From Trichormus sp. ATA11-4-KO1 (GTDB lineage: Bacteria; Cyanobacteriota; Cyanobacteriia; Cyanobacteriales; Nostocaceae): a stretch of 64,000 nt of DNA. Shown piece after piece: positions 1 through 64,000 of this stretch. The stretch is from assembly GCA_019358915.1 (NCBI GenBank), contig JAHHIM010000001.1:32001-96000 (forward strand), read 5' to 3'. Both the position numbers and the translations under genes were made by a program. The notes under the pieces were generated by a model, which had not been told where the DNA came from, ran no database searches, and saw nothing but the letters and a program-made list of their open reading frames with translations. Position 1 is the stretch's first letter, and the number at the start of each line of letters is the position of its first letter.

Positions 1-185
1 AGTTTAAGGCAATTCGAGGAGCTTATGAGGCAGTTCGTAAAGGAGAAACAACTCAACATGAGGATTTCTTAAAATTTCGTCCACTAGAAGCAGAACTGAA
101 TCCAGAGATATTAAAACAGGTGCGAGAAAAAGCGCTTGCTCAACTAGAAGTTAGCCTGGATGATTTAATTCGTGCCACATTTTAA
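1..185 (+). CDS. J-domain (DnaJ-like) protein, 3' part only (runs off window start)
   Basis: Frame from nt 3 reads FKAIRGAYEAVRKG...LIRATF* (TAA 183-185). F..I..AYE resembles J-domain helix III, and it lies directly upstream of grpE-like and hsp70 genes. The HPD motif would lie outside the window. Confidence 0.6.
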   Translation, partial: FKAIRGAYEAVRKGETTQHEDFLKFRPLEAELNPEILKQVREKALAQLEVSLDDLIRATF

Positions 186-296
186 ATAATTCGTAACGGG
201 CTACGCTCTAAGCAAAGCTATGCCGCAGGCTTTACGTAATTCGTAATTGTTAGTTACTGATTTTTCTAATGTCCGCTAACTATTGACCAATGACTA

Positions 297-1064
297 ATGA
301 CTAATGACAAAGAAGCTTTATTTGCCAAATTTCTAGATTATTTACACTCAGAACAACCACTCCCTGAATATCTGGGTGAACCACCAGAATCCGCTAATTC
401 CTTTGACCCCTATCAAATGGTGGCAGAATGGACTGCCCTGCGCCATGAAGTTAAGCAACAGGGTAAACTATTGCGTTCTACTCAAGATGCTCTTGTGCAA
501 GCATTGGAAGTAACTCGCGCAGATAAAGAACAGTTGCAAATACGTCTGGAAGAAAGCCAAAAACAGGCATGGGGACAATTTGAGCAGCAGCAGGAGAAAC
601 TGTTAAAAGATTTGCTGGGTATCCTGGATGCTTTAGATCAGGCTTGTACTTACTGGCAAGAGGAAATAGAAGCATTATCTGCTACCTCAAAACCAAAACC
701 AGCAACACAAAAAAGCTTCTGGGAGAAACTAGGACAATGGTTTCCTGGCAAGGAAGCTCAGTCAATAGTGTCTGAAAAATCACTAACATCATCAGATTTA
801 AGTGAAATTTTAACCAGCAACCAACAGGGTGTGGAGTTAATTAGGCGATCTCTTTTAGAGTTACTACAACAACGGCGTGTTGTTCCGATTACATCTATGG
901 GAAAACCTTTTGATTCCCAGACAATGTATGCTGTGGGACGTGAGTCTAGAACAGATGTTACAGACAATACCGTAATTCAGGAAATAGTACGGGGTTATTT
1001 ATGGGGCGAACGCGTTCTGAGGGAAGCACAGGTGATTGTAGCGGCACAAGGGACTCTTGATTAG
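297..1064 (+). CDS. grpE: GrpE-like nucleotide exchange factor
   Basis: Coiled-coil N-part, LL.ILDAL, and C-terminal GKPFD...QEIVRGYLWGERVLREAQVIV typical of GrpE; adjacent to Hsp70. Confidence 0.85.
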   Translation: MTNDKEALFAKFLDYLHSEQPLPEYLGEPPESANSFDPYQMVAEWTALRHEVKQQGKLLRSTQDALVQALEVTRADKEQLQIRLEESQKQAWGQFEQQQEKLLKDLLGILDALDQACTYWQEEIEALSATSKPKPATQKSFWEKLGQWFPGKEAQSIVSEKSLTSSDLSEILTSNQQGVELIRRSLLELLQQRRVVPITSMGKPFDSQTMYAVGRESRTDVTDNTVIQEIVRGYLWGERVLREAQVIVAAQGTLD

Positions 1065-1113
1065 GGACGCTGGGGCTGGGGAAATTAGTGCAGTTTACTT
1101 TTAATGGAATTTT

Positions 1114-2874
1114 ATGAAAGCAGTTGGTATTGACTTAGGCACAACAAATTCCGAAGTGGCGATTGTCGAAAACGGACAGGTGCGGGTATTGCCAGGCGAA
1201 GATGGCGACTTAATTTTACCTTCCTGTGTGGGATTTAGCGATACGGGAAAACTACTAGTGGGGCGTGAAGCACTCCGTCAGTATGCAGCAGCACCTGAAC
1301 GTACCGTGAAGTCAATTAAGCGGTGGATGGGAACTGACCACAAAACCACTTTAGGAGACAAAGAATACTTACCTCACGAAGTTTCTGCTATTATTCTCCG
1401 CGCCCTGAAACAACGGGCTGAAAATGCTTTGGGAGAAACAATTACCCAAGCAGTGATTACGGTTCCAGCCTACTTTACGGACGCTCAACGGCAGGCAACT
1501 AAAACTGCTGGCGAGATAGCTGGTTTGGAGGTACTGCAAATTATCAACGAACCAACGGCGGCGGCTTTAGCTTATGATTTACGCTCCGAAGAGACGGAAC
1601 GAGTTGTAGTTTATGACTTGGGAGGTGGTACTTTTGATGTGTCGGTAGTTGAAATTACGGGTGAAGTTACAGAAGTACTAGCTAGTCATGGTAATAACCG
1701 CTTAGGTGGAGACGATTTCGACAGACTTTTGCAACTGCATCTGGCAGATTTATTCCGCAAACAGCATGGTGTCGATGTGCCAGATGATGCGGCTACCCAG
1801 GTGCGTCTCCTGAGAGCAGCAGAGCAGTTAAAAATTGACCTGAGTTCCCATGCTTTTGCCACAGTCCGGGAAGCCTTTTTAGGTAGTAAAGGCAAGACGG
1901 CACTACATCTGGAGACAGAAGTAGCACGAGCAGATTTTGAAAAATTGATTCGCCCACTATTGGCAGAAACCCTAGAGGCAATTGACCGCGCACTAACAGA
2001 CGCCAGCCTAGAACCCAATGAGATTGACCGGATTATCCTAGTTGGTGGTTCTACACGCATTCCTCTAGTACAACAAATGATCCAAGAGCATCTGGGACAA
2101 AACCCCACTGATGGCATTCAACCAGACCTTTGTGTAGCATTAGGAGCAGCTTTACAAGCTGGGGTACTGGTAGGTGAATCAGTGGATGCGATTCTTGTAG
2201 ATGTGATTCCCCATTCCCTGGGCATTGCTGCGGCTGTGCCTACACCAATGGGTATTATGCCAGGTTACTTCAGTGTGATTATTCCCCGCAACAGCGTTGT
2301 TCCCGTTTCTCGCTCTCATGTTTATTCCACTTTGTTTGATGAACAAGAAGTGGTAGAAATCGAAGTTTTTCAGGGAGAAAATGCGGTTGCTGAAGAAAAT
2401 GTTCCTCTAGGTTCCTTTAGAGTAGAGAACTTACCACCCAAACCAGCCGGAGGTATTGAAGTCGAGGTTCACTTTGACTTTGACCTAAATGGCATTCTCA
2501 CTGTCACCACTACTGAGAAAGGCAAAGGGCAACAAGGAACGCTAGTAGTAAATAATGCAGGTATCAAGAAACTTTCTAGCCATGAATTGAAGCAAGCAAG
2601 GGCAGATTTAGAGGCATTGTTTGACAGTGATGAAACAATTGAAATCTCAAGCGAAGAGACAAGCTCTGTAGTAGAAATCGCTCCAGAATTAGCAGCACTT
2701 TTAGACCGCGCGGGGCAAGCACTTCTTACGGTAGACTCTGAACAAGCTCTTGAATTACAAGACTTATTAGGACAGATTGAAAATGCGATCGCTAACAATA
2801 ATCCAGAACTACCCCAGTTAAAAGAAGAACTCTCAGATTTTCTTTACTACGCAATTTCCAATGAGTCAGAGTGA
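1114..2874 (+). CDS. Hsp70/DnaK-family chaperone (specialised paralogue)
   Basis: GIDLGTTNS, AVITVPAYF, NEPTAAAL, DLGGGTFDVS and LVGGSTRIP motifs; divergent, short C-terminal lid. Confidence 0.95.
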   Translation: MKAVGIDLGTTNSEVAIVENGQVRVLPGEDGDLILPSCVGFSDTGKLLVGREALRQYAAAPERTVKSIKRWMGTDHKTTLGDKEYLPHEVSAIILRALKQRAENALGETITQAVITVPAYFTDAQRQATKTAGEIAGLEVLQIINEPTAAALAYDLRSEETERVVVYDLGGGTFDVSVVEITGEVTEVLASHGNNRLGGDDFDRLLQLHLADLFRKQHGVDVPDDAATQVRLLRAAEQLKIDLSSHAFATVREAFLGSKGKTALHLETEVARADFEKLIRPLLAETLEAIDRALTDASLEPNEIDRIILVGGSTRIPLVQQMIQEHLGQNPTDGIQPDLCVALGAALQAGVLVGESVDAILVDVIPHSLGIAAAVPTPMGIMPGYFSVIIPRNSVVPVSRSHVYSTLFDEQEVVEIEVFQGENAVAEENVPLGSFRVENLPPKPAGGIEVEVHFDFDLNGILTVTTTEKGKGQQGTLVVNNAGIKKLSSHELKQARADLEALFDSDETIEISSEETSSVVEIAPELAALLDRAGQALLTVDSEQALELQDLLGQIENAIANNNPELPQLKEELSDFLYYAISNESE

Positions 2875-2880
2875 GAAATC

Positions 2881-3354
2881 ATGAAATGTCCTGTCTGTGG
2901 TGCAGTTTATCGTCCAATAAAGGGGAGCAGAGTCGGGATTGAGCAGCATAATAAGCATAATAATGATTATAAGGAAGAAACTGCTACCATATCTGCCTCA
3001 TCTTCCCCATCTCCCTTACTCAGCACTGCTTCTTCCTCCCCAACTTGCAGACGCTGCAAAGTAGACTTGTCTGACTTGTTCCGTCTGCACGACCAAGCCA
3101 TCTGGTATCACAGACAAGCAATACATTTATTGACACAAGGACGTTATCCAGAGGCTGCAGCGCACAATAATCAAGCTCTAGTTTTGTATTACAGCAATGC
3201 AGACTTCCATACCTTGGCGGGTAAATTATCGGCATTGCAAGGAAAATGGAGAGAAGCAATCTCATCTTGGCAACAAGCACTCAAGTTTGATCCACAAAAT
3301 GTCATTGCTTCTAATTGTCTGCAAATGATTGAGCTAATGACAAAAAATTGTTAA
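2881..3354 (+). CDS. Zinc-ribbon (CxxC...CxxC) plus TPR protein
   Basis: CPVC and CRRC motifs, then TPR-like helices (GRYPEAA..., GKWREAISSWQQALKFDPQN); 6 nt after hsp70. Confidence 0.75.
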   Translation: MKCPVCGAVYRPIKGSRVGIEQHNKHNNDYKEETATISASSSPSPLLSTASSSPTCRRCKVDLSDLFRLHDQAIWYHRQAIHLLTQGRYPEAAAHNNQALVLYYSNADFHTLAGKLSALQGKWREAISSWQQALKFDPQNVIASNCLQMIELMTKNC

Positions 3355-3689
3355 TAAATGCAGGTTTCAAAATGTTACGACATAATACCGTGCGCTACAC
3401 GCAAATTTCACCGCAACGGTTTGAGTCTTTTGAGTTATTAAAGGTTTATTGTCATCGCGCTCCACTGTAATTTGTAGTACTTTGTAAGTACCATCTTTAA
3501 TATCAATGGTTGTGCGATGAATGGCACTAAGAAAAGCGAAAAGGTATGCAGGATAAGGACTACAGCTTTTAAAGCTATTGAAGAATGAAGGGAAGGGTTT
3601 TAGTCCACCGCAGGCGATCGCAAAAATTTTCGGTCTACTGAAGTTGCATTTGCGTTTTTGACAATCAACAGCCTAGAGGAGATATTGTA

Positions 3690-4199
3690 ATGACTTTTGA
3701 AAGAAAGGTAGCAGGAATCTTTAATATGAGCGAAACCACTTGGGAACGTCATGCCAATCCCTGGAGTGGGTGGACACGTATCATTACTGGGCTACCGTTT
3801 CTGATACTGGCTTTTTGGAGTCGAATTTGGCTTGGTTGGTGGGCACTGATTCCTATTGCTATCGTAGTTCTTTGGATATGGTTAAACCCACGCATCTTTC
3901 CTAAACCACGTTCAACCAACAATTGGGTTTCAAAATCGGTTCTAGGCGAACGAGTTTGGTTGAACCGTGACAAAATTTCAGTACCCCAGCATCATCGTCG
4001 TGTACCTAACATTCTCTCTGCTATTTCTGCTTTAGGTGGAGTTTTGGTGATTTGGGGCTTAGTTACTCTCAATATCTGGATTACACTGCTCGGAACCACC
4101 TCACACTACTCTGGCAAATTATGGTATCTGGATCGCATGGTTTGGCTTTATGAAGAGATGAAAGAGACAAACGCAGATTATCGGAGTTGGCTATATTAA
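3690..4199 (+). CDS. Conserved membrane protein (DUF6653-like)
   Basis: WERHANPWSGWTR motif, several TM segments, GAGGAG RBS upstream. Confidence 0.7.
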   Translation: MTFERKVAGIFNMSETTWERHANPWSGWTRIITGLPFLILAFWSRIWLGWWALIPIAIVVLWIWLNPRIFPKPRSTNNWVSKSVLGERVWLNRDKISVPQHHRRVPNILSAISALGGVLVIWGLVTLNIWITLLGTTSHYSGKLWYLDRMVWLYEEMKETNADYRSWLY

Positions 4200-4262
4200 A
4201 GCGGTAGTCTAAGCTCGACTTTATCCATTTTTACGAAACGGAGAGCGATTTTTTTCGGGTGA

Positions 4263-4520
4263 ACAGTAGATATTCACTGCCAAAATCAGGTATATAACAA
4301 TGCGAGCACCTATATGGTAGTTAACAAGCTAGCAGAAGAAATTGCACCAAATGACTGGTACTTTAATGTAGTTCTGCGCGGTGCTGTCACCTGTGGACTA
4401 CCAGAGGAATATTGCTGGCATTTGTTTAATCATATGTACCAATTGCAACAGCGTCATCAAGAACAGCAAATCATGCGATCGGCTGAGCAATTATCAGTAC
4501 AACTAATTATCCAAACCTGA
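4263..4520 (+). pseudogene. C-terminal remnant of a gamma-glutamylcyclotransferase-like gene
   Basis: Frame TVDIHCQNQVYNNASTYMVVNKLAEEIAPNDWYFNVVLRGAVTCGLPEEY resembles the GGCT C-terminus (P...Y...++.GA...GLP.EY). Preceded by in-frame TGA at 4260-4262; N-terminal half absent. Confidence 0.55.
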
Positions 4521-4650
4521 TATAAAATATCAGAAAACCCCAAGCTAGATTTAGCTGAGGTTTTAAGGCTATTTTCTATTAAATAGTCATAAGATTTAAC
4601 TTTTTTTGCTTCCTGGATTCAGGAGCCAAAAAGAATCAATCTAGACTTAT

Positions 4651-4953
4651 TTAGTAACGGCTACGGAAATTACCGCCGCCACGGTTACCACCAAAGGAAC
4701 CTCTATTATCTTCTCTGGGCTTAGCCTTATTCACTTTCAGGTCACGTCCCATCCATTCAGCACCATCAAGAGCTTCAATGGCTGCTGTTTCTTCATCATC
4801 TGTACCCATTTCAACAAATCCAAAACCGCGTAGTTGTCCTGTTTCGCGGTTAGTAGGTAGTTGAACGCGTTTTACAGAACCATATTCTGCAAAAACAGCA
4901 CTTAAAGTATCTTGTGTAACTTCGTAAGAGAGGTTGCCTACATAAACTGACAT
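4651..4953 (-). CDS. rbp: RRM RNA-binding protein with Gly-rich tail (cyanobacterial Rbp family)
   Basis: RNP2 VYVGNL, RNP1 RGFGFVEM, Gly-rich C-terminus. Confidence 0.95.
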   Translation of the reverse strand: MSVYVGNLSYEVTQDTLSAVFAEYGSVKRVQLPTNRETGQLRGFGFVEMGTDDEETAAIEALDGAEWMGRDLKVNKAKPREDNRGSFGGNRGGGNFRSRY

Positions 4954-5090
4954 AGATTTTCTCCAAAATCGTAAGAGTGTAGAGATTTCGATTTCGGGGA
5001 AAAGTCTGTAAATACCAAAAGGAAAGAGCCTGTCAATACTAAAAACAAAAGCTGTCCGCCGAATAAATTCTCACTCTCCTACTATGACAC
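4954..5090 (-). promoter_or_regulatory. Conserved rbp 5' leader (cold-regulation boxes)
   Basis: Strongly similar to 55801-55935 (TTCGGCGG, TTTGTTTTTAGTATTGACAGGC, TTCCCCGAA, TTTTGGAGA RBS on the minus strand). Confidence 0.7.
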
Positions 5091-5341
5091 AGCGGCCAAG
5101 GATTAGGGAGGAAGTGGGAAAAATTGTTATAAAAATACACATTATCCCAAGTTGCGATAATTTGCCGTCACTTGATGGCTGAAAGTACCATGAAAATAAG
5201 ATTTCCGAAAAAATCAGCCTCAAGTTATGAGCGATCGCCGAGTAAATTGGCAAAAACTCGCATGTTCACATAAATTTCGTGGTGAGTTTAATTAGCAGTA
5301 GCTACGTCCAGACCAAACACACCAGGGCAGCGAAGAAGCAA

Positions 5342-6331
5342 CTACAATGTGATCACAACTTTTCCCACTGCTTGACCAGACTCTGTGTGACGGTGAGCTT
5401 CTGCAATTTCAGCCAAACTAAATATCTGAAAATCAAGTAATGGACGTAGTTTTTTTTCATCTACCAATTGAGCTAATTTCCAGAGAATTTCTCCGTGATG
5501 GCTGCGACCTACACCGTATAGCATTGGAATCAACATGTAGACCAAGTGTAGTGTTAGTCCTTTGGCATGGAGCAATGTTAAATCCTGTTTTGAAATGGAA
5601 ACTAAAGAAACAACTGTTCCATTCAATCTTGCAGCTTTAAATGCATTCTGAAGATTATCATTACCTACAGTATCAAACACCACATCAAAACCTTGTCCAT
5701 CGGTGAATTCTGCCACAAATTCCTCAACTGGCTGTTGACGGTAGTTGATAGCGAAGTCAGCCCCAATTTTGTTGGCAATTATCGCCTTTTCATCACTAGA
5801 AATCAGTGCATATACCGTTGCACCTACCCACTTTGCCAGTTGAACCACAATGTGACCGACACCCCCGGTTGCTCCGTAAACCAAAACTTTTTGTCTAGGC
5901 TGAACCTGAGCGCGGTCAATTAATCCTTCCCAAGCCGTAATTGAAACTAAAGGTAGTGCAGCTGCTTCTGCCATAGTTAGTGACTTTGGTTTGAAAGCAA
6001 CTAAATTGTTGTCAGCAAGCATATACTCTGCTAAAGCTCCGCCCAATCCTTTTACACCACCAGCACAAGCATAGACTTCATCCCCAGCCTTGAAGCGATG
6101 AACTCCTTCTCCCACTGCTTCAATAACCCCAGCCACATCTCCATGCAGAATAGCTGGAAAATTAGGGGTAATATCCCCTAAAATGCCTTGTCGTATTTTC
6201 AAGTCAACTTGATTTACACTTGTTGCGGCCACTCGAATCAGGACATGATTAGGAAGAACTTCTGGAATAGGCAAATCTGCCTGTTGAAAAATATTTGGTT
6301 CGCCAAATTTCTCAATTACCCAAGCTTTCAT
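5342..6331 (-). CDS. NADPH:quinone oxidoreductase / MDR-family oxidoreductase
   Basis: MKAW start (ATG at 6331 preferred over 6373), GDVAGVIE, YGATGGVGH Rossmann motif, GKVVI end. Confidence 0.9.
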   Translation of the reverse strand: MKAWVIEKFGEPNIFQQADLPIPEVLPNHVLIRVAATSVNQVDLKIRQGILGDITPNFPAILHGDVAGVIEAVGEGVHRFKAGDEVYACAGGVKGLGGALAEYMLADNNLVAFKPKSLTMAEAAALPLVSITAWEGLIDRAQVQPRQKVLVYGATGGVGHIVVQLAKWVGATVYALISSDEKAIIANKIGADFAINYRQQPVEEFVAEFTDGQGFDVVFDTVGNDNLQNAFKAARLNGTVVSLVSISKQDLTLLHAKGLTLHLVYMLIPMLYGVGRSHHGEILWKLAQLVDEKKLRPLLDFQIFSLAEIAEAHRHTESGQAVGKVVITL

Positions 6332-6396
6332 AGTCTTGCTTATCTGTAGAAACCTACATTTATTAAGTATCATTGCAGTATTCCCGCTTAAAAGGA

Positions 6397-6431
6397 TTTA
6401 CACAAAAGTGCAATACTTACTTTTTGGTAAA
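6397..6431. promoter_or_regulatory. Putative HxlR-family operator (inverted repeat)
   Basis: TTTACACAAAAGT-N9-ACTTTTTGGTAAA imperfect palindrome between the divergent oxidoreductase and regulator. Confidence 0.5.
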
Positions 6432-6432
6432 C

Positions 6433-6885
6433 ATGACTCCGAATCTTGATTTCGACAACTGTCAACTGAGTTATCCACCTCAACCAGCCCTTGAGCGGAT
6501 CGCGAAAATGAACATCTTCGACACAAGTTGTGCAGGGCATCAGATGCTGGAACACATTGCCAATAAATGGACAATTTTGATTATCTATGCTTTGACACAA
6601 GGGAAGAAAAGATATAGCGAACTCAAGCAACAGATTGTGGGTGTCTCACCTAAAATGTTGATCCAAAATCTCCGAAATTTAGAGCGATGTGGACTGATTA
6701 AGAGAGAGGTCTACCCAACTATTCCTCCACGAGTCGAATACTCACTTACTCCGCTTGGTACTTCTCTTGTAGATCCATTAGCAATACTTGGTGAGTGGGC
6801 GTATCGGCACATTCAAGATGTAAAAACTGCGCTGGAACACTACAACAGCAATCCAAACGCTAATGATTATTGGCAGCCCAAGTAG
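6433..6885 (+). CDS. HxlR-family winged-helix transcriptional regulator
   Basis: C...LEHIANKWTILI, RYSELK, VSPKML...LRNLE, PPRVEYSLTPLG. Start uncertain (6433 or 6508). Confidence 0.9.
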   Translation: MTPNLDFDNCQLSYPPQPALERIAKMNIFDTSCAGHQMLEHIANKWTILIIYALTQGKKRYSELKQQIVGVSPKMLIQNLRNLERCGLIKREVYPTIPPRVEYSLTPLGTSLVDPLAILGEWAYRHIQDVKTALEHYNSNPNANDYWQPK

Positions 6886-6958
6886 CTCACATAATGTAAT
6901 TTTTTACTTGTAGTCAAAATTACAAAACTAGAATAAACATCCTTTGATAAGTGCTGTA

Positions 6959-8356
6959 TCATCCCTTGCTAATCAAATTCGCCATTGCTTGCTGTAGATC
7001 ATTCGTCAAGTCAGCAACAGCTTGCCTGGCACCCAAACGATTCTCTTTATACATTGGGTAACGCTCAGAAACCGATATCGGCTCACCGATGGTAATGTTC
7101 ACCCGTTGCTTACCTAGTTGCGGACGCTGATCAGCTTTATCACCTTTAATCCGAGCAATCATCTTCCATAAAATTAAAGTTGTTTCAGCAAACCTTTCTA
7201 CTGTGGGTTTTTCGCGGATATAGTTGCCGGAAACTGCGACAAAACTTTCTACTAACCGCATGTGCCACATTCGGGAATTGGCTTCATCAGCCACGCGATC
7301 GCCTAACGCTTTCTCCACAGGCGACAATGCTTTGATATCTTTAAATTCTTCTCTAAATATATAATTCCAGCCAGCCTGCTCTACCCGGCGACAGCGATCG
7401 CTCAAATTACCTTTCGGCTGTAAATCAAAGTATTCCTCTGATATTTGTAGCGCTGCATTCAATAAAGCTTGCAAACGCATTGCCAAGACTTCATTGCGAT
7501 CGCTGGTTCCCCCTGCTACAGTTTTGGCATCTGGCAAATTTTGATGGTAGAACCTTGTGTAAAACTGTTCCATCAACAACAGTAAATGTTCTGCTAAATT
7601 TAATAGCCGGGGATAAAGTAACTCCAGAGTAGGACTATCCCCTTGCTTGCCTAAATTCACAGCTAAACCACTAGCGGCTTCTAATTCACTTAAAAGATTA
7701 GCGATCGCTTCCCAAGGAGCTGCAACATAATTATATTTAATCCCAACTGGTACAATTAAAACCTGTTCAGAACGTCCCAGCTTGTGCAAATCTTCCGCAC
7801 ACCAAAAGCCTAATTGGGCGATCCCAGGTTCCAGGGGACTGATAATCTCCGATAAACCATTAGTAGCACCTTCTGGCGCGGCAGCCATAGGAAATTTCCC
7901 GTTGGCGAACAAGTCCCGTGCTGAACGTAACCCTGTCCAATCAGCCTTACCTCGTTGGATGGGGGTAGCACCTAAACGCGAAGCCATCCAGCCAACGTGG
8001 GAACCAGCCCATAGAGGAATGCCGCGATCGTAGATAAAATGAGCATGAATCGGCAGTTGTAGCACTTTACCCTGTCGTGCTACTTTTGGCACGAGTTGAG
8101 AAAACAAATAGCCTAAACAAAATGGATCATCTGTTTTGGGATGGCGAAATGCTAGCAAAAAGCGAATTTTACCTGCTTGAAATTGGCGATAAAGATCCAC
8201 CAAAACTTCTAAGTTGTCTGCTTCAATTTGGGTAATAGCTGTTTGCCAACTGATCCAACTGGGTAGTAACAGATGAACAGCTCTCAGAAATACAGGATTG
8301 AGGGCTGGAGGAATGAATTCTAAAGGTGCTTGTGCTTGATAAAGCATATCTGACAA
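6959..8356 (-). CDS. Phospholipid/glycerol acyltransferase (PlsC-like)
   Basis: RHPKTDD (HxxxxD) and APEG motifs. Confidence 0.85.
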   Translation of the reverse strand: MSDMLYQAQAPLEFIPPALNPVFLRAVHLLLPSWISWQTAITQIEADNLEVLVDLYRQFQAGKIRFLLAFRHPKTDDPFCLGYLFSQLVPKVARQGKVLQLPIHAHFIYDRGIPLWAGSHVGWMASRLGATPIQRGKADWTGLRSARDLFANGKFPMAAAPEGATNGLSEIISPLEPGIAQLGFWCAEDLHKLGRSEQVLIVPVGIKYNYVAAPWEAIANLLSELEAASGLAVNLGKQGDSPTLELLYPRLLNLAEHLLLLMEQFYTRFYHQNLPDAKTVAGGTSDRNEVLAMRLQALLNAALQISEEYFDLQPKGNLSDRCRRVEQAGWNYIFREEFKDIKALSPVEKALGDRVADEANSRMWHMRLVESFVAVSGNYIREKPTVERFAETTLILWKMIARIKGDKADQRPQLGKQRVNITIGEPISVSERYPMYKENRLGARQAVADLTNDLQQAMANLISKG

Positions 8357-8439
8357 GGTTATTTTCTCCTAAAGTTCTAGTAAAAACAGGCAGAAAGCTG
8401 AAGACTATCAGTAACAATGAACAATAAATCACAATTTAT

Positions 8440-8477
8440 ACTTACTTCATACTTCATCCTTAATACTTCATACTTGA
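8440..8477 (+). repeat. Heptamer tandem repeat (TACTTCA-type STRR)
   Basis: tacttca/tacttca/tccttaa/tacttca/tacttga. Confidence 0.7.
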
Positions 8478-8509
8478 GAAATTAGCAATTTTGGAAAGGT
8501 AATATAACG

Positions 8510-10318
8510 ATGCGACTGTCACACATGTTATTCGTCACACTCCGGGATGATCCAGCTGATGCGGAGATTCCCAGCCATAAATTGTTACTCCGTGCAGGTT
8601 ATATTCGTCGCATCGGTAGCGGTATTTATGCTTATTTACCCTTGATGTGGCGGGTACTACAAAAAGTTTCCCAAGTTGTCCGGGAAGAAATGAACGCCAC
8701 AGGCGCACAAGAATGTCTTTTACCGCAGTTACAACCAGCTGACTTATGGAAGGAGTCGGGACGCTGGGATACCTACACTAAAGCTGAGGGCATTATGTTC
8801 TCCCTCATCGACCGCCGTGAACAACAATTAGGATTAGGGCCAACTCATGAAGAAGTAATTACGACAGTTGCTCGTGATATGATTCGCTCTTATCGTCAAT
8901 TGCCTTTACATCTCTACCAAATTCAAACCAAATTCCGTGATGAAATTCGTCCCCGCTTTGGTTTAATGCGCGGACGAGAATTTATCATGAAGGACGGCTA
9001 CTCTTTCCATGTCGATGAAGCTAGCCTCAAAGAAACTTACCAAGATATGTACCAAGCTTATACCAATATGCTGCGGCGTTCTGGTTTAGCTTTTCGAGCA
9101 GTGGAAGCTGATTCTGGTGCAATAGGTGGTTCTGGTTCTACAGAATTTATGGTGTTGGCGGAAGCTGGTGAAGACGAAGTTCTGTACACCGAAGATGGCA
9201 AATATGCTGCCAACGTAGAAAAAGCAGTTTCTTTACCAATTGATGCAGAATCTTCACGGTTCACAACTTATGAGAAACTCGATACACCTGGAACAGAGAC
9301 GATTGAAAAGCTCTGTCAATTCCTCCAGTGTTCTCCCACCCAAGTGGTGAAAAACGTCCTTTACCAAACAGTTTATGACAATGGGATAACGGTGCTGGTT
9401 CTGGTGAGTATTCGAGGTGATCAGGAAGTAAACGAGGTCAAGTTACAGAATGAATTGACTAAATTAGCTGCTAATTATGGTGCTAAAACTATCATTGCCT
9501 TAAATGTACCAAATGCCGAAACCCAACAAACATGGGCAGCTAAATCTCTACCTCTAGGTTACATTGCGCCTGATATTGCAGATGAGTATATTGCTGCCAA
9601 TAAACAGTTCTATTCCCAGTTTGTCCGGTTAGTTGACCAAACAACTGTTGATTTAAAAAACTTCGTGACAGGCGCAAATGAAACTGGCTATCACGTAGTT
9701 GGTGCTAATTGGGGTGAGCAATTTAAACTACCAGGACTAATAGTAGATGTGCGGAAAGCAAGGCCAGGCGATCGCGCTATGCATAACCCCGAACAAACCC
9801 TTGCAACCGCCCGTGGAATAGAAGTTGGGCATATATTTCAACTGGGTACAAAATATTCCCAAGCTATGGGTGCAACGTATACCAATGAACAAGGTGAAGA
9901 AAAACCCCTATTCATGGGTTGCTATGGAGTAGGTGTATCTAGGTTGGCACAATCGGCTGTGGAGCAATCTTACGACAAAGACGGCATTATATGGCCAGTT
10001 GCGATCGCACCTTATCACGCGATCGTCACAATTCCTAACATTAATGATGCTCAACAAGTCACAATTGCCGAAAAACTCTACACTGAACTTAACAAAGCAG
10101 GTGTAGAAACATTACTTGATGACCGTGATGAACGGGCGGGAGTAAAATTCAAAGATGCCGATTTAATTGGTATACCTTACCGAATAGTTACAGGTAGGGC
10201 GATTAACAATGGTAAAGTCGAAGTAGTCAAACGCGCCACCCGTGAAATCCAAGAAATAGCCATTGAGGCAGTTATCAATACACTGCAACAATGGATTAAA
10301 GAAGCAATAGAAGCATAA
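8510..10318 (+). CDS. proS: Prolyl-tRNA synthetase
   Basis: [39 protein letters not shown] and MGCYGVG motifs; editing insertion domain. Confidence 0.98.
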
Positions 10319-10334
10319 AACACAACTCTTGTGA

Positions 10335-10399
10335 GGCAGGCAGCATATGGCTACGCCACGCGAGCTATCGACTAAGCTCACGCCAAGTCTTGCCTGCCA
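10335..10399. repeat. Hairpin repeat with nested small dispersed repeats
   Basis: Outer GGCAGGCA...TGCCTGCC encloses GGCTACGCCACGCGAGCTATC and GACTAAGCTCACGCCAAGTC units. Confidence 0.6.
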
Positions 10400-10554
10400 T
10401 AAATACGCCTTAGGGACTGGGTTTTTATCACTCACCCTGATAGAGATAGAATTATACCGATTTTTCATCCTTAAGTTTCTGGTTTTGCGAAGTTAATTTT
10501 TTCATAATAGCAACAGCTTTTCCGCAGTCAAGGAATGAAAACACAAGGAGAAAG

Positions 10555-11085
10555 ATGATTATGGGTCTGTTTGACCAAATTATTGGTGCTGTTAGCAATC
10601 CCAATCAACAAGCTAGTCTAGGTCAACTGGGCAGTATTATTAACACTGTTAATCAGCTGAGTAATGCCACTGGTACAAATCCTGCAACCATGCAATCTGT
10701 TGTCGGTGTAGTAGGTAACTATGTACGTTCTGCTTTACAACAGAAGCAAGCCACAGAGGGTAATGAAGCAACCCAAGCATTGGTTAATCAATATGCTGGG
10801 ACTTCTTCTAACCCTCAAGCCGTCAGTTCCTTGTTTCCCCCTCAAATCCAACAGCAGGTAGCACAGGTAGCTTCCCAATATACAGGACTAGATGCTGGTA
10901 CAGTTATGCAATTATTACCTGTGATTGTGCCTCTAGTATTGAATTTATTGCAATCTGGTGCTAATGCCCAAAATCCCCGATCTGGTGGAAATTCTGTATT
11001 GAATTCTTTCTTAGATGCCAACGGGGATGGAGATGTCAATATTGCCGACGCTATTCAACTGTTTAGTAGATATGTTGGTAGGTAG
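10555..11085 (+). CDS. DUF937-like protein with EF-hand-like C-terminal motif
   Basis: MGLFDQIIG start, Gln-rich helices, LDANGDGDVNIAD; AAGGAG RBS. Confidence 0.75.
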   Translation: MIMGLFDQIIGAVSNPNQQASLGQLGSIINTVNQLSNATGTNPATMQSVVGVVGNYVRSALQQKQATEGNEATQALVNQYAGTSSNPQAVSSLFPPQIQQQVAQVASQYTGLDAGTVMQLLPVIVPLVLNLLQSGANAQNPRSGGNSVLNSFLDANGDGDVNIADAIQLFSRYVGR

Positions 11086-11930
11086 TCAGGAAAAATTGTA
11101 ATTTACTCCAATACCTTTGCCAATTTACGAGGGTTGAACAGATGTAGAGCATTGTGAATGTTAACCCTGATAGTTTAATTGGGGTTAACTGTAAAGCAAG
11201 AATTTTTCCCTTAAAATGCAGTTTTCAGGTAGGAATTACCAGGTAATCTTATGGGTTGAAGCACTGATCACCATAGCAACCACAAATGAGCAATTAATTA
11301 TTAATATAATATAATTTCTAGATTAGTAATTAGTTCAACCTCAAGACATATAATACTAAATTGGAAATCCTGGGAATATGTAGAATCGATAAATTAAACT
11401 TAGAAAATTGGCATTTTTTACTATAAATTTTTGTAAAATATATTTCAGATTTTGGCTATCTCAGGAACTTCTCAATGAGAATTTGATTTCTATCTGAAAA
11501 GAGTAGATTTAAAGAGCAAGCAAAAGTATACAGAAGTTTAGATACTTCATACCTATGGATATTTAATTTCACCAACTAAGGAGGATGTGTAAAACTTACC
11601 GAAAGCCTTCTAGTATCAATATTTCCAGAAACGATTATATTTACATTAAGATTCAGATGACGGAATATAACTGTCAACTTAAAATTAAAGATGAGATAAA
11701 GTTACTATGGATGCAAGATGACAAATTGCTAAAATAGCTTAATCAAGAAGAGTCCTATCTAAAGAATCCAAGATTGGTATTGAATTAAACAAAATATCAA
11801 GTGAGAAAAATTTTCACAAATCAAGGCATCTCTGGATTTTAAGAAACTCCCCACGCATCAATATCGTCTTTAACCAGGCTGCTCCTCTGAACCACACTAT
11901 TTCAGTCCTCAGTCAAGTAAGGTTTTAAAT

Positions 11931-12542
11931 ATGAAAGACCAACAAGGATCTAACCGTATTTCTTCAGGTGTAATTGCAGCCGTTTCCGCAGCAGTTGTCG
12001 CGGTGGGTGGTGGCGTAGCTTGGCTGACTGCCAACACTAACCAGTCTCCTACACCAACCAGCCCCTCTCAAACCATCAAACCCCCCAGCCAGCCATCAAC
12101 GACCCAGCCAGGTCAAGAGCAAACTGCTAATATTTATTGGCTCAAACCAAGGGCACAAAATATTGATTTGGTTCCTCAGCCAGTTCAAATCGCTGCTACA
12201 CAGCCCAACCAAGTTTTGGAAAAGGCTTTCCAAGCTTTATTAGCAGGGCCAACAGAAGGGACAGATTCTACAACCATTCCCCAAGGAACCAAGTTGCTGG
12301 GGCTGAAAGTAGAAAATGATGAAGTTCACGTTGATTTATCTGAAGATTTTACTCAGGGTGGTGGTAGTACCTCAATGGTTGCCCGTATCGGACAAGTTGT
12401 TTATACCGCGACAACTTTAGATCCCAATGCCAAAGTTTACATTGATGTCAATGGGCAACAATTGGACGTTTTAGGTGGTGAAGGCGTAGAGTTGCAACAG
12501 CCATTGACTCGTAAAAGCTTTGAGCAAAACTATCCGCTTTGA
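11931..12542 (+). CDS. GerMN domain protein
   Basis: N-terminal TM, Pro/Thr linker, ALLAGP...TTIPQGTKLL...VDLS..F..GGGS...QVVYT. Confidence 0.9.
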   Translation: MKDQQGSNRISSGVIAAVSAAVVAVGGGVAWLTANTNQSPTPTSPSQTIKPPSQPSTTQPGQEQTANIYWLKPRAQNIDLVPQPVQIAATQPNQVLEKAFQALLAGPTEGTDSTTIPQGTKLLGLKVENDEVHVDLSEDFTQGGGSTSMVARIGQVVYTATTLDPNAKVYIDVNGQQLDVLGGEGVELQQPLTRKSFEQNYPL

Positions 12543-12544
12543 TA

Positions 12545-12587
12545 CAGTTATCAGTTATCAGTAGACAAACTGATAACTGGTAACTGA
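12545..12587. terminator. Inverted STRR (CAGTTAT) hairpin between convergent genes
   Basis: cagttatcagttatcagt...actgataactggtaactg. Confidence 0.6.
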
Positions 12588-12588
12588 C

Positions 12589-12957
12589 TTAGTTTTTGTT
12601 ACTCAGCACGCGAAAACTGCGGGCTTGTTTTTCTAGCCTTGTGGCCAGGCGATCGCATACCCGATTACATAATTCAAAAATCATTTGATCTTCTACCCGG
12701 TAGTAAGCGCAAGTCCCTTCACTGCGGCGGCTAAGAATTCCTGCTTGCCACATTACCTTCAGGTGTTTAGACACATTTGCTTGCGAAGTCTGTGTTGCCT
12801 CTACCAATTCTTGCACACATTTTTCTTCTCTACGAGACGCTGCGCGAACATCCCGTAATAAGTGCAGTAGCCGTAGACGCATTGGTTCACTTAACAGGCT
12901 AAAGTATTCGGCCACTTGTTACACCACTTCCGGTGGTACAGGCAACGCTTGTTTCAT
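12589..12957 (-). pseudogene. ArsR/SmtB-family regulator with in-frame TAA at codon 13 (or N-truncated product from GTG at 12915)
   Basis: ATG at 12957 gives MKQALPVPPEVV*QVAEYFSLLSEPMRLRLL...SQANVSKHLK; the ArsR HTH is clear; stop at 12919-12921. Confidence 0.75.
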
Positions 12958-13038
12958 CAGGATTGACCCGCAAGAACAGACAGTTTGACCAATGACTCAT
13001 TTTGATCACAATGACTCATTTGATATATAGATTAATAC

Positions 13039-13596
13039 TTAATCAGGGTTAATTCGCATCAAAGGCTGACCATATTCTACCGGTTCGCCATTTTGGAGGA
13101 GAATTTCCATTACTTGTCCAGATACCTCAGCTTCAATTTCATTCATCAGCTTCATAGCTTCAATGATACAGACTGTTTGACCACTGCGGACGCGATCGCC
13201 CACTTCCACAAATGGTGCTTCACCTGGTGCAGGAGCGCGATAAAACGTTCCTACCATCGGGGAAGGCACTTCCACAAGTCTTTTATCAATCGTTGATGGC
13301 GGATTGGCTGATAACTGCACACTAGAACTAGTTAGGGCATTATCCGAGGTGCGACTTGTTCCCACCTCCATTGCCTGATTTGGTGCTGCTTGGGTTCCCA
13401 TTGGGGAAACCGATGTCAATCCCGAACCAACCACACCGCTTAAAGCTGCTTGACTAACTGACACCATATGATTGCTGAAACTAACAGATTTACGTACCGT
13501 TAGTTCAAAGTCATCACTTTTGAGCGTTACTTCTGCAATATCTGTTTGTGCAATAGTTGCCAGCAGTTGGCGAATTTCATTAAAGTCCAATGACAC
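13039..13596 (-). CDS. accB: Acetyl-CoA carboxylase biotin carboxyl carrier protein
   Basis: SPMVGTFY and EAMKLMNEI biotinylation motif; downstream of efp. Confidence 0.97.
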   Translation of the reverse strand: MSLDFNEIRQLLATIAQTDIAEVTLKSDDFELTVRKSVSFSNHMVSVSQAALSGVVGSGLTSVSPMGTQAAPNQAMEVGTSRTSDNALTSSSVQLSANPPSTIDKRLVEVPSPMVGTFYRAPAPGEAPFVEVGDRVRSGQTVCIIEAMKLMNEIEAEVSGQVMEILLQNGEPVEYGQPLMRINPD

Positions 13597-13706
13597 AGTT
13601 TTTATTACCTCGACCTAACCGTAAATTAATAATTTTTAAGTGTGGCAGGGATTTAATCCCTAATACAGGGACTGAATCGGAATTTGCTCTGAGATTGAGA
13701 TCAAAC

Positions 13707-14264
13707 TTATTCCCTACCTAAGTATTTGTCTTCACGGGTATCAATACGAATACGTTCCCCTTGAGCAACAAATAATGGAACCATCACAGTTGCTCCGGTT
13801 TCCAGAATAGCTGGTTTAGTCCCACCTGTAGCTGTATCACCTTTGATACCTGGATCTGTTTCTACAATTTCCAAAACTACAGAGTTGGGCAGTTCCACTT
13901 CTAGCACTTGCTCACCCCAACGAATCACGTTGGCTTCCATGCCTTCTTTGAGATATTTAACGCGATCGCCAATTTGGGCTGCGCTTAATCTGTTTTCTTC
14001 GTAGGTTTCCATATCCATAAAGACAAACTCATCGCCTTCTTTATAGGTATGCTGCATCGTGCTTTTTTCCAGAGTAGCTTGTGGCACAGTTTCTCCGGCT
14101 CGGAACGTTTTTTCGACAACGCTCCCTGTTTGGACACTTTTCAGTTTTGTCCGCACAAAAGCAGAGCCTTTACCTGGCTTAACGTGGAGGAATTCCACCA
14201 CTCGCCATACAGACCCATCTAATACAATTGAGACACCGGGTCGAAAGTCGTTACTAGAAATCAT
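13707..14264 (-). CDS. efp: Elongation factor P
   Basis: [10 protein letters not shown] start (ATG 14264), [23 protein letters not shown]. Confidence 0.97.
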
Positions 14265-14356
14265 GAAGCTTTCAAATTTTGGAAGACAATCGGCATTTAT
14301 TGTACCCTTCAAGGGTCGTAATTAGTCATTAATCATCAAGGAATTAGTCAAGTGAT

Positions 14357-14388
14357 TGGGGACTGAGGACTGGAGACTGGGGACTGGT
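14357..14388 (+). repeat. Heptamer tandem repeat (GGGGACT-type STRR)
   Basis: ggggact gaggact ggagact ggggact. Confidence 0.7.
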
Positions 14389-14566
14389 TGGGAATTTGGG
14401 GTTTTCTCATCCCAAATCCTTAATTTTTAGATTACTCAGGAAATAAGAAAGCACGGGCTATAAGTGCAGCTGTGCCCGCAGGGCTTTACAGCACTCGTAC
14501 TGTGGGAAGATGATTGATGGGTTACGCCTAGTGAACAATTTGATGCTGCATTTGAGCCATCCCACC

Positions 14567-15673
14567 ATGTTGAACATATTAAAATCCTGGCTGAAGAACA
14601 GCCTCATGGCAATACTGTTGGTAACAATATTTTTAGGCATAAATACAGCTAGCTGGACTCCCTCCAGTAACGCTGCTCTACCATCTGGAAATGCAATTAC
14701 CGATGGCAAAGCCTTGTTACGTTATGCACTCCCGATAGAGAATCAACCAGTACGGCAACTGCAAGCCAGTTTAGAAGACATTTCCACCCAACTGCGGGCG
14801 AATCGGCGGTGGGGTGCTATCTCCAAAGACCTCAGTAAAGCATCCCGCCTACTCGATAAACCTTCCCAAATCCTAGCAAGCGTTCCCGCAGAACGCCAAC
14901 CTCAAGCCGAAGCTTGGATTGCTGAGTTAAAATCCGGCGTCGATTCATTGCAAGAATCGGTAAAAGCCAAAGACAAAGAACAAATTCTTGAAGGTAGAAA
15001 TAAACTCCTGAATCTCGTCACCCAGTTGGAAGAGTCGATGGTGACAGAATTTCCCTTTGAAGTGCCTGCTGAATACAGTAACCTGCCACAACTCAAAGGT
15101 CGTGCCACTGTGGAAATTAAAACTAATAAAGGCGACCTAACCGTTGTGGTAGATGGTTATAGTGCCCCTGTCACAGCTGGTAATTTTGTAGATTTAGTCC
15201 AAAGAGGTTTTTATAACGGCTTAGAATTCACCCGTTCAGAAGAATCTTATGTACTGCAAACTGGAGATCCACCAGGAAAGGAAGTAGGTTTTATTGATCC
15301 AAAAACTGGCAAATACCGTGCCATTCCTTTAGAAGTTTTAGTTGAAGGCGACACAGAGCCTACTTATGGTATTACCCTCGAACAAGCTGGCCGCTATCTT
15401 GATATGCCAGTTCTGCCTTTTTCTTCCTTCGGTGCATTGGCAATGGCTCGTCCCGAAACAGAAGTAAATGGGGGTTCCTCACAATTTTTCTTTTTTCTCT
15501 TTGAGCCAGAACTCACCCCCGCAGGACGCAACCTATTGGATGGTCGTTATGCCGTTTTTGGCTATCTCACCGAGGGCAAAGAAATTTTGGATAAGTTGAA
15601 GGAAGGTGACAAAATCGAATCGGCAACTGTAGTTCAGGGAATAGAAAATTTAGTTGCACCGCCAGCAGTGTAA
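14567..15673 (+). CDS. Cyclophilin-type peptidyl-prolyl isomerase (TLP40/CYP38-like)
   Basis: Signal peptide, helical domain, DGYSAPVTAGNFVDLV, GALAMAR, SSQFFF, LDGRYAVFGY. Confidence 0.92.
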   Translation: MLNILKSWLKNSLMAILLVTIFLGINTASWTPSSNAALPSGNAITDGKALLRYALPIENQPVRQLQASLEDISTQLRANRRWGAISKDLSKASRLLDKPSQILASVPAERQPQAEAWIAELKSGVDSLQESVKAKDKEQILEGRNKLLNLVTQLEESMVTEFPFEVPAEYSNLPQLKGRATVEIKTNKGDLTVVVDGYSAPVTAGNFVDLVQRGFYNGLEFTRSEESYVLQTGDPPGKEVGFIDPKTGKYRAIPLEVLVEGDTEPTYGITLEQAGRYLDMPVLPFSSFGALAMARPETEVNGGSSQFFFFLFEPELTPAGRNLLDGRYAVFGYLTEGKEILDKLKEGDKIESATVVQGIENLVAPPAV

Positions 15674-15681
15674 AATTTAGT

Positions 15682-15731
15682 TCGTAGTAAGCACTTTAGT
15701 GCTGAATAAGGCGCTAAAGCACCTACTACGA
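15682..15731. repeat. REP-like inverted repeat / bidirectional terminator
   Basis: tcgtagtaagcactttagtgc...gcgctaaagcacctactacga between convergent genes. Confidence 0.6.
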
Positions 15732-15743
15732 GCTAAGATTAAA

Positions 15744-16316
15744 TTAGCCAAGATTACCTGCGTCTAAAACCTGTGTAACAGCGATCGCTAGTTCTGGAAA
15801 AGTTCGCGATATAATTAACTGGCTGGCAGTAAAAACCATTTCTTCGTACAGTCCCTCCTCCAGCAACAAAACAGAAATCTTTGCTGCTTGAGGGTCTACA
15901 ATCCAATATTCAGGAACTTCCAAAGCTGCATATTCAGACCGCTTATAGCGATAGTCCCGTTTTACCGACTCTGGATTGACCACCTCTACAATTAATAAGG
16001 GAGGTGACAGAAATACTGCGGAAACATTCATCAATTCTCGCGCCTGCTCCAGCGTCACTACACACAAGTCAGTCAACCGAGATTTATTTCTACCCGTTCT
16101 TACACCACTTTCCCGAAGACACAGCCAAGGTAAGCTACAACGTTTGATTTCTGCTTTCAGCGCAGTGTCTAAGAAATCAACAATCAGAAAATGTTGAATA
16201 GTTGGTGGATTCATTAACTCTAACCTGCCATCCACCAATTCATCATGAGAACCGTTACCATCATCATAAGTTAAATACTCCTCAAACTTGATGCTGGTTA
16301 CTGGTGTAGTGACCAT
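15744..16316 (-). CDS. Uma2-family (PD-(D/E)xK-like) putative endonuclease
   Basis: FEEYL..., ELVDG, LIVEVV.P, KRSEYAALEVPEYWIVDP. Confidence 0.9.
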   Translation of the reverse strand: MVTTPVTSIKFEEYLTYDDGNGSHDELVDGRLELMNPPTIQHFLIVDFLDTALKAEIKRCSLPWLCLRESGVRTGRNKSRLTDLCVVTLEQARELMNVSAVFLSPPLLIVEVVNPESVKRDYRYKRSEYAALEVPEYWIVDPQAAKISVLLLEEGLYEEMVFTASQLIISRTFPELAIAVTQVLDAGNLG

Positions 16317-16388
16317 CCCAACTGACTCCTAGACGATACCTTTATCCTAACTTGGGGGAGTGGGGAGATGAGGGAGTGAGGGAAATAA

Positions 16389-16422
16389 CCAATGCCCAAT
16401 GCCCAATGCCCAATGCCCAATG
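16389..16422 (+). repeat. Heptamer tandem repeat (CCCAATG STRR)
   Basis: About five units of cccaatg directly before the thiL start. Confidence 0.8.
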
Positions 16423-17430
16423 ACTAAAGTTCAAGATATTGGCGAACAAGGTCTTTTAGAAAGATTGCAGCGCTTTTGTCCCCCAGAGATGATTGGGGAT
16501 GATGCAGCAGTACTTTCAACTTCACCAGGGCAATCTTTGGTGGTGACAACAGATGTGTTGGTGGATGGAGTGCATTTTAGTCATGTCACTACATCTCCAG
16601 AAGATGCTGGTTGGCGAGCTGCGGCTGCTAATTTATCCGATTTGGCAGCAATGGGGGCTTCGCCTTTGGGAATTACCGTCGGGTTGGGACTTCCTGGAGA
16701 AGTTAGCGTCAGTTGGGTGGAATGCTTATACCAGGGAATGACAGAATGCCTGCAAAAATACCATACCCCAATACTTGGTGGTGATGTCGTGCGATCGCCT
16801 GTGACGACTTTAGCAATCACCGCTTTTGGTCAAGCGCATCCTCATCAGATTATCCGCCGCTCTACGGCTCAAGTAGGAGATGCGATCGTCATCACAGGTG
16901 TGCATGGAGCCTCCCATGCTGGGTTACAACTGCTCTTGCATCCCGAATTCAAGCAAAACCTCACTGATGCAGAACAAACCACTTTAATCAAAGCCCACCA
17001 GCGCCCAAAACCAAGATTAGATGTCCTACCTATCCTCTGGCAAATTCTAGAATACCCCCCATCTCCCCACTTCCCCATCGCCGGTATGGATAGCAGCGAT
17101 GGTTTAGCAGATGCTATTTGCCAAATCTGCCGTGCCAGTGGTGTTGGTGCTATCTTAGAATTTAACCAAATTCCTTTACCAGAAAGTTTTCATCACTGGC
17201 TGACACCAGAAACAGCATTAAAATATGCCCTCTACGGTGGCGAAGACTTTGAATTAGTGCTTTGTTTACCAGAATCACCAGCCATTACTCTAGTTCAACA
17301 ATTAGGTCAAGGCGCAGCTATTATTGGTACCATCACAGATAGTTCACAAGTACTATTAAAAGATAGAAATACAAAATTCCCCGACCAAGTTTTAAATCTT
17401 AGTCAGGGATTCCAACATTTTGGCCAATAG
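16420..17430 (+). CDS. thiL: Thiamine-monophosphate kinase
   Basis: GE..L, IGDDAA, NLSDLAAMGA, MDSSDGL, GGEDFEL. Confidence 0.95.
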   Translation: MTKVQDIGEQGLLERLQRFCPPEMIGDDAAVLSTSPGQSLVVTTDVLVDGVHFSHVTTSPEDAGWRAAAANLSDLAAMGASPLGITVGLGLPGEVSVSWVECLYQGMTECLQKYHTPILGGDVVRSPVTTLAITAFGQAHPHQIIRRSTAQVGDAIVITGVHGASHAGLQLLLHPEFKQNLTDAEQTTLIKAHQRPKPRLDVLPILWQILEYPPSPHFPIAGMDSSDGLADAICQICRASGVGAILEFNQIPLPESFHHWLTPETALKYALYGGEDFELVLCLPESPAITLVQQLGQGAAIIGTITDSSQVLLKDRNTKFPDQVLNLSQGFQHFGQ

Positions 17431-17530
17431 CTAAGAAAAACCAGAGCTATAAGTTAAGCTTCCTAGCTGAAGGCGACTGGCTTTGAAAAGTCAACAGATT
17501 ACTTTATCGTTCTTGACTAATGACTAATAA

Positions 17531-18544
17531 TTAAGCCCACTTCTCGGCTACTAGTTCTGCTAAATCTAGAACTCGCTGGCTATAACCCCACTCGTTGTCA
17601 TACCATGCCATGACTTTCACTAGGTCATTACCCATAACCAAAGTCAAGCTGGCATCAACAATAGAAGAAGCGTCAGTACCTTGATAATCGGATGATACAA
17701 GTTGTAATTCGCTGTAGTCCAAAATGCCTTTGAGTGTACCTTGAGAAGCATCTTTGAGGGCTTGATTAACTTCTTCAGTAATAGTACGCTTCTCAACTTG
17801 AACTACGAAATCTACCATTGAAACGTTCGGGGTAGGTACACGTAAAGCAACACCATTCAGCTTGCCTTTGAGGTCTGGGATTACCAGAGCCACAGCTTTT
17901 GCCGCACCAGTGGAGGTGGGAACAATGTTGATGGCTGCTGCTCTTGCCCGACGCAAATCCCGGTGAGAAGCATCTAGCAAACGCTGGTCACCAGTGTAAC
18001 TGTGGGTGGTGGTCATCGTGCCTTTGATGATCCCGAATTTATCGTTCAACACTTTGGCTATAGGAGCCAAGCAGTTGGTAGTACAGCTAGCGTTACTAAT
18101 AACATGGTGCTTGTTGTGGTCATAGTCGTAATGATTTACGCCCATGACAAAAGTACCATCTTCATTTTTACCAGGAGCGGTGATCAGCACCTTCTTGGCT
18201 CCAGCATTCAAATGCTTTTGTGCCCCTTCTCTGCTGGTAAACACGCCTGTTGATTCGATAATCAGGTCAATTTCCCACTCTTTCCAGGGCAAGTTTTCTG
18301 GGTTGCGATCAGATACGCATTTAATGGTCTTGCCGTTAACGATGATCGAGTTATCATCGGCTGTAATGTCAGCATCCTTTAACTTCCCTAGCATTGAGTC
18401 ATACTTGAGGAGGTGAGCATTGGTTGTAGGGTCTGATGTGTCATTGACAGCAACAAGGTCAATGTTGCTATTTTCTCTACCCACCCAGCAGCGTGCAAAG
18501 TTACGTCCAATTCGCCCGAAACCGTTGATTGCGACTCTAATCAC
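17531..18544 (-). CDS. gap2: Glyceraldehyde-3-phosphate dehydrogenase (Gap2 type)
   Basis: GTG start [51 protein letters not shown]. Confidence 0.95.
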
Positions 18545-18661
18545 AGTGTCTTGCCCTCTGTATTTATGCCTATAAATTGATATCTTTGACCCCAATCATA
18601 TCGCAAAGGGGGGGGGTATTAATAACCATAAAGTGTTATATCCATAAAAAAAAAACATATT

Positions 18662-19288
18662 TTATTCAGATTTATCTGAGTAGAGGTTGTGGACAGTGAT
18701 GTACGATCTAGTCGGTTCCGGGACTAAATAGCGAATTGACTTATGTTCGCGGCAAAGTTTACGAATTAGACTTGACGAAACTCCTACTAAGGGTATATCC
18801 AAGAATTGCCAGCGAATGGTAGATGACTGGTTTCTCAGTATTTGTTCCACTTGCTTGCAGATTAACTCACTTTGAGCTATAGTCTCACCACCTAGCTGTC
18901 GGGGTGCGATTAACCAATCACACATTTGTGCTAGTTCGTGTCCACGGTACCAACGAGGTAAGGTTTGGAATGTATCCAAGCCCACAATCCAGTACCAGTG
19001 AGTATTTGAGTAAAAAGTAGATAAGTCGATCAAGGTGTTGATGGCATAGGAAGTCCCAGAGCGATTTGTCTCTACTAGGGAGACAGTAAATGCTGGGTTT
19101 TCTCTTGTAGCTAATTGCAGCATTTCCAAGCGATGCTCAAACAAAGCCGCTTTTTTATGGGGAGGATTTAGTGATGGCACCCAAATTACCTTTTCTAGGG
19201 GTACTTGATACAAAGCTGTCTGAGCTATGAGCAAGTGTCCCCAATGAATGGGATCAAATGTGCCACCAAAGATTGCTATTTGCTGCAT
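18662..19288 (-). CDS. nadD: Nicotinate-nucleotide adenylyltransferase
   Basis: GGTFDPIHWGH, PPHK, VSSSLIR. Confidence 0.95.
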   Translation of the reverse strand: MQQIAIFGGTFDPIHWGHLLIAQTALYQVPLEKVIWVPSLNPPHKKAALFEHRLEMLQLATRENPAFTVSLVETNRSGTSYAINTLIDLSTFYSNTHWYWIVGLDTFQTLPRWYRGHELAQMCDWLIAPRQLGGETIAQSELICKQVEQILRNQSSTIRWQFLDIPLVGVSSSLIRKLCREHKSIRYLVPEPTRSYITVHNLYSDKSE

Positions 19289-19685
19289 TCAGTCATGCCT
19301 AAACTTTCATTCAATTGAAAATACTTTTAATACCAATGTACTATTGTACTCAATTTGCGCCTGAGCTTGATGCAATTTAAAAGCAGTTTCACTGTCAATG
19401 TATTACTGTAGCCAACACCAGTAAGGAATTTAGAAAGATGTATTTGAAACTACAAGAATTTCTGTCCCGATGCAGCAGAAATTTTGAGAATAATCTTAAG
19501 AACAGTTCAGAAATAGCAAAAACCTCCAACAAAGGTAAAATCATTCTCAATCAGCAAAACAACAGAGGAAAATAATCCAAACATCAGGTATAAACAAGAT
19601 GCAAGCGCAGTTACGGTAAAAATCAAATTCCTGTTATGATACGCGTGTCATTTGTGATTATGGTGTGGTGTAAGAGGAGCAATCA

Positions 19686-21173
19686 ATGAATAATTCTGTA
19701 GATTTTGGCGGCAGACCATTTCATTTCATTGGAATTGGTGGTATTGGTATGTCTGCCTTGGCATACGTTTTGGCAAAGCGTCAATTGCCAGTATCAGGTT
19801 CCGATCTTCGTCCAAATCATATTACGTGCAAGTTGGAATCTATCGGAACACATATTTTTGGTAGACAAGAGGCAAGTAATCTCGAATTCTTTCTTCCTAG
19901 TGAATCAGCTAATAGAGTATTATTAAACCCACAAGAACTATCACCTAATGCTACCAAGTCAACACTGCCTCAAGTTATTTGTTCAACAGCAATTAATGCC
20001 AATAATTTGGAATACAAAGCAGCATTGGAATTAGGTTGCCCAATTTTACATCGTTCAGATGTACTAGCTGCTTTAATCGCAGATTACTATAGCATTGCAG
20101 TTGCAGGAACCCACGGTAAAACTACAACCAGTAGCATGATTGGCTATATGCTGTTACAAGCTGGTTTAGACCCAACAATTCTTGTAGGTGGTGAAGTTAA
20201 TGCTTGGGAAGGAAATGCTCGATTAGGGCAGAGTCAGTATTTGGTAGCTGAAGCGGATGAATCGGATGGTTCTCTGGTGAAACACGCCCCTGAGATTGGC
20301 ATTATTACTAATATTGAACTAGATCATCCTGACCACTACGACACATTAGAAGAAGTAGTTGACATCTTCCAAAAGTTTGCGGCAGGTTGTAAAACTCTTA
20401 TAGGTAGCATTGATTGTGAAACAGTACGCGAGTTGCTACGCAACCCCTCCGGCGATCGCCTCAAACCAACAATCACTTACAGTCTAAATCCAGACACTGA
20501 TGCTGACTATAGCGTTACCAATATTGATTATCGCGCTGATGGTACCACAGCCCTAGTTTGGGAAAAAGGTAAAGCCTTAGGCGTATTGAAATTGCGGCTA
20601 CTTAGTCGGCATAATCTGAGTAATGCTCTAGCTGCGGTAGCTGTTGGTAGAGCCTTAGGTTTAGAATTCGGAGCAATTGCCAAAGGCATTGCTACCTTTG
20701 AAGGAGCAAGACGCCGCTTTGAATTCCGAGGAGAAGTCAATGGTATTACCTTCATTGATGACTATGCTCATCACCCCAGCGAAATTCGTGCTACTCTTGC
20801 TGCTGCTCGCCTCCAGGCAAGACCAGGGCAAAGAGTAGTTGCCATTTTTCAACCCCATCGCTATAGCCGCACACTGACATTTTTAGCAGAATTTGCCGAG
20901 TCATTTACTTACGCTGATTTAGTTGTGCTGACAGATATTTACAGTGCAGGCGAACCCAATTTAGGGCAAATTAGCGGTGAACAACTAGCAGTAAAAATCG
21001 CTAAACATCACCCACAGGTAGTTTATCAACCAACTCTGCCCTTAATAAGTGAGTTCTTGCTGCAAACGCTGCACCCCGGAGATTTGGCACTCTTTCTTGG
21101 TGCTGGGAATTTGAATCAGGTGATTCCTGACGTAATTACTACGCTTTGCGAACCAGCTACAGCCACATCTTAG
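19686..21173 (+). CDS. murC: UDP-N-acetylmuramate--L-alanine ligase
   Basis: GIGGIGMS, GTHGKTTT, EADESD, DDYAHHP, FQPHRYSRT. Confidence 0.97.
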   Translation: MNNSVDFGGRPFHFIGIGGIGMSALAYVLAKRQLPVSGSDLRPNHITCKLESIGTHIFGRQEASNLEFFLPSESANRVLLNPQELSPNATKSTLPQVICSTAINANNLEYKAALELGCPILHRSDVLAALIADYYSIAVAGTHGKTTTSSMIGYMLLQAGLDPTILVGGEVNAWEGNARLGQSQYLVAEADESDGSLVKHAPEIGIITNIELDHPDHYDTLEEVVDIFQKFAAGCKTLIGSIDCETVRELLRNPSGDRLKPTITYSLNPDTDADYSVTNIDYRADGTTALVWEKGKALGVLKLRLLSRHNLSNALAAVAVGRALGLEFGAIAKGIATFEGARRRFEFRGEVNGITFIDDYAHHPSEIRATLAAARLQARPGQRVVAIFQPHRYSRTLTFLAEFAESFTYADLVVLTDIYSAGEPNLGQISGEQLAVKIAKHHPQVVYQPTLPLISEFLLQTLHPGDLALFLGAGNLNQVIPDVITTLCEPATATS

Positions 21174-21281
21174 GTGAGGAAACTTAAGTAAAGTTTTCTT
21201 CTAGCAACGAATTTATCGATTCACACTATTGCTGTATTTTTACGGCAGATAAATGTAAAAATTTCACAAATTGACGTAAAG

Positions 21282-22280
21282 ATGAAAATCTCCCAGGCAG
21301 CTGGAAATGTCTGCACGATTTCTGCTTCAACTACACAGAAGCAGAAAACAGAAAAATCAAGTGATAGTAAAATAATTTACTTAAAAGACACTGATTGTGT
21401 GATCCATTCACATGCTTCCTTATCCGCGTTTACTTCTTATAGAGTTGGTGGAGATGCTGAATGGTACGTTGCCCCTCGGAACTTAGAAGCGCTGCAAGCT
21501 AGTGTTGAATATGCAAAAGAACATGAGTTAACAGTAACAACACTGGGAGCAGGTTCTAACTTATTAGTGAGCGATCGCGGTATTCCCGGCCTAGTAATCT
21601 CCACTCGTCATCTGCGCCATAGCTATTTTGACCCCCAAACAGGTCAATTAACCGTCGCCGCAGGTGAATCAATTCCCAGTTTGGCATGGGAAGCAGCAAA
21701 ATTGGGTTGGCAAGGATTAGAGTGGGCTGTGGGTATCCCGGGGACTGTTGGGGGTGCCGTTGTCATGAATGCCGGGGCACATAATAGCTGTATCGCAGAT
21801 ATGTTAGTCAATGCCCAAGTACTGTCACCTGATGGTACATTAGAAACCCTAACCCCCGCCGAAATAGGGTACAGCTACCGAACTTCATCACTGCAAGGTA
21901 GCGAGCGCATAGTCACCCAAGCCACCTTCCAACTCCAACCAGGTATCGATCCGGCATTAGTGTTAGCAGTTACCAAGCAACACAAAAAACATCGGCTAAC
22001 CACCCAACCCTACAATTTTCCTAGCTGTGGCAGTGTATTCCGTAATCCCAAACCTTATGCTGCTGGATGGTTAATCGAACAAACAGGTCTAAAAGGCTAC
22101 CAAATTGGTGGAGCGCAAGTAGCATTATTACATGCTAATTTTATCGTCAATCGTGGTGGAGCAAAGGCTAGCGATATTTTCTGTCTCATTCGTTATATCC
22201 AGCAACAAGTACAAGAACGTTGGTCAATTTGCTTAGAACCAGAAGTCAAAATGATCGGCGAATTTCAAGCAGCTTGTTGA
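21282..22280 (+). CDS. murB: UDP-N-acetylenolpyruvoylglucosamine reductase
   Basis: [42 protein letters not shown]. Confidence 0.97.
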
Positions 22281-22435
22281 TGAAGTGGGGAGATGGGGGA
22301 CAAGGGAAATAACCAATGTCTAATGCCCCATGCCCCATGCCAGCATTAATTATTGGTAATAAAAGAGGCAAATTGCCGACCGCATCTATAATTGAATTTG
22401 ATTTTGTTATTCAACGCACACGCGGACAATCAGTT

Positions 22436-22783
22436 ATGACAGGAAAAGGACAGGGATTTGGTTTTGGTTTAGGCAAAATGAAAGAACTAGCCGACGCTTT
22501 CAAAAAAGCGCAGCAAGTTCAAGAAGGTGCAAAACGACTCCAAGAAGAATTGGAGCAAATGGAGATTCAAGGGGAGTCTGGCGGTGGTCTGGTTAAGGTG
22601 ATTGTTAGTGGTAACCAAGAACCCAAACGAGTGGAAATTTCTCCAGATGCCCTAGCACAAGGAGCAGAATTACTTTCTGATCTCGTGACAGTGGCAATGA
22701 AAGATGCCTACAACAAGTCCACAGCCACAATGCGGGAACGAATGGAAGATTTGACAAGTGGTCTGGAACTACCTGGATTTTAG
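22436..22783 (+). CDS. ybaB: YbaB/EbfC nucleoid-associated protein
   Basis: KKAQQVQ...[10 protein letters not shown]...DLVTVA; the 22316 start falls in repeat-derived sequence. Confidence 0.9.
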
Positions 22784-22850
22784 TCATTGGTCTTTCGACT
22801 GCGCTCAGGATAAATCATTAGTCATTAGTCATTAGTCATCAACCATTAGA
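22783..22850 (+). repeat. TCATTAG STRR with embedded TTCGACTGCGCTCAGGATAAA dispersed repeat
   Basis: gtcattggtc-tttcgactgcgctcaggataaa-tcattagtcattagtcattagtcat. Confidence 0.6.
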
Positions 22851-22899
22851 CTGATGACTGGAGACTTTTGACCTTTGATGGGTACTAAGTGAAATATTT

Positions 22900-23385
22900 A
22901 TGCCTTATAAGTTGCTGTTTGTCTGTCTAGGTAACATCTGTCGTTCACCATCGGCAGAAAACATTATGAATCATCTAATCGACCGGGCGGGTTTGAGTGA
23001 TTGCATCCTCTGTGACTCTGCTGGTACATCTAGCTATCACATTGGTAGCCCACCTGACCGACGCATGAGTACTGCTGCTACTGCAAAGTTGGGAATTAAA
23101 CTGCGTGGTCAGGCTCGCCAATTTCAAAAATTAGACTTTCAGGACTTTGATATGATTTTGGCAATGGATCAAGAGAATTATCAGAATATCCTCGCTCTTG
23201 ATCCCATTGGGCAATATCACGACAAAGTTTACTTAATGTGTAAATTTTGCTCTCAGCATACCTTGAAGGAAGTTCCAGATCCTTACTACGGTGGAGTAGA
23301 AGGCTTTAATCAGGTAATTGATTTACTTGTTGATGCTTGTGAAGGTTTGCTCGAATACATTACTAACCAGCAACTAAAAGCATAA
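22900..23385 (+). CDS. Low-molecular-weight protein-tyrosine phosphatase
   Basis: VCLGNICRS P-loop and DPYY. Confidence 0.95.
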   Translation: MPYKLLFVCLGNICRSPSAENIMNHLIDRAGLSDCILCDSAGTSSYHIGSPPDRRMSTAATAKLGIKLRGQARQFQKLDFQDFDMILAMDQENYQNILALDPIGQYHDKVYLMCKFCSQHTLKEVPDPYYGGVEGFNQVIDLLVDACEGLLEYITNQQLKA

Positions 23386-23388
23386 ATG

Positions 23389-24072
23389 CTATTCTACTAA
23401 GCCATGCTTAATAGCAAAACGCACCAGCTCCGCTCGGTTGCTGGTGGCAGTTTTTCTTAATAAACTACTAACGTATTTTTCTACTGTTCTCGGACTCAGG
23501 TGTAGTTGATTACCCATATCCGCATTAGAAAGTCCGTGAGTCAACAATTCTAAGACTTCCTGTTCTCTGGGAGTCAAGGAAGAGAACAAATGGGATTGCT
23601 GAATATGAGTAGACAGAGAGTTGTGGGTGTCTACCTCTTTTGTGGGGAGGAAACTGCCTAAATTCTCTTTGTGAGAGAAGCGATACTCAGATTGAATAAT
23701 TTGCGATCGCTCCAGAAGATTGCGAATCGCTGCTGCTAACTCTTCTAGTTCAAAAGGCTTAGGTAAGTATAAATCGCACCCTGATTGGTATCCCAAAATT
23801 CTCTCCTGGGTCTTAGTACGTGCTGTTAATAAAATGACAGGTAATAACCGGAATGCTGGTTGTTGACGTACCCGGCGGACCAGTTCATAACCGTTCATCC
23901 GTGGCATGACAATATCAGTGACTATCAAATCAGGATGGTAATTATCTACCATTGCCAAAGCTTCTTGACCGTCATTAGCCGTGACCACTGAGTAGCCAGA
24001 CAGTTCAAGATAATCACTAATAGATAGACGAGTGCCCAGGTCATCATCTACAACAAGAATCGTCAAGGGCAT
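23389..24072 (-). CDS. NarL/LuxR-family response regulator (Ycf29-like)
   Basis: REC domain (VVDDD, TDIVMP, KPF) plus LTPREQEVL...HLSPRTVEKYV. Confidence 0.92.
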   Translation of the reverse strand: MPLTILVVDDDLGTRLSISDYLELSGYSVVTANDGQEALAMVDNYHPDLIVTDIVMPRMNGYELVRRVRQQPAFRLLPVILLTARTKTQERILGYQSGCDLYLPKPFELEELAAAIRNLLERSQIIQSEYRFSHKENLGSFLPTKEVDTHNSLSTHIQQSHLFSSLTPREQEVLELLTHGLSNADMGNQLHLSPRTVEKYVSSLLRKTATSNRAELVRFAIKHGLVE

Positions 24073-24540
24073 GGATAATACACCCCTAGCATTTTTTTAC
24101 TCAGAAATTTGCTTCTACGAGCTACATCAGTGAACACAAGTAAAAATAGTGTTCTTCTGTTTCATACTATGACAGGATTACTAGCTAATGACTGCCTAAA
24201 GGTTGATTTATGAAGAAAGTCTTAAATCCTTAGGAATAGTTAAAGAAGTGTAACGCAATTAGATTGTTATTGCTGAAAAGACACAAATAGTTTTGTATTT
24301 CTTAACAATAAGCCAATATAATAGTGCATAGGTACTAAATAATCTCATGTAAATTAATATTTAATTTAAACTCATTATCCAGTAAATTTGGATCTGGAAA
24401 ACTTTTAATAGAGAACTTAGAAAAGCTAAATTAATAGAATAACGCTGATATCACATTTATAGAGGTATAACATCTCCGGAGAAATTCACAAGCTAGTCCA
24501 AAAAAATTTTGCAGCACATTTAAAGCACGAAAAATTTTCA

Positions 24541-25008
24541 ATGAGCGAAAAGAGCGAAAGTTACAAAGTTATTAGTGACAACCGTCAAGCCCGTTATTTG
24601 TATGAAATCCTGGAAACTTATGAAGCCGGAGTTGAATTAACAGGAACAGAGGTCAAGTCTATCCGCGCCGGTAAAGTCAATCTCCAAGACGGCTATGCTT
24701 TAATTCGTAATGGCGAAGCATGGCTAATTAACGTGCATATTTCTCCTTACAATGCTAGTGGGCAATATTTTAATCATGAACCGCGTCGCACGCGTAAGCT
24801 GTTGCTGCATCGCCAAGAAATCCGTAAGTTAATTGGCAAGGTAGAACAGGAGGGTTTAACATTAGTACCTTTGAAGATGTACCTCAAAAGAGGCTGGGTG
24901 AAAGTGAGTATAGCCCTTGGCAAAGGTAAGAAGCTCCATGATAAAAGAGAATCCCTAAAACGACGCCAAGATCAACGTGATATGCAACGGGCAATGAAAA
25001 ATTATTAA
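24541..25008 (+). CDS. smpB: SsrA-binding protein
   Basis: EAGVELTGTEVKSIR, RKLLLH, GKKLHDKR. Confidence 0.98.
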   Translation: MSEKSESYKVISDNRQARYLYEILETYEAGVELTGTEVKSIRAGKVNLQDGYALIRNGEAWLINVHISPYNASGQYFNHEPRRTRKLLLHRQEIRKLIGKVEQEGLTLVPLKMYLKRGWVKVSIALGKGKKLHDKRESLKRRQDQRDMQRAMKNY

Positions 25009-25185
25009 GCATGAGTATGGCCTCAATACCACACTAGAGTGAAAACCTGATGCAATTAGAAAGCAAATTGTATATCTTCAGTGTGAGTTGAGACAAAGCC
25101 TAGTTTATAGCTGGAGATTGATTTGGCTGGTTGTGAGACTCGATACAGTGGTGAGTAACGTTGGCAGGGATGAGGAATTTTTACT

Positions 25186-25461
25186 ATGACACGTAACTTG
25201 ACTAAGGTAGTTGGTGCTGGTTTTTTGACTTTGAGTATGGCAATGTTGCCTTTAACTCTACCTGTAAATGCTCAGGTGACTGACCCCAGAGTTGAAACTA
25301 CTCCAAGGACAACAGTTTACGATCGCCAAGACTTTGATTGGGGTTGGTTAGGATTAATTGGTTTATTTGGTCTAGCTGGTTTGGCAGGCAGAAAGCGTAG
25401 CGATGAACCAACTCGTTATCGCGACCCTAGTGCGCCAGGAGCCACTACCTACAGGGACTAA
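25186..25461 (+). CDS. Small secreted WGxxGxxG-CTERM protein
   Basis: Signal peptide then DWGWLGLIGLFGLAGLAGRKR. Confidence 0.85.
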   Translation: MTRNLTKVVGAGFLTLSMAMLPLTLPVNAQVTDPRVETTPRTTVYDRQDFDWGWLGLIGLFGLAGLAGRKRSDEPTRYRDPSAPGATTYRD

Positions 25462-25621
25462 ATGCAAGAGTTAGCACTCAAAGCAACCCCACTGACCAAT
25501 CAGCTAGTTTTGCAATTTTGATTCTCTATTCAGGAGCCGGAATTTATTATAGATTTATAGCTCCTGAATTTTGAATTTTTTGGCTTGGTACTTTTCTTAA
25601 TGAATCACTACCAGATTAATG

Positions 25622-27067
25622 TTAATTTGCCGCAGGTTCTGGATGAGGTGAATTGACTTGTTGAGTCTGACCTTGATTTAAGGGTTTCCAGTAGCTAGCA
25701 ATCAACGCCATCATGAGCCACCAAAGGCTATTGACTTCAGGGCGAAACCAGATTGTATCCACAGTACCGTGAGCCAGCATCCCCGACACAGTAGCGATCG
25801 CTCCAATTAACCAAAATCCTTCCGCACTTCTGGACTGGCGCAATCGTTGCATTTGCGCCCATGCATGATTGAATGTCACAATCATCAGCCAGAGAAAACA
25901 GGCTAAACCAACTAAACCAGTTTCTACAGCCACCTCCAAAAAAATCGAATAAGCACTCAAAGCAGTATAACGAGGACGTTGATAGAGTGGGTAGATTTTA
26001 TTAAAAGCATTGTGACCAGGGCCAATTCCAATAATCGGGCGATCGCGAATCATCTCGAAGACAGCATCCCAAACGTTTCGCCGAAAATTATTACTGCTAT
26101 CTTGGCGATCAGCAAAAATACTAAAAATCCGCAGACGTACTGGCTCTACAAATATTACTGCTAGTAACAAGAAACCAATCATACCTGCCAACATCATTGG
26201 CAGCGACCAAGTGCGCCAAAAAGGAGGCATACGCACACTCCACCAATAAATTAGCAAAGCGATCGCAGTGAAAACTGCCACCACCAGACCAATCCAACCA
26301 CCACGACTAAAAGTCAGAACCAAACAAGCCGTATTCACAATAAACATCGTTAACGCTAGAGCTTTTTTGATCCAGCTTTGCCAGGCAAAAATTGCCACCA
26401 AGCTTAGAGCTACCGCCGGCACCAGATATCCAGCCAATAAGTTGGGATTCCCCAAATAACTATAAACTCTGGTTGTCTTAGCCAGAGGAGATTGTGGGTC
26501 TACCCAAGTCGCCAGTGCTGTGGCACCAAAAAACCATTGCCGCAAGCCGTATATACTAATAATTAGCGATACATGCAGGTACAGGGTAATTATCCAAGAG
26601 CGCCAGCGAGGCGATCGCAGCACCCTAGCACAAAGGGCAAACAACAATAGATAAAGTGTCAATACTATCAAGTCTCTCAATGCTGCCTGTTTGACTGGTG
26701 ATAATGCTGTTGCGATTACAGCAATTCCCCAGTAAAGCAACACCAGTAGGTGAATTGGGGTAAACAACGGCGTATTTGCTGGTGCTGATTCATCAGATAA
26801 AGTCAACAGCAGCCAAAATCCTACACAAGCTACTAACAACACTCCTACTAAGGAGCTAGATACAAAAGGGGCAAGAGCATACACCAAGCTAAGTAAAGCA
26901 ACCGCTATTGCGTCTCCCCACTTTATGAGAACGCTACTTTGCCGCCAAGAGTGTAATAGACCAACCGAATAACGGTGTAGATAGCTGGTAGCAAGATATT
27001 CTTTGATCGGTAAATAAGATAAATTAAATCGTTGCCAAACTAAATTTATCAGCCAGACTAAATTCAT
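25622..27067 (-). CDS. ictB: IctB family / O-antigen-ligase-like membrane protein
   Basis: RVYSYLGNPNLLAGYL, LTFSRGGW, DSSNNFRRNVW, GIGPG. Confidence 0.9.
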   Translation of the reverse strand: MNLVWLINLVWQRFNLSYLPIKEYLATSYLHRYSVGLLHSWRQSSVLIKWGDAIAVALLSLVYALAPFVSSSLVGVLLVACVGFWLLLTLSDESAPANTPLFTPIHLLVLLYWGIAVIATALSPVKQAALRDLIVLTLYLLLFALCARVLRSPRWRSWIITLYLHVSLIISIYGLRQWFFGATALATWVDPQSPLAKTTRVYSYLGNPNLLAGYLVPAVALSLVAIFAWQSWIKKALALTMFIVNTACLVLTFSRGGWIGLVVAVFTAIALLIYWWSVRMPPFWRTWSLPMMLAGMIGFLLLAVIFVEPVRLRIFSIFADRQDSSNNFRRNVWDAVFEMIRDRPIIGIGPGHNAFNKIYPLYQRPRYTALSAYSIFLEVAVETGLVGLACFLWLMIVTFNHAWAQMQRLRQSRSAEGFWLIGAIATVSGMLAHGTVDTIWFRPEVNSLWWLMMALIASYWKPLNQGQTQQVNSPHPEPAAN

Positions 27068-27308
27068 AAAACACGCTGTGATCAACTAGCACGCCCGCGC
27101 GGAACCTGAATTTAATCATAATGCGGGTCACATAAATAATGTAATAACGCAGATTGTAAATTGGTAATTACTTTCTTGTTAAAAAGTATTTCTACTAGAT
27201 GCTAATTGAAGACAGCCATTTTGCACAAGCATCAAGACAGATAAAGCGCCCACAGCGATAGTTAATAAATGTTTATTTTCGAGACGCTGCGAGGTAGTAT
27301 GAGCCAAA

Positions 27309-28853
27309 TCAATCGCTAATTGCCTCTGAAGAATTAGCTAGTTGTAGTGGCAAAGAAAGTACATAGCGGCGTCCTGATTCTGATGAACCTTGAATTGCAA
27401 TCTGTCCACTATGCAATTCTGCTAGCTGACAGCTAAGCAACAAACCCAAGCTTTCGCGTGACAAATTACCATGTCCCTCCGCTAAATCTTTACCAGGACT
27501 CATAGTAAACATATCTGAGGGAGAATCAGTCAAATTTGGCGATTTGTCTAGTAATACTGGCATCCCTGGTTCCTCATAAGTGCCATAGGTTGCTCCTTCG
27601 CCTGTAAGTTCAAGCAATGATAAGGAGTTAAGGCGGAAATAAGGATCAACCTCAGTTATGCCATCTCCTAGCCAAGGATGAGAAACCCAAATAGTAATAT
27701 TCAGCGTATTTTCCTTGTAAGAAACATGAATCCGCACAATACTGCCTGTAGCAGACAGTTGAATTACGCTGAACACCAAGTGATATAGAATTTGCCGCAC
27801 TTTGTCTTTATCCAAAAGCCAAATGCGACTGTGCCCTGGTTCTATCGATAGGCGAATATCTTGCTCACGGCGGTTAGCTGCTTCTTCTAGGGTATTAATA
27901 GCTTGTTGACATAGCATTTCAATATCTACAGGAGCTAGATTTAACACAGATGTGTTTTCATCCATAGCTCCCAGTTCGGTAATTTCATTAACCAAAGAAA
28001 GTAAGTACCGACCACTATGTTGAATAATCTCCAGATACTCTCTCTGCTTCGTTGTCAAAGGCCCATAAATTTCGCGTCCTAAGACGCTAGCCATGCCTAA
28101 CACAGATGTTAACGGTGTACGCAACTCCTGAGTGAGATGTCCTAAAAGTTCTAGTTTCAGTTCCTTAGTAGAAACCGATTCTTTTCCTAAATTAGGTGGA
28201 GTGACTCTGATGCCACTTGTGGGTTCGTCATTGACAGATAAGAGAGGAGTGCCATTGAAAGTAGCTTTTTGTGGCTTTGCTTGTAGTAGCAATCGGTTGC
28301 GCTCAAATTCACTCATACTCCAACGAGCTATTATCTGTAAAAACTCAATGTCGCGAGTTGTGAAGTTACGCGGCACTAAATCCATCACTGACAATGCACC
28401 TAAACAATTTCCCGCAGCATCAATCAGTGGTGCTCCCAAGTAAGCACGAATGCCATAATCCTGCACTAATTTACTAGTAATAAGTACTGAGTCTGTCAGT
28501 TTACGAGTATCATTTATAGCGACAATTTGTAAATTTTCTACCACTTGGGTACAAAAGGATTCCCGGCGTGACAATTGACGATTTTGTGCCAGATGATTCA
28601 TTAGTCCCAGCCTAGATAAGCCTACTGCTGACTTAAACCAATGACGTTCTTGATCCACAAATCCCAAAATGGAAATTGGCGCTTCTAAAAAGTGAGCAGC
28701 AGTTTGAGTGGCTTCTTCAAAGACTGGAATCGTTTCTGGTTGCCGCAAACCTAATTCAGACAATGCTTCCAGGCGTTGTTGCTCCCTTGCTTCCTGAGAA
28801 ACCCAACCATCCTTGAAGCCAAATAATTTGTTTTCAGGCTCTACCATTGCCAC
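27309..28853 (-). CDS. GAF-domain histidine-kinase-like protein with degenerate H/N/G boxes
   Basis: GAF (EQQRLEAL...SFCTQVV...YLGAPL); HisKA reads TQELRTPL (Q for H); HATPase degenerate. Confidence 0.85.
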   Translation of the reverse strand: MAMVEPENKLFGFKDGWVSQEAREQQRLEALSELGLRQPETIPVFEEATQTAAHFLEAPISILGFVDQERHWFKSAVGLSRLGLMNHLAQNRQLSRRESFCTQVVENLQIVAINDTRKLTDSVLITSKLVQDYGIRAYLGAPLIDAAGNCLGALSVMDLVPRNFTTRDIEFLQIIARWSMSEFERNRLLLQAKPQKATFNGTPLLSVNDEPTSGIRVTPPNLGKESVSTKELKLELLGHLTQELRTPLTSVLGMASVLGREIYGPLTTKQREYLEIIQHSGRYLLSLVNEITELGAMDENTSVLNLAPVDIEMLCQQAINTLEEAANRREQDIRLSIEPGHSRIWLLDKDKVRQILYHLVFSVIQLSATGSIVRIHVSYKENTLNITIWVSHPWLGDGITEVDPYFRLNSLSLLELTGEGATYGTYEEPGMPVLLDKSPNLTDSPSDMFTMSPGKDLAEGHGNLSRESLGLLLSCQLAELHSGQIAIQGSSESGRRYVLSLPLQLANSSEAISD

Positions 28854-28969
28854 CGCTACCTTGATAATTGCTCGATCTTGTAATTTATATAACCACTGTT
28901 TCCGGGTTATGGTTTTCTATTTTTAAGCATTCCCCAAATTGACTGCTGACAAACAAGATGGGAGGATAA

Positions 28970-29012
28970 ATTTTACAACTCTTTCATAAACAAAGTGTGT
29001 AATCACGCTTAC
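28970..29012 (-). promoter_or_regulatory. Putative NtcA-activated promoter
   Basis: GTA-N8-TAC at 28999-29012, then TAAAAT 23 nt downstream on the minus strand, facing the GAF kinase gene. Confidence 0.45.
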
Positions 29013-29520
29013 TTAAGGTTTTGTTGCCAGACAGCGTTAGTTTCAGATTCGATGAGGGTAATATAACGCTAAGAATCAAATAAAAAACTGACCTAATTTT
29101 TAACTTAGATTTCCTATCATATAGCCGTAAATCTGGCGCTTACATAAGATAAGTTCTGTCAGTGTTCAGGTAACTGTTGAGAACTATTTTTTACTTGCGA
29201 ACATATGTTGTCAAAATAGACAGCAATTTTAAATGCTTTTCACCACGAGTATCAAATTTAAATTAAAAGATGTGCTTAATTTATGAAAATTCCGATATAG
29301 CTCCTATTTTTTCAGTATTTTTACATATAGCTTGTTAATTAAAGTATTTTTTATACAAAAAATACTTGTGGTTCTATAAACAATTACTTGCTTGATTCCA
29401 TGAGATTTATCAAATAAATAAATATCTTATTCAGACTTTACTATTAATTCATCAGTAGAGGCTTGTATTGATAGGCAAAAATTTGCTATGTGTTTCTCAG
29501 GATAACTAAATATAAATAAA

Positions 29521-30678
29521 ATGAGTCTTAAAATTCCTTTTGTAGACCTTAATTTACAACATCAGCCAATTCAACATCAATTACAACAGGCAATCCAGTC
29601 TGTATTGGACCAGGGAGATTTTATTTTAGGGAAAGCACTGGCAAAGTTTGAAACAGCTTTTGCAGCAGCATCTGGCGCAGAATATGGTGTAGGTGTTGCA
29701 TCAGGAACCGATGCGATCGCCCTCGGTTTGCAAGCGTGTAATATTGGTGCTGGAGATGAGGTAATTTTACCAGCTAATACCTTTGTGGCTACGTTGATTG
29801 GAGTTTTACGGGCTGGAGCCAAACCCATTCTCGTGGACTGCGATCCCCAAACCGCTTTAATTGACTTGGAAGCAGCAGCAAAAGTGATTACGCCATCAAC
29901 CAAGGCAATTATTCCCGTACATCTTTATGGTCAAATGGTATCCCCAAGGCAGCTATTAGACTTGGCTGATACTTACAAACTACTAATTTTTGAAGATGCA
30001 GCACAAGCACATTTAGCCGAAAGAGAAGGATATCGCGCAGGTTCTGTGGGGACAGCAGCAGCTTTTAGTTTCTATCCCAGCAAAAATTTGGGAGCATTTG
30101 GGGATGGGGGAATGCTGGTGACACAAGATGAGGATGTAGCCCAAAAGATGGAGCGCTTGCGAAATTATGGTGCATCTCAAAAATACTTTCATGTGGAATC
30201 AGGGACGAATAGTCGCTTAGATACTCTGCAAGCAGCAGTGTTGCTAGAAAAACTACCACATTTACCCCAGTGGAATCGCGATCGCTTAAAGATTGCTCAA
30301 CAGTATGATCTGGAACTAGCACCATTAGCCTCTGCGGGAATTATCCCCATGCAAAATCAAAGTGGTACAGGACACGTGTATCACCTATATGTGATCAAAA
30401 TTGATGATACTTGTGCCCTAGAACGCCAGCAAATCCAGGATAAACTGTCAGCATCGGGAATTCAAACTGGTATTCACTACCCAATTCCCTGCCATTTGCA
30501 ACCAGCATTCACCAACTTAGGCTATCAACTGGGAGACTTTCCCCAAGCAGAACAGCTAGCAAAGCAAATATTATCGTTACCCATGTACCCTGGTTTGAGC
30601 CATAGCCAAATTCAACAAGTTGTTACCGCGATCGCCTCAGCTCTCAGTGGTGAACAACAACAGTTATTGTGCATTTAA
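29521..30678 (+). CDS. DegT/DnrJ/EryC1/StrS sugar aminotransferase
   Basis: SGTDA, EDAAQA, SFYPSKNLGAFGDGG, NSRLD, HLYV. Confidence 0.95.
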   Translation: MSLKIPFVDLNLQHQPIQHQLQQAIQSVLDQGDFILGKALAKFETAFAAASGAEYGVGVASGTDAIALGLQACNIGAGDEVILPANTFVATLIGVLRAGAKPILVDCDPQTALIDLEAAAKVITPSTKAIIPVHLYGQMVSPRQLLDLADTYKLLIFEDAAQAHLAEREGYRAGSVGTAAAFSFYPSKNLGAFGDGGMLVTQDEDVAQKMERLRNYGASQKYFHVESGTNSRLDTLQAAVLLEKLPHLPQWNRDRLKIAQQYDLELAPLASAGIIPMQNQSGTGHVYHLYVIKIDDTCALERQQIQDKLSASGIQTGIHYPIPCHLQPAFTNLGYQLGDFPQAEQLAKQILSLPMYPGLSHSQIQQVVTAIASALSGEQQQLLCI

Positions 30679-30761
30679 TTTACAGTATTTAAGTAGACAA
30701 ATAACTAACATCGGTTCATGGAAACACTTTGTAAATTATCAATGGGAAATTATTTAAAATC

Positions 30762-31661
30762 ATGGCACTTCAGCAACAGATTAAACACAGAAACTCAGTA
30801 CAATTACTCAGCGTAGGGATTTTTGGTATTTTAGTACTGCTTTATGCTCCTGTGTTATTACATTGGTTAGATGGTTGGCTTAACAAAAGCATCAGTATAG
30901 AACACGAATATTTTAGTCACGGTATTATTGGTCTACCATTTGCCGCTTACCTCATTTGGATGAATCGGAAAAAGTGGCGACGTCTGCAAGATACAGCCCA
31001 TCCTTTGGGTGCTGTTTTGCTTGTAACAGGGGGAATACTTTATCTTAGCGGTATTCCAGAGTGGGTCAATGTGTCCTTTCCCGCTATCTTGGCAGGGTTG
31101 TGCTTGTGGTTTAAGGGCATAGCAGGCTTCCGATTACAAGCATTTCCTCTGCTATTAATATTTTTAGCAACTCCAACAGCAATACCTTACCTCCTCGTTC
31201 CCTACACCTTGCCTCTGCAAAGCTTCATTGCAGGTACAGCAGGCTTTATCCTCAATCAAGTGGGGATGGAAGTAATTGTTGATGAGATAAACATATACGT
31301 AGGTGGCAAGATTGTGGAAGTTGCACCCTATTGTGCAGGGCTAAAAATGTTATTTACCACTCTTTATGTCAGCTTAATGCTGCTTTATTGGACAGGTGCA
31401 TTATCCTCACGCCGCACTACCACTTGGTTTTTATCTTGTGCGATCTTTATTAGCATTACTGCCAATATTATTCGTAACACTTTACTCAGCTTCTTTCATG
31501 GCACAGGACGCGAGGCAGCTTTTAAATGGCTGCATGACAGTTGGGGCGGCGACCTCTACTCTGCTTGTATGCTGCTGTTATTAATTCCTTTGCTGAATTG
31601 GATGAATGATTATTTTTCCACAGATGTAGAACCTCAGCAACAAGGAGAAACCCAAAGTTAA
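30762..31661 (+). CDS. crtB: Cyanoexosortase B
   Basis: EYFSHG, VAPYCAGL (catalytic Cys), NIIR, H; multi-TM exosortase layout (not phytoene synthase). Confidence 0.88.
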   Translation: MALQQQIKHRNSVQLLSVGIFGILVLLYAPVLLHWLDGWLNKSISIEHEYFSHGIIGLPFAAYLIWMNRKKWRRLQDTAHPLGAVLLVTGGILYLSGIPEWVNVSFPAILAGLCLWFKGIAGFRLQAFPLLLIFLATPTAIPYLLVPYTLPLQSFIAGTAGFILNQVGMEVIVDEINIYVGGKIVEVAPYCAGLKMLFTTLYVSLMLLYWTGALSSRRTTTWFLSCAIFISITANIIRNTLLSFFHGTGREAAFKWLHDSWGGDLYSACMLLLLIPLLNWMNDYFSTDVEPQQQGETQS

Positions 31662-31858
31662 AAAGTATGCAGAATAGTGGAGAGATAGTGAAAAAGCAAA
31701 GAGGAAAGACTCGCAAACACTTCCCCTTTACTCACCATTTTTAAATACATTTCCCCTGAGTTTCTAATCTGATACTCAGGGGAAGAAATGTAAAATTTAC
31801 TGAACTTACGTGTCATTTTTTCAAGTAGAATTTTGCGTAAATACAGCAATTTTTACTA

Positions 31859-32593
31859 ATGATTTCCTTATCTAAATTTTTCAAAGAAAAGCAATTGGCT
31901 CATGCTGTAGTGCTTTTGTTGTTACTACTGCTATTGCTAATAGGAGGCGTTCCTGGATATATAACAGGACGTTGGCAATGGAAACAGCCGCCACCTGTGG
32001 CCAGCCTCCAGGAATTGCGGGAAATACGTAAAACAGGGTTAAATCTTCCTGATTGGCAAACTGTTGAACAAGCTGAACAACAGATTGGCACAGGTAAATG
32101 GTCATTGCAGATTCTCAAGAACGAAAAATTGCAATCTCAAGCAATATTGCTTTTGCATCCGCAAAATGGCCCGATGGATCAACCAGAGGTAGAGTGGACT
32201 GATATTAACGGCTGGGGAAGGTCTCGTTGGGGAAAATGGGATATAGCTCAATCTCGATCTGCCCAATTTACCGTCAAACGACCCCTAAAGTCAGGGTCAA
32301 ATACTGAAGCTAAGGTAGAAGCTAGATTCTTTCGTGTCTCCACCCCACAGGAAACCTTCGCTATCTTGCAATGGTATGCTACACCAAATGGTGGACATCC
32401 ATCGCCTTTACGCTGGTTCCTAGCAGATCAATTGGCACAATGGCATAAAAAACGTGTTCCTTGGGTTAGTGTAAGCATAATGATTCCCATGGAACCTTTA
32501 GGCCAGGTGGAAACTACTTGGACTGTAGCACAGTCTATTGGTGAAACAGTACAAGCTACCTTGATGGCAGGTCCTTTGGAGAAAAGTCCATGA
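31859..32593 (+). CDS. Cyanoexosortase B system-associated protein
   Basis: N-terminal TM, PGY..G.W.W, QWYA; immediately after the exosortase. Confidence 0.8.
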   Translation: MISLSKFFKEKQLAHAVVLLLLLLLLLIGGVPGYITGRWQWKQPPPVASLQELREIRKTGLNLPDWQTVEQAEQQIGTGKWSLQILKNEKLQSQAILLLHPQNGPMDQPEVEWTDINGWGRSRWGKWDIAQSRSAQFTVKRPLKSGSNTEAKVEARFFRVSTPQETFAILQWYATPNGGHPSPLRWFLADQLAQWHKKRVPWVSVSIMIPMEPLGQVETTWTVAQSIGETVQATLMAGPLEKSP

Positions 32594-32789
32594 GTGTGTC
32601 GGTTTTTACATAAATGTGGCAACTATCCCGACTTGTGAATCTACCCTCAAGATTAAAAGTTAGTTAAAGTATGAAATCCACAGTTAAAAGTGTCACCATA
32701 CAAGGAGATATTTAAAATACTTACAGAGTAAAATAACCACTTAGTGGGACTCATTTTGAATTCAGCTTTACCATGATTCCAGTTTTCAT

Positions 32790-34136
32790 ATGCGTGCATC
32801 ATTTAATGCCCTGTGCTTGGTTAGTTATCAGATAGGCCTTTTGTTCACAACCCCTGGACAAAGTGTTGTTGCTCAACCTTTACCATCTCCAGGGCAGCCG
32901 TCAGGCACTGTTGAAGTGCAACCACTGTTGCAACCCCCTGCGCCACCCCCAGGTAATGAGGGATTCAATAACGAAATTTCTCCCCAAATCGACCGTTATC
33001 TCCTAGGACCAGGAGATGTAATTAACGTTGTGTTTCAGCGCCCTCCTGGCCCCTATCGCTTAGGACCAGGAGATACAATTAGCGTTTCAGTTCAGCGCTT
33101 TCCAGATTTAAGTTTTCAAGCTGCAATTAACCCAGAAGGCAACATTATAGTGCCACTTCTCGGCACAGTATCCTTGCAAGGTTTGAGTTTGGAAGAAGCA
33201 CAAGAAAAAATTCGGTCGTTGCTCAATCGTTTTGTAATTGACCCCATCGTAGTTTTATCTTTAACTGGGCAACGTCCAGATTCGAGTTTTCAAGCCCAAA
33301 TTAATCCAGAAGGCAATATTGTAGTCCCGCAAGTGGGAACAGTGTCCTTACAAGGCTTGAGTTTGGAAGAAGCACAAGAAAAAATTCGTTTGAGTTTAAG
33401 TCGCATTTTGGTTGACCCGATGTTGGTCGTTTCACTGACATCACCACGGCCAGTTCAAGTGACCATTAGCGGTGAAGTATTTCGACCAGGAATTTACCCT
33501 GTAACTTCTTCAACAGCTCGTGTGGCTGAAGCTTTGTTCACAGCTGGTGGTTCTACGATGGCCGCAGACCTACGACAAGTACAAGTACGCCGCAGGTTGA
33601 TTGATGGTTCTGTGATTTCACAAACTGTCGATTTGTATGCAGTATTGCAGAATGACGGATCTCTGCCTAGCTTACGCTTACAAGATGGGGATGCAATAGT
33701 TGTACCGCGCCGGGAAATTGGTAATGATGACGGTTACGATCGCAACTTAGTAGCTCGCTCATCCTTGGCTGTACCGCAAATTCGCGTCCGGGTTTTAAAC
33801 TACTCTGCATCCGGAATTGTGACTCAAGCGCTGCCTAATGGTAGTAATTTTGTTGATGTTTTAGCGGGAATCAATCTGGATAGAGCTAACCTCCGGGACA
33901 TTGCCTTAGTACGCTTCGACCCTGAACAAGGTAAAGCTGTTACCCAAAAACTGGATGCGAACAAAGCTCTTTCCGGCGATGCGTCTCAAAATGTGCCACT
34001 TCAAGATAATGATGTAATTGTTGTTGGTCGGAATTTGATTAGTAGAATTACTAATTTTTTGAGTACTATTACTCAGCCTTTTTTCAATATTCGGACTTTC
34101 CTCAATTTCTTTGAAAACTTTGGCGGCTCTAGGTAG
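32790..34136 (+). CDS. wza: Polysaccharide export protein (Wza/SLBB)
   Basis: YxLGPGD, INPEGNI, GEVFRPG, SLBB-like LQDGD repeats. Confidence 0.88.
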   Translation: MRASFNALCLVSYQIGLLFTTPGQSVVAQPLPSPGQPSGTVEVQPLLQPPAPPPGNEGFNNEISPQIDRYLLGPGDVINVVFQRPPGPYRLGPGDTISVSVQRFPDLSFQAAINPEGNIIVPLLGTVSLQGLSLEEAQEKIRSLLNRFVIDPIVVLSLTGQRPDSSFQAQINPEGNIVVPQVGTVSLQGLSLEEAQEKIRLSLSRILVDPMLVVSLTSPRPVQVTISGEVFRPGIYPVTSSTARVAEALFTAGGSTMAADLRQVQVRRRLIDGSVISQTVDLYAVLQNDGSLPSLRLQDGDAIVVPRREIGNDDGYDRNLVARSSLAVPQIRVRVLNYSASGIVTQALPNGSNFVDVLAGINLDRANLRDIALVRFDPEQGKAVTQKLDANKALSGDASQNVPLQDNDVIVVGRNLISRITNFLSTITQPFFNIRTFLNFFENFGGSR

Positions 34137-34282
34137 GTTTGCCAACCTTTGTGGCTGATAGCAATAGACATAGAAAATGGCGCAATGGAGTGACTAATAA
34201 CACATGAATGATCAATAATGATTAATAACTCAAAACTATTGAAGATTGACTAAGTTCAAACCTATTCTTATATGCCTCTGCC

Positions 34283-36433
34283 ATGACTCCACCAATTGTC
34301 AAGCGCTATATTATTGCTTTTGAAAAATACAAATGGATTGGATTAGCCAGCTTCGCTTTAGTTGTAGCGGGTTCAACAGTGGTGGCTATACAGCCAGAAC
34401 CACCACCCAGCTACATAGCAGACGGCGCACTTACCTACACTCGTCCACCAGTTTCGTTCTCAGCAACTGGTAGTGAAATTCAGCAACAAGGACAGGAACT
34501 AACTCAACAAGTTTTGCTATCAGACCAGATTGTCGAAACTGTAGCAACGAAGGTTAATGTTAAACCAGCAACGATTGGGACAAATGTTGCCTTGCGTCTA
34601 CCGAATAGAAGCAATCCCGCAGAAGCTCAATCGACAATCATTGAGTTGAAATATAAAGATACTGACCCTCAGCGTGCTCAAGAGGTATTGCAGGAATTAA
34701 TGCAAGCCATGATCAATCTGAGCGGTGATATTAATACTGAGCGATTAAAAGCAATTATTCAAAAAATTAATGAGCGTTTACCGCAGGCTAAGTCAGAACT
34801 TGAAGGAGCAGAGCAGAAGCTAGAACAGTATGATCGCCGAGAGCGTCCGGCAATATTGGCAGCAGAAAATGGTAGTTTATTGGGCGCAGTCACTAACAGC
34901 CAAAATCAGCAACGGTTAATCCAACTAACTATTGCGGGAATTGATGCCCAAATTCGCAGTTTACAAGAAAAGTTGGGTTTAAATGTTGGCCAAGCTTATG
35001 TTTCTTCGGCTTTGAGTGCCGATCCCATTCTGGCCAACTTGCGATCGCAAATTTACCAAGCTGAATCTCAAATCACTTTACTTAGTAAAGATTTACGACC
35101 TGAACACCCAACAATGATTCAGTTGCAGCGTCAGAAACAATCAATTGAAGAATTACTGCAACAACGGGCGACTGAGGTAGTAGGGGGTGGTGGTACAGCA
35201 GCGCCTTTACCTGGGAATATTTCTGGTATTCGCGAGCGAAGCAGCTTAGATCCAGCTAGGCAACAACTAGCAAACCAGATGGTAGGTTTGGAAACCCAAA
35301 GAGAGACATTAGAACAACAATTAGCTCAACAAATTAGAGAAGAAGAGCGATTACGACAGGAGTATTCCCAAATACCTAATAAGCAACTAGAGCGATCGCG
35401 CTTGGAACAAGAGGTGGGACTCAAAAAAGCTGTTTTTGACCAAATGCAGGCGAAGTTAACTGATGCCAGAACCGCAGAAGCTGAAACAATCAGTAGCTTA
35501 ACAGTTGCCAGAATCCCCAACGTGGTGACCGATGCCAAACAAGCTAGAAGTGTACCTCTCACCTTGGGTGTTGGTGGTTTCTTGGGATTGTTGGTTGGCG
35601 GTGGGGTCGTATTTTTATTGGGGTCTTTGGAAGGAACCTTCAAAACCAAGGAAGACATCCGCGACAGCTTCAGGCAAAGGGAAACTGCCCTGTTGGGAGA
35701 ATTGCCTTTAATGCCTGTAGATGATTTAGATAAAGCAGCCGTACCTGTAATCCTTTCCCCAGATTCTCCTTATTTGGAGTTTTATGAAAAGTTTCGCAGT
35801 AATTTGCGCCGCATTGGTGGTAAAAACTTGAAGGTGCTGTTGATTACTAGCACTAGCAGTCAAGAAGGTAAGACGGTGAGTGCTTATAACTTGGGTATAG
35901 CATCCGCCCGTGCAGGTAAACGAACCTTGATTATCGAAACAGATTTGCGATCGCCTTCCCGCGCTGCATCCCTGAACGTAACTCCCGATAACGAAGCCAC
36001 TATTGAACCCCTGCGCTATTATGCCAGGCTGAGTGAGTGCGTCCGGATGGTTCCTGATGTAGAAAATCTCTATATTATTCCCAGCCCTGGCCCTGTGCGT
36101 CAATCTGCTGCTGTGATTGAATCAAGTGAAATGCAACGGCTGATGAAGGATGTCCGGGAACGTTTTGATTTAGTGATTTTAGATACTAATCCCCTCAGCT
36201 TATCTAATGATCCTTTGTTAATCCAACCTTATAGCGATGGCATAGTATTAGTCGCGCGGCCAAACTATACACAAGAAAATATGTTGGGAGAAGCTATTGA
36301 TCAATTAGTTGAGTATGAACTAGGTTTGTTGGGAGGCATTATCAACGGTGCTGATATTCTTGTTTCATCCCCTCAGCCAATGGAAGAATCAGAAATGGTA
36401 GAAGAAGTTTCAGCTAGTGCCAGCAACAACTAA
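34283..36433 (+). CDS. wzc: Polysaccharide co-polymerase / Wzc-like tyrosine kinase
   Basis: Two TMs flanking a coiled coil (HP motif), Walker A TSTSSQEGKT, ETDLR, VILDT. Confidence 0.88.
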   Translation: MTPPIVKRYIIAFEKYKWIGLASFALVVAGSTVVAIQPEPPPSYIADGALTYTRPPVSFSATGSEIQQQGQELTQQVLLSDQIVETVATKVNVKPATIGTNVALRLPNRSNPAEAQSTIIELKYKDTDPQRAQEVLQELMQAMINLSGDINTERLKAIIQKINERLPQAKSELEGAEQKLEQYDRRERPAILAAENGSLLGAVTNSQNQQRLIQLTIAGIDAQIRSLQEKLGLNVGQAYVSSALSADPILANLRSQIYQAESQITLLSKDLRPEHPTMIQLQRQKQSIEELLQQRATEVVGGGGTAAPLPGNISGIRERSSLDPARQQLANQMVGLETQRETLEQQLAQQIREEERLRQEYSQIPNKQLERSRLEQEVGLKKAVFDQMQAKLTDARTAEAETISSLTVARIPNVVTDAKQARSVPLTLGVGGFLGLLVGGGVVFLLGSLEGTFKTKEDIRDSFRQRETALLGELPLMPVDDLDKAAVPVILSPDSPYLEFYEKFRSNLRRIGGKNLKVLLITSTSSQEGKTVSAYNLGIASARAGKRTLIIETDLRSPSRAASLNVTPDNEATIEPLRYYARLSECVRMVPDVENLYIIPSPGPVRQSAAVIESSEMQRLMKDVRERFDLVILDTNPLSLSNDPLLIQPYSDGIVLVARPNYTQENMLGEAIDQLVEYELGLLGGIINGADILVSSPQPMEESEMVEEVSASASNN

Positions 36434-36452
36434 TTTCCTCCACAATACTGTC

Positions 36453-36491
36453 ATGGGTGAAGGGTAATACAAATGATTACCCTTCACCCAT
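36453..36491. terminator. 16-bp perfect hairpin, likely bidirectional terminator
   Basis: ATGGGTGAAGGGTAAT-N7-ATTACCCTTCACCCAT between convergent genes. Confidence 0.8.
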
Positions 36492-36496
36492 TTTAA

Positions 36497-37168
36497 TTAG
36501 TCACGCCTAAATAACCCAAATAACGGGCCAAGAATCACTCCAAAAACAAAGCCGCCAATGTGTGCCCAGTAAGCAACTCCACCTGTTTCTACACTCATAT
36601 TGGCAGCTGCTTGTAGGTTGGCTAGACCGGATATCACATTCTGGATAAAGAAAATTCCGATGAGAATCATTGCGGGAATTCTAATTGTAGTGACGAAAAA
36701 ACCCAAAAAGGCTAAAGTCAAAATTCTAGATTGGGGAAAACGGATGATGTATGCACCTAAAATTCCCGCGATCGCACCACTTGCTCCCAATGAAGGAATT
36801 GTCGAATCCATAGCAATAAACCACTGACACAAAGCGGCTAAAGCACCACAACTCAGATAAAAAATTAGATACTTGAAGTGACCCAAGCGGTCTTCAATAT
36901 TATTACCAAAGACCCAGAGAAATACCATATTTGAGATTAGATGCCACCAACCACCGTGTAAGAATTGCGACGTAAATAACGTAGTCCACTCCTCAGCAAA
37001 GTTAGTGGTTAACTCTCGTGGTATCACCGCATACATGCGGAAGAATTGCTCTAATTGTTCACTGGACAAACTCACTTCATGAAGGAAAACTAAAATATTC
37101 ATCCCAATCAACCCGTAAGTGAAATACGGGGTGATTCGCGTCGGGTTTTCGTCATAGAGGGGAAACAC
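36497..37168 (-). CDS. Rhomboid intramembrane serine protease
   Basis: FLHGGWWHLISNM, GASG, AYWAHIGG. Confidence 0.95.
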   Translation of the reverse strand: MFPLYDENPTRITPYFTYGLIGMNILVFLHEVSLSSEQLEQFFRMYAVIPRELTTNFAEEWTTLFTSQFLHGGWWHLISNMVFLWVFGNNIEDRLGHFKYLIFYLSCGALAALCQWFIAMDSTIPSLGASGAIAGILGAYIIRFPQSRILTLAFLGFFVTTIRIPAMILIGIFFIQNVISGLANLQAAANMSVETGGVAYWAHIGGFVFGVILGPLFGLFRRD

Positions 37169-37230
37169 AGGTGTTTTTCCTAATCATCGCTTATTTGCAA
37201 TATAGCCTGTGTTGCTGACAGATGCTGAAC

Positions 37231-37480
37231 TAAGTACAGATTTGCGTAAAATCGTGGCGAATTGAGCGTGGAAATTTAAACGCAAAGGGGAGACAGCGCG
37301 TTGGTGAGGCAGTCCGGTCTTGGGGGTTTCCCCCAGGAGGAACTGCCGTAAAGCCCTAACAGGCATAGCTGCGCTTACCGCATAGCGTGCCGTAGGCATA
37401 AGGCTTTGCCGACTTGTAGCGACTGTCGTGCGCAGAGGTACGCAAAGAATTCGCTACGAATTAATGAAATGTTGTACTAA
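37231..37480. mobile_element. MITE-like element containing nested small dispersed repeats
   Basis: Imperfect terminal IRs (taagtaca...atcgtggcgaatt / aattcgctacga...tgtactaa) around GC-rich nested hairpins (gacagcgc...gcgactgtc, gggggtttccccc, gcatagcgtgccgtaggcata). Confidence 0.55.
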
Positions 37481-37528
37481 ACTCACCCTAAACCCAAAAT
37501 ACAAGTCTGGGAACTTTTGCATCGCAAC

Positions 37529-38248
37529 TTATCCAGGCAAAGATTCTTCCTGAGATTTATCGCCAAACAAACCCAGCAATGGAGCCAGAACAGCACCAAA
37601 AAGAAAACCACCTGCATGGGCCCAGTAGGCAATACCGCCACTTTCCATACCGATGTTGGTGGGTGTTTCTAGACTAACAAGTCCGTAGAAAGCTTGTTGG
37701 ACAAACCACAATCCCAAAAAGAAATATGCTGGGACGCGAAAAGTGGGAAAGAAGAATCCTAAAGGTATGACACCGAGAATTTCGACTTGGGGAAACCGAA
37801 GAATATATGCTCCCATAACACCTGCGATCGCACCACTTGCTCCTAAAGATGGAATTTGAGAATTTTGAGCAAAGAACCATTGGGCTAAAGATGCTAAGAC
37901 ACCGCAAGCTAAATAGAACAGTAAATATTTAGCATGACCTAACTTTTCTTCCACATTGTTACCAAAAACCCAGAGAAACAACATATTGCCCCCTAGGTGT
38001 AACAAACCGCCATGCAGAAATTGTGAAGTAATTAAAGTTGCCCACTCTGGTACTGGCTGATTAACAGAGACACCAGCAAAACTTAAACTAAGTTCTCTCG
38101 GGACTACAGCCGCAAGATGTAAAAACCCATTTAATGCTTCGGGGGGAAGACTTGCTTCATAAAGAAAAGCCAAGACATTGGCTGCAATCAGTCCATAAGT
38201 CACATAAGGTGTGATTTTTGTAGGATTGTTATCTTTAATGGGAACCAC
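37529..38248 (-). CDS. Rhomboid intramembrane serine protease (tandem paralogue)
   Basis: FLHGGLLHLGGNM, GASG, AYWAHAGG. Confidence 0.95.
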   Translation of the reverse strand: MVPIKDNNPTKITPYVTYGLIAANVLAFLYEASLPPEALNGFLHLAAVVPRELSLSFAGVSVNQPVPEWATLITSQFLHGGLLHLGGNMLFLWVFGNNVEEKLGHAKYLLFYLACGVLASLAQWFFAQNSQIPSLGASGAIAGVMGAYILRFPQVEILGVIPLGFFFPTFRVPAYFFLGLWFVQQAFYGLVSLETPTNIGMESGGIAYWAHAGGFLFGAVLAPLLGLFGDKSQEESLPG

Positions 38249-38401
38249 GGATGTTGTCCTAATTTTCCAGCAACTAGCTTCAATTTACTGAATTTTGTCA
38301 GTATTTTCTTCTACCTGTGGTTGGGATTAATCATGATTTACTCAAAACAAGCCCTTCTACTTTCATCGTCAGAAGGGCGGCGTTATGCTCGTAAAAACAC
38401 C

Positions 38402-38692
38402 TCAATTATTTTCAAACTCCGACGCAGACCTCAGCAAAAATAAATTTTTACGTTTGTGCTTATGCTTATTCTGGAGGATAGCTAAATAATTATCAGCGTA
38501 GCGGAAAGCTGATGCACAGTCATAAGCAGCAATGGCTACAGCTTGCAAGAAAACTTTTATGGGAATTTCAAACCCTGAAAGCTTTTGGGTTAAAATTAGT
38601 AACTCTCTATCTGTTGCTGGCAAAGCAGTTTCTTCTCCCCATTCTGATTCTGGGTCATTAAAGAAGATATCTTCAATTAACGCTTTGGACAT
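38402..38692 (-). CDS. Small hypothetical protein
   Basis: ATG at 38692 with a strong GGAGG RBS; overlaps the upstream ORF by 20 nt; hairpin gcccttct...agaagggc downstream. Confidence 0.6.
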   Translation of the reverse strand: MSKALIEDIFFNDPESEWGEETALPATDRELLILTQKLSGFEIPIKVFLQAVAIAAYDCASAFRYADNYLAILQNKHKHKRKNLFLLRSASEFENN

Positions 38693-38918
38693 TTTGTACC
38701 TCCCCAAAAGCATAAGATGCGAAACCTGCGATAAAATTTAGCTGTTGCTCACGAGTTTGTAAGTTAACTGGAAGTTCAGTGTCGGGACAGCCTATTTCTT
38801 TTAAAATCTCCAAACAATAAGCACTGATGTCAGTGTGTGAAGCTTGCTCCCACTGAAGAGCGACCTCTTTGGCCATTGCCAGATTGACTCGAATAACTGT
38901 CTTTGCAGGGCTGTTCAT
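38673..38918 (-). CDS. Small hypothetical protein
   Basis: 81-aa ATG ORF coupled to the downstream ORF. Confidence 0.55.
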   Translation of the reverse strand: MNSPAKTVIRVNLAMAKEVALQWEQASHTDISAYCLEILKEIGCPDTELPVNLQTREQQLNFIAGFASYAFGEVQNVQSVN

Positions 38919-39485
38919 AAATGCACCCTAATAAACTGGATAGTTGCAGTTTTGATCAGAAGCACAAATCAGCGTAACCGTATTTTTGCGGGATTTATGA
39001 AGACGGTCAATTGAAGCGTCAGCGCATTTGCGGAAAGCTTTACCAAGCGATCGCCTACATTCTTTGACCAATTGCTACACTGAAAAAAATTTGCGCCAGT
39101 GTTGCATTGATTCTGGAGTATTCCACTGAGTTGAGAATAAATGATAATTAACCTAATTTTTACTTAGAGATTTGCCTAGCAATCTGATTTGATTCCTCAA
39201 TCATTGGCACAGAGTGGGAACAGAGATTCAATGTGTACTGAGTGTTTTTCAAACATCAAATAGGATTTTTATATTTATAATTTTGGTTGAGCTAACAAAA
39301 CCTAGCCTTTGGTAATCAATGCTGTAAAATTTGCCCAAAGAAGATGTGTGACAGGCTACAAAAAACAGGCTTTTAGTTAAGGTTAAGACAGCGAAATAGA
39401 CGATTTTCTAGTTAATTTTTGTTAATATTGGAGACGGTGTTAGTACTTCGTCCTTAACTACCCATTCCTTACTGAGAGAAACTTG

Positions 39486-41180
39486 ATGCTGCGACTCGAA
39501 CATATCAGTAAAATTTATCCCACAGGCGAGGTTCTCAAAGATATCAATTGGGAAGTCAAACCAGGCGATCGCATTGGCTTAGTCGGTGTCAACGGTGCAG
39601 GAAAATCTACTCAGCTAAAAATTATCACTGGGGAAATTGAACCCACCGCCGGCGAAATCATTCGTCCCGCCAGCTTACACATAGCCTACCTCAACCAAGA
39701 GTTTGAAGTAGATCCCAGCCGCACGGTTAAAGAAGAATTTTGGACGGTTTTTGCCGAAGCCAATCAAGTCCAAATTTCTCTAGCCCAGGTACAGCGAGAG
39801 ATGGAAACGGCGACACCAGAGGAACTGGATCAACTGATTAACAAATTGGATCGCTTACAACGTCAATTTGAAGCCTTAGATGGTTATGGCTTAGACGCAC
39901 GGATTGGGAAAATTTTACCGGAGATGGGGTTTGATTTTGAAGATGGCGATCGCCTCGTCAGTGCTTTCTCCGGCGGTTGGCAAATGCGGATGAGTTTGGG
40001 GAAAATCCTCCTGCAAAAACCCGATTTATTGCTACTGGACGAACCGACTAACCACTTGGACTTAGAAACCATTGAGTGGCTGGAAAATTACCTCAAAGGT
40101 TTGACTACACCCATGGTCATCGTCTCCCATGACCGGGAGTTTCTGGATCGCCTTTGCACCCACATTGTAGAAACTGAACGTGGTGTTTCTACCACCTACC
40201 TAGGTAACTACTCGGCGTACCTGCAACAAAAAGCCGAAAATCAATTAGCACAACTAAGTGCCTACGAACGTCAGCAGAAAGAAATCGAGAAACAGCAAAC
40301 ATTTGTTGACAGATTTCGTGCTAGTGCGACTCGCAGCACCCAAGCGAAAAGCCGGGAAAAACAACTAGAAAAAGTTGAGCGCATTGAAGCACCCATTGCT
40401 GGGGTCAAAACTCTGCATTTTCGCTTTCCCCCCGCACCTCGTAGTGGTCGGGAAGTAGTGGAGATTAAAGATTTAACTCATATCTATGATGATAAAATCT
40501 TATTCTTGGGAACCAGTCTCTTGATTGAAAGAGGCGATCGCGTTGCTTTTCTTGGTCCCAACGGTGCAGGTAAATCCACGCTGTTACGCGTAATTATGGG
40601 TATGGAACCACCTACAGAAGGTAGTGTGAAATTAGGCGATCATAATGTGATCCCCGGTTATTTTGAACAAAACCAAGCCGAAGCTCTGGACTTAAAGAAA
40701 ACTGTCATGGAAACTATTCATGATGAAGTTCCCGACTGGAAAAACGAAGAAGTCCGCACACTTTTAGGACGGTTTTTATTCACTGGCGATATGGTATTTA
40801 AGCAAGTTGGCGCATTAAGTGGGGGAGAAAAGGCGCGTTTAGCATTGGCAAAAATGCTGTTACGTCCAGCAAATCTCCTGATTTTAGATGAACCGACAAA
40901 TCACCTAGATATTCCCGCTAAAGAAATGCTGGAAGAGTCTCTACAAAACTACGATGGCACGGCAATTGTCGTTTCCCACGACCGTTATTTTATTTCCCAG
41001 GTTGCTAACAAAATCGTAGAAATCCGCGATGGGGAATTTCGGGTTTATTTGGGAGACTATCATTATTACCTAGACAAAGTAGCTGAAGAAAAAGCACAAG
41101 CCAGACAAGCAGCGATCGCGGCGGAAAAAGCTGCCAAGAAAGCTACCAAAGCGGCGAAATCTTCGGGTAAGAAAAAATGA
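39486..41180 (+). CDS. ABC-F family ATPase
   Basis: Two NBDs (GVNGAGKST/FSGG, GPNGAGKST/LSGG, LDEPTNHLD) and no TM domain. Confidence 0.95.
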   Translation: MLRLEHISKIYPTGEVLKDINWEVKPGDRIGLVGVNGAGKSTQLKIITGEIEPTAGEIIRPASLHIAYLNQEFEVDPSRTVKEEFWTVFAEANQVQISLAQVQREMETATPEELDQLINKLDRLQRQFEALDGYGLDARIGKILPEMGFDFEDGDRLVSAFSGGWQMRMSLGKILLQKPDLLLLDEPTNHLDLETIEWLENYLKGLTTPMVIVSHDREFLDRLCTHIVETERGVSTTYLGNYSAYLQQKAENQLAQLSAYERQQKEIEKQQTFVDRFRASATRSTQAKSREKQLEKVERIEAPIAGVKTLHFRFPPAPRSGREVVEIKDLTHIYDDKILFLGTSLLIERGDRVAFLGPNGAGKSTLLRVIMGMEPPTEGSVKLGDHNVIPGYFEQNQAEALDLKKTVMETIHDEVPDWKNEEVRTLLGRFLFTGDMVFKQVGALSGGEKARLALAKMLLRPANLLILDEPTNHLDIPAKEMLEESLQNYDGTAIVVSHDRYFISQVANKIVEIRDGEFRVYLGDYHYYLDKVAEEKAQARQAAIAAEKAAKKATKAAKSSGKKK

Positions 41181-41335
41181 TTTGTGAATATTCCCTGTTC
41201 CCTGTTCCTTTATTACCCACGCGCGAGAACCGAGAAACCCGGTTTCTTTAGCCACGCTGCAAACGGCGAGAGAAGAAGGAAAAAAAGAAAAAGTGCAGAG
41301 GGCTAAAAGGCAAGAGTGCAAAGGGCAGGGAATCC

Positions 41336-43069
41336 TCACGCCACAACTGCGACAACACGAAAACCAACATAGTAGGGAGAATTCGCGCACGCGTACTTAA
41401 CGCGAAAGGGAGAACGGCAATACCTAGCACCGTTGACCCAACTACCACCACGCAGCACATTTATGTTCTTTTCTTTACCGTTTAGCCACGCACTACCATC
41501 TGTCGGCGCGCCTTGGTAATTTTCGTTATAAACATCTTGACACCATTGCCATACATTTCCGTGGATATCGTATAATCCGAAAGAGTTCGGCGGAAATTTT
41601 CCTACATCTGTCGTCTGTTGACGATATTCACCTTTAGGTGCAGAACCATAGGGAAAGTTGCCATCATAGTTAACTAAATCTGTGTTTATAGTTTCCCCAA
41701 AATAAAACGGCGTATTTGTCCCCGCACGACAAGCATATTCCCATTCTGCCTCGCTAGGTAGTCTGTAGGTTTTTCCTGTCTTCTGACTCAATTTCTCACA
41801 AAACTCTACTGCATCATCCCAACTCACTTGTTCTACAGGTCGTCTATTACCTTTGAAATGAGCCGGATTTGTCCCCATAACTGCTTGCCATTGTTCTTGG
41901 ATGACTGCATACCTACCCATGAAGAAGCCGGGAACTCTCACCTGACGCTGGGGACTTTCATTATCAAATCGTCCCGCTTCTTCTTCTGGTGAACCCATTG
42001 TAAATGTTCCCCCTGGTATCTGCACCATTTCCAAGGTGACTCCATTTCCTAAGTCTTCTACAAAATATTTCGCTTCCCTGTTCTGACGCTTGATGATTTG
42101 ACCTTGTGCATTTACCTTTACTGTTTCAAATTGAAAGGTTTGCAAATAAGTTGAGAAAAAAGTAGATGGAGTAACGGGATTTAATATTGTTGGTACTATC
42201 GGTGGTTTTAGTATGGTTGGTGGTATTTGTGGTTGCTGTTGTGGCTGTATCGCTGTAATTGCTTGCAACGCCTCCACTGCGGAAGGGTATCTATCCCGAA
42301 AGTCATAACTCACCATCTTATTTAACACAAGAGCCAACTTTTCCGTCACATTTGCCCTGTTACGCCAAATTACCTCATCGTTTTTGGGGTCTGTTGGTAG
42401 TTCGTGGGGTTGTAATCCTGTTAATGCTTGAATTGCTAACATCCCCACTGCATATACATCACTGGATAATTTTGGTCTTCCTATTGCTTGTTCACTAGGC
42501 ATATAACCAAGACTGCCAATGGCTACACTCAGACTTGTTTGACCTTGGCTATTCACCGTCATGGCTTCAACTTCTTTGACTGCACCAAAGTCAATCAGAA
42601 CTATCTTACCGTCTTGCCGACGACGCATGATATTTTGGGGCTTGATGTCGCGGTGAATAATATTATTTTTGTGGACTACTGCTAATACTTTTAATATTTC
42701 TTGTAATAGTTTGATGACTGCTATTTCTGTTAACTTTTCACCGGGAACGATTTCATAGCTTAAGTCTTCCCCATCTACAAATTCTTGGACTAGATAAAAT
42801 TGTCCCTGTTCTTCAAAGTGGGCGAATAGTCGCGGTATTTGGTCGCTATCGTTGCCTAATTTGTATAATACTTGCGCTTCGCTGTCAAATAATCTTCTAA
42901 CTATTTCTAATACTTTGGGGTCTGGGTTGGGTTTGAGGTGTTTGACTACACGCAGGGGTTTATCTGGTAAATCTAGGTCTTGCGCTAGATATGTGTCTCC
43001 AAATCCCCCACTTCCCAGGATTTTGATGATTTTATAGTGGCTGCGGAGGATTGTACCAGTCGTAGGCAT
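41336..43069 (-). CDS. Ser/Thr protein kinase with C-terminal FGE-sulfatase (CLec-fold) domain
   Basis: GSGGFG, HRDIKPQN, DFG; then IPGGTFTMGS, RLPSEAEWEYACRAG, GLYDIHGNVW, RGGSW...GFRV. Confidence 0.95.
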   Translation of the reverse strand: MPTTGTILRSHYKIIKILGSGGFGDTYLAQDLDLPDKPLRVVKHLKPNPDPKVLEIVRRLFDSEAQVLYKLGNDSDQIPRLFAHFEEQGQFYLVQEFVDGEDLSYEIVPGEKLTEIAVIKLLQEILKVLAVVHKNNIIHRDIKPQNIMRRRQDGKIVLIDFGAVKEVEAMTVNSQGQTSLSVAIGSLGYMPSEQAIGRPKLSSDVYAVGMLAIQALTGLQPHELPTDPKNDEVIWRNRANVTEKLALVLNKMVSYDFRDRYPSAVEALQAITAIQPQQQPQIPPTILKPPIVPTILNPVTPSTFFSTYLQTFQFETVKVNAQGQIIKRQNREAKYFVEDLGNGVTLEMVQIPGGTFTMGSPEEEAGRFDNESPQRQVRVPGFFMGRYAVIQEQWQAVMGTNPAHFKGNRRPVEQVSWDDAVEFCEKLSQKTGKTYRLPSEAEWEYACRAGTNTPFYFGETINTDLVNYDGNFPYGSAPKGEYRQQTTDVGKFPPNSFGLYDIHGNVWQWCQDVYNENYQGAPTDGSAWLNGKEKNINVLRGGSWVNGARYCRSPFRVKYACANSPYYVGFRVVAVVA

Positions 43070-43371
43070 GATTTTTGACTTGGCAATGGGGAATTTAGCT
43101 TTATTCTGCCAAATTTTTTAGTCGTACAGCAAGTGTTTTTACTTATGTAAGTAAGTTGCTAATAAAAAATTCAATATAGGATTACTATTTGATTTTTTTT
43201 GGCGTAGCCTGCGCTTTGTGCTTACGGACACGTAGGGGAGGCTGTTTGCTGTGTGGATGTTCCTCCCGCAAAACTGCCGTTTAAAATAAGTTAATAAGCA
43301 GAAATTCACTTGCACTGGTGATTAGCAGTGGTATCATTCGGTTATTACAAAAAGTAAAGGGCAATTTTACT

Positions 43372-44970
43372 ATGACCAAAGCACCTGTTGCTCCTGTGGT
43401 GCTAGTCATTTTAGACGGGTGGGGCTATTGCGAGGAGACGCGAGGAAACGCTATTGTCGCTGCTAAAACTCCAATCATGGAAAGCTTATGGACAGCTTAC
43501 CCACACACCCTCATTAGCACATCAGGAAAAGCCGTAGGGTTGCCAGAGGGTCAGATGGGCAACTCGGAAGTTGGTCATTTGAACATTGGCGCAGGGCGAG
43601 TAGTACCCCAAGAATTGGTACGCATCTCAGATGCGGTCGAAGATAATTCGATCCTCAGCAACCCAGCACTTGTCAAAATTTGCCAAAAAGTTCACTCTCA
43701 AAATGGCAAGCTGCATTTAGTTGGGCTTTGTTCTGAGGGAGGGGTACACTCCCACATTACACATCTATTCGGACTACTTGATTTAGCCAAGGAACAGCAA
43801 ATTTCCCAAGTTTGTATCCACGCCATCACCGATGGTCGTGATACAGCACCTTCGGAAGGTATAAAAGCAATTCAGCTCTTGCAGGATTACATAGATAGTA
43901 CAGGGATTGGGCGCATAGTTACCCTCAGTGGTCGTTACTACGCAATGGATCGCGATCACCGTTGGGATCGGGTAAAAAAAGCCTACGACGTGATGACACA
44001 AAATGGCGCGGGTGACGGTCGTAATGCTGTTGAAGTCCTGGAAGCATCTTATGCTGAAGGTGTGAAGGACGAGTTTGTGATTCCAGTCCGAATTGCCCCC
44101 GGTGCGATAGAACCAGGGGATGGGGTGATATTCTTCAACTTCCGCCCTGATCGCGCCAGACAGTTGACTCAAGCTTTTATGAGTCCCGAATTTACAGGGT
44201 TTGAAAGACAACAAATTCAGCCTCTGTCCTTTGCTACTTTTACTCAATACGATCCAGACCTACCAGTAGCCGTAGCTTTTGAGCCGCAGAATCTGAGTAA
44301 TATTTTGGGTGAAGTAATTGCCAATAATGGTTTGAAACAGTTTCGCACCGCCGAAACAGAAAAATACGCCCATGTCACCTATTTCTTTAATGGGGGACTA
44401 GAGGAACCTTTTGCTGGGGAAGACCGAGAACTTGTTAGCAGTCCCATGGTAGCGACTTACGACAAGGCCCCGGCAATGTCAGCAGAAGCAGTCACAAATG
44501 TAGCGATCGCCGCGATTCAAAAAGGTCTCTACTCGTTAGTGGTGATTAATTATGCCAATCCAGACATGGTAGGGCATACTGGTAAAATAGAAGCCACAAT
44601 TACGGGTATTGAAACAGTTGATGATTGTTTAGGTCGTCTACTCGCCAGCATTAGCAAAGCTGGAGGCACGGCAATTATTACTGCCGACCACGGGAACGCA
44701 GAGTATATGCTAGATGATGAAGGTAATCCCTGGACAGCTCACACCACCAACCCAGTCCCGTTGATTCTAGTTGAGGGAGAAAAAGTAAAAATCCCCGGAT
44801 ATGGCGCCAATGTCGAACTGCGAAGCGATGGCAAGTTAGCTGATATTGCCCCCACAATTCTGGAAATTTTACAGTTACCCCAACCATCAGAAATGACTGG
44901 GCGATCGCTCCTAAAACCAGCAGAATATGATGTGCAACGCACACGCACTCCCGTGCAAGCTGGTATGTAA
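43372..44970 (+). CDS. gpmI: 2,3-bisphosphoglycerate-independent phosphoglycerate mutase
   Basis: ILDGWG, GQMGNSEVGH, GRYYAMDRD, NPDMVGHTG, TADHGNAE. Confidence 0.98.
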   Translation: MTKAPVAPVVLVILDGWGYCEETRGNAIVAAKTPIMESLWTAYPHTLISTSGKAVGLPEGQMGNSEVGHLNIGAGRVVPQELVRISDAVEDNSILSNPALVKICQKVHSQNGKLHLVGLCSEGGVHSHITHLFGLLDLAKEQQISQVCIHAITDGRDTAPSEGIKAIQLLQDYIDSTGIGRIVTLSGRYYAMDRDHRWDRVKKAYDVMTQNGAGDGRNAVEVLEASYAEGVKDEFVIPVRIAPGAIEPGDGVIFFNFRPDRARQLTQAFMSPEFTGFERQQIQPLSFATFTQYDPDLPVAVAFEPQNLSNILGEVIANNGLKQFRTAETEKYAHVTYFFNGGLEEPFAGEDRELVSSPMVATYDKAPAMSAEAVTNVAIAAIQKGLYSLVVINYANPDMVGHTGKIEATITGIETVDDCLGRLLASISKAGGTAIITADHGNAEYMLDDEGNPWTAHTTNPVPLILVEGEKVKIPGYGANVELRSDGKLADIAPTILEILQLPQPSEMTGRSLLKPAEYDVQRTRTPVQAGM

Positions 44971-44973
44971 AAA

Positions 44974-45006
44974 AGTTAGGAGTGAAGATTTTTCTCACTC
45001 CTAACT
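44974..45006. terminator. 12-bp hairpin between gpmI and secG
   Basis: AGTTAGGAGTGA...TCACTCCTAACT. Confidence 0.55.
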
Positions 45007-45050
45007 CCTGATTTTTCAATTTGAAACTTGTGATAAATGAGATTGCTACC

Positions 45051-45284
45051 ATGACAGTTACTAATATCGTGCAAAGCGTTTGGGCACTTTCTGCCATAGG
45101 TTTAATTATTTTGGTACTCCTACATAGCCCCAAAGGCGATGGTATTGGAGCCATTGGCGGACAAGCCCAGTTATTTAGCAGCACCAAGAGTGCAGAAGAC
45201 ACCTTAAACCGAGTTACCTGGGCGCTGACAGTTATTTTTATGGGTTTAACAGTGGTTTTGAGTGCCGGCTGGCTACCCAAATAA
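45051..45284 (+). CDS. secG: Preprotein translocase subunit SecG
   Basis: LVLLHSPKGDG...LF...LNRVT; follows gpmI. Confidence 0.93.
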   Translation: MTVTNIVQSVWALSAIGLIILVLLHSPKGDGIGAIGGQAQLFSSTKSAEDTLNRVTWALTVIFMGLTVVLSAGWLPK

Positions 45285-45349
45285 GCATAGGGGAAGAGGA
45301 AATGGGCCACAAAATCCACTACCCAAAACCTAAAACCCGCAAAAATTTC

Positions 45350-46066
45350 ATGACAAAACACTTACTAGCAGCTCTTGCCTTAGTTATGGGCACAGGGCTG
45401 TTAGTTATTTTTACTAACCTGCCATCTAGTGCTGTACGAGAAAATATCCAAAAATCTCATCCCCTACCACCCACACTGGCGCAGTGGCAAGATAACTTCA
45501 ACAATGACGATTACCTTGCTCAAGTTGCAACTACTCAAGTAGGTTATTTAATCTGGTCGCAATTTCCGATTCAAGTTTACGTTGAGTTACCGAAAGCAGT
45601 GAGTGATACACAAGCTCAAGCATGGGTTAATGGTGTATTGCAGGCTGTAGAAGAATGGAATGCCTATTTGCCTTTAAAAGTAATCGCACAGCCCGATATT
45701 GCTGATATTACCATTGTGCGAAAAGCGCCACCCCTCCAAATTCCACGTGGTGGTCATATTCCTCGTGCGCGTTCGGCAGAAACTCGCTATGAATTATACA
45801 CCAGGAATAACATTTTATCCCACCGCTTTACCATCCTCTTGAGTCCCAGCCAAACAGGTGTGTATTTGCAAGCAGCCGCCCGCCATGAACTAGGTCACGC
45901 TTTGGGTATTTGGGGTCATAGTTCGTTACAAACAGATGCTTTATACTTTTCTCAAGTTCGCAACCCGCCGCCTATTTCTCCCAGAGATGTCAATACTCTT
46001 AAGCGGGTTTATGAACAACCAACTAGTTTAGGATGGCCATTGAAAGGGAGCATCCCAAATGTTTGA
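45350..46066 (+). CDS. Zinc metallopeptidase (matrixin/M10-like)
   Basis: Signal peptide and HELGHALGIWGHS motif. Confidence 0.85.
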   Translation: MTKHLLAALALVMGTGLLVIFTNLPSSAVRENIQKSHPLPPTLAQWQDNFNNDDYLAQVATTQVGYLIWSQFPIQVYVELPKAVSDTQAQAWVNGVLQAVEEWNAYLPLKVIAQPDIADITIVRKAPPLQIPRGGHIPRARSAETRYELYTRNNILSHRFTILLSPSQTGVYLQAAARHELGHALGIWGHSSLQTDALYFSQVRNPPPISPRDVNTLKRVYEQPTSLGWPLKGSIPNV

Positions 46067-46145
46067 TTTTATTTTTCAACTCAAAGGAGCGCAGAGGTTT
46101 AACGAGAGCTTTGTGTTTCGTGTTTGAAAAAATTGGGATGCTCCC
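46046..46145. mobile_element. 100-bp MITE with 13-bp TIRs and 8-bp target duplication
   Basis: GGGAGCATCCCAA (46046-46058) / TTGGGATGCTCCC (46133-46145), flanked by CATTGAAA at 46038-46045 and 46146-46153. Confidence 0.9.
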
Positions 46146-46256
46146 CATTGAAAAGTGCTGAGTGCTGAGTAAAAAATATTAGTCCCTAGTCCCTTTTTCC
46201 TCCGTTGCTTGTGTACGCAAATAAATCTTGCAGATATTTGGTGTTAAATTACCAAA

Positions 46257-47180
46257 ATGAAGAAGCAAATTTTTCGCTGGTTAATTTTGGGTGGGACGCT
46301 ATTTTTTTTAGGTAAAGCTCTGAAGGATCACTGGTCTGAAGTAATAGCTATCCAAATTGATGCAGTAGGATGGGCAATTTTAGCGATCGCTACAGGTGTC
46401 ACTTTACTGGCACATACTTGGGGAGGGTGGATCTGGACTTGGATTCTCCACGAATTAAATCAACCTGTGCCAGTTTCCCGGTTTATTCAAGTTTACTTAA
46501 AAACCAACATTGCCAAATACTTACCTGGTAATTTCTGGCATCACTATGGGCGAATTGTCGCAGCGAAAAATGCCAATATTTCTGCTGGTGCAGCTACCTT
46601 AAGTGTGTTGCTAGAACCACTACTAATGGCAACCTCTGCTTTAATTATCATTGTCGTATTCAGCAACCAATTTACAGTTACACCTACCACCCTGGGACTG
46701 CAAATATTGCAATTTTTGAGTTTGGCTGTGGTACTTTGTGCAGTGCATCCCCGGTTTTTGAACCCAGCGATTCGCTTTGTTTACAAATTAAAGGCGAAAA
46801 AGTCTGCTAATAATACTCAACCTATTGTGGCTTTCAATATTAAACGCTATCCTCTACGACCTTTATTAGGAGAGTTGGGCTTTTTGGTATTACGTGGTAC
46901 AGGGTTTATATTAACTGTATTTGCCCTAGTTCCCTTGACTACGAATCAAATTCCTTTATTATTAGGGGCTTTTAGCTGTGCTTGGTTATTAGGACTTGTG
47001 GTTCCAGGTGCGCCTGGTGGTTTGGGTGTGTTTGAAGTAACTGCGATCGCACTTTTGCAACACCGCTTTCCGCCTGCTGTAGTTATTAGTGCAATTACCA
47101 TTTATCGTCTGATTAGTATTGTTGCGGAAACATCTGGTGCTACCTTAGCCTGGCTTGATGAACGCCTTGCTAATTCTTGA
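46257..47180 (+). CDS. Lysylphosphatidylglycerol synthase TM-like (UPF0104) membrane protein
   Basis: KYLPG, PGGLGVFE and YRL motifs; multi-TM. Confidence 0.85.
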   Translation: MKKQIFRWLILGGTLFFLGKALKDHWSEVIAIQIDAVGWAILAIATGVTLLAHTWGGWIWTWILHELNQPVPVSRFIQVYLKTNIAKYLPGNFWHHYGRIVAAKNANISAGAATLSVLLEPLLMATSALIIIVVFSNQFTVTPTTLGLQILQFLSLAVVLCAVHPRFLNPAIRFVYKLKAKKSANNTQPIVAFNIKRYPLRPLLGELGFLVLRGTGFILTVFALVPLTTNQIPLLLGAFSCAWLLGLVVPGAPGGLGVFEVTAIALLQHRFPPAVVISAITIYRLISIVAETSGATLAWLDERLANS

Positions 47181-47187
47181 ATTTTAC

Positions 47188-48516
47188 TTATCTTTTTTGT
47201 GTATCTTCTCTCAACTGAGAAAACACACGGTAAGCCTCAAAATTTGATTGAGAATTGGATATTTGCTCATCTTCTGACATCTTAATCAAGTTATATTCAA
47301 TGTTTTCTGCATAAATCGCAAATATAATATTAAAAATTTCTATAAAGTTAATTACCCATTTGCAATCTTCCTCTGAATAATTTTCGTAGTAACTAATTAA
47401 ATTAGCAATACGAATTTCTAAATGACTGCGGGCATTCTTGCAAATCAGAATAATTTTTAGTAGTATAATTACCAATGTTAGAGGATGACCTTGAGAAACT
47501 AACAAAACGAATAACGGCGAAGGTTCTTGACTATTTTCTGTAGTTAAACAATCAATAATTCGGTTACAACTTCTCAGTAATAAATTCTTGTTTATCGTCT
47601 CTTCATCTTGTTCAACCTTCCAGGAGGATAGGTTATCTGTCAACTGTTGCTGCAACATTTCTACTAATTCCTGGTTTTGAAGAGAAAAAAATAAATATTT
47701 GATTATACCTTCCTTAAAAACTTTCAAGGTTTGATTTTGAGTTTGCTTAATAAAAATGTTTGCCAAATTTTCATAACTAAATTTCCCCTTCTTGACAACA
47801 ATCATCTTGATTAAACGCAAAACATTATCTCCCAAAATACTGGGATTTTTGTAGCGTGTTGTACATGAGGCGGCAGACTGAGAACGAGCAATATACATCG
47901 CTAATTCAAACTTATATTTGTCCTTCATCTGTTGGGACAGTATTCTCGCAGCCTCTTGTTGCTCTGTGGGATTATTGATATCAAAAGACTGTGCAACTAA
48001 TAAATATGAAGTATAGCGGTTAATCCAATGATCTTGATTTTTTACTTCATATTTACAAGCAAATAATTTAAGTTTTTCATAGTCATGACTATTGATAAAT
48101 TTCTTTAACCAGTTTTGGTAAATATCTAATTGTTCACAATTATTTGTTTCTGCTTGGGGAGAATATTTAGTAAATAAGTTAATTAATTCTTGGATATACT
48201 TGTATTTTCGTTTAGATGCCCAGTTATTAACTAGAATGTAGCAACAACGTTTGAGTGTGTTGCGAAACTCATATTCGTTATTGACACAATTAATTATATT
48301 AATTGCTGGAATATTATCCCAGCTACTTGAATCCAAACAATCTATAAACAACCGTTTAAATTCCCGCAAAACATCTTCTGGCTTCCATTCGTTGACAATT
48401 TCCACCAAGAAGCTGTAAATTAGCTCCTCTTGTCTAATTGGCAAATTTAGCTGTTGAGAGTTGGATTTAACAATATCTTCATGTTTTGGGCTATTGGGTA
48501 AACTTTTAGCGGTCAT
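47188..48516 (-). CDS. Conserved cyanobacterial hypothetical protein
   Basis: Long AT-rich ORF (LKRCCYILVNNW, NP.EQQEAAR); start uncertain (48588 or 48516). Confidence 0.75.
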   Translation of the reverse strand: MTAKSLPNSPKHEDIVKSNSQQLNLPIRQEELIYSFLVEIVNEWKPEDVLREFKRLFIDCLDSSSWDNIPAINIINCVNNEYEFRNTLKRCCYILVNNWASKRKYKYIQELINLFTKYSPQAETNNCEQLDIYQNWLKKFINSHDYEKLKLFACKYEVKNQDHWINRYTSYLLVAQSFDINNPTEQQEAARILSQQMKDKYKFELAMYIARSQSAASCTTRYKNPSILGDNVLRLIKMIVVKKGKFSYENLANIFIKQTQNQTLKVFKEGIIKYLFFSLQNQELVEMLQQQLTDNLSSWKVEQDEETINKNLLLRSCNRIIDCLTTENSQEPSPLFVLLVSQGHPLTLVIILLKIILICKNARSHLEIRIANLISYYENYSEEDCKWVINFIEIFNIIFAIYAENIEYNLIKMSEDEQISNSQSNFEAYRVFSQLREDTQKR

Positions 48517-48951
48517 GCTAGTTCTCAAGACCAATAATTTTTCTGATCCTTTTGGTATCAGTTTACCCTTAGTGAATAACAGTATCAATCACTGTATTCA
48601 AAGTTTTAGTAATGTTTCTCAGGGAATTTGATAAATTTACGGAGAACTTAATTAAATATTAAATTTTAACTAAAAAACTCAGAAAAATTACTGAGACTTA
48701 AATTTGGTAAAAAGGCATAGTTACCATCTGGGCATCGGATAACTCTTAAGTGTTGATGCACGCGATCGCACTAGCAAGGAATCACAGTTAGTCCCTGACA
48801 AAATGCCTCTAGTGCCGCTTGCTTGTTAAACGCTGCTAGTTGCAGAGGTTGTTCAGGCGATCGCCAAGATACTCATCTGTCACGCATGAAAAACAAGTAG
48901 TTACTGTACAGGTATGTAACTAAGCAGGTTAATTTAAGTTGGAATTTTTAG

Positions 48952-49309
48952 TGGGGGTGGAGGGACTTGAACCCTCACGACCTTTTACGGTCAACGGATT
49001 TTCATTCTCCCGCAGCTTTCACTACTGCCCGGTTTTAGCAACCTGAGGCTTTGAGAATTGGACTCTCTCTTTACCCTCGACTTAACGTTAGGGTAGCTCC
49101 CGTCGAGTCTCTGCACCTTCCGATTAGTTACAAGTTACGAGTTACAACTTTTTCACTCACCACTCAGCACTTTCTCCGGCTTGGCTCAGGATTGCCTTGT
49201 CTGTTACCAGATTTAGGTTTCCCTGAGTTTGAGAGCTTCCACTTGAAAGATTTCTCTATCAAGGCTCAGTTTTCTAAGTCCGTAGCGTCTACCATTCCGC
49301 CACACCCCC
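48952..49309 (-). tRNA. trnL: tRNA-Leu(UAA) interrupted by a group I intron
   Basis: 5' exon GGGGGTGTGGCGGAATGGTAGACGCTACGGACTT (49309-49276); 3' exon AAAATCCGTTGACC...GGTTCAAGTCCCTCCACCCCCA (49002-48952). Confidence 0.97.
49003..49275 (-). ncRNA. Self-splicing group I intron in the trnL anticodon
   Basis: Conserved CTCTCAAACTCAGGGAAACCT, GGCAATCCTGAGCCAA, GGTGCAGAGACTCGA, GAGAGAGTCC and terminal GAGAATG; heptamer repeats in P6b. Confidence 0.96.
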
Positions 49310-49658
49310 TAATAATATAGATGGGAGCCACTTATTTTGTGGAGGTAGCAAATACCTCCTCATCTATTCCAGCATCAAGTGCGTCTTTTGTGCAACTAGA
49401 TTGAAAAAAATTTTTCCAGAGTTTGGAAGTTGCTTTTGTTTCTTCTGAATTAGTCTGGAACAATATCTTCAATTTTGCTTGACTAAAGCATTTCTTGGTT
49501 ACTGGCTTTGCCATTGTAGCATCTATATAGGCATATACAAGAAATTTTTGCACAATTCCTTAAAAGCACAATGGCTATACTTTCCTCAGCTTAGGGGTTC
49601 AGCCTATGATGGGAATATAGATGCACTCAATGCTCTTGTCTACTTCAAGAAAGAATCT

Positions 49659-49871
49659 ATGATTGTCGCCCTGCTGTATCTGGTTTTGGCTGGAGCTTAC
49701 CTGTTAGCAATCCCTGTTGCTATCATGCTGTACATGAAGCAGCGCTGGTACGTAGCTAGCTCTATCGAGCGGACTGTAATGTATTTTCTGGTGTTTTTAT
49801 TCTTGCCAGGGTTGTTGGTTTTATCACCATTTGTAAATCTTCGACCTCGGCCGCGCAAAATTGAAGTTTAA
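49659..49871 (+). CDS. ndhL: NAD(P)H-quinone oxidoreductase subunit L
   Basis: [22 protein letters not shown]...LSPF.N.RP; ndhL-DUF3007-trpA order. Confidence 0.92.
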
Positions 49872-49895
49872 CGAGATTGGTAGGTCATAATTCTC

Positions 49896-50207
49896 ATGCG
49901 ACGCATTGACGCTATTGGCATTGGTTTAGGTGTTTTTATTGCTGGCGGCTTGGCATATGTGGGATTACAGCTAATCGGTTTAGATGGTCAACAAGCTGGT
50001 ATCTGGAGCCAAGTCTTGCTAGTCAGTGGCTTGATTGGCTGGCTAGCCACCTATATATTCCGCGCGGTGGGAAATAAAATGACCTACCATGAACAACGGG
50101 AACAGTATGAACAAGCCTTTCTGCAAAAACGGCTAGATGAACTTACTCCCGAAGAACTAGCAAAAATTCAAGCGGAAATAGAACAAGAAGAACAAACTCA
50201 GGTGTAA
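49896..50207 (+). CDS. DUF3007 family membrane protein
   Basis: MRRID, two TMs, MTY..Q...YE, LQKRL.ELTPEEL. Confidence 0.85.
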   Translation: MRRIDAIGIGLGVFIAGGLAYVGLQLIGLDGQQAGIWSQVLLVSGLIGWLATYIFRAVGNKMTYHEQREQYEQAFLQKRLDELTPEELAKIQAEIEQEEQTQV

Positions 50208-50326
50208 AGTGAACATTGGTTAGTTGTCTATTGTTTGTTAACTGACCATGCCAATTTGAGATTTTAGACTGTAAGGAAAATCTCAAATCCCTAACTGATT
50301 GACCACTGAGTAATAATTCTTGACTA

Positions 50327-51160
50327 ATGACCGCGATTTCTGATTGCTTTGAAACCTTGGGGCGAAATCGAGAGTGCGCTCTGATTCCGTTTATTACTGC
50401 TGGTGATCCAGATTTAGCAACAACAGCAGCAGCTTTACAGACTTTAGATCGCCATGGAGCCGACATCATTGAACTTGGTGTTCCCTACTCCGATCCTCTA
50501 GCAGATGGGCCAGTGATTCAAGCTGCTGCTACCCGCGCCTTGCAACGAGGGACAAAATTAGAACAGGTGTTAGAAATGCTGCAAACTACTACTCCTAGTT
50601 TGCGATCGCCGATTATCTTGTTTACCTACTACAATCCCATTTTGCATCGCGGGATGGAAAAGTTTCTCCAACAAATAGCAGCTGCTGGGGTGGCGGGATT
50701 GGTAGTACCAGACTTACCTTTAGAGGAAGCCGCAGGCTTGCTGCAACCAGCGAGTGAAATCGGTATTGACTTAACTTTGTTGGTGGCTCCTACCAGTTCT
50801 GCCGAACGGATAGAAGCGATCGCTCGTTCCTCCCAAGGATTTATTTATTTGGTCAGTGTCACTGGTGTCACGGGGATGCGATCGCAAATGGAGTCACGAG
50901 TGTCAAATTTACTCCAACAAATTCGTAGTGTTACGGACAAGCCGATCGGAGTAGGCTTTGGCATCTCGGAAGCTGCACAAGCTCAGCAAGTTAGAGAATG
51001 GGGCGCAGATGCGGTGATCGTCGGCAGTGCCTTTGTTAAACGTCTAGCAGAAGGGACACCAGAGCAGGGACTAAATGCGATCGCTGAATTTTGTCAAAGT
51101 CTCAAGGCTGCCATTAAGACAACCGACAATAGTAAAAATACTCAACTTGATCCAGAATAA
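50327..51160 (+). CDS. trpA: Tryptophan synthase alpha chain
   Basis: [36 protein letters not shown]. Confidence 0.98.
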
Positions 51161-51392
51161 GTAAAGTAGATTAAAAAAGATCACAGCGTCGTTTTTTTAC
51201 CCTGATTTTGTGGACATTTTAGCGGATATAGTCTTGAATATTAACAGCAGATAATAGGCTGTAAAAAAAACTAGCTAATTTGGTCGCTTATAGTTGAGTA
51301 TTATGTGACGTTGAGTAGGCGAAAAAAGATGAGTGTGAGAGTGAGTCAGTCACAAATGATAATAGTTGCGTCGCAGTTGAGGAGTGAAGGCG

Positions 51393-52049
51393 ATGAGTGA
51401 GAGTATGGCATTTATCGGCGGAGTCGCCGTAGCTGGGCTGGCGGCTCTCGTATTGCTGAGGGGGGCAGATACTCCCCTGCAAAGTAATTTCGCTATTCCT
51501 GCGCCGCAAATGCCGGCTAATGTAGCGCCTCAGATGATGCCGCCTCAAATGTATCCACCTTATGGTGTGAATCCGTATTATCCTAATCCTAATCAACCAC
51601 CTGCTCAGAGCAATCCAGAGCAGCGTGTGGAAATGGAACGACTGAATATGCAGTTGGAGCGTTTAAAAAGTGACAATGAACAGCTAAGAGCGCAAAACCA
51701 ACAACTCCAGTTCCAGTTCCAAAATTGGAATAACCAGCAGATGCAATTTGCCCAGCAAAATAGCCAAAAAGTTGCAGCCGAAGTATTTAAACCACAAGAA
51801 CCTTGGTGGTCTTCACCCATGGTTTGGGCAGTAGGAGGTGCAACTCTTACTATTGGTGGTGGTGTTGTCGTCGCTGGGGTATTAGCCTTATTTTCACCAA
51901 GGCAGCGTCCCGCCCGCACCGTACAAGTTATTCATCCTTACCACGGGTCCACACCGCCCTTGGCTCCTGTGCGTCGCGCTGAATTTTTGCCTTCTTCTCG
52001 AGTAGAAGCAAGACGAGTTGAAGCCCCAGAATACGACGAAATGCATTGA
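51393..52049 (+). CDS. patN: Heterocyst-patterning membrane protein PatN-like
   Basis: N-terminal hydrophobic segment, Pro/Gln-rich region, coiled coil, TM; recalled synteny downstream of trpA in Nostocales. Confidence 0.75.
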   Translation: MSESMAFIGGVAVAGLAALVLLRGADTPLQSNFAIPAPQMPANVAPQMMPPQMYPPYGVNPYYPNPNQPPAQSNPEQRVEMERLNMQLERLKSDNEQLRAQNQQLQFQFQNWNNQQMQFAQQNSQKVAAEVFKPQEPWWSSPMVWAVGGATLTIGGGVVVAGVLALFSPRQRPARTVQVIHPYHGSTPPLAPVRRAEFLPSSRVEARRVEAPEYDEMH

Positions 52050-52081
52050 GAGTGCTGAGTGCTGAGTGCTGAGTGCTGAGT
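52049..52081 (+). repeat. Heptamer tandem repeat (GAGTGCT STRR)
   Basis: gagtgct x4; the same unit occurs near 46155-46170 and in the intron P6b. Confidence 0.8.
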
Positions 52082-52185
52082 AAAAAGCTCAGTACCCAGT
52101 TCTTTCGTATTTATTTATGTTCATATAGTTTGGTTTTTCTTTTTCGGATACATTCACTACTAAATCAGGTACTATAAACAACTTG

Positions 52186-54057
52186 TCATCTGTGTTCCTT
52201 AGTAGATGGTTTTTCAGAATTGGGAGTTGTCTGTGACGACTGGTTTGGCTCAACTGGATTTTCTAAATTAGGGAATGCTTGTTTTGCCAAATTTTCGGCT
52301 GCTTTTTGCAATAATGGTCGGATCTTGCTGCGCCAGTATTGGGTATTGGGCAGCTTTTCGGGATTGTTTCTATAATCTAAAACTTTATCCCATTGACCAT
52401 TATCTATTGCTTCATTAATGTCATTAAATAAAGCCTCTGCCTTAGCCCAATCTTGCTGCCATTGATTAATGATGGCGCCTGTCTCTCGAATACCAGAAGA
52501 AGCATTAGCAGGAATAGACCGTAGTAAAGCGATCGCTCCTGGCAAATCTCCTGATTCATACTTTTGTCTGGCTTTTTCTACAACCTTTTCACTATTATCG
52601 GGCTGCGATCGCTCCAATCTATCTACTGGTTCTGGTGATGGAGTTGCTGCATTACTAGGTTTAGGTTGAGGCTGAGGAATCGGTCGAGATACAATCAAAC
52701 TACTATCATCTACTGTGTTAATAGCAATACCTTTGTCACGTAGGCAAGAAATCCACTGTTGATTATTGGTGATGACATCCGAGTGCGCCCAAGCCAAACG
52801 ACCAGACTTCAATTTAAGTTCTACCCAACCGCGTTTTGTGCGCTTACCAGTAACTTTAAAGTCAGTATTATTACCAATTGCCTGTAAAATATTATCAGAA
52901 TTAATAGAGCTAGGCTCAGAACGAATATTAGAATTACCTGCAACCACAGCTACGCAGTTGTCTGTGGCAGTATTATTACCCGTAAAACCAGCAGCGAAAT
53001 TTCTGATACTGGGATACACATTACTCGCCAAAGTAGCAGACCCACCCACCAAAAATAAACCAATTAATAACGGCCAAGGGTCAAATTTGCTAGATTCCTG
53101 ACGTGCTGGTTGAGCCGCAGGGTTGGCTGGTGCAACTGCAACGGTTTTTTGCCGGGATACTTGGGAGAAAGATTGAGTTGGTTGGTAACGTTGGTTGTAC
53201 GGGGGTTCTGGAGGTGTGGCAGATGTAAACACCGGATTCATCACGCTCCGACAAGCTTGCAGTGCTTCCCTTGCACTTGGGTAGCGGTCTTTAAAGTGAT
53301 AATGCACCATCTTGGTTAACACAGCTGCTAACCGATAGTTCACCGATGCTAAATGCTGCCAGAGGATTTCTCCTGTATGAGGGTCTTCTTGTAATTCAAC
53401 CGCCGATACTCCTGTCAGTGCTTGAATGGCAATGATACCAAGAGAATAAATGTCACTATTGGGTTTAGGTTTACCTTGCCCTTGTTCCGTAGGCATATAG
53501 CCAGGAGTCCCAATGGCTACTGTGGCAGTAGGTTGTCCACCAACCGTCACCATTGGTGTCCGCAACTGCTTTACTGCCCCAAAGTCTACTAAAACTAACT
53601 TATGGTCAGAGGCACGACGGATGATGTTATCTGGCTTAATATCACGGTGAATCACACCTTGACTGTGAACAAACTCTAGGATTTCTAAAATTTCTTGCAA
53701 CATTTGAATGACTTGGCTTTCACTCCAACGTTGACCGGGTATGAGTTCCTCAGCTAAGGTTTGTCCGGCAATAAATTCTTGTACTAAATAAAATTCTTGG
53801 TTTTCATCAAAGTAAGCCAGCAGCCTGGGTATTTGGTCATGATTGCCTAAATTTTCTAAGGTTTCGGCTTCGCTGTTGAACAAACGCTTGGCAGTCTCAA
53901 AAACTCTGGGGTCGGAACTTGTGGGTTTGAGGTGCTTGACAACACAAATAGGGTTGCCTGGCCGCCTGGTATCTTGGGCAATATAAGTTTGACCAAATCC
54001 TCCCTGAGCCAGGACTTTAATCACTTGGTAACGATGGTCTAGCAACTTGCCTATCAT
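52186..54057 (-). CDS. Membrane Ser/Thr protein kinase with SH3b-like extracytoplasmic region (PknC-like)
   Basis: AQGGFG, HRDIKPDN, DFG, GTPGY; TM; NIRSEP...GWVEL. Confidence 0.92.
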   Translation of the reverse strand: MIGKLLDHRYQVIKVLAQGGFGQTYIAQDTRRPGNPICVVKHLKPTSSDPRVFETAKRLFNSEAETLENLGNHDQIPRLLAYFDENQEFYLVQEFIAGQTLAEELIPGQRWSESQVIQMLQEILEILEFVHSQGVIHRDIKPDNIIRRASDHKLVLVDFGAVKQLRTPMVTVGGQPTATVAIGTPGYMPTEQGQGKPKPNSDIYSLGIIAIQALTGVSAVELQEDPHTGEILWQHLASVNYRLAAVLTKMVHYHFKDRYPSAREALQACRSVMNPVFTSATPPEPPYNQRYQPTQSFSQVSRQKTVAVAPANPAAQPARQESSKFDPWPLLIGLFLVGGSATLASNVYPSIRNFAAGFTGNNTATDNCVAVVAGNSNIRSEPSSINSDNILQAIGNNTDFKVTGKRTKRGWVELKLKSGRLAWAHSDVITNNQQWISCLRDKGIAINTVDDSSLIVSRPIPQPQPKPSNAATPSPEPVDRLERSQPDNSEKVVEKARQKYESGDLPGAIALLRSIPANASSGIRETGAIINQWQQDWAKAEALFNDINEAIDNGQWDKVLDYRNNPEKLPNTQYWRSKIRPLLQKAAENLAKQAFPNLENPVEPNQSSQTTPNSEKPSTKEHR

Positions 54058-54221
54058 ATTTTCCCCTCAGAGTTATTACTTAATTTTGCTGATGGTAATA
54101 AATATCTCCAAATTTTCTTGAATGAAATCCGCTATCTTGAGATAAAGATTTAAACTAAAAAATTAGTTTTTTAATAAACGCAGACTGTTTATTTGTCTTT
54201 TAGTGCCCCTGTTTAATACCA

Positions 54222-54710
54222 ATGCCACCGAGAATAACCAACCCAGTCACATGGCAGCAGGCTGAACTCCTCATGCAACCTGCTTTCATTCGTGTTGTGG
54301 ATAATATCCGTAAACATCTTGATGCATCTACTTGGAAGGGAACTTACCATGATGTGCTGATTTGGCCAGCTAGCACCACTGATGAAATTAAAGCTTTGGT
54401 AACTCAGCTGTTGCAAGAAATGGAAACCGCAACATCAGAACAGGCAGATGCCATCAGAGATACTCTTGCTGATCTGCCAACGCCCCATCCAGGATATCAT
54501 CTGCGTTTGCAACGTCAACAGCAACACGTAAGTATAGATTTGTGGGAACTATGTTATCAAGTGTGTTTTCTAGATTACACACCGGAAAATGAAGCAGCTA
54601 ACATTGATACTAGTTTAATTGATGAAGTGGGTGAAGTAGATTGGCAGCGTTTGGAAGATAAGACTAAAAATTTAGTTAGACAGGCGTTTGCAAATTTGCC
54701 AAATGATTAA
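54222..54710 (+). CDS. Conserved cyanobacterial hypothetical protein
   Basis: WQQAELLMQPAFIRVVDNIRK, DLWELCYQVCF. Confidence 0.8.
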   Translation: MPPRITNPVTWQQAELLMQPAFIRVVDNIRKHLDASTWKGTYHDVLIWPASTTDEIKALVTQLLQEMETATSEQADAIRDTLADLPTPHPGYHLRLQRQQQHVSIDLWELCYQVCFLDYTPENEAANIDTSLIDEVGEVDWQRLEDKTKNLVRQAFANLPND

Positions 54711-54829
54711 TAAGCTTAAGTTAAAATTTATACAAGGACACTTTCAAAAGTATATTCTGAGGTCTGGGAGGCTAGAAAAGTATTAAAGGATGTTTTAAAG
54801 GTTGCAGCAAGGAATTCAGCACTAAATTT

Positions 54830-55054
54830 ATGGCAGATGTCACAGATGCATCAAAAGTAATAGCTCCAGTAAATTTACAGTCACAAGCAGACGCAGAACT
54901 TGATCGCCATCTGCGAGAACTTAAGTTTAGACAGGAACTTAGAAAAGATTGGATTTTATTTATTGTCAGGGATGTAGTAATTTTTTCGGCGGCGATCGCT
55001 TTTATTTTTGTTATCTGTGGCTATTCTTTATTCACCTTGATTAGCAGGCATTGA
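54830..55054 (+). CDS. Small hypothetical membrane protein
   Basis: 74-aa ATG ORF with one C-terminal TM. Confidence 0.55.
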   Translation: MADVTDASKVIAPVNLQSQADAELDRHLRELKFRQELRKDWILFIVRDVVIFSAAIAFIFVICGYSLFTLISRH

Positions 55055-55174
55055 TTTTCTGCTAAGGAATGAAAATTCCATTGTGACTTTTTGATGACTT
55101 GTGCCGATTTCCAGAAGAAAAGCCCTCATGAAATGTCTGAGGGCCTGAATGAAATCTATGTCATATGTCACCTA

Positions 55175-55363
55175 TCAAGTGCGGAAACGTCTCTTACCTT
55201 GCCTGTGCTTGGCAATTTCTTTACGCTTGCGTTTTTCAATCGGCGTTTCAAAGTGACGATGCTTCCTCATATCTGGAAAAATCCCAGCCTTGGAAACTTC
55301 TCGTTTAAATCGGCGTAAGGCTGACTCAATGTGTTCATTGTCACCCACTATTATTTGGGTCAT
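55175..55363 (-). CDS. rpsU: 30S ribosomal protein S21
   Basis: ESALRRFKR...[20 protein letters not shown]. Confidence 0.96.
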
Positions 55364-55497
55364 TATCTCTCCTGCTAATTTGACTTACTTAATAGCTCAT
55401 AAAAGAATGGTAAACTGCCCAGCTGACTCAAGTGCAAAAAAAGACAGACTCTTTTTCTGACCTGAAACTTCGCTGGTAAAATTTCAGGTTTCAAAGC

Positions 55498-55800
55498 CTA
55501 GTAGCGGTTACGTCCACCGCCACCGTATCCTCCCCGGTTACCAGAAGAACCTCTGTCTTCCCTGGGCTTGGCTTTGTTAACTTTGAGGTCACGACCCATC
55601 CATTCAGCACCATCGAGGGCTTCAATCGCAGCTGCTTCTTCAGCTTCGCTGCCCATTTCTACAAATCCGAAACCACGTAGTTGTCCTGTTTCACGATCAG
55701 TAGGTAGTTGAACACGCCTGACAGTGCCGTATTCTGCAAAAACAGCGCTTAAGGTGTCTTGGGTAACTTCATAAGAGAGGTTGCCTACATAAATTGACAT
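55498..55800 (-). CDS. rbpA: RRM RNA-binding protein (RbpA-type, upstream of rpsU)
   Basis: IYVGNL, RGFGFVEM, Gly-rich tail; rbpA-rpsU arrangement. Confidence 0.93.
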   Translation of the reverse strand: MSIYVGNLSYEVTQDTLSAVFAEYGTVRRVQLPTDRETGQLRGFGFVEMGSEAEEAAAIEALDGAEWMGRDLKVNKAKPREDRGSSGNRGGYGGGGRNRY

Positions 55801-55935
55801 TGATTATCTCCAAAATTATCACTGTATAGAGATGTAAATTTCGGAGAAAACTCTGTCAATACCAAAAGGGACAAGCCTGTCAATACTAAAAACAAAAATA
55901 CTCACCGAATTAACTCTCGTTTTCTAGGATGACAT
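55801..55935 (-). promoter_or_regulatory. Conserved rbp 5' leader (cold-regulation boxes)
   Basis: TTCGGTGA, TTTGTTTTTAGT, TCTCCGAA and TTTTGGAGA on the minus strand; matches 4954-5090. Confidence 0.7.
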
Positions 55936-56196
55936 ATAAGCCAATTCTCCGCATCCAGTAGATGGTTAATTAACCAGTAATTATATGGGTGCGATCGCTG
56001 CAATTTCAACTGCCCGAGAAAATTTTAAGTGGTCAGCCTGTTTCCGTAAACCAACTACAACAAATCAACAGCAGTGATATTATCCTGGCCTTCCGACCAG
56101 TTCGCCGCCGTTCTGATGGTGTTACACTGTGCTTTGGCGAGTTTTGAATCAGTTCACCGCAAATTGAAGCGTATTGACTTCTCTCCACCCCATAGA

Positions 56197-56463
56197 GCTA
56201 CCGTGTACACACAAGTCTTAAAATCCTACCTAAACCTTGGTTTCGTGCCCTAGCCCTCAAATTAGCGGCATAATATAGAATTAGGACTTACGCACAAGTT
56301 ACGGAAGAATCGTATCGCAGAGGCACAGAGAACACGGAGGAATGAGAGTTAAAGAAGTATTTTGCGTAAGTCCTAAGAGTATCCCACTGACCAAAAATTG
56401 GGTATTTATGGTGGCTAAAAGAGTCGAAACCCTTACAGCCTATATTTGTGTGTACACCGTAGC
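56197..56463. mobile_element. MITE with 18-bp TIRs and 8-bp TSD
   Basis: GCTACCGTGTACACACAA / TTGTGTGTACACCGTAGC (1 mismatch), flanked by CCCATAGA at 56189-56196 and 56464-56471. Confidence 0.9.
56281..56376. mobile_element. Inner MITE with TTAGGACTTACGCA TIRs
   Basis: TTAGGACTTACGCA ... TGCGTAAGTCCTAA perfect 14-bp inverted ends. Confidence 0.85.
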
Positions 56464-56682
56464 CCCATAGAGGGACGGGGATTCCAAAACGTCAGTTGCT
56501 CAGCAAACAGCACAGCAAAATGCTGTTTGCGTAGTTTCTCGCAGGAAGATGGAGAATTTTGGGCGTGACCAGTTAAACTTTAATCAAGTTCTGATAATGG
56601 TTTGATAAAAACTTGGCAAACTCTTCAATTGAGAAAATGAGTTAGTGGTAAAATCTACTGAAGAGTTTATAAATATAAAGTA

Positions 56683-57630
56683 ATGATCGATCTTAGTATC
56701 GCTATATGTACTTACAATGGTGAAAATCGATTACCCCAAGTTTTAAATAAACTTAAAGAACAAATTCATCCAGAAAGCCTGAGATGGGAAGTTGTTGTTA
56801 TCGACAACAATAGTAAAGATAACACAGCGCAAATTGTACAAGAATTTCAGTCCAACTGGCCTTCATCCTCTTTTCTTAAGTATTTTTTTGAGCCAACGCA
56901 AGGATTAGCTTATGCCAGACAAAGTGCTATAGAGCAATCTAGAGGTAAATTTATTGGATTTCTAGATGATGATAATCTACCGGCTGCAAATTGGGTAGCA
57001 TCTGCTTATGCTTTTGGTTGCACACATCCTCAAGCAGGGGCATATAATGGTCGGATTCACCCTAATTTTGAAACAAATCCTCCCCAAAATTTTAAAAAAT
57101 TAGCAATATTTCTGGCAATTATTGATCGGGGGGCAAAAGCACATATTTATGAACGCCGTAAACGTGTACTTCCACCAGCCGCAGGATTAGTAGTTCGTAG
57201 AGAAGCATGGTTAGATAATGTACCTAATAAACTATTTTTAGTAGGCAGAATTAAAAACTCCATGCTGGCAAGTGAAGATATAGAAGCACTCATATATATT
57301 CAAAATGCTGGTTGGGATATTTGGTATAACCCTGATATGCTTATTTATCACCAAATACCAAGTTGGCGATTAGAAGAAAATTACTTAGTTTCCTTAGTCC
57401 GTGGTATTGGGTTAGCTAAGCATCATGTCCGCATGATTCGTCTGAAAGTATGGCAAAGACCTTTGTATGTCATCATGTATTTGCTCAATGATATACGACG
57501 GTTAATCATTCATTTATGGAAGTATAAAGGTAATATCAAAAATAATTTAATTGCTACTTGTGAATTAGAGTTACTCTCCAGTACTTTACTCAGCCCATTT
57601 TATTTATTCTGGCTACGTAAAAGCCAATAA
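56683..57630 (+). CDS. GT2 glycosyltransferase (HpsE-like)
   Basis: AICTYNG, IDNNSKD, GLAYAR, FLDDDN, EDIE. Confidence 0.9.
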   Translation: MIDLSIAICTYNGENRLPQVLNKLKEQIHPESLRWEVVVIDNNSKDNTAQIVQEFQSNWPSSSFLKYFFEPTQGLAYARQSAIEQSRGKFIGFLDDDNLPAANWVASAYAFGCTHPQAGAYNGRIHPNFETNPPQNFKKLAIFLAIIDRGAKAHIYERRKRVLPPAAGLVVRREAWLDNVPNKLFLVGRIKNSMLASEDIEALIYIQNAGWDIWYNPDMLIYHQIPSWRLEENYLVSLVRGIGLAKHHVRMIRLKVWQRPLYVIMYLLNDIRRLIIHLWKYKGNIKNNLIATCELELLSSTLLSPFYLFWLRKSQ

Positions 57631-57738
57631 AATTTTGATATTAAAGTAATTTTTTATTTGCGTTTTTGCACAATCAATCTGCTGATAACGACCAATATCG
57701 TTATAATTTGAACCACAAAAATTGGATATGTTAATAAA

Positions 57739-58830
57739 ATGACTATTTCTAGCCCAGAAAAAATTACAGAATATTTGCACCAAGCTTTAGGACAAATAGA
57801 CAGTTTTAAGTCATGTGCATTACTAGACTATCCAGACCATCCTAATATAGGCGATCACTTAATTTGGCTTGGTGGTGTAATTTATCTGACTAACGTCATG
57901 AAAACCCAGATTAAATACGCTGCTAGTATACATGATTTTTCTCCCAAGACTTTAGAAGAACAAATTGGTAAGTCTCCTATAGTTTTTCATGGGGGTGGCA
58001 GTTTAGGAGATTTATGGACTGAACACCAAAAATTTCGAGAAGAAATTATTGTAAAATATCGCGATCGCCCGATCATTATTTTACCTCAAAGTGTGTATTT
58101 TAAGAAGGATGCTAATTTAAAAACAGCAGCCCAAATATTTAATTCCCATCCAAACTTAACTATATTTATTCGAGATAATCGCAGTTACAAAATAGCCAGC
58201 GAAGCCTTTGATAAATGTACAATTATCAAGGCACCTGATATAGCTTTTCAAATGACGAATTTACCTAAAATTTCATACATTAAAAGTGTAAAATCATCAA
58301 TATTATACCACTGTAGAAAAGATAAAGAAATTAATCAGCAACAATTGAATAACAACACTTTTGAACTGCCTAATTTAGTTGTGGAAGACTGGATTTCGTA
58401 TCAGTGGAAAATTGGACATCCCACAAAAAAGTTAACGCAGTCTGTTGCTACCGTATATAGAGAAGTGTGGCAAAGGGGTTTAGCAACTCCCACAGAGTGG
58501 ATTTCTCGACAGAAATGGCAAAATTCGCATCCTGATAGCGTTAGTTTTAGTAAGCTATATCGACCATCTATGCATCAACGCTCTTTGAATTTTATGCACA
58601 GTGGTATTTACCAAATACAGCAGCATAGGCTAGTAATTACAAACCGCTTACATGGACATATTCTTTGTCTTCTTTTAAAAAAACCTCACATTCTATTACC
58701 AAATAGTTACTACAAAAGTGAAGCTTTTTATGAAACTTGGACTAAAGACATCCCATTTAGCAAATTCGTTAAAGATACGTCTCAAGTAAAAAATGCAATT
58801 CAAGAAATATTAGTATCAATTCAACTATAA
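57739..58830 (+). CDS. Polysaccharide pyruvyl transferase family protein
   Basis: NIGD, HGGGSLGDLW, PQS, IRD, PDIAF, ITNRLHG. Confidence 0.9.
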   Translation: MTISSPEKITEYLHQALGQIDSFKSCALLDYPDHPNIGDHLIWLGGVIYLTNVMKTQIKYAASIHDFSPKTLEEQIGKSPIVFHGGGSLGDLWTEHQKFREEIIVKYRDRPIIILPQSVYFKKDANLKTAAQIFNSHPNLTIFIRDNRSYKIASEAFDKCTIIKAPDIAFQMTNLPKISYIKSVKSSILYHCRKDKEINQQQLNNNTFELPNLVVEDWISYQWKIGHPTKKLTQSVATVYREVWQRGLATPTEWISRQKWQNSHPDSVSFSKLYRPSMHQRSLNFMHSGIYQIQQHRLVITNRLHGHILCLLLKKPHILLPNSYYKSEAFYETWTKDIPFSKFVKDTSQVKNAIQEILVSIQL

Positions 58831-58845
58831 AAAACATATTGAGAC

Positions 58846-59979
58846 ATGAAGATTTTAATTCAACACCGTCATTATGACAATGAAATCTCTGGAGTTTTAA
58901 CTTATATTTATTCTATTATTCCCGAACTGATAAACAGAAATATAGAAGTCAAAACTATTTCTACAAAACAAGATAATATAACAAAAATTTTGAGTCATAT
59001 AGCCTGGTCTGATGTGGTACATATGAACTCAAATGATTTAACATTTGCAATACTGTGCAAGCTTTTTAGGAAAAAAATAATTATTAAATATCATTATACT
59101 TTTTATCAATCTATTCATACTAATTATGAAAAACTGCCATTTTCTCAAAGACTAAAAGTAGAGTTAAAAAGAACATTACCTAAACCTAACGCACCTTGGA
59201 AATGGAAATTATACACTGTTGTTAAATGGGCTAAACTAGCAACCCGCCTGTGTACAGCAATTTTAGTTGATTATCGTACAGCTTGTAGCAGTTTCTTAGG
59301 AGAATCTTGTGCATTCCCCTATCCAGTAGAAACTTTGTATAACCCTATTGAAGTCAAATATCAGCATCAGCAAAAAACCTTAAAGACTTTATTTAATCCA
59401 TATAAGTTTATTTTTGTAGGTAGATTAGATAAAGATAAGGGAGTTGATATTTTATTAAAAGCAGTACAAATTTTGCAAAATGAAAATCAAAAATTTCAAG
59501 TATTAATCATTGGTGAGGGAGGACAAACTAAACAATTGCAAAAGCTAGCATCTGATTTAGACATTCTCAATAGTGTTAGTTTTTTGGGTCAACTCCCCAA
59601 TCAAGAAGCACTGGCAAAAGTTCAAGATGCACTAGCCTTGGTTGCACCTTCTCGCTGGCAAGAACCAGCTGGTTATGTAGTGCTAGAAGCCTCTAGTGTT
59701 CAAACCTGCTCTATTGTTTCCAGGATGGGGGGATTACCAGAAGTAGCTGGGCAACACAACATATTTTTTGAAAATGAAGATGTAGAAGGATTAGCCAACT
59801 GTATGAGATACTGCTTGAATAATCCAGAAGCAGCAATTAAACGAGGCTACGAGTCCAGCCAATATGTTCAGAAAAACTTTTCTCCATCTCTGATTGCTAC
59901 TCAACTATTAAAAATTTGTCACGACATACTGCCCACAAGATTAACAACAACTACTGAGAATTCCATCTCAACTAATTAA
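58846..59979 (+). CDS. GT4 glycosyltransferase
   Basis: FVGRLDKDKG, PSRWQEPAGYVVLEA, GGLPEV. Confidence 0.92.
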   Translation: MKILIQHRHYDNEISGVLTYIYSIIPELINRNIEVKTISTKQDNITKILSHIAWSDVVHMNSNDLTFAILCKLFRKKIIIKYHYTFYQSIHTNYEKLPFSQRLKVELKRTLPKPNAPWKWKLYTVVKWAKLATRLCTAILVDYRTACSSFLGESCAFPYPVETLYNPIEVKYQHQQKTLKTLFNPYKFIFVGRLDKDKGVDILLKAVQILQNENQKFQVLIIGEGGQTKQLQKLASDLDILNSVSFLGQLPNQEALAKVQDALALVAPSRWQEPAGYVVLEASSVQTCSIVSRMGGLPEVAGQHNIFFENEDVEGLANCMRYCLNNPEAAIKRGYESSQYVQKNFSPSLIATQLLKICHDILPTRLTTTTENSISTN

Positions 59980-60102
59980 TTATCGACAGGTGGTTTACCG
60001 TAAACTTCCAGATGTCTTACTAACCTCGTTAACGTATGTGATCACAGTGCCAAATCGAGTTATTAACAGCTTTTTGTGAAACAGATTTTCTCCAATAGTC
60101 AC

Positions 60103-63100
60103 TTATTCTACTGCTCCCAAGATGTGTAAAGTTGCTTTCTGGGTCGCGGTTAAACCTGTAACACCTTTAATGTTCATCCCTTCATAGGGACGGGGCGATC
60201 GCAATGTCTGTAAACACTTGCCTGTGGCTATGTCCCAAAGCCGAATCGTTTCATCTTGACTTCCACTGGCGAGGATCTGTCCGTGAGGGTGGAAGGTAAC
60301 TGCCCAAATCCAATTCGTGTGCCCCACGATGGTGTTCAAACATTCTCCTGTATGGCTATCCCAAAGCTTAATGGTTTGATCATGACTCACGCTAGCCAGC
60401 TGATTGCCTTGGGGACTAAACTTAACATCGGTCACAGTTTTGGTATGTCCGTGCAAATTTTGTTGGCATTTCCCTGTTTTGACATCCCATAAGTTCACTG
60501 TGTTTTCTATACCTCCCCCGACCAGTTTTTGCCCATCTGGACTGAAGGCGATGGCACCAAACCAACTCTGATGTCCTGGTACTACTTTGAGAGGTTGACC
60601 TGTCTGGACATCCCATAAATAAATGCTATTATCGCTGCTACTAGCTAACAATTGCCCATCTGGACTCCAGGCAACTGAGAACACCCAATTTGAATTCCCT
60701 TCTAAAGTCTTGAGGCATTGACCAGTTTTGACATTCCACAGTTTTATTGTCTTGTCTGCACTCCCACTAGCAAGAGTTTGACCATCTGGGCTACAGGTTA
60801 GTGAAAATACAAAACTTGTATGTCCTGGTAAAGTTCTTAAACATTGCCCTGTATTTACATCCCAAATGCGAATAGTCTGATCGCAGCTGCCACTAAAAAG
60901 AGTTTGACCATCCGTACTAAAGACCAATGCCATCACTTCCCGAGTATGCCCATGCAAATGTTTTCGACACTTGCCAGTGGCGATATCCCAAATTCTAATG
61001 ATGTTGCCAGTATTACTAGCTAAAAGCTGACCATTAGAACTAAAAGCCACAGAGTAAACAAAAGTTGGATACCCCTGCAATGTTTTGATGCATTGTCCTG
61101 TGGAAATTTGCCATAATTTTACACTTTGGTCTTCGGCGGCACTTGCCAAAATTTGGCTATCAGGACTAAAGTCAACTGACCAGACACGACCAGAGTGACC
61201 AAATAAGGTTTGGATGCACTGTCCTGTATTAATATCCCACAAGCTAATTGAAGGCAATTCGCTGGCGATCGCTAGGTTGTGACCATTAGGACTAAAGGCA
61301 ACTGACCACACAAATTCAATTTGCTTGCCTTGTAAGGTTCGCCAGCATTTACCTGTAGCTACATCCCACAGTTTCACCGTTTTGTCTTGACTCCCACTAG
61401 CTAAGGTTTTGCCATCAGGACTGAAGGTAACTGACCAAACTCCTTGAGTATGTTCTGACAAAGTGTACAGACATTCACCCGTGCTAATATCCCAGAGTTT
61501 TACGGTGTTGTCGTCACTCCCAGTTGCTAGAATTGCCCCATCTGGGCTAAAGGCAACTGGACGAACAATATTTGTGTGTCCTCGCAATGTTTTCAGACAT
61601 TGACCGCTATTGACATCCCAGAGCTTGACTGTGTGGTCGGCTCTATTACTAGCCAGCAAGGTGCCATCTGGGCTAAAGTTAACTGACCAACCACGCACGG
61701 CATCTTCTTGTAAGGTGTGCAGGCAATCACCTGTGCTGACATCCCACACCTTGACAGTGCCATCGTCACAGCAACTTGCCAGAGTTTTGCCATCTTTAGT
61801 AAAGGTCACTGCCCAAACCCAGCCGAGATGTCCTTCAAAGCTTTGCAGTTGTTGCAAATTGTCCACATTCCACAGACGGACTCCACCATTGGCATCACTG
61901 GTAGCGAGGAATTTGCCATCGGGACTGAATTCTACCCACAAGATGTTCACCAGAGCTTCACTAAACGTTGATTTATTGAACTCGGCGTTGGTAAAATTTA
62001 CCTGCGGTAAGTTAGCGCCTTGAAGGTCAGCTTGCCAAATCGTTAAATTAGAAAAATCGTAGCCTGTAAAATCTACTTGCAGTTGACGCAGTAAGTTGAT
62101 TGTATTACCACTGGCGTATCCGGGGATTGTTGCAGATTTTTCCCGCAGTTTTACAATAACGTTATCAAGTTTTTGTTTAATTGCTGCTTGGGTTCTCAAG
62201 CTAATTTTTAACCTGCTCAAGATCGGTTGTACTATTACCCGGATCTGACTTTCTCGGACATAATCTTTGGCAGTAGCACATATCAGGGCGTAGGAATTGA
62301 ATAATTGGATGTTTCCCGTTGTCAGTTCCTCACAAACTTGATCAATAAGTTTCTTGATCATGTATTCCATGACCACAGTTTGTTGGGTATAGCTACCTGA
62401 GAGCCTTTCAATTAGCGATCGCCCCCGTAAAGACAACAGTGCTTCTAGCAGTTCCCGCTCGGAAATTTTTGGTATAATATCCTCTTGTAATTCCAGCAGT
62501 GTCACCCATTCCCGCTTCAGCGCTAGCCAGTACATTACTTGTTTTTCATGAGATGACAAGCGATGAAACTGTTGCTCTAACAGTTCCCAAATGTCGCCAA
62601 TGACAACTTGACCCTGTTGTGTAAATTCAGTAATATTCCCATCAAATAAAGTTTGAATTGTGGTTGCGGCAATTTTTAACGCCAGAGGATTGCCGGAATA
62701 ATAATGAATCAGCTGATTACATTCATCGGCGGAATTGACTAATCCCTTATCTGTAAAAATTTTTTGTGCTTCTGCTGGTTCCAAACCAGTTAGTTGTAGC
62801 GATCGCACCGGTAAGGTTTTACCTTCTCTGGCTGTGAAGCCACTTGGTTTTTCCCGACTTGTCAATACCAAACAACTTTGATGGGATTCATCTGCGACTC
62901 GTCTGCAAAGTTGACCATATTCTTCATATCCAGAACGATAGCGCCCAGCTTGTTCTCCACTCTGTAAAATTGACTCGACATTATCCAGGACAATCAGACA
63001 ACGTTGCCGACGTAGATACTTGATTAAGCAACAGATTTTCGCTTCTGTAGTTTCTGGTAAATTAACTTCTTGCTGCTGCGAAACAAATAAAATTATTTCT

Positions 63101-63648
63101 CTCAAAATATTAACTACGGGTGGCGCATTCCGGAGACTACGCCAAATTACGTAATCAAAATTACCCTGCACCCGTTCTGCTAACTTCACCGACAAAGCTG
63201 TTTTACCCATCCCGCCCATGCCTAGCAGCGCTACTAGGCGGCATTGATCATTCACAATCCATTGTTGCAGCAAGTTAAGCTCTGCGGTGCGTCCATAGAA
63301 GACAGAAACATCAATTGCTTCTCCCCAGTCTTGATGCTGCTGGGCAGATACTGGTGATTCTACTGACTTGTGACTACGAGACTCTGTTTTCAATAAGCGA
63401 GAATAACGCCGTCTTAAGACTGATTTAACATTATTTTTAGTGACATTTTCTCCCAACGCCTGGGAAAGAGTTTGCCATAACCTAAAACCTACGTCTCGGA
63501 TGTAATCATCGTCATAGCCTGAGCTTTCAGCAATCTGTGCATAGGTGTACCCTTCCCAAGACTTCCGGAGTACTAACTCTTGAGTATCAGTTAAAGGCTT
63601 TTGCTGCAACACTGTATCTAACAGTAGCATTGCAGCTTCATAAGTCAT
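60103..63648 (-). CDS. HTH-NB-ARC-pentapeptide-WD40 STAND (NLR-like) protein
   Basis: N-terminal HTH-like region, [29 protein letters not shown], then about 14 WD40 repeats; start 63648 or 63669. Confidence 0.93.
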
Positions 63649-64000
63649 GTCTATTGATCCCACAGGCATTAGGTAGAAGATGCTGAAACTACTGGCAAAT
63701 TAACTCTCTTTATATCAGTCTGGGAAACTTTCACGAAACTTTGCCGACTGAAACGACAGAAAATATCAGTTTTACCACTAGATTGACGAAAGAGTGTTTA
63801 TTTGATAATAAAGCTGATTTTAAGTTTATTTACGTAAAAAAATCATCTCTACTAGCAAAAACCTGATTTTTTATGATTTTTTCCCCTAGTAAACAAGTGC
63901 AGAACAAGGCATATATTCGTAGTGAGTAGATAAATGTTCTGTTCTGGCTCTAAAACCCAGTTTCCACAGGTGATTGATATTCGTGTATTTGAATACCTGA

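Follow-up and report, generated by a model that had tools for sequence, protein, structure and literature searches.

The gene under study, at 41336..43069 on the minus strand of the window, i.e. the whole stretch of 64,000 nucleotides that was analysed, is an intact ORF of 577 aa encoding a Ser/Thr kinase-CLec (FGE-fold) protein of the DGR-type target class (Pfam PF00069 and PF03781). The window lies on contig C1 of G000, the genome assembly of the window's own strain. The protein kinase domain (aa 12-261, 42287..43036, minus strand; Pkinase Pfam match) contains the Hanks-type motifs GSGGFG, VVK, HRDIKPQN and DFG, all of which were found by a motif check at aa 19, 41-43, 139 and 160, respectively, and which we take to be the Gly loop, the catalytic Lys, HRDxKxxN and DFG of an enzyme with predicted kinase activity. 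Among the loci compared, this domain is nearest to the canonical DGR target of G004 (86% at the amino acid level), with 85% to the remote target G403d. The FGE-sulfatase-like/CLec ligand-binding domain (aa 347-573, 41351..42031, minus strand; Pfam PF03781) shares 74-80% of its amino acids with the CLec domains of most compared targets from the RT-less cassettes described below, and the PDB entries related to it by sequence comprise, among others, PvdO (5hha) and the variable protein of a Treponema DGR (2y3c), the latter matched at E 4e-27. A role as catalytic PvdO was considered and rejected, the PvdO model giving 170 bits against a curated cut-off of 500. The protein stands alone in its 90% cluster and the best identity in a metagenome scan was 62% among the matches listed. 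No transmembrane segment was predicted by a hydropathy scan, where the highest 19-residue value (1.58) falls within the kinase fold, so that the term receptor kinase used in the original prediction is unsupported; as read from the sequence, the product is predicted to be cytoplasmic and combines a Ser/Thr kinase with a lectin-fold domain.

On one side, the gene is flanked by an ABC-F-type ATPase gene (39483..41180, plus strand; two ABC_tran stretches and ABC_tran_Xtn) and, on the other, by gpmI for the BPG-independent phosphoglycerate mutase (43372..44970, plus strand; iPGM_N and Metalloenzyme), which is 98.6% identical to that of the congeneric genome G001. Elsewhere in the window, a gene run at 29521-36433 resembles, by its translations, a cyanobacterial exosortase and polysaccharide export locus.

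The variable region and its templates in other Nostocaceae

The 24 codons between RGGSW and GFRV were located at 41437..41366 (minus strand), exactly as earlier listed, and their peculiar composition was correctly described in the original prediction, since A is never the last base of the 24 codons, 20 of which have C or T there; in the remainder of the gene, 39% of the codons end in A and 44% in C or T. The A-free run extends over 37 codons and is the longest of the gene. In the long ORFs of G000, A-free stretches of 24 codons amount to 1,089 out of 1,239,563 (0.09%), 304 of which also have at least 20 pyrimidine endings, and the chance of 24 A-free codons given the amino acids and the genome codon usage is 0.0025. 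Regarding the paralogous FGE genes, whose comparison had been proposed as a check, G000 has five FGE-domain genes in total; three served as codon controls, the one on contig C7 being inspected only. In these three paralogs, 4-5 codons of the corresponding stretch end in A and a pyrimidine tail is lacking, and they differ from their own best template repeat (TR) at 22-23 of 66 non-A sites. Some A-bias is also seen in these controls (p 0.006-0.02), because binding-loop positions vary anyway.

The variable region (VR; 41336..41458, minus strand) aligns over 123 nt with the TRs of other members of the family, with a hypervariable core at 41366-41437. By plain blastn of 60 relatives, AAC-rich non-coding copies of the VR were recovered, the best of which, in G004, leaves the VR core changed at 14 of 24 adenines vs. 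11 of 72 other sites (p 9e-5). A degenerate TR motif is present in 33 of 389 family genomes, G000 included, with no match for the reversed control; compared with the best TRs, the 96-nt core is changed at 14/25 adenines vs. 7/71 other positions (Fisher p ~8e-6), bearing in mind that templates retrieved with the motif give too low a non-A figure because the motif was built from the VR, the G004 figure being unbiased. All the A-site changes fall at codon positions 1 and 2, one polymorphic column excepted. Relative to the TRs of other species, mismatches at A make up 67%, which is below the >80% used for cognate pairs (PMC7517822).

Immediately downstream lie the 3' invariant stretch and an IMH-like motif across the stop codon (41329..41365, minus strand), where targets read TGAGGA and templates TGAGTA; we infer the IMH role from the position. 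A pyrimidine-rich tail of ~70 nt, common to the family targets in the cassette alignment, follows at 41266..41335 (minus strand). Together with the adenine-biased mismatches to the templates of other Nostocaceae, the conservation of the downstream motif and of the pyrimidine tail bears out the claim that the VR of the kinase-CLec protein is DGR-derived; as judged from these alignments, the 3' end of the gene is a genuine DGR variable region. The case shows that a VR-like codon pattern can be recognised for what it is in the bare sequence.

The similarity to the family cassettes stops at ~41266, the point at which a short GC hairpin is present in the family; it was predicted in two family members and not in the window copy. 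What comes next is a single-copy spacer (41181..41265), with no other genome copy at E<=1e-3, at the place where cassettes carry the hairpin, promoter-like sequence, TR and spacer RNA; no promoter-like stretch, TR or spacer was found 300-330 bp downstream of the window VR. In scans for promoters and terminators, no signal exceeded that of shuffled sequences. Regarding the homing elements, the window copy thus keeps the target-type motif and the tail, its 3' stretch is altered and the GC hairpin was not recovered. Over the full VR, the window copy differs from the TRs of G403 and G189 at 13-14 A sites (14 for the G403 TR), at 12 non-A sites and by a gap of 3 nt, and the last 33 aligned columns hold 4 of these non-A changes as well as the gap. 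Two of the 12 non-A mismatches fall on A in single TR variants, so that some would be spurious if the true cognate TR is an unsampled variant; besides, cognate VR/TR pairs in other genomes show 0-16 non-A mismatches, which places the value of 12 within the range of side-by-side pairs. As a possible silent-site clock, four-fold sites differ at 3/12 in the VR vs. 17-23/50-55 upstream.

Machinery, insertion site and probable fate of the gene

The G000 assembly (5.97 Mb, 73 contigs) is 99.89% complete. As originally stated, no RT is encoded within the 64-kb window, the sole RVT_1 matches of the genome lying on contigs C28 and C67. Of these two genes, one scores above and one just below the TIGR04416 cut-off, and both were rejected as DGR RTs, their best matches being group II intron maturases. 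Three cyanobacterial DGR RTs from relatives, used as queries, matched in G000 only these two intron-like RTs above E 1e-3, with 22-33% identity, and DGR-clade RT matches at >=66% identity occur in 23 of 60 relatives (the query's own genome among the 23). Of note, the RT on C28 (L001, G000:C28:19153-22842) is a 480-aa ORF without N-terminus, of the group II intron-like type; a short upstream ORF resembling the missing part holds a repeat seen many times in the genome and this RT may be interrupted. For Avd, the best NF033474 score in G000 is 34.6 bits against a cut-off of 80, and the Avd of two relatives, which themselves score 142-145 bits on the model, retrieved nothing at E<=1 by tblastn; the weak matches to the model were dismissed as far under the cut-off and unmatched by real Avd queries. 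Searches of G000 for a TR by blastn, by an adenine-tolerant ungapped scan and with TR-plus-spacer queries returned only the VR itself, an extra match of one TR-plus-spacer query being an unrelated dispersed repeat from the flank of that query. The congeneric genome G001 has no DGR RT, no family TR and no VR.

The search for a TR beside an RT gene, by which trans diversification was to be checked, thus yielded neither TR nor DGR RT in the assembly. Of the pair of observations that were to count against the original prediction, the first half, i.e. a genome with no TR and no RT, is what the assembly presents. Trans diversification of the kinase-CLec gene, as originally proposed, does not stand at the assembly level: TR, RT and Avd are all absent from the assembly and the VR has drifted at non-adenine sites, the 3' invariant stretch included. 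From a VR-like codon pattern in a gene, the presence of an active DGR cannot be deduced. In contigs of run X1, which may be the source of the window DNA and are not independent, the stretch is in one piece at a depth of ~1,044 with no other letters, and there is no cover over the promoter, TR or spacer of the G189 cassette; these results were not counted as evidence, as rare variants are lost from contigs and a gap in the cover is no proof of absence.

The configuration that had been proposed, namely a remote kinase target without an adjoining TR, the TR and RT being at other loci, is to be found in the relative G403, by sequence comparison, and not in G000. G403 has three TR-less targets, two of the kinase-CLec type and one with a weak vWA-like match, and their VRs differ from a caspase-fused TR at 13-15 adenines and at 0, 1 and 2 other sites of 126 nt. 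A coding gene end, here that of the caspase-CLec gene, may thus serve as TR, because it is the best template for all three remote targets. At L209 (G403:C1:5582500-5587500), as at L211 (G398), a caspase-CLec gene has the unmutated template in frame as its 3' end, and the spacer RNA sequence comes next. The full RT of G403 is at a separate fifth locus with a different TR, which shows 21-22/68 non-A mismatches to the remote VRs of this genome.

The kinase-CLec gene is an insertion, since ABC-F and gpmI are adjacent and the site empty in 5/5 relatives examined and since a soil contig of run X3 joins window position 41208 to 43282; the upstream part of the insertion spans 43070..43281, the homology to the empty site resuming at ~43282. 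Over its first 900 nt, the ABC-F gene is 97.3% identical to that of G001, then 89% and 78.5% over the last 800 nt, and the values per 100 nt drop from 93-100% to 90-71%. In the last ~195 nt, G001, G029 and G016 are 87-89% alike and G000 is 77-79% from all three; it is therefore G000 that holds a foreign ABC-F end, and the 3' part at 40400..41180 (plus strand), delimited by the identity drop relative to G001, is a putative recombination tract. An intergenic inverted repeat common to G001, G029 and G016 is absent at the window site. No donor of the ABC-F end was found among 388 family genomes at E<=1e-165 (two candidates scored in each). No long terminal repeats were found at the insertion, so that nothing there points to an IS or transposon, and the flanks are essentially single-copy. 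The simplest reading of these identities would be homologous recombination from an unsampled donor, by which the ABC-F 3' end and the kinase gene came in together; if a remote target was imported in this way, its TR and RT would be left behind.

Taken together, the kinase-CLec VR, formed by the last ~40 codons of the gene, is likely a frozen variant acquired by horizontal recombination, with no template, RT or Avd in the assembly. The freezing is argued by the lack of machinery and by the 12 non-A mismatches and gap, to be compared with 0, 1 and 2 in the remote targets of G403. The VR descends from a Nostocaceae TR family via A-to-N changes at codon positions 1 and 2, as the alignments show, and mutagenic homing would have taken place in an ancestral or donor genome with TR and DGR RT at other loci, as in G403 today. 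The gene, which sits as an insertion between ABC-F and gpmI, would have entered the lineage along with ~0.8 kb of foreign ABC-F, TR and RT being left behind; homing would then have ceased, and ordinary mutations would have gathered in the VR and the 3' homing stretch with the ORF kept intact. By analogy with proposals for related proteins, the VR-encoded pocket would bind a single, fixed ligand, probably an antigen of non-self or stress origin, thereby switching the kinase on or steering it to a substrate.

It is rather unlikely that the gene is a live remote target whose cognate TR and RT exist in the species but escaped assembly, disappeared during cultivation or are brought in at times by a plasmid. 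Such a situation would resemble that of G403, where three TR-less targets match the caspase-fused TR at almost all non-A sites, and the ORF, downstream motif and tail of the window copy are intact. Plasmid-borne cyanobacterial DGR RTs do exist, with 6 records at 65-96% identity among 11 matches, and a plasmid-borne DGR could be missing because the assembly is in 73 contigs and completeness counts marker genes; phage-borne RT donors were discarded, with only 2 distant matches at 37-38% identity. The Trichodesmium DGR RT is reported to be inactivated in culture and intact in a wild scaffold (PMC4143802). Against a live target, G000 has no trace of TR, RT or Avd and G001 neither RT nor family TR, the 3' stretch is altered by 4 changes and a gap of 3 nt, and the hairpin of the family has disappeared. 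A visiting canonical DGR like those of G403 and G189 would not fit either, because the RT-linked TRs of G403 and G189 differ from the window VR at 21-23 of ~68 non-A sites.

Even less probable is that the kinase gene was never itself a target and that a CLec domain with an already diversified VR recombined onto a kinase. Domain shuffling of this kind would be in line with the fusion of the same CLec/VR family to caspase, kinase and vWA-like N-termini, as well as with the best kinase match, in G004 (86%), having a TR of another family and a CLec domain with lower similarity (72%). However, G403d is of the same architecture and is 85% identical in the kinase and 78% in the CLec domain; its VR belongs to the same family and fits a template almost perfectly, and G187, G189 and G181 carry kinase versions with a TR attached, so that the kinase-CLec fusion is a real target type; moreover, the end state, i.e. 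a frozen VR, would be the same. As for the codon pattern being that of an ordinary FGE-fold domain, produced by chance or by amino-acid bias, with A-free stretches at 0.09% such patterns do arise by chance, but this reading has next to no probability left and was already ruled out by the template match, the VR core agreeing with non-coding AAC-rich templates of other genera at 64/71 non-A sites and the target-specific tail coming directly after the VR.

A family of template cassettes without RT

Besides the probably frozen variant at the window locus, the templates lead to a family of RT-less cassettes (L057-L086, L095-L121 and L204-L216 of the family genomes) combining target and template. 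A Pepco gene often comes first in them, and then the caspase- or kinase-CLec target, the VR, the tail, a short GC hairpin, a promoter-like stretch, the TR and a spacer, with a VR-to-TR distance of 301-327 bp. The window VR belongs to the TR family of these cassettes, of which the window copy is kept only up to the hairpin. The family exhibits the CLec/VR module fused to caspase, kinase and vWA-like N-termini. Neither RT nor Avd was found near the cassettes at any of 27 loci within up to 8 kb (several loci being truncated by a contig boundary). The TR motif matches 32 genomes besides G000, of which 30 were considered for the RT count, G004 and G016, which both have a DGR RT, being left out: 5 have a near full-length DGR RT, 2 a fragment and 23 none. 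In genus g81 (127 genomes), 24 genomes have an RT match and at least 29 have the full promoter-TR-spacer unit among the matches listed; an RT match occurs in 7 of these at least 29 unit carriers vs. 17/98 other g81 genomes.

Near adenine-only VR/TR pairs are nonetheless present in RT-less assemblies, namely (A/non-A mismatches) G304 14/0, G307 10/0, G292 17/1 and G187 15/1, together with decayed pairs in G207 (14/16) and G302 (16/12). In the 16 of 20 loci with a usable pair (105/120 pairwise comparisons, the kin not being independent; 15/16 from genomes without RT match and most assemblies draft), divergence reaches 25% at the four-fold sites of the target, 3% at TR adenines, 4% at other TR sites, ~10% in spacer and promoter and 66% at the VR adenine positions. 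This pattern fits templates that would be under selection and an RT that would turn over faster than the cassette.

Several configurations of these elements were observed in addition. At L062 (G182), L068 (G221) and L215 (G217), a diversified VR is joined directly to a template-type end and spacer, and about two dozen further joins of this kind are suggested by match ranges; such joins would be the expected outcome of recombination between VR and TR with loss of the intervening promoter. A lone TR with spacer, with no adjoining target gene or RT, lies at L045/L058 (G004:C38:16619-16750), and the RT cassette of G004, on C16, uses a TR different from this one on C38. At L049/L057 (G016:C2), the VR of a close kinase-CLec homolog is interrupted by a stop codon, a dead end of the kind that adenine mutagenesis can produce.

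No published description of RT-less template cassettes as a family was found by title and start of abstract, the scope being papers outside subscription. The available text on RT-less cases comprises a sentence on all3226 (PMC7517822) and the incomplete Thiohalocapsa loci (PMC10907252), to which supplements may add. The survey of PMC7517822 would miss such cassettes in RT-less genomes because its starting point is the RT, from which 5 kb are inspected in each direction. This conserved RT-less template family is a more interesting lead than the window copy. Tentatively, and with the balance leaning against it, the Nostocaceae DGR could be split into independently inherited parts, namely targets, selected RT-less template cassettes and an RT/Avd module that comes and goes, e.g. 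plasmid-borne, allowing hit-and-run diversification and the trading of finished variants by recombination without the machinery. If this reading is true, the output of DGRs would reach genomes without any DGR, and if an intermittent RT maintains the templates, the prevalence of DGRs in filamentous cyanobacteria is under-counted.

Comparison with known DGR systems

The kinase-CLec protein is the commonest cyanobacterial DGR target, with 76 remote targets reported and targets mostly predicted to be cytosolic; the CLec pocket is considered to bind a ligand and to regulate or direct the kinase (PMC7517822). Non-adjacent targets, 73 of them, are also reported (PMC5758913), as is high TR-RNA expression with hypermutation for Nostoc punctiforme (PMC12691664). 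The window gene resembles the cyanobacterial remote variable proteins in its Ser/Thr kinase-CLec architecture, its 3' VR and its locus away from an RT; in contrast, the genomes of that survey were chosen by their DGR RT (PMC7517822), and the G000 assembly has no DGR RT, Avd or TR and a flank with a putative recombination tract. For PCC 7120, all3226 was described with 'remnant TR-VR homology' and no nearby RT, and removal of the machinery after a variant has been selected is a suggestion of Vallota-Eastman et al. 2020 (PMC7517822). With the canonical cyanobacterial cassette (target - avd - RT - TR - spacer; L052, L055 and L087), the window gene shares the CLec fold, the RGGSW...GFRV frame and the tail type, whereas only the target is present in the window and its TR family is beside an RT in 0/27 loci.

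Among systems with decayed or incomplete loci, Trichodesmium erythraeum IMS101 has 12 mostly kinase-fused targets, five VRs with non-adenine mutations and four judged to be no longer targets (Pfreundt et al. 2014, PMC4143802). Its non-targeted VRs, in mostly kinase-fused DUF323/FGE proteins, have non-A mutations also in the 3' conserved stretch with the protein intact, as does the window gene, but Trichodesmium retains a TR and a pseudogenised RT (PMC4143802), neither of which is in the G000 assembly. In Thiohalocapsa PB-PSB1, Dore et al. 2024 (PMC10907252) report incomplete DGR loci, trans activity and one invariant target, DGR 1, and CLec targets, kinase fusions included, are there proposed as antigen sensors. 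Thiohalocapsa PB-PSB1 and the window gene are alike in having CLec targets at loci lacking components; the Thiohalocapsa trans targets match a TR of their own genome at all non-adenine sites and have demonstrated metagenomic diversity (PMC10907252), neither of which applies to the window gene. On its own, the window gene matters little, the claim of live trans diversification failing at the assembly level: frozen and remote kinase-CLec targets are already published, and the gene is one more such protein with a DGR scar.
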